Shown here: in pieces, positions 1 to 25,587 of the stretch | How the letters are laid out: every line of letters begins with the position of its first letter | Numbering within the stretch: position 1 is the stretch's first letter | Source of the DNA: an uncultured Candidatus Saccharibacteria bacterium | Lineage (GTDB): Bacteria > Patescibacteriota > Doudnabacteria > UBA920 | Length of the DNA stretch: 25,587 bases | Reading direction: 5' to 3' | Assembly: GCA_964407465.1 (NCBI GenBank) | Contig: CAYOVR010000002.1 | Location: 1-25,587, forward strand | Made by a program: the position numbers and the translations under genes | Notes under the pieces: model-generated | What the model was told of the DNA's origin: nothing | Databases searched by the model: none | The model's input: the letters and a program-made list of their open reading frames with translations, nothing else

Positions 1-8065: not shown

Positions 8066-8589
8066 GATATACCTACTGGTGTAGAGTTAGGGTTGGTAAA
8101 GCTCCATGACAGAAATTTATGACAAACATCAATTTCACCAAGGTCTACATCATTATCGACCTTGTTCAGAAGCCACATTCTTACTCCTGGACATGCTGTT
8201 TGATATTGTTTAGCGCAATCACTACATTTATATCCATCACCAAACTCATTAGTATATTCTAATTCATTCCATAAGAGTCTGGTTGAATCAACAGTGATTG
8301 GACCTTCAGGACATGTGCAAGCCTTTTCATTGGCTTCACATCTAAAACAAATTGAATCCCAATAAGCATCCCAAATGGCATCAGGATCTTCTGTATTATA
8401 GGGAGTTATTTCCCCATAAGTATCTCCATAGGTCCATGTTTGTACATCAAAATGTTCATATACTTCGAAACACTCTTCACAATATGAATCTGTTCGAAAA
8501 ACTATATGAGAACAATTTTTATTGGGACAAGCAGCATACCAACGTTTACCTTGTGGACTATTTCTTGGATTCTGAAGAGACACCGCCAC
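8062..8589 (-). CDS. Cys-rich multi-zinc-finger protein (12 Cys)
   Basis: CPNKNC-x10-CEEC; CFRC-x6-CTC; CSDC-x7-C...CH. Coupled to E1 by an ATGA overlap. Confidence 0.7.
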   Translation of the reverse strand: MAVSLQNPRNSPQGKRWYAACPNKNCSHIVFRTDSYCEECFEVYEHFDVQTWTYGDTYGEITPYNTEDPDAIWDAYWDSICFRCEANEKACTCPEGPITVDSTRLLWNELEYTNEFGDGYKCSDCAKQYQTACPGVRMWLLNKVDNDVDLGEIDVCHKFLSWSFTNPNSTPVGIS

Positions 8590-9835
8590 GTGGAGACTCC
8601 TTTACGCCATCCCAGAAAATATGAAACTTTGAATCTGCAGATTTTGCTGAGGGATTATAGATAACAATCTTAGTACTATCTCTCTTAGCTGGATCTAGAT
8701 CAACAGTGTACTGACTAAGTGTTAGTCTAATCTTATGGATGTCTTCAATAGTTTCTCCTGGCATCAGTAAGAAGCTATTGCATCCAATGCATCTACGTCG
8801 AGTGATTTCCGTAGGCATCAAACTAGAGTGACAGCATGGGCACTTCTTAGGATTCTTCGTTAACTGAGTAACATAGATACATGCTCGGAAATCAGGAGCA
8901 CCTTCAGGAAGAACAACCTTAGGACGGGTAATAATGTTACGACCAGCAGGCAAACGAGAAACGTTGCTACCGTGTGTACCGGTGCCACCCTGTCCGTAGT
9001 GCTCCCAATGATTGTATTGTTTAGTATCTACTTCCTTAACTGAGACATTTTCAAGCCAGCCTTCAATCTCTGGCGTAAGTGCAGCAGCGGGCATAGCTTC
9101 GAATACATCAGTTGGGTTCAAGTAGAATGTTTGTCCCATAACTTGCAACTCAACATGATATTCAGTTGCATAGTTATTCTTTGCTTGCCAGCCATAAGTA
9201 ATATGCAAACCATCAAAGTCTGCCTGATCCTTATGATCAGTAGAAGAAGCAAAGGCACTCATCTTTGGATGAGAGTGTACAGAACCTACTACGTAAGCAC
9301 TCTTGGGTTTTTGTGCAACAATACTTTCAGGCTTATAATCGCAGTGTCCTGCTGTATTCTCCTGTTTTGGAGTAAGGATCCCCCAGCCTTCACTACCGCC
9401 AATCTTGGGATCCCAAGTCAGGATAATAATTGCTTCAGTACCGTGTCGATCTTCCGCAGCACGAAAAAAGGTATCAAGTTTAGCCACCATTTCCTGAGGA
9501 ATTTTTGGAAGGTTAAACTGAGCAGATACTTTAGTCTTATCCTTGCCTAAAACATCTGAAGGAGCAGGGACAAGAGCCCTACCCATGATGTCCTTACGGA
9601 ATCTAAAGATCTGAGGATGGATACGAGTCTTTGCTACATTATTATCTTTGAAATCAAATGTAGTTAGGCTAAGAACGAAACCCATGTCTACATCGTTCAG
9701 CTCGAGTTGATCCCAATCTGCATCAGATGTGACCACATAACATGGTTGCCCATTAGTAAGTTTAAATTGATTTAATTCCTCCAAAGGAATACGAACAACA
9801 GCTTCTTCTACGGGGACAGGGGTTGCCTCAGCCAC
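8558..9835 (-). CDS. JAB/MPN+ metallopeptidase (Prok-JAB, deubiquitinase-like) with C-terminal Zn ribbon
   Basis: Catalytic Glu in HGTEAIIIL, JAMM motif VGSVHSHPKMSAFASSTD (HxH-x7-S-x2-D), then FDGLHITYG; C-terminal CPCC-x13-CIGC. GTG start with AGAAAGGA upstream. Confidence 0.9.
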   Translation of the reverse strand: MAEATPVPVEEAVVRIPLEELNQFKLTNGQPCYVVTSDADWDQLELNDVDMGFVLSLTTFDFKDNNVAKTRIHPQIFRFRKDIMGRALVPAPSDVLGKDKTKVSAQFNLPKIPQEMVAKLDTFFRAAEDRHGTEAIIILTWDPKIGGSEGWGILTPKQENTAGHCDYKPESIVAQKPKSAYVVGSVHSHPKMSAFASSTDHKDQADFDGLHITYGWQAKNNYATEYHVELQVMGQTFYLNPTDVFEAMPAAALTPEIEGWLENVSVKEVDTKQYNHWEHYGQGGTGTHGSNVSRLPAGRNIITRPKVVLPEGAPDFRACIYVTQLTKNPKKCPCCHSSLMPTEITRRRCIGCNSFLLMPGETIEDIHKIRLTLSQYTVDLDPAKRDSTKIVIYNPSAKSADSKFHIFWDGVKESPRGGVSSESKK

Positions 9836-9889
9836 GGTGGCTTGAGTCCTTTCTCGTCATAATAATCAACATTATTGAATTTGATAAGA

Positions 9890-11566
9890 TCAAAAATTGT
9901 CGTCGTCTTCAGGTTCAGCTTGAGCTGTGTGAAATACTATATTTTTTGTTTTAAAACTAAAATATGTATCAGTTGATTTTGTGCTTTGATTTTCAATTCC
10001 TAAAGACATAAAAACTTGTTGATTTAATGGCTTATCTTTATCAAATATTTTATGAGCAACTAACTTTTGTTTAGCTGTATGAAAACATATGTTACAAACT
10101 TTATGCTTATTTAATCTATTCATAGTGAAATTCTTACACACAACACATGTAAGAATTCCCTTAGGTAGATTTGTTTTGTCATACCAACTTTTATCTACCG
10201 GAGAATAGATAGCATGTTCAGTTCTAATCCATTTGTTATTAAATGAACATAGAACAGCGTAGTTTTTAACTTCAGATGCTAAAGCATATCCATCTTCAAC
10301 TGGAACAGCAATATTATTCCCAATTACTTCTCCAGTAAATATACATTTCTGATCAGCGTAGGGTTTAACAAGAAGCTTTGGCTTCACTACGCTTTGTGGA
10401 GGAGTGATATGGATACTAAAGCTAGAGCTACTAAAACTTTTTCTTGTTGGCACATGTGATAAATCATTCATTAAAGAGCCAACATTTAGGAGTGAAGCGT
10501 CTTTACCTCGAGGATCATCTTCAGCAAAGATATCTAATCCATTAGGTAAATAAGTTAGGTCAACATCTTTAAAGTATTCAGGATGTGCTGTTTGAAAGTA
10601 TCTTGAAACAGGATCTGCTTGGGAGTAAGAGTTATGGCCAATACCATAAACTGCTGCACCCAAAGTATATGGAATACCTATCATTCCATTTATATAATCT
10701 TGTCTAGAGAATGAGGATTGACCTTTGTAATTCTCTTTCATGTAAGAATATATAGATTGAACTAAAAGTTCTTCATTAAGTTTCATAGATGAAAGATCAT
10801 AGTTATTAATTAAATCTGTGTTTGCTATGAGTCTATCGGTATTAATATTAAATACAGATATAGGAAGAAGATGTTCTTCTTTTAGAACAAAGTCTGGATC
10901 TTCTTTAGTATATTGCTGCCAGGCATTTGGACTAATAAATCCTGGATGAGCATTGTATCGCCAATACAGAGCTGCTCCATCGATCCAGCTCATGTTAGCG
11001 TTGTAGCCTTCGCCGCCACGGACACGAGCAATAGCTTTTTTAAGGCTAAGATTAAACTCGGGAGGATCATTCTCTTGATATAGACAAACCCAACCTAATC
11101 CTGAATGCCCATAGAACATAGCATTAGTGTTAGGAAGGTTCGTATGATAAAGCTGTTGATTCAAATTAATGATAGATTCAGGTGAATAAAAATGTCTAGC
11201 ACCTATGAGGTGTGATGACTTCTTATCTACTTGTATCAATCCTACAATGATAAGATATGGTTGTGATACTTCAAACCATTTAGAAGTATCAAAATTCAGA
11301 AAAGGAACTAACTGAGCTTTACTTCCGTTCACGAATATTTTTGTAGTAGATGGTTCAACTTGATATACAAACTGATAAAAATTTCTGTATCTTCTGAGTT
11401 GAAGTAGTCCTGTTCCGCTAACTGGGAGTAGTCCTGTATCAGAATAAGCTGAATTAACTTCTAAATCTAAGTTGTTAACAACTGATTTATTTTGTAGGTT
11501 ATTACCAAAATTAGTAGCTTTAATTAATTCTTCATTTTTATCAAGCTCAAAAGATATATTAGTCAT
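9890..11566 (-). CDS. Prok-E2 family D-like protein with long C-terminal extension and Zn ribbon (E2 paralogue 1)
   Basis: TGLLP..FVYQVEP..FEVSQPYLIIVG..QQLYHTNLPNTN..GLGWVCLY (E2-type PN...GxVCL active-site motif); C-terminal CVVC-x13-CNIC. Confidence 0.7.
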   Translation of the reverse strand: MTNISFELDKNEELIKATNFGNNLQNKSVVNNLDLEVNSAYSDTGLLPVSGTGLLQLRRYRNFYQFVYQVEPSTTKIFVNGSKAQLVPFLNFDTSKWFEVSQPYLIIVGLIQVDKKSSHLIGARHFYSPESIINLNQQLYHTNLPNTNAMFYGHSGLGWVCLYQENDPPEFNLSLKKAIARVRGGEGYNANMSWIDGAALYWRYNAHPGFISPNAWQQYTKEDPDFVLKEEHLLPISVFNINTDRLIANTDLINNYDLSSMKLNEELLVQSIYSYMKENYKGQSSFSRQDYINGMIGIPYTLGAAVYGIGHNSYSQADPVSRYFQTAHPEYFKDVDLTYLPNGLDIFAEDDPRGKDASLLNVGSLMNDLSHVPTRKSFSSSSFSIHITPPQSVVKPKLLVKPYADQKCIFTGEVIGNNIAVPVEDGYALASEVKNYAVLCSFNNKWIRTEHAIYSPVDKSWYDKTNLPKGILTCVVCKNFTMNRLNKHKVCNICFHTAKQKLVAHKIFDKDKPLNQQVFMSLGIENQSTKSTDTYFSFKTKNIVFHTAQAEPEDDDNF

Positions 11567-11567
11567 A

Positions 11568-11981
11568 TCAAAGGTCTTTATCTAGGTCCAATGTTTCAAG
11601 GCTAGAAGGAAGTTCGGTTGAAAAGTCACCGAAGACAGATGAACATAGATTAGGTTCTTGATTAAGAAAATCAGCAACAGCTAACAACTTATGAACCTTA
11701 TTGAGATCATCAATAAAAGTTGACACACGTTCTAAACATTTTGCAAGAACAGCTAACTCTTTAGGATTTGTAGATACACTAAGAATCATTTCAAGTATAG
11801 GCTTGTCGTCTATCATAGATTTTCTAACAAGCTTATCTAATCTTGCATGCAGTGCAGTGTCTCTTGCAAGAAGATCACGTTCAATATCTGCAATATCCCC
11901 GAACCGAATCTTTAATTCAGTTCGAGGATCTAGATTCTTTGGCAAAGTATCAGGGTAAAGATGTGTCGAATCTGATGTCAT
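11568..11981 (-). CDS. hypothetical helical protein
   Basis: 137 aa; ends 1 nt before the long E2 start. Confidence 0.75.
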   Translation of the reverse strand: MTSDSTHLYPDTLPKNLDPRTELKIRFGDIADIERDLLARDTALHARLDKLVRKSMIDDKPILEMILSVSTNPKELAVLAKCLERVSTFIDDLNKVHKLLAVADFLNQEPNLCSSVFGDFSTELPSSLETLDLDKDL

Positions 11982-12180
11982 CTTTTACCTTTCTTTTATT
12001 TTGTATGAATTCAATTATTTCTTGGATAGACCACCATATAGTAAATAACTCTAAGATTGTTTTGGTTATGATATCCACCAACTTATCTTTATTCTCAGGG
12101 TTACTTACATCGAATGGAATATCTAGAACAAGAGAATCTAATAACAAATCAAGTTTGTTTTCATAAACCTTTTTCAACAT
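11950..12180 (-). CDS. hypothetical protein
   Basis: 76 aa, in the gene series. Confidence 0.6.
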   Translation of the reverse strand: MLKKVYENKLDLLLDSLVLDIPFDVSNPENKDKLVDIITKTILELFTIWWSIQEIIEFIQNKRKVKDDIRFDTSLP

Positions 12181-12329
12181 ACCTTTTTCAAACCGTTTGT
12201 TCTATTGTGAGGCTCCGTAGGTATTAGACGTAAGTTATTTGACTGTACGTCTGATACTTTAGATACCTTATTGTTCAAATAATGTAAACTAGCTCCAACA
12301 ATTGGCAAAAATTTAATTAATATATGCAT
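12174..12329 (-). CDS. possible 51-aa hypothetical protein
   Basis: Hand-translated MHILIKFLPIVGASLHYLNN...GLKKVC; fills the gap and overlaps both neighbours; no clear RBS. Confidence 0.35.
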   Translation of the reverse strand: MHILIKFLPIVGASLHYLNNKVSKVSDVQSNNLRLIPTEPHNRTNGLKKVC

Positions 12330-12771
12330 AGTTTTTATTAAGCTTTCTTATGGCAGAGCTATCAGATCCCCAAATCATATATCCAATTTCCGCACCAATT
12401 CTAGCTACAGCTAACGTAATTAAGACTGGATAATCTATTAAGAGAGAGAAAAGTATAATACAACCTGAAGTAACGAGACAACTAACTGATCCCCAAGAAT
12501 AAACTTCAATCAGATCAGCTATACGTGTCTCGTCTTTATATATTGGAGTTGCACCAATTTCTATTGGTAAGATAGGAATCTTAATAAAGATTGGTAGTCC
12601 AACATTAAGATCTTTTTCTTTTGCAGATATATAGTGTCCTAGTTCATGCGAAACTAGTGTGGTTATGGACACTATTGTTTTGACCGGATGTATCCACGGT
12701 CGATACAGAAGTATTGATCCTAACAGACTCAATGGAGTAAGAATCCGTAGGGGTTTCCATGTTTCTCTCAA
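12313..12771 (-). CDS. M50-family (site-2-protease-like) membrane zinc metallopeptidase
   Basis: Hydrophobic segment then SHELGHY (HExxH), LPIFIKIP..IGA, further transmembrane segments and a GSD motif. Start uncertain: TTG 12771 or TTG 12732. The track's ATG 13035 lies deep inside whiB. Confidence 0.6.
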   Translation of the reverse strand: MRETWKPLRILTPLSLLGSILLYRPWIHPVKTIVSITTLVSHELGHYISAKEKDLNVGLPIFIKIPILPIEIGATPIYKDETRIADLIEVYSWGSVSCLVTSGCIILFSLLIDYPVLITLAVARIGAEIGYMIWGSDSSAIRKLNKNYAYIN

Positions 12772-13156
12772 TGTAGTTATGGATATATTTTGAGAATCTT
12801 TTTTCCTCTTCTTTATTCCAATTCTCTTTTTTAAAGTGGGAATAGATAGAGAAGATAAGTCTTTTACGTGTGGCTTCAGATGTTCCTCCCCAGACTCCAT
12901 ACTCTTCCTTAAGTGCGACTGAAAAGGTAAGACATTGGAGTTTAACCGGGCAGTTGACACACACTCTGGCTGTTTGTTCCTGATCAACTGCGCGTACAGG
13001 AAACATGTCATATGATTCATCCTCACAGAGAGCATCTTTAGACCAGAATATTTTCTGATACATAAGATCTTCTATCCAAGTATGGAATAGCTCTTCTGGT
13101 GTAGGTTCTTGCTCTTCTTCAGAGACTAATAGGCTGTCCTGCAATTTCATTAACAT
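12644..13156 (-). CDS. whiB: WhiB-family Fe-S transcription factor
   Basis: Four Cys (ALC..VCVNCPVKLQC) plus EEYGVWGGTSEATRKRL. Confidence 0.9.
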   Translation of the reverse strand: MLMKLQDSLLVSEEEQEPTPEELFHTWIEDLMYQKIFWSKDALCEDESYDMFPVRAVDQEQTARVCVNCPVKLQCLTFSVALKEEYGVWGGTSEATRKRLIFSIYSHFKKENWNKEEEKRFSKYIHNYIERNMETPTDSYSIESVRINTSVSTVDTSGQNNSVHNHTSFA

Positions 13157-13886
13157 ATTGTAAAGTAGAATTTTCTAAGTATTTAGATCCATCTACTGAT
13201 TCAGCAAAACCAGTTTGCATCATAACAGTATCTGGTTCTTGATCTAATACGGCACATACATTTTCATATTCTTGTAAAATTAAATTGAATTCTTCATACC
13301 AAACAGCAATCGTAAGTTCAATACATTCAATAAAATGTTGTGCTGATTTAACTGAAGTTTGAATTACTTTGTTTGCATGAATATCTTTAAGGGTATCTAA
13401 GATATCTTTATCTAGCCCATACTTTTCAGCTAATTCTGAAGATACTAGTTTCTGAGAATCATTAAGGATTCCCAGAAGAGTATAGCATTCTTCCATTCTG
13501 TTTTTGATAGTCTTTTCAACAACTCTGAATTTAGAAATAGCATCCATGCAAAAATGCTTACGCAAAATGTATGGATAGTTTCCATTACTTAGATAAGTTA
13601 AGACATCAATATTAGCATTATGAACAGGGTTAGTTTCATAAGGGATAAAGTATGTCTGAACGGCATGAGACATTAAGCTAATAGTATCTTCTAGGATTTT
13701 ACCAAACAAAGTGTTAACAAACTGAGCGCCAAGCATTGCTGTTGAATTATCCAACATGTTGGCACTAGCAGGACCAGTAATAAAATCAAAAGACTTATTT
13801 TGATTATTAGATTTGGTCTGGTTCGGTTCAGATGACAACTCTTCAAAGAGATCATCATCTGCGTTAGCATCATCCCATGGATTCAT
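13119..13886 (-). CDS. hypothetical protein
   Basis: 255 aa, acidic N-terminus, helical; no family recognised. Confidence 0.8.
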   Translation of the reverse strand: MNPWDDANADDDLFEELSSEPNQTKSNNQNKSFDFITGPASANMLDNSTAMLGAQFVNTLFGKILEDTISLMSHAVQTYFIPYETNPVHNANIDVLTYLSNGNYPYILRKHFCMDAISKFRVVEKTIKNRMEECYTLLGILNDSQKLVSSELAEKYGLDKDILDTLKDIHANKVIQTSVKSAQHFIECIELTIAVWYEEFNLILQEYENVCAVLDQEPDTVMMQTGFAESVDGSKYLENSTLQYVNEIAGQPISL

Positions 13887-13893
13887 CAGTAAG

Positions 13894-14328
13894 TTACCTA
13901 TGTTTAGTCGAACGAAAAGAAGTGAGAAGATCTAAATAATGCTTGGCTATTTCGTCAGCCATCCATACTGATCTACGAGGAACATGTTGTATTGTGAAAG
14001 GAAACTCTTCTTGAAGTAGTTTAACCGAATGATATAGAGGAATAAGAGATGGTGTTTTGCAAACACTTATATCATTGATATGGTTAACAACTAACATTGA
14101 ATCAGAATACACTATTGGATCAGGTAGGTCTGCCATAGCACACATAAGAACAGCACATAGTACTGCTTCATATTCTGCTTCGTTATTAGTTCGTCTCCCC
14201 AATCCTCTACCATATCTTAATACTTCTTTGTGGTTCTCAAATACAACCACCCCAAAAGATGCTTCGCCTAATTTATCTTCAGTTTGTCCATGACCTCTAC
14301 TTGCTCCGTCGCAGTATGCTTGAATCAA
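13894..14328 (-). CDS. rnhA: ribonuclease HI
   Basis: YCDGASRG, TNNEAEYEAV, YSDSMLVV, HVPR...ADEIA (D-E-D-D catalytic set); TTG start with GGAG 7 nt upstream. Confidence 0.9.
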   Translation of the reverse strand: MIQAYCDGASRGHGQTEDKLGEASFGVVVFENHKEVLRYGRGLGRRTNNEAEYEAVLCAVLMCAMADLPDPIVYSDSMLVVNHINDISVCKTPSLIPLYHSVKLLQEEFPFTIQHVPRRSVWMADEIAKHYLDLLTSFRSTKHR

Positions 14329-14452
14329 GATAACACTCCATTAAATAGATGATGTATCTCTATTTAGTAACAAAGGAGTGAGGTCAGAATCTGATCTGAA
14401 ATTTTTTTCAGTTTCAGCACCTTATTATGATTGGACAAGCTTGTTGTAGCTA

Positions 14453-14983
14453 TTAATAAGGAGAGAACAGATCAGCAATAAAATCAGGAGAACTACGAAT
14501 GAACTTTTCGCCAATATGTTTGTCGAGTTCATCATCTGAAATAGAGTTGTAAAAGTTTTGGAAGGTATCCTCGTCAAGACTAGATAGAATTGCATAGACA
14601 GAAGAGATAGAAAATAATGATTCTGATTTTAGAAATTCATTAAGTTCTTCTTGATCTATCTGAGGATCTTCTTCATAAAGTGCAGCTACAATAAATGATT
14701 CAAGAGCTTCTTGTATCCATTCAACAAGTTCTTGATACATCTTAATGATCTGCAATGCTAAAGTTAAATTATTGGTTCCTGCTCCGGCTAGTGCACCAGC
14801 ATAAGATGCGATAGCATGGGGGCCTGATTCAACTATATCTGAAACAGTATCATCTAATGCAAGAAAATCATCTTCCGTTAATTCAGATGCATCAGTAGGG
14901 GTAATAAAGTCTACTGCTCTATGTCCTTCATCTAACTCGATTAATTCGGGATCTTGCATCATAGAGATAATTTCTTCGATCAC
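14453..14983 (-). CDS. acidic hypothetical protein
   Basis: 176 aa, strongly D/E-rich. Confidence 0.75.
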   Translation of the reverse strand: MIEEIISMMQDPELIELDEGHRAVDFITPTDASELTEDDFLALDDTVSDIVESGPHAIASYAGALAGAGTNNLTLALQIIKMYQELVEWIQEALESFIVAALYEEDPQIDQEELNEFLKSESLFSISSVYAILSSLDEDTFQNFYNSISDDELDKHIGEKFIRSSPDFIADLFSPY

Positions 14984-14989
14984 GGCGGC

Positions 14990-15190
14990 TCAATTGTTAG
15001 AGTGGTTGTTAATGCCATTTAAAGCAGAGTTGTGAATATCCAGCAAGAAATTTCTTACTGATTCACCATCACAAAGAGTTTGACTAGCGAACTGACTAAG
15101 TCCGGTTTGTGATAAGAGTAGGATTTCTTTTAAATAGAATCCTTCTTGAACTGGAGCTTCAACAGACTTATCAGTTGTCATTTGTGACAT
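14990..15190 (-). CDS. hypothetical protein
   Basis: 66 aa; GGAGAAGG upstream. Confidence 0.65.
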   Translation of the reverse strand: MSQMTTDKSVEAPVQEGFYLKEILLLSQTGLSQFASQTLCDGESVRNFLLDIHNSALNGINNHSNN

Positions 15191-15470
15191 CTACCTTCTC
15201 CTCATCAAAAATTGATAATCCAACATCACCTAAATATTCTATTCTCTTCCAAAGTTCTCTCATTTCTTCAACTGTTTCTGTATCGAGAACTTCTTGATAC
15301 ATACTTTGTGATGCTGAATCTAAGATAGAATGCCATTGTCTATTAACACTATCAACAAGAAGAATCAACATCTTCCTAGATAGTTTAATATTACAATCTA
15401 ATTCAAGAGGGGTCGATGCCACGTACTTGAACCTTTTCTGAGGTTTCATAAGTTTTGGTAACAGCTTCAA
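15171..15470 (-). CDS. hypothetical protein
   Basis: 99 aa; start may be the second Met (MKPQ). Confidence 0.6.
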   Translation of the reverse strand: MKLLPKLMKPQKRFKYVASTPLELDCNIKLSRKMLILLVDSVNRQWHSILDSASQSMYQEVLDTETVEEMRELWKRIEYLGDVGLSIFDEEKVDVTNDN

Positions 15471-15909
15471 TTATCTTGCTGACATCTTTACCGTTGTTCT
15501 GGAAGTTGTCAGTAGAAGAAACAAGTTCTGTTTGCTTATTTTGCATTTCTTTAGCAATACGACGAAGCATACGTTCTTCTGTCTTCTTCTTCTGCCAAGC
15601 AATGCGACGCGTGCGAGCCTTAGCTGCATGCTCACGATTATGAATGTCGGAAGCAAGAGCCTTGTTAGCTTGGCGAATGAGTTTGTTGCCTAGACTAACT
15701 AATGCTCTACCAAGAGCAAGTTTCTGACCAACCTCAAGATTAAAATGATCATCATAATGAACCTTAGCTGATCCACTCATTGTCATTTTAAAATATGGTT
15801 CTAGATTCTTCTCATCCCATACACCAAGTTCGATGTTTGCAGTGGAGGCAGCACCGCTATGAAGAATCGTTCCGTTAATTCGGACATCATCTGAATTATG
15901 ATGAGACAT
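15403..15909 (-). CDS. hypothetical protein with basic coiled coil
   Basis: Likely start MSHHNSDD (ATG 15909) just after the TrmH stop, with AAGGA upstream. Confidence 0.7.
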   Translation of the reverse strand: MSHHNSDDVRINGTILHSGAASTANIELGVWDEKNLEPYFKMTMSGSAKVHYDDHFNLEVGQKLALGRALVSLGNKLIRQANKALASDIHNREHAAKARTRRIAWQKKKTEERMLRRIAKEMQNKQTELVSSTDNFQNNGKDVSKIIEAVTKTYETSEKVQVRGIDPS

Positions 15910-15913
15910 TATA

Positions 15914-16603
15914 TTATCCTTTTGTTGACATCTTCTGTCGATAGTCATACATAACAATAGATACAGCTGAAGCTGCATTTAAGGATCTTATTGATCCATA
16001 TTGTGGGATAGAAACCATATCATATGAATGGTTTAATAAATTAATATCTACCCCATCTGATTCTGATCCAAATACCAAAAGATATTTTAGCTTAGGATTC
16101 CAATTGTAATCGTATAGAGAAATTGGTTTTTTCTCACAAGAAGTATTGTTTTCTATACATATGATTTTAAGGTCATTTACTCTAGCGAATTTCATTAATT
16201 CAACAATGTTATCTGTATGATACACGCTAGTGTAATGGTGTGTCCCTACAGACCCCCTACGATCCCATCTCTTGGACTCTGAGACCTGAATAACACCAGC
16301 CATGCCAAAAGCATTTGCGGAGCGTACAGCGCCAGAGAAGTTGATATCATGAGACCAGTTACACATGGCTACCCAAACAGGCACTTGTTTGTGAGACATG
16401 GCAGAGATTATTTCTTCTCTTGACAAGCCTTTAAATTCGTCAATAACATTACGAGGATCGTAGATATTGCTGAATTCCCAATCAACTAGGTTGGTTGACT
16501 GGTGTAATAGATCGTACGTTATTGAACGGTCTATCGTAATTGGCTTTCTTGAGACGGGTTTGAAAATCCTCAGATAAGTTTTCAGCACCGTAGATATCCG
16601 CAA
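15914..16603 (-). CDS. SpoU/TrmH-family SPOUT RNA 2'-O-methyltransferase
   Basis: HDINFSGAVRSANAFG, ICIEN, LVFGSESDGV, VSIPQYGSIRSLNAASAVSIVMYDY. The RNVID..WDRRG segments resemble, from memory, the actinobacterial Rv0380c-type subfamily. Confidence 0.9.
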   Translation of the reverse strand: MRISTVLKTYLRIFKPVSRKPITIDRSITYDLLHQSTNLVDWEFSNIYDPRNVIDEFKGLSREEIISAMSHKQVPVWVAMCNWSHDINFSGAVRSANAFGMAGVIQVSESKRWDRRGSVGTHHYTSVYHTDNIVELMKFARVNDLKIICIENNTSCEKKPISLYDYNWNPKLKYLLVFGSESDGVDINLLNHSYDMVSIPQYGSIRSLNAASAVSIVMYDYRQKMSTKG

Positions 16604-16970
16604 GAAGAATCACCTCAAAGTCATCGAGATAGTCAACAGCACTATCTCCAAAATGTTGCATTGTGGTAACCAAGTTACCTAATGCTTCAAATAATGGAAG
16701 AAGAGCAATGATTGTTTCATCATCATTTAAGACTACAGATTGTTGTGTAATCTTAAATTCATGAACGAATTCTATAAGACGTTCCTTAAGAAATGGATAA
16801 CCAAAGGTATCTACCCATTCATTTTTTTCTTCTTCTACAAGCGGAGCTTCTTCAATAACATTGGTAGCTGCTTTCACACACCACTGCCATTTATCTGGAT
16901 CAGCATCAGATACTGCACCATATAGGCTTCTATATATTTTACGTGAAAGATTTTCTATTCTGTCGTCCAT
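16482..16970 (-). CDS. hypothetical protein
   Basis: 162 aa; 3' end overlaps the TrmH gene. Confidence 0.65.
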   Translation of the reverse strand: MDDRIENLSRKIYRSLYGAVSDADPDKWQWCVKAATNVIEEAPLVEEEKNEWVDTFGYPFLKERLIEFVHEFKITQQSVVLNDDETIIALLPLFEALGNLVTTMQHFGDSAVDYLDDFEVILLADIYGAENLSEDFQTRLKKANYDRPFNNVRSITPVNQPS

Positions 16971-17107
16971 TTGGCAATCAGATCAGCAAGATTTTCTTCT
17001 TCTACAAAATATGGATAGGTTTCTTCGTCTAAATCTTTATCTTCAATAGTGTCAACATAATCTTCTGGAAAATCAGGATTAAATCCAGAAGTATTTTCAA
17101 TGCCCAT
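16955..17107 (-). CDS. 50-aa acidic hypothetical protein
   Basis: Not in the track. AGAAGGAG RBS, then MGIENTSGFNPDFPEDYVDTIEDKDLDEETYPYFVEEENLADLIAKWTTE*; fills the gap. Confidence 0.7.
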   Translation of the reverse strand: MGIENTSGFNPDFPEDYVDTIEDKDLDEETYPYFVEEENLADLIAKWTTE

Positions 17108-17128
17108 ATGATCTCCTTCTATAAAGGA

Positions 17129-17875
17129 TTAATGTGAAAGGACTTTTAGTTCTGCTTCAAGAGTAACAAGTTTTTTGTCTGTTGATTCCATTAGGTTCAG
17201 TAATACTGCTTTAGCAACTTTTTCTTTAGCTTTAATCATTGCTGGAGTAAAGAAGATACCACGTTCAAAAAGGTCATTATATTCACCAAGAATATAGTTA
17301 TACCATTTGATATCAGGTACCCCGTGATATTCTCTGCGATAACAAAGTTCAGTTGCTTGTGCGTTCATTCTAGAATATCTAAAACGAATCATATCTCCGT
17401 AGATTGCCGAAGTTGTATCCCAAGCAGGATTTTTAAGGTCCCACTTAATAAGTTTAGCGACATCTTCGACAGCATCTTTGCCCATTTTGGTTTTAGATAA
17501 AACAGAACGAGTTATATCAGAAGCTTTCTTTAAAGAATCTTCTGGTAAAAGATCTGGATTGATATAACATAGTCGAGAAACATAAGCAATTACTGCAATA
17601 GATGCTTCTGCGTTTGTTAGACCAGACTTTCTATTCTCATCAATAACTCCACGGATCGTGGTAGCAACAGGTCCATTGATGAAATAGTTATTTTCCCTGA
17701 ACATGATACCAAGCTTCCAGAGAAATGCTTCAACTTCAGCTGGAACTTCAGTGCCTTCTGTCAGCCCTAAGAATGCTGAACGATAAATTTCAGCCCAAGG
17801 TGCAATAGCAGATTGGAGAATATTAATATGAATAGTATACTTGTCAGGATTTAGTGGGTCATACTGCGGCATCAA
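17129..17875 (-). CDS. hypothetical protein
   Basis: 248 aa; ATGA overlap with the PNK stop. Confidence 0.8.
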   Translation of the reverse strand: MMPQYDPLNPDKYTIHINILQSAIAPWAEIYRSAFLGLTEGTEVPAEVEAFLWKLGIMFRENNYFINGPVATTIRGVIDENRKSGLTNAEASIAVIAYVSRLCYINPDLLPEDSLKKASDITRSVLSKTKMGKDAVEDVAKLIKWDLKNPAWDTTSAIYGDMIRFRYSRMNAQATELCYRREYHGVPDIKWYNYILGEYNDLFERGIFFTPAMIKAKEKVAKAVLLNLMESTDKKLVTLEAELKVLSH

Positions 17876-18828
17876 AAATCACCATCATTAACTTGCCAGG
17901 TGGGTAGTCCTAAGGATCTCCACATACGAACTACTTGATCTCGATCATCTAATACTAAAGTAGGATAGTATTTAGGAAGTACATTCTCAACAAGCAATTC
18001 GTATTTTACCACCGAATCCTTTCGTTGATCTTTTTCAGGTCGCATAAAGAGGTGATCATATGCCACCTCATACTTCTTTAACCATTCCTCAGTTTCTGGT
18101 CTACATACACCATCTCTACCAGAAAGAAGAATTACGGCACTATTAAGATATGCCCAGTCGAGATAGTCTCGAACCTTATAGTCGATACTATCGACACCTA
18201 CACGTTTCCAATCGAATGGGCTACGATCGCCCATGATTGCTAATGTTCCATCAATATCACAGATGGTACATGGTGGAAGGTCGGGATTTAGAATAAACTT
18301 GGATCTATCCATAACCATTTCTGGTATGGCTTTTTTACTCCATCGTTTATTCCAATCACCAAACATTCCTTTGATTGCTTGAGTTGGAACCTTATGTGGA
18401 TCACCAGTAGCTAAAAGATCTGTACGATTAGCATTGTTTTCTAGCGCTACCTCTAGTGGCACATCTAGCATGATTACAGCTACTTTAGCCATGCCAAATA
18501 CTAAGCCTTTAATCTGTCGTTCATGTATAGGATTAAGGTTAGTATCATCTACAATGACATGGCGACCAGCTTTAATAGCATTTAAGATGATTGAATCTCT
18601 TACTTTAAGAACAACAGATTCATTAGGTTTAGAAAATTTAGAGTCAAACATCATGGCTCGTAAATCATCTTTGTTCACACGTACATATTTATTAGGATTC
18701 TTATTAAGAATTTCTTTAGCGTGTGTAGTTTTACCTGAAGCAGGTAAGCCCTTAAGAATATAAACAGTTGGAAGTTTTTCTTCTACTGTAGCCAAGTTGC
18801 TGTTGATTGTGGTTTCACTAGTCGCCAT
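17872..18828 (-). CDS. pseT: bifunctional polynucleotide 5'-kinase/3'-phosphatase (T4 PseT-like)
   Basis: P-loop LKGLPASGKTT, RVNKDDLR, VIVDDTNL; HAD domain CDIDGTLA, LSGR, LFMRP..RKDSVVK, LDDRDQVVRMWR. Confidence 0.9.
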   Translation of the reverse strand: MATSETTINSNLATVEEKLPTVYILKGLPASGKTTHAKEILNKNPNKYVRVNKDDLRAMMFDSKFSKPNESVVLKVRDSIILNAIKAGRHVIVDDTNLNPIHERQIKGLVFGMAKVAVIMLDVPLEVALENNANRTDLLATGDPHKVPTQAIKGMFGDWNKRWSKKAIPEMVMDRSKFILNPDLPPCTICDIDGTLAIMGDRSPFDWKRVGVDSIDYKVRDYLDWAYLNSAVILLSGRDGVCRPETEEWLKKYEVAYDHLFMRPEKDQRKDSVVKYELLVENVLPKYYPTLVLDDRDQVVRMWRSLGLPTWQVNDGDF

Positions 18829-19742
18829 ATATAAGAGCTACCTTTAATAATCGCTGACTTAGCAAAAGGTGTTAAGCCAAAATCTTTATCAGGGATACTT
18901 GCTATAATTTCAGAAAGAGTTAAATCAGGATTATTATCGTCTGCAGTTTGTAATTCTTCCATGACTTTCTCTGATAAAAAGTCATAACTATCTTTAATAT
19001 TTACCATTCGAGATTCAACCCAATCAATAAATTCTTGGGGTGACCCTCTTGGAATCAAAGCAATTGGATCTTGATAAGCAGAAACTAATTCCCATATACG
19101 CAGAGTATTTAATTCTTTTATAGCATCTTTGATTGCCATAAAAGCATAGGTGGGATAGTAGGTGCGCTCAACACCAGTGTCAGAAACCCAACAATATACA
19201 GCTCGATAAGAAATAGGATGTGGATCTAAAAGCAGGTCTTTCATGGTAGTTGCATTTTTTAATACCATGTATGGATTTTCAAGACCTTCAGATGTTATGT
19301 CTTCGGTATCCCAATCATATCTGCCAATGACATCTTGTAGAGTTTCTTGAATGTGGAATTCACCGTCTTCATCTTCGTGTCCAGCATCTATATATTCAAA
19401 CCTAAGAATAATAGGTGCATTTTTGCTAATGATTGGACAGATAATTCCTTCAACATATGTATTGATTTTATGTAGATCAGTTCTACATTTTAGATCAACT
19501 ATACTTTCAAGAAGTTTTTCTAATCGCACTTTAATAAATGCAATAAGTTCTTTTTCCATTACCTTAGAACTATCACCACGATGACGTGGAGTATTAATTG
19601 TCTCTAAATTAACTGTTGATTTATTGTAAGTGAAGAAAAATTGCCAGTTATTCTCTACAATTGTAGAAAGAGGTTTTGTGACTGGTGGAATCTTTGCTTC
19701 ATAATCAAATACTACGTGATCAAATAAATCATACAGTTCCAT
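18783..19742 (-). CDS. RNA-ligase-like protein (Rnl1-type C-terminal fold), catalytic motifs apparently degenerate
   Basis: LRFEYI resembles ligase motif III. The C-terminus LNTLRIWELV..LIPRGSPQEFIDWV..YIWRLVKP resembles phage RNA ligase tails. No KxDG or KxK motif is visible. Located directly upstream of PNK. Confidence 0.45.
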   Translation of the reverse strand: MELYDLFDHVVFDYEAKIPPVTKPLSTIVENNWQFFFTYNKSTVNLETINTPRHRGDSSKVMEKELIAFIKVRLEKLLESIVDLKCRTDLHKINTYVEGIICPIISKNAPIILRFEYIDAGHEDEDGEFHIQETLQDVIGRYDWDTEDITSEGLENPYMVLKNATTMKDLLLDPHPISYRAVYCWVSDTGVERTYYPTYAFMAIKDAIKELNTLRIWELVSAYQDPIALIPRGSPQEFIDWVESRMVNIKDSYDFLSEKVMEELQTADDNNPDLTLSEIIASIPDKDFGLTPFAKSAIIKGSSYIWRLVKPQSTATWLQ

Positions 19743-20027
19743 CTAGTTTGCCTGATTCTCTAGGTTAAAAACTCTTTCTTCCACCCAATCCACATGATCT
19801 TTTAATCTATTGACTGTTATAAGAATTTCTTTATATCTATCATTTAATTGTTTCGTTGTATTTTGAAGTTCATTGTTTAACTTATAGAGTTCTTTAACTC
19901 CATCAGTAATTGCTTGAGTGGTATCAATGACTGTTGTTAACGATAGATCAAAATACTGTCTTAGATCTTTTAAGAATTCCTTATCTTCTTCACTTATAGA
20001 TGATTCTTCAGATTCCTCTTCTACCAT
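19743..20027 (-). CDS. coiled-coil hypothetical protein
   Basis: 94 aa with heptad pattern. Confidence 0.7.
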   Translation of the reverse strand: MVEEESEESSISEEDKEFLKDLRQYFDLSLTTVIDTTQAITDGVKELYKLNNELQNTTKQLNDRYKEILITVNRLKDHVDWVEERVFNLENQAN

Positions 20028-21694
20028 TTATTCTGCTTCTTTCTCTGATTTCTTTTAATAATTGCTTCTTGAAGAGCAGAACGAGGGTGTTCATCGATCC
20101 ATCTCTGAATGAGTTGGGATGCTTCACCCTTACCTAGATCAGTAGTGACTGGGATGCCTTTATTCCTTAAGAATTTAATTTGCTTTTCTGTAGGAGGATC
20201 TCCACGCCAATGGCTTTCAATTGAAAGCAGTGTACATTCATTCGGAAAGTTATCAATAATATATTTGTCTGCCTGATTAAAGGCGCCAACTAATGTTTCT
20301 GTTACTCCACCCGATGATGCTTTAGATGACTTTTCTTTCCACTCCCATCCTAATAGATGAGGAGCAATTTGTATCTGAGTACCTGATACAGGAGAAATTA
20401 TATATGATTCTCCTACTTGAGACCATATGAACTTAGAGTGCTCTAATACAATCTCAGGTGTAGGTGGAGGACGCATAAGATCTATACGTTCCCAAGCCAA
20501 TTCAATATCTTTAATTGATCTTACTGCAGCTGCTTCTGAAGGGCTTTTATCTTCGAGTTCAAAGAATTTTTGAGCCACTTCAGATAGATCTGCGCCGTCC
20601 AAGTCAAAGTCAGGAGGCAAACCAAGAGTAGATGGAAGTCCATATGGAACTTTGTTTTTAGTAGCGTCAGCCAAGTCAATAATAAGGCAAAAGTCTTTTC
20701 CTTCATATAATCTTGTGCCTCTTCCTACCATTTGAGTATATGTTAACGGAGATTTTGTGGGACGAGCAAGGATAATACCAGATACGGATGGCTCGTCAAA
20801 TCCTTCTGTCAAAACTCCTACATTAATAAGAACTTTTATTTCACCAGCTCTAAACTTAGTATATATTTCAGAGCGGTCTTCGCGTTTTGTTTTAGCATCT
20901 ATAGCAGCTGTATTGATATCGAATTGCTTAAAAACCTCAACTAAATTATGAGCATGTTCAACATTAACAGCAAATACAATAGTTGGTTGGTCTTTTAAGA
21001 ACTTGAGATAAGATGTCGCAACTAAATTATTGCGATCTTTAGTATCAATAGCAGCAGCTAATTCTGCAACACCATAGTCACCATTAGATACAGATACATC
21101 AGAGATATCTGCATTAGTTTTAATTCGATGGCCACGTAATGGTGAAAGGTATTTATTATCAATACCATAATCAATTGGATAGTAAGCAACTACTTCATCG
21201 AACGCTGCTGACAGTCCTACTTTATCAGTACGTTGAGGTGTAGCAGTAACACCCAATAAGAGATCTGGTGTAAAGTATTCTAAGATACTTTTATAAGTAT
21301 TTGCAGCAGCATGATGAGCTTCATCTACTACAATAACTTTAAAGTGATCAGGAGGAAAAGTTTCAAGTCTTTTACGTCCTCTAGCAGTTCCTAAGGTTTG
21401 GACTGATGCCACTACTACATCAGTTTCAAGGGAACCATATTCTTTTGCTTGTTCCTTAGATACTGTAAGTTCTGGATTGATTTGTCGTATCTTATCAGTT
21501 GCTTGATCTAAGAGTTCTTCTCTATGAGCAATGATTAACATTGGATAAGATTGCGAACGAACCTTACCAATAGAGCAAAAGATTACAGTTTTACCAAGAC
21601 CAGTTGCTAATACGGCAAGTTGTTTCTTAACACCTCTTGTTTCGGCTTTACAAATATTTTCTAAAGTTTCTACCTGATAATCTCTTAATTTCAC
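20021..21694 (-). CDS. superfamily 2 DExH helicase (ResIII/Irc3-like)
   Basis: Q motif LRDYQ, motif I ATGLGKT, II DEAHH, III TAT, V LTEGFDEP, VI QMVGRGTR; C-terminal PPTEKQ..KGEASQLI element. Confidence 0.9.
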   Translation of the reverse strand: MKLRDYQVETLENICKAETRGVKKQLAVLATGLGKTVIFCSIGKVRSQSYPMLIIAHREELLDQATDKIRQINPELTVSKEQAKEYGSLETDVVVASVQTLGTARGRKRLETFPPDHFKVIVVDEAHHAAANTYKSILEYFTPDLLLGVTATPQRTDKVGLSAAFDEVVAYYPIDYGIDNKYLSPLRGHRIKTNADISDVSVSNGDYGVAELAAAIDTKDRNNLVATSYLKFLKDQPTIVFAVNVEHAHNLVEVFKQFDINTAAIDAKTKREDRSEIYTKFRAGEIKVLINVGVLTEGFDEPSVSGIILARPTKSPLTYTQMVGRGTRLYEGKDFCLIIDLADATKNKVPYGLPSTLGLPPDFDLDGADLSEVAQKFFELEDKSPSEAAAVRSIKDIELAWERIDLMRPPPTPEIVLEHSKFIWSQVGESYIISPVSGTQIQIAPHLLGWEWKEKSSKASSGGVTETLVGAFNQADKYIIDNFPNECTLLSIESHWRGDPPTEKQIKFLRNKGIPVTTDLGKGEASQLIQRWIDEHPRSALQEAIIKRNQRKKQNKW

Positions 21695-22365
21695 TGTGTC
21701 GTTGCAGCCTTGTCTTTTTGTCGTTGGTTTGCAATAAGTTTACCAAACATTAGACTGTTCTGGTTAACATCCAGCAAGGGAATATTGTGTGGATGCATTT
21801 CCAAACCCAATGATGCTAATTTACCTTCAAGAAGTTTAACTACCTGAGATCCATGTACAGAAGATTTAATAAAATGACCGAATGGAAGCACTGCCATAAA
21901 AGCATGGTATGTGTTAGTGATTAACTCTTTATAAAGACTCTCTGAAGGAGCTTCCACCTTCCAGTCAACCTTATTGGTTTCTTCATTAAGTCTATAGTTT
22001 GTGTACTCAATAATGATACCAATATCACAAGAAGAAATACAAAGCAGACCTTCATGTAATTTTTCGTCTTCTGAAATAGGATTCAATACCAAAGTGTATT
22101 CACGAAGTCCAGTAGTGAGACATGTTACTGCTACAGCTTGGAACATTGTTCCTAAGTACGTATTATCATCATCTACTGGAAGGCTAAAGCTCAAGATTGG
22201 ATAGCCATGGTGAAAAAAGGTAAGAACATTTCTTGGAGTAACTTTAGCCTTAATGTCTTCGGACACAAGGGTAAGAGTTTGTGATACCTGAGCTAAATAC
22301 TCTTTAGAATGTTCATCAACATAACGATGAACCATATCATAGGTGGGTACACTTTTATTGTTCAA
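21691..22365 (-). CDS. hypothetical protein
   Basis: 224 aa; 4-nt overlaps on both sides. Confidence 0.75.
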   Translation of the reverse strand: MNNKSVPTYDMVHRYVDEHSKEYLAQVSQTLTLVSEDIKAKVTPRNVLTFFHHGYPILSFSLPVDDDNTYLGTMFQAVAVTCLTTGLREYTLVLNPISEDEKLHEGLLCISSCDIGIIIEYTNYRLNEETNKVDWKVEAPSESLYKELITNTYHAFMAVLPFGHFIKSSVHGSQVVKLLEGKLASLGLEMHPHNIPLLDVNQNSLMFGKLIANQRQKDKAATTQ

Positions 22366-22571
22366 GTTAAATCCTTCTTGATACTTGTGGTTTTATTTTT
22401 GATATAATAACCACAAAGAACAACAGCGAAGACAAGATAGCCTATAGCTAGCAATGGCCATAAGATAGATATAGATACTTTAAGCCAGGCAGAATCTATG
22501 TATCCTATATAAGCATACATAAAATGATATACATAACCAGCTATTAAAACATATACAAGAAAAGCTAACAT
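22362..22571 (-). CDS. small membrane protein
   Basis: 69 aa with two hydrophobic segments and a basic tail. Confidence 0.7.
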   Translation of the reverse strand: MLAFLVYVLIAGYVYHFMYAYIGYIDSAWLKVSISILWPLLAIGYLVFAVVLCGYYIKNKTTSIKKDLT

Positions 22572-23038
22572 TCTGCAAGAATATCCTTAATCGGAATTTG
22601 GTTCATCTGTACTTTGACAGACTCTCCCCACCTTCTAAAGATAATCGTTTGAACACCAGCTTCATATAGAAGTGTAAGACAATAAAGACAAGGACAAGTA
22701 TTAGGCATAGGGTTACGACTCCCTATATTATTGCCCCCAACAAATACTGTACATCCTTCAAGGCTACTTGTTTGGCGCCAAAGATCAAGCTCAGCATGCA
22801 TACCAGAAATAGCAGGATAGTCTTTTGAAACAGTATTTGCTGGTCTATGAATCTTGTTTTTTCCCCAAACAAATGAACCTTTAACTCGGGCCATTGCCAA
22901 CATTGCATAAGATCCACGGGAGTCGTGTCCCATAGATTTTGCAATAAGTTTGTTCATTAAGATTTCTTCAGTACGACTAAGTTCTGTATGAAAGTCGTCC
23001 AAACTTACTTTCTTAACAACACTAAGAAGATCACTCAT
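22565..23038 (-). CDS. Zn-dependent cytidine/dCMP-deaminase-superfamily protein
   Basis: GMHAEL ... CPCLYC (HAE/PCxxC), with WGKN before and AGVQTIIF after. Confidence 0.85.
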   Translation of the reverse strand: MSDLLSVVKKVSLDDFHTELSRTEEILMNKLIAKSMGHDSRGSYAMLAMARVKGSFVWGKNKIHRPANTVSKDYPAISGMHAELDLWRQTSSLEGCTVFVGGNNIGSRNPMPNTCPCLYCLTLLYEAGVQTIIFRRWGESVKVQMNQIPIKDILAEC

Positions 23039-23235
23039 CAGCTATCCGGCGGCACAAATCGCTTCTTGCCACTACCAGCATCCATAACTAAAGTTGGGAT
23101 GCGATGAATACATGGCTGAGTAAAATGAAGTACATTCTTTTTCTTGGAACCAGACGTACCAGAAGATGATTTCTGATGCTTGTAATGCTTTCCGTCTTGG
23201 TACTTTTTCTTAGATGACATTACTTGTTCAGCCAT
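23038..23235 (-). CDS. small basic hypothetical protein
   Basis: 65 aa, Lys-rich; TGATG overlap. Confidence 0.55.
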   Translation of the reverse strand: MAEQVMSSKKKYQDGKHYKHQKSSSGTSGSKKKNVLHFTQPCIHRIPTLVMDAGSGKKRFVPPDS

Positions 23236-23247
23236 TATATTACTCCA

Positions 23248-23697
23248 TCAAGTTCGTTGTGGACGTACTCCATTGTCTATATCTGCTTTAAGCTTTGCTT
23301 GTTGTTCTGAAAAGACTTTACGTGCTCGTTCATAGTTGTAATCACACAGAGAAAAACTATATGTAGGTAGTTTTTTATATGATCTTTCATATAAGAAAAA
23401 ATCACATTCTTCACGATTATATACATAATCGCCAGGATGATGGTTAGAATAAGATTCTTTTACTTCACCTACAATATTGCCATATTCATCAAAATTGGCA
23501 TTAATGCATAATCGTTTTTTTATAACAGGAACAGAAGTGACTAAGTCTACTTCTTTAATTTTATAACCATAACTATTTTCTCCAATACCTTCATTCATTT
23601 CATTGCAAAATTGTTCTGCTAGTTCTCTTGTAGCATAGACATCTATAATCTGATAAAGACTATATTCACCATATTCTATTAAATATACTTTATCCAT
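23248..23697 (-). CDS. hypothetical phage protein
   Basis: N-terminus VYLIEYGEYSLYQIIDVYATRELAE is of a type I associate with small phage proteins. Confidence 0.7.
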   Translation of the reverse strand: MDKVYLIEYGEYSLYQIIDVYATRELAEQFCNEMNEGIGENSYGYKIKEVDLVTSVPVIKKRLCINANFDEYGNIVGEVKESYSNHHPGDYVYNREECDFFLYERSYKKLPTYSFSLCDYNYERARKVFSEQQAKLKADIDNGVRPQRT

Positions 23698-23702
23698 AAT
23701 AT

Positions 23703-23924
23703 TTAGTCTTCAAGTGGTGGAGCTGTGTAATGCTCAATAATAGTGATTTGACTTTGAATCTTTTCTAGCCATTCTCTAGCTTTGACTACTTGATCAAGTC
23801 GACGTTCATATTGAGCTACAGTAATTTCATCAGATTCATGTGTTAAAGTATCTGCTTCTAAAGCTAGATTTATGAGTTCTAATCCCGTACAAGCTATATT
23901 TAATGCTCTATCGTGGTTTACCAT
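23703..23924 (-). CDS. hypothetical protein (73 aa)
   Basis: Start moved to ATG 23924 (AAGGA RBS) because the track's longer version runs through the tRNA. Confidence 0.7.
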   Translation of the reverse strand: MVNHDRALNIACTGLELINLALEADTLTHESDEITVAQYERRLDQVVKAREWLEKIQSQITIIEHYTAPPLED

Positions 23925-23956
23925 TTTATATTCCTTTTTAGCATAAATTGAAGTAG

Positions 23957-24030
23957 TAGGGGTGATGGGAATTGAACCCACTATCTTTGGTATATAAGAC
24001 CAAGGCATTTACCGTTTATGCTACACCCCA
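23957..24030 (-). tRNA. tRNA-Ile, anticodon TAT (UAU)
   Basis: Cloverleaf: TGGGGTG-TA-GCAT AAACGGTAA ATGC-C-TTGGT CTTATAT ACCAA-AGATA-GTGGG TTCAATT CCCAT-CACCCCT-A; U1:U72 mismatch; no encoded CCA. Confidence 0.85.
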
Positions 24031-24113
24031 ATGGCCAGATAAACTCAGAATCCACTCTAAAATTTTTCTTAGTTTTAGTTCCTATAGGTCATAATATAAT
24101 CATGGACAAGCAG

Positions 24114-24338
24114 TTATTCACCATAATTAGTACTCATATAATTTTTTACGGTAATAACGAGTTCTTTGATTTCTACAGCTGTAAAAGTCTTATCTTCATA
24201 AGGAGCTACTAGACTATTGACGGCTAATTCCATAGAATCTATACAGTCGTTAATAACTTCCCACATTAAATCAAATACAATGTCATTATCTATCAAATAG
24301 TTAATATCATCTAATATTTGATCTGGCGTTCTTTTCAT
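24114..24338 (-). CDS. hypothetical protein
   Basis: 74 aa, acidic. Confidence 0.65.
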   Translation of the reverse strand: MKRTPDQILDDINYLIDNDIVFDLMWEVINDCIDSMELAVNSLVAPYEDKTFTAVEIKELVITVKNYMSTNYGE

Positions 24339-24871
24339 ATAACATCTCGAGAATCTGCTAATACGATCTTATGGCGCCATTCATTATCGATTGGCCAAAT
24401 GAGATATTTACCAAGATTATGACCTTCAATAGGCGTAAATTTATTATCTAAACGATGATAAACACCATCTAGAACACTAATTAATCCCAAATAAATTCCT
24501 TGTATATTAACAGGAACTCGAAACCAAACGGCTAATCTTTTATCATCTTGCGGGTCATATTCAGTATAAGTAGATCCACAGGCAGGTCCTGGCTTGTGGA
24601 AATAACCTAATATATGAGTTTTGATATAACTTTTTGTAACTCCTTCTGAAGGAGTACTCATATATGGTTGAAGAGTTAGAGGTGCAGAAAGTATATCATA
24701 ATCATCTCTGATAGCTTTAGGCATTGTGCGTTGTGCATCACGTGCGCCTAAAGAATATCTTACTGCAATTCTAGAAATGTCAAAAAGTCGAATATTAGTA
24801 GTCGGATAAATTTCCGGCAATCTCATATTTGAGACATTGCTACCAAGATCAAGTTTTCTGCGTTTTGTCAT
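24335..24871 (-). CDS. hypothetical protein
   Basis: 178 aa; ATGA overlap. Confidence 0.7.
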   Translation of the reverse strand: MTKRRKLDLGSNVSNMRLPEIYPTTNIRLFDISRIAVRYSLGARDAQRTMPKAIRDDYDILSAPLTLQPYMSTPSEGVTKSYIKTHILGYFHKPGPACGSTYTEYDPQDDKRLAVWFRVPVNIQGIYLGLISVLDGVYHRLDNKFTPIEGHNLGKYLIWPIDNEWRHKIVLADSRDVI

Positions 24872-25178
24872 CTTTGCGTCCTAATATTTCCTGGATAATT
24901 TTAGGGCTAAGATCTTTTTCTACTGCTAATCCGTATTCGAGTATTTCTTCTTTGGTTTTGACTTCTCTAAGAAGAAGACCAAGAGGAGTTGTTCTCATCC
25001 CCATACGTTCTATGCCTGTAACTGTAACCGTTTTATTTGGAGTACATCCTGGGCCTCTTAAAGTAATTTCGTCAAGAAGTTCTACAACACCAGATATAAC
25101 ATCTCCCGTTATTACTACTCCGCGATCTTTGATATCAAATGCTTGATCGATGCTAAATACAAATGGAGATTCAGACAC
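24849..25178 (-). CDS. stand-alone EF-Tu domain II-like beta-barrel protein
   Basis: PFVFSIDQAFDIKDRGVVITGDVISGVV..DEITLRG..TVTGIE..LGLLLRE aligns by eye with EF-Tu [48 protein letters not shown]. There is no G domain or domain III. Confidence 0.75.
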   Translation of the reverse strand: MSESPFVFSIDQAFDIKDRGVVITGDVISGVVELLDEITLRGPGCTPNKTVTVTGIERMGMRTTPLGLLLREVKTKEEILEYGLAVEKDLSPKIIQEILGRKDDKTQKT

Positions 25179-25365
25179 TTCTTAACCATTCCATATAAGA
25201 AGCATTAGCTTCAATTTGGCTATAGAATTTAAATATAGTTGTTTTAGGTATTACGCGAAATAGGGCGCTAAAACAATATGGTTCAAAGTCGGTGATTGCT
25301 GGTGTTGTGTCAAAATCATCTGTTGAATAATAGAACCCATGATTAGGGTCATAAGTATAATCCAT
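25171..25365 (-). CDS. hypothetical protein
   Basis: 64 aa; ATG lies 2 nt after the tRNA-Asn discriminator base. Confidence 0.55.
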   Translation of the reverse strand: MDYTYDPNHGFYYSTDDFDTTPAITDFEPYCFSALFRVIPKTTIFKFYSQIEANASYMEWLRSV

Positions 25366-25367
25366 AG

Positions 25368-25441
25368 CTCCCAGGGTTGGACTCGAACCAACGACCGGCG
25401 AGTTAACAGCTCGCAGCTCTTGCCGACTGAGCTACCTGGGA
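25368..25441 (-). tRNA. tRNA-Asn, anticodon GTT
   Basis: TCCCAGG-TA-GCTC AGTCGGCAA GAGC-T-GCGAG CTGTTAA CTCGC-CGGTC-GTTGG TTCGAGT CCAAC-CCTGGGA-G; discriminator G73; no encoded CCA. Confidence 0.93.
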
Positions 25442-25450
25442 AGGTATGAT

Positions 25451-25587
25451 TTAAAGAATTTTAGCTTCTTTAAGAAGAGCTTTTTCATCATCGTTAAGTC
25501 GGGAAAGTGGTTTATCAATCAACATATTAGCCTGAGCAAGTACCCATGCTTCACGTTTTGCTTGTTGTTCAGCTTTGCGCTCTTTAG
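25451..25587 (-). CDS. 3' end of a hypothetical protein (truncated by window edge)
   Basis: Open frame KERKAEQQAKREAWVLAQANMLIDKPLSRLNDDEKALLKEAKIL* with stop at 25453-25451. Confidence 0.6.
   Translation of the reverse strand, partial: KERKAEQQAKREAWVLAQANMLIDKPLSRLNDDEKALLKEAKIL

Follow-up and report, generated by a model that had tools for sequence, protein, structure and literature searches.

A free-standing, remodelled EF-Tu domain II homologue encoded by a phage-like contig from wastewater

The window, i.e. the whole 25,587-nucleotide stretch of DNA that was analysed, carries a gene for a 109-aa protein which we regard, with high confidence, as a functional accessory gene of an uncultured wastewater phage, encoding a free-standing, anciently diverged derivative of the EF-Tu domain II barrel. 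The domain itself is already known; its solo, remodelled, phage-borne and population-polymorphic form is new. No description of a phage-encoded EF-Tu fragment was found in the literature, and no free-standing match in PHROGs, INPHARED, IMG/VR or BFVD. As to function, the reading we place first, at a probability of about one in three, is that the solo barrel competes with or blocks a host protein whose docking site is EF-Tu domain II or the acceptor end of tRNA. The gene and its two distinctive segments are the following:

24849..25178, minus strand: solo EF-Tu domain II homologue gene, 109 aa (ORF list, EF-Tu similarity, intact homologues)
24984..25004, minus strand: codons 59-65, MGMRTTP, shortened loop L4, the d2-e2 hairpin of EF-Tu (alignments)
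24864..24905, minus strand: codons 92-105, predicted C-terminal helix without EF-Tu counterpart, at the place of the domain III linker (AF2)

The gene begins with a GTG start at 25178 and ends with the stop codon at 24849-24851; a promoter and terminator scan gave nothing over shuffled expectation. An earlier note on this DNA had aligned the protein with EF-Tu domain II, and this similarity was borne out, the best matches being EF-Tu and not other barrels. In a phmmer comparison with all PDB chains, the best 60 of 65 matches were translational GTPases, nearly all EF-Tu. The top match, 7vmx_B (E 1.9e-6), placed query residues 3-88 on residues 209-297; likewise, residues 207-290 of E. coli EF-Tu (1efc_A) aligned to query 3-84 and residues 218-301 of Thermus EF-Tu to query 3-83. 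NCBIfam EF-Tu models matched with E 2.6e-8 to 1.8e-7 and SelB more weakly (E 3.6e-6), and an exhaustive protein search with the 109-aa sequence returned EF-Tu-type domain II sequences only. The Pfam search was less clear-cut: a match to PF03144 (GTP_EFTU_D2) is present (18.5 bits, E 0.0027), but it covers only profile positions 1-44 of 73 and lies below the gathering cut-off of 30.3 bits.

The N-terminus of the protein falls exactly at the EF-Tu domain I/II boundary. With neither a G domain nor domain III, it scored 31 bits against a cut-off of 522 for the full EF-Tu model TIGR00485, and neither the ORF list nor Pfam gave any trace of G-domain or domain III coding sequence beside the gene. Sequence comparison thus identifies it, with high confidence, as an EF-Tu domain II homologue and not as a member of the EF-Tu family proper. 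It shares with EF-Tu domain II (PF03144; about residues 205-296 of E. coli TufA) the motifs PF..I..F.I..RG.V.TG...G, TG.E and G.LLR; the six-stranded barrel predicted for it comes from a model that leans on EF-Tu sequences. It differs in being free-standing and phage-encoded, in a loop L4 shorter by 6 residues, in an added C-terminal helix and in the replacement of several universal residues.

One of these changes concerns the hairpin FRKLLDEGRAGEN of EF-Tu, reduced to 7 residues in the 109-aa protein. This shortening to MGMRTTP, already noticed in the first reading of the sequence, was seen in the alignments to EF-Tu: the 13-residue segment F-R-K-L-L-D-E-G-R-A-G-E-N is replaced by 7 residues, a 6-residue deletion. 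In E. coli numbering, F261-D266 are deleted and N273 becomes Pro. The loop length and the pattern E-R-x-G-[MIL]-[RK]-T-[TS]-P are kept in all family members, including the homologue at 64% identity, and the loop sequence differs between alleles.

To map residues, we combined the phmmer coordinate anchors with a column consensus derived from 78 cellular EF-Tu domain II sequences of many phyla. Kept positions (E. coli numbering) are P209, F210, F218, I220, R223, G224, V226, T228, G229, G234, G246, T256, G257, E259, G275, L277, L278 and R279. Six positions conserved at 95-100% in EF-Tu are replaced (D216 by Q, G222 by D, T225 by V, R230 by D, N273 by P and G280 by E). The aminoacyl pocket within domain II is formed, in Thermus numbering, by Glu226, Asp227, Phe229, Thr239 and Asn285 (PMC4329189), i.e. 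E215, D216, F218, T228 and N273 of E. coli. Their equivalents in the 109-aa protein are Asp11, Gln12, Phe14, Thr24 and Pro65: two are kept, one is changed conservatively and two are lost, and beside the two lost residues the invariant EF-Tu F261-R262-K263 is deleted.

Over the domain, the protein is 30-38% identical (median 34%) to each of the 78 cellular sequences, which are 56-100% identical to one another (median 72%). Its closest cellular matches are spread over Bacteroidota, Actinomycetota, Proteobacteria, Patescibacteria and others, so that no donor lineage can be named; mycobacterial EF-Tu stands slightly ahead in the PDB list, a lead that is not meaningful. Recent capture from a host tuf gene is ruled out by this low identity together with the absence of phylum preference among the best matches. 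Judged from these alignments, the solo protein is an old, strongly remodelled derivative and not a copy of a host surface; at 30-38% identity to any EF-Tu domain II, faithful display of the host surface is impossible.

An AF2 model built with EF-Tu domain II fragments in the alignment predicted a beta-barrel followed by a C-terminal helix (pLDDT 87.8). With this EF-Tu-informed model, the top 50 Foldseek matches in the PDB consisted entirely of EF-Tu domain II structures, with E values from 2e-6 and an rmsd of 2.2-3.1 A across some 92 columns. A structural comparison had been proposed beforehand, and the predicted barrel does match EF-Tu domain II, but the model depends on the EF-Tu sequences: a control with the four family members alone reached a pLDDT of 36. 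The assignment is therefore carried by the sequence similarity, from which the structural result cannot be separated. The helix spans residues 92-105 in the model and 92-103 in the low-confidence control, and the alignment to EF-Tu ends at about residue 88. In BFVD, the only matches were giant-virus GTPases with E values above 1e-3, and no viral protein of the free-standing kind was found.

Five intact copies, 64-91% identical to the 109-aa protein and lying in three different gene neighbourhoods, were found in metagenomes. An index of 5.8 billion proteins gave two close relatives, P0001 (88%) and P0002 (85%), an exhaustive search of 1.84 billion representatives added P0003 (64%, 116 aa), and a JGI scan the copy on contig L009 (91%). 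Pairwise dN/dS among the four copies tested (the window protein, P0001, P0002 and P0003) was 0.15-0.56, including pairs with dS of about 2. Hence the earlier view that the gene is not the remnant of a tuf locus was upheld by the intact copies, their purifying selection, the three neighbourhoods and adjoining ORFs unrelated to EF-Tu. Pseudogene-like decay, looked for among the homologues, was not seen in any of them.

The contig that carries the gene is densely packed, with every gene on one strand, and Pfam and PHROGs recognized on it a helicase, an AAA ATPase, ThiF- and JAB-type proteins, an RNase H, a SpoU methylase, a polynucleotide kinase-phosphatase (PNKP) and a WhiB protein. Those referred to below are:

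3325-4941: AAA ATPase (Pfam/PHROGs)
7295-9835: adjoining ThiF (E1-like) and JAB-domain genes (Pfam/PHROGs)
12644-13156: WhiB-family protein, E 3.6e-16 (Pfam)
17872-19742: polynucleotide kinase-phosphatase, HAD_PNKP, E 1e-46 (Pfam)

The helicase has its nearest counterparts, 28-36% identical, in phages of Tunturiibacter, Gordonia, Mycobacterium and Tsukamurella. Searches of IMG/VR and INPHARED gave no close viral contigs for the domain II gene or the helicase, only distant homologues of the latter. The contig is phage-like and its host probably actinobacterial, as the WhiB and helicase matches suggest; WhiB is the best clue to the host, although the GC content of the contig is low, at 36%. The MAG is a chimeric bin, with contig GC from 0.235 to 0.676 (0.36 for the window contig) and no EF-Tu gene; it therefore tells nothing about the host, and the window contig is probably mis-binned in it. 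For the same reason, comparison with the EF-Tu of a host in the same MAG was ruled out. Metagenomes of wastewater, sludge and rivers from numerous studies contain the contig sequence again. The distribution among phages had been proposed as a check: the 109-aa protein had no match in INPHARED, IMG/VR or PHROGs, nor in PADLOC, which also gave none for the neighbouring genes. On the same contig, ThiF, JAB and AAA ATPase genes make up a ubiquitin-like conjugation set, and a 319-aa ORF upstream of PNKP matched no RNA ligase or other family in Pfam, PDB, NCBIfam or PADLOC.

We then compared the window with related contigs. The alignment with Logan contig L002 is ungapped over 10,490 bp and shows 53 mismatches, 41 of which fall at 24848-25131, inside the domain II gene (binomial P about 1e-53):

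24848..25131, no strand assigned: polymorphic tract (L002 alignment and contigs of wastewater runs)

These 41 mismatches change 16 residues of the domain II protein. Of the proteins encoded around it, those of 64 and 74 aa are identical in the two contigs and that of 178 aa differs at 2 residues (98.9% identity). Between the window allele and the alternative one, dS is 0.28 and dN/dS 0.34; on these sequence values the tract looks like a diverged allele swapped in through recombination, and not like demonstrated positive selection. Substitutions affect all four bases with no adenine bias, and no reverse-transcriptase family was found among the Pfam-scanned ORFs, which rules out DGR-type hypermutation; the RVT_3 match at 13894-14328 belongs to an ORF of 144 aa for which the RNase H family is a match as well.

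The alternative allele was present in public wastewater run contigs of three studies. In two independent ones it stood beside the window allele with identical flanks, at depth 17 against 9 (run X1) and 3.6 against 9 (run X3); in the third (X5), only the alternative allele covered the gene. Some of the changes (D18N in L1, M59Q, M61I and R62K in L4, L80C in the L5 helix) lie in loops of the CCA interface, although they are too few for statistics; in this barrel fold, the interface that binds CCA is made up of loops L1, L4 and L5 and of strands 1, 2 and 5 (PMC4236685). The converse was seen in L003 and L009, in which the domain II gene is 88-91% identical and the downstream 178-aa homologue just 43-45%. 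Mismatches confined to the gene, coexisting alleles and changing neighbours thus mark the domain II gene as an accessory cassette that is both mobile and mosaic. It offers a clean natural case of accessory-gene exchange among near-identical phages. A second cluster of differences from L002 lies at 15702-15763 (8 mismatches in 62 bp, all synonymous), inside an Rv2632c-like ORF at 15403-15978, and looks like another short recombination tract.

The immediate surroundings of the gene are as follows:

25367..25441, minus strand: tRNA-Asn(GTT), upstream of the domain II gene (tRNA scan)
25171..25365, minus strand: 64-aa ORFan between tRNA-Asn and the domain II gene, overlapping the start of the latter by 8 nt (ORF list)
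24335..24871, minus strand: 178-aa ORFan, its first 23 nt shared with the 3′ end of the domain II gene (ORF list)
24114-24338: 74-aa ORF (ORF list)
23956..24030, minus strand: tRNA-Ile(TAT), downstream of the gene cluster (tRNA scan)

The earlier description of the gene as lying between two tRNA genes holds for the brackets, tRNA-Ile and tRNA-Asn, but three further small ORFs share the interval. As had been stated, these flanking ORFs (64, 178 and 74 aa) show no similarity to EF-Tu in Pfam, PHROGs, PADLOC or NCBIfam; in the same four collections they and the 319-aa ORF gave no match of any kind. Neither the 178- nor the 319-aa ORF had a PDB match, and the 178-aa ORF had none in the ESM Atlas or the homologue search either.

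This arrangement varies. A homologue of the 178-aa protein (43-45% identity) also lies downstream of the domain II gene in L003 and L009, where the upstream neighbours are an HNH endonuclease gene and a different tRNA-Asn. In L009 this tRNA-Asn is directly 5′ of the domain II homologue, and an HNH endonuclease-like ORF (132-581) is directly 5′ of the two. The 64-aa ORF is missing in the L009-type arrangement and in one X1 variant (joint 25167 to 25427). In L004, which carries the 64% homologue, both neighbours differ and an unrelated ferredoxin-like ORF follows the domain II gene. HNH genes beside the L009 copy and beside P0018, an unrelated solo domain II protein encoded on L005, make homing a possible driver: it could promote the exchange of domain II alleles, and with the HNH gene next to the L009 copy, the allele polymorphism could be a by-product of homing-endonuclease activity. 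Two smaller observations concern the same region. An X1 contig skips 221 bases at 24115-24337, which would remove the 74-aa ORF and constitutes another presence/absence polymorphism. In addition, an ORF start ATGGAT lies one base past the tRNA-Asn 3′ end both in the window (25363-25367, 64-aa ORF) and in L009 (617-621, domain II gene); an indel with this start as its anchor may be what separates the two forms, and tRNA processing might release a leaderless mRNA.

Several published systems define the EF-Tu surface that could be imitated, being EF-Tu binders in conflicts and not relatives of the 109-aa protein. Domain II is the sole domain bound by the tRNase toxin CdiA-CT NC101, whose contacts include the d2-d2x hairpin and Asp267 (PMC5737660). 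The T4 Gol peptide binds domains II and III and licenses the Lit protease (PMC3014915), and the STAND sensor Avs7 uses EF-Tu as a scaffold through domains II and III, with domain III contacts weighing more (PMC12803255). Type IV Thoeris is reported to cleave EF-Tu, in work cited in PMC12803255. The hairpin gripped by CdiA-CT NC101 is largely missing in the 109-aa protein, and domain III, which Gol and Avs7 also need, is absent from it; moreover, CdiA-CT NC101, Gol/Lit and Avs7 are Gram-negative systems, whereas the host here is probably actinobacterial. EF-Tu appears from such cases as an emerging hub of bacterial conflict, cleaved by Lit and type IV Thoeris, serving Avs7 as a scaffold and hijacked by CdiA and other RNase toxins.

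Three constraints, namely the CCA-holding barrel as the only recognizable ancestry, its rebuilt but conserved face and the conflict-gene behaviour of the locus, determine together with the published docking cases our ranking of explanations. Competition with a host protein comes first, followed in turn by binding of tRNA ends, an adaptor role, modulation of translation and a decaying remnant. According to the first explanation, the solo barrel would be a small binding module using the EF-Tu face that holds the aminoacyl-CCA end, the putative binding face comprising strands 1, 2 and 5 and loops L1, L4 and L5. Since the face is rebuilt yet conserved within the family, it probably keeps a ligand site, with new specificity. 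A defence sensor, a protease or a tRNA-directed toxin are candidate host proteins to be blocked, and translation would be protected during infection. Differences in the loops between coexisting alleles would be expected if host partners vary. The domain II gene behaves like a conflict gene, being mosaic and allele-swapping, with ORFan neighbours and in a region of tRNA and tRNA-repair genes; by analogy with the published proteins docking on EF-Tu domain II, the polymorphism confined to the gene fits a conflict role.

The earlier note had proposed a host-protein mimic acting as a decoy or inhibitor of an EF-Tu-dependent defence. The conflict part of this proposal agrees with the allele polymorphism and docking precedents, but "mimic" is too strong a word for a protein 30-38% identical to EF-Tu in which the CdiA-gripped hairpin is shortened. 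Indeed, the median identity of 34%, the loss of this hairpin and the fact that Avs7 and Gol depend on domain III all count against competition or a decoy role. In a bolder and more doubtful version, the protein would be the first known case of a phage turning a piece of EF-Tu into an anti-defence protein, which would plug a host toxin or immune protein with a docking site on EF-Tu or the tRNA end (for example an Avs7-like sensor, an EF-Tu protease of the Lit or Thoeris IV type, or a toxin modifying the CCA end), with alleles tracking variation of the host partner. If the barrel does block a defence or protect tRNA ends, counter-defence would gain a new class, and the barrel could serve as a compact probe to find proteins recognizing the domain II face.

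A possible but less probable explanation is that the solo barrel by itself binds the (aminoacyl-)CCA end of tRNAs, an ancestral activity that would have been kept; the earlier note had raised this idea too, as a tRNA-end shield. It may shield phage or host tRNAs from 3′-end nucleases or modifying toxins, or handle a charged tRNA such as tRNA-Asn. A precedent exists in IF2 C2, a barrel of this fold that even in isolation possesses every determinant needed to bind the fMet-tRNA acceptor end and does so as strongly as the whole factor (PMC4611024; PMC4236685). Like IF2 C2 and eIF5B domain IV, the 109-aa protein is, by prediction, a barrel of about 100 residues with, by analogy, the potential in principle to be an autonomous acceptor-end module (PMC4611024, PMC4236685). 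It is unlike IF2 C2 in that the latter is part of a large factor, and no specific sequence relationship between them is detectable, the 109-aa protein being closest to EF-Tu. Within the pocket, the equivalents of E. coli F218, T228 and E259 persist and Asp stands, as a conservative change, in the place of E215, but D216 is changed to Gln, N273 to Pro, and F261-R262-K263 are deleted; the contributions of domains I and III are likewise absent. New basic residues conserved in the family, R58 and R/K62 in the loop and K74 near the L5 helix, would suit an RNA ligand, but the barrel is acidic (net charge -1 to -4, pI 4.7-5.8). The gene follows a tRNA-Asn in two different neighbourhoods, on a contig with tRNA, PNKP and SpoU genes, but tRNA genes are common insertion points for accessory genes anyway. 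Finally, the tRNA pool is abundant and shielding it would need very high expression.

Rather unlikely is a barrel devoid of EF-Tu-related functions, serving as a partner-specific adaptor, i.e. the subunit or chaperone of a phage protein, most simply of the coupled 178-aa ORFan. The 23-nt overlap with that downstream gene, the presence of its 43-45% homologue after the domain II gene in L003 and L009 and the extreme divergence from EF-Tu would all suit such a role. But the 64% homologue in L004 is followed by the ferredoxin-like ORF and not by a 178-aa homologue, and domain II alleles are exchanged next to a 178-aa protein that remains 98.9% identical, the reverse also being seen. This independent change of the two genes argues against tight co-evolution.

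Modulation of translation is improbable. The barrel would bind the ribosome, EF-Tu or its partners and tune or inhibit host translation; EF-Tu domain II contacts the small ribosomal subunit during decoding and phages often reprogramme translation, but nothing specific in the data points this way and many EF-Tu-universal residues are changed. That the ORF arose by chance or is left over from a captured tuf gene in decay, as a score under the Pfam gathering threshold and a very small family might suggest, is the least credible reading by far, and a pseudogene is ruled out, given five intact copies of conserved length under purifying selection (dN/dS below 1 even at dS about 2), precise domain boundaries and no adjoining coding sequence for the G domain or domain III.

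Domain-II-only architecture is not restricted to this family. The exhaustive search also returned other solo or tandem domain II proteins with a full-length hairpin, P0018, P0007, P0027, P0017 and P0006, and several clusters of about 100-aa proteins with similar features were found in the ESM Atlas; a profile-search census of solo domain II proteins gave returns dominated by partial EF-Tu gene fragments. The five share the architecture with the 109-aa protein, but at about 30-35% identity, with the full hairpin, with Pfam scores that pass the threshold and with other partners. P0018 (L005) adjoins an HNH gene. P0007 (L006), P0027 (L010) and P0017 (L011) consist only of two tandem EF-Tu domain II barrels and are encoded on short metagenome contigs. 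P0006 (L012, 8001-9239), of 412 aa, contains three EF-Tu domain II repeats and belongs to a bacterial locus, where its neighbours are Ser/Thr kinase, PP2C phosphatase, VWA, transglutaminase and FtsK/SpoIIIE genes and a 2023-aa ORFan.
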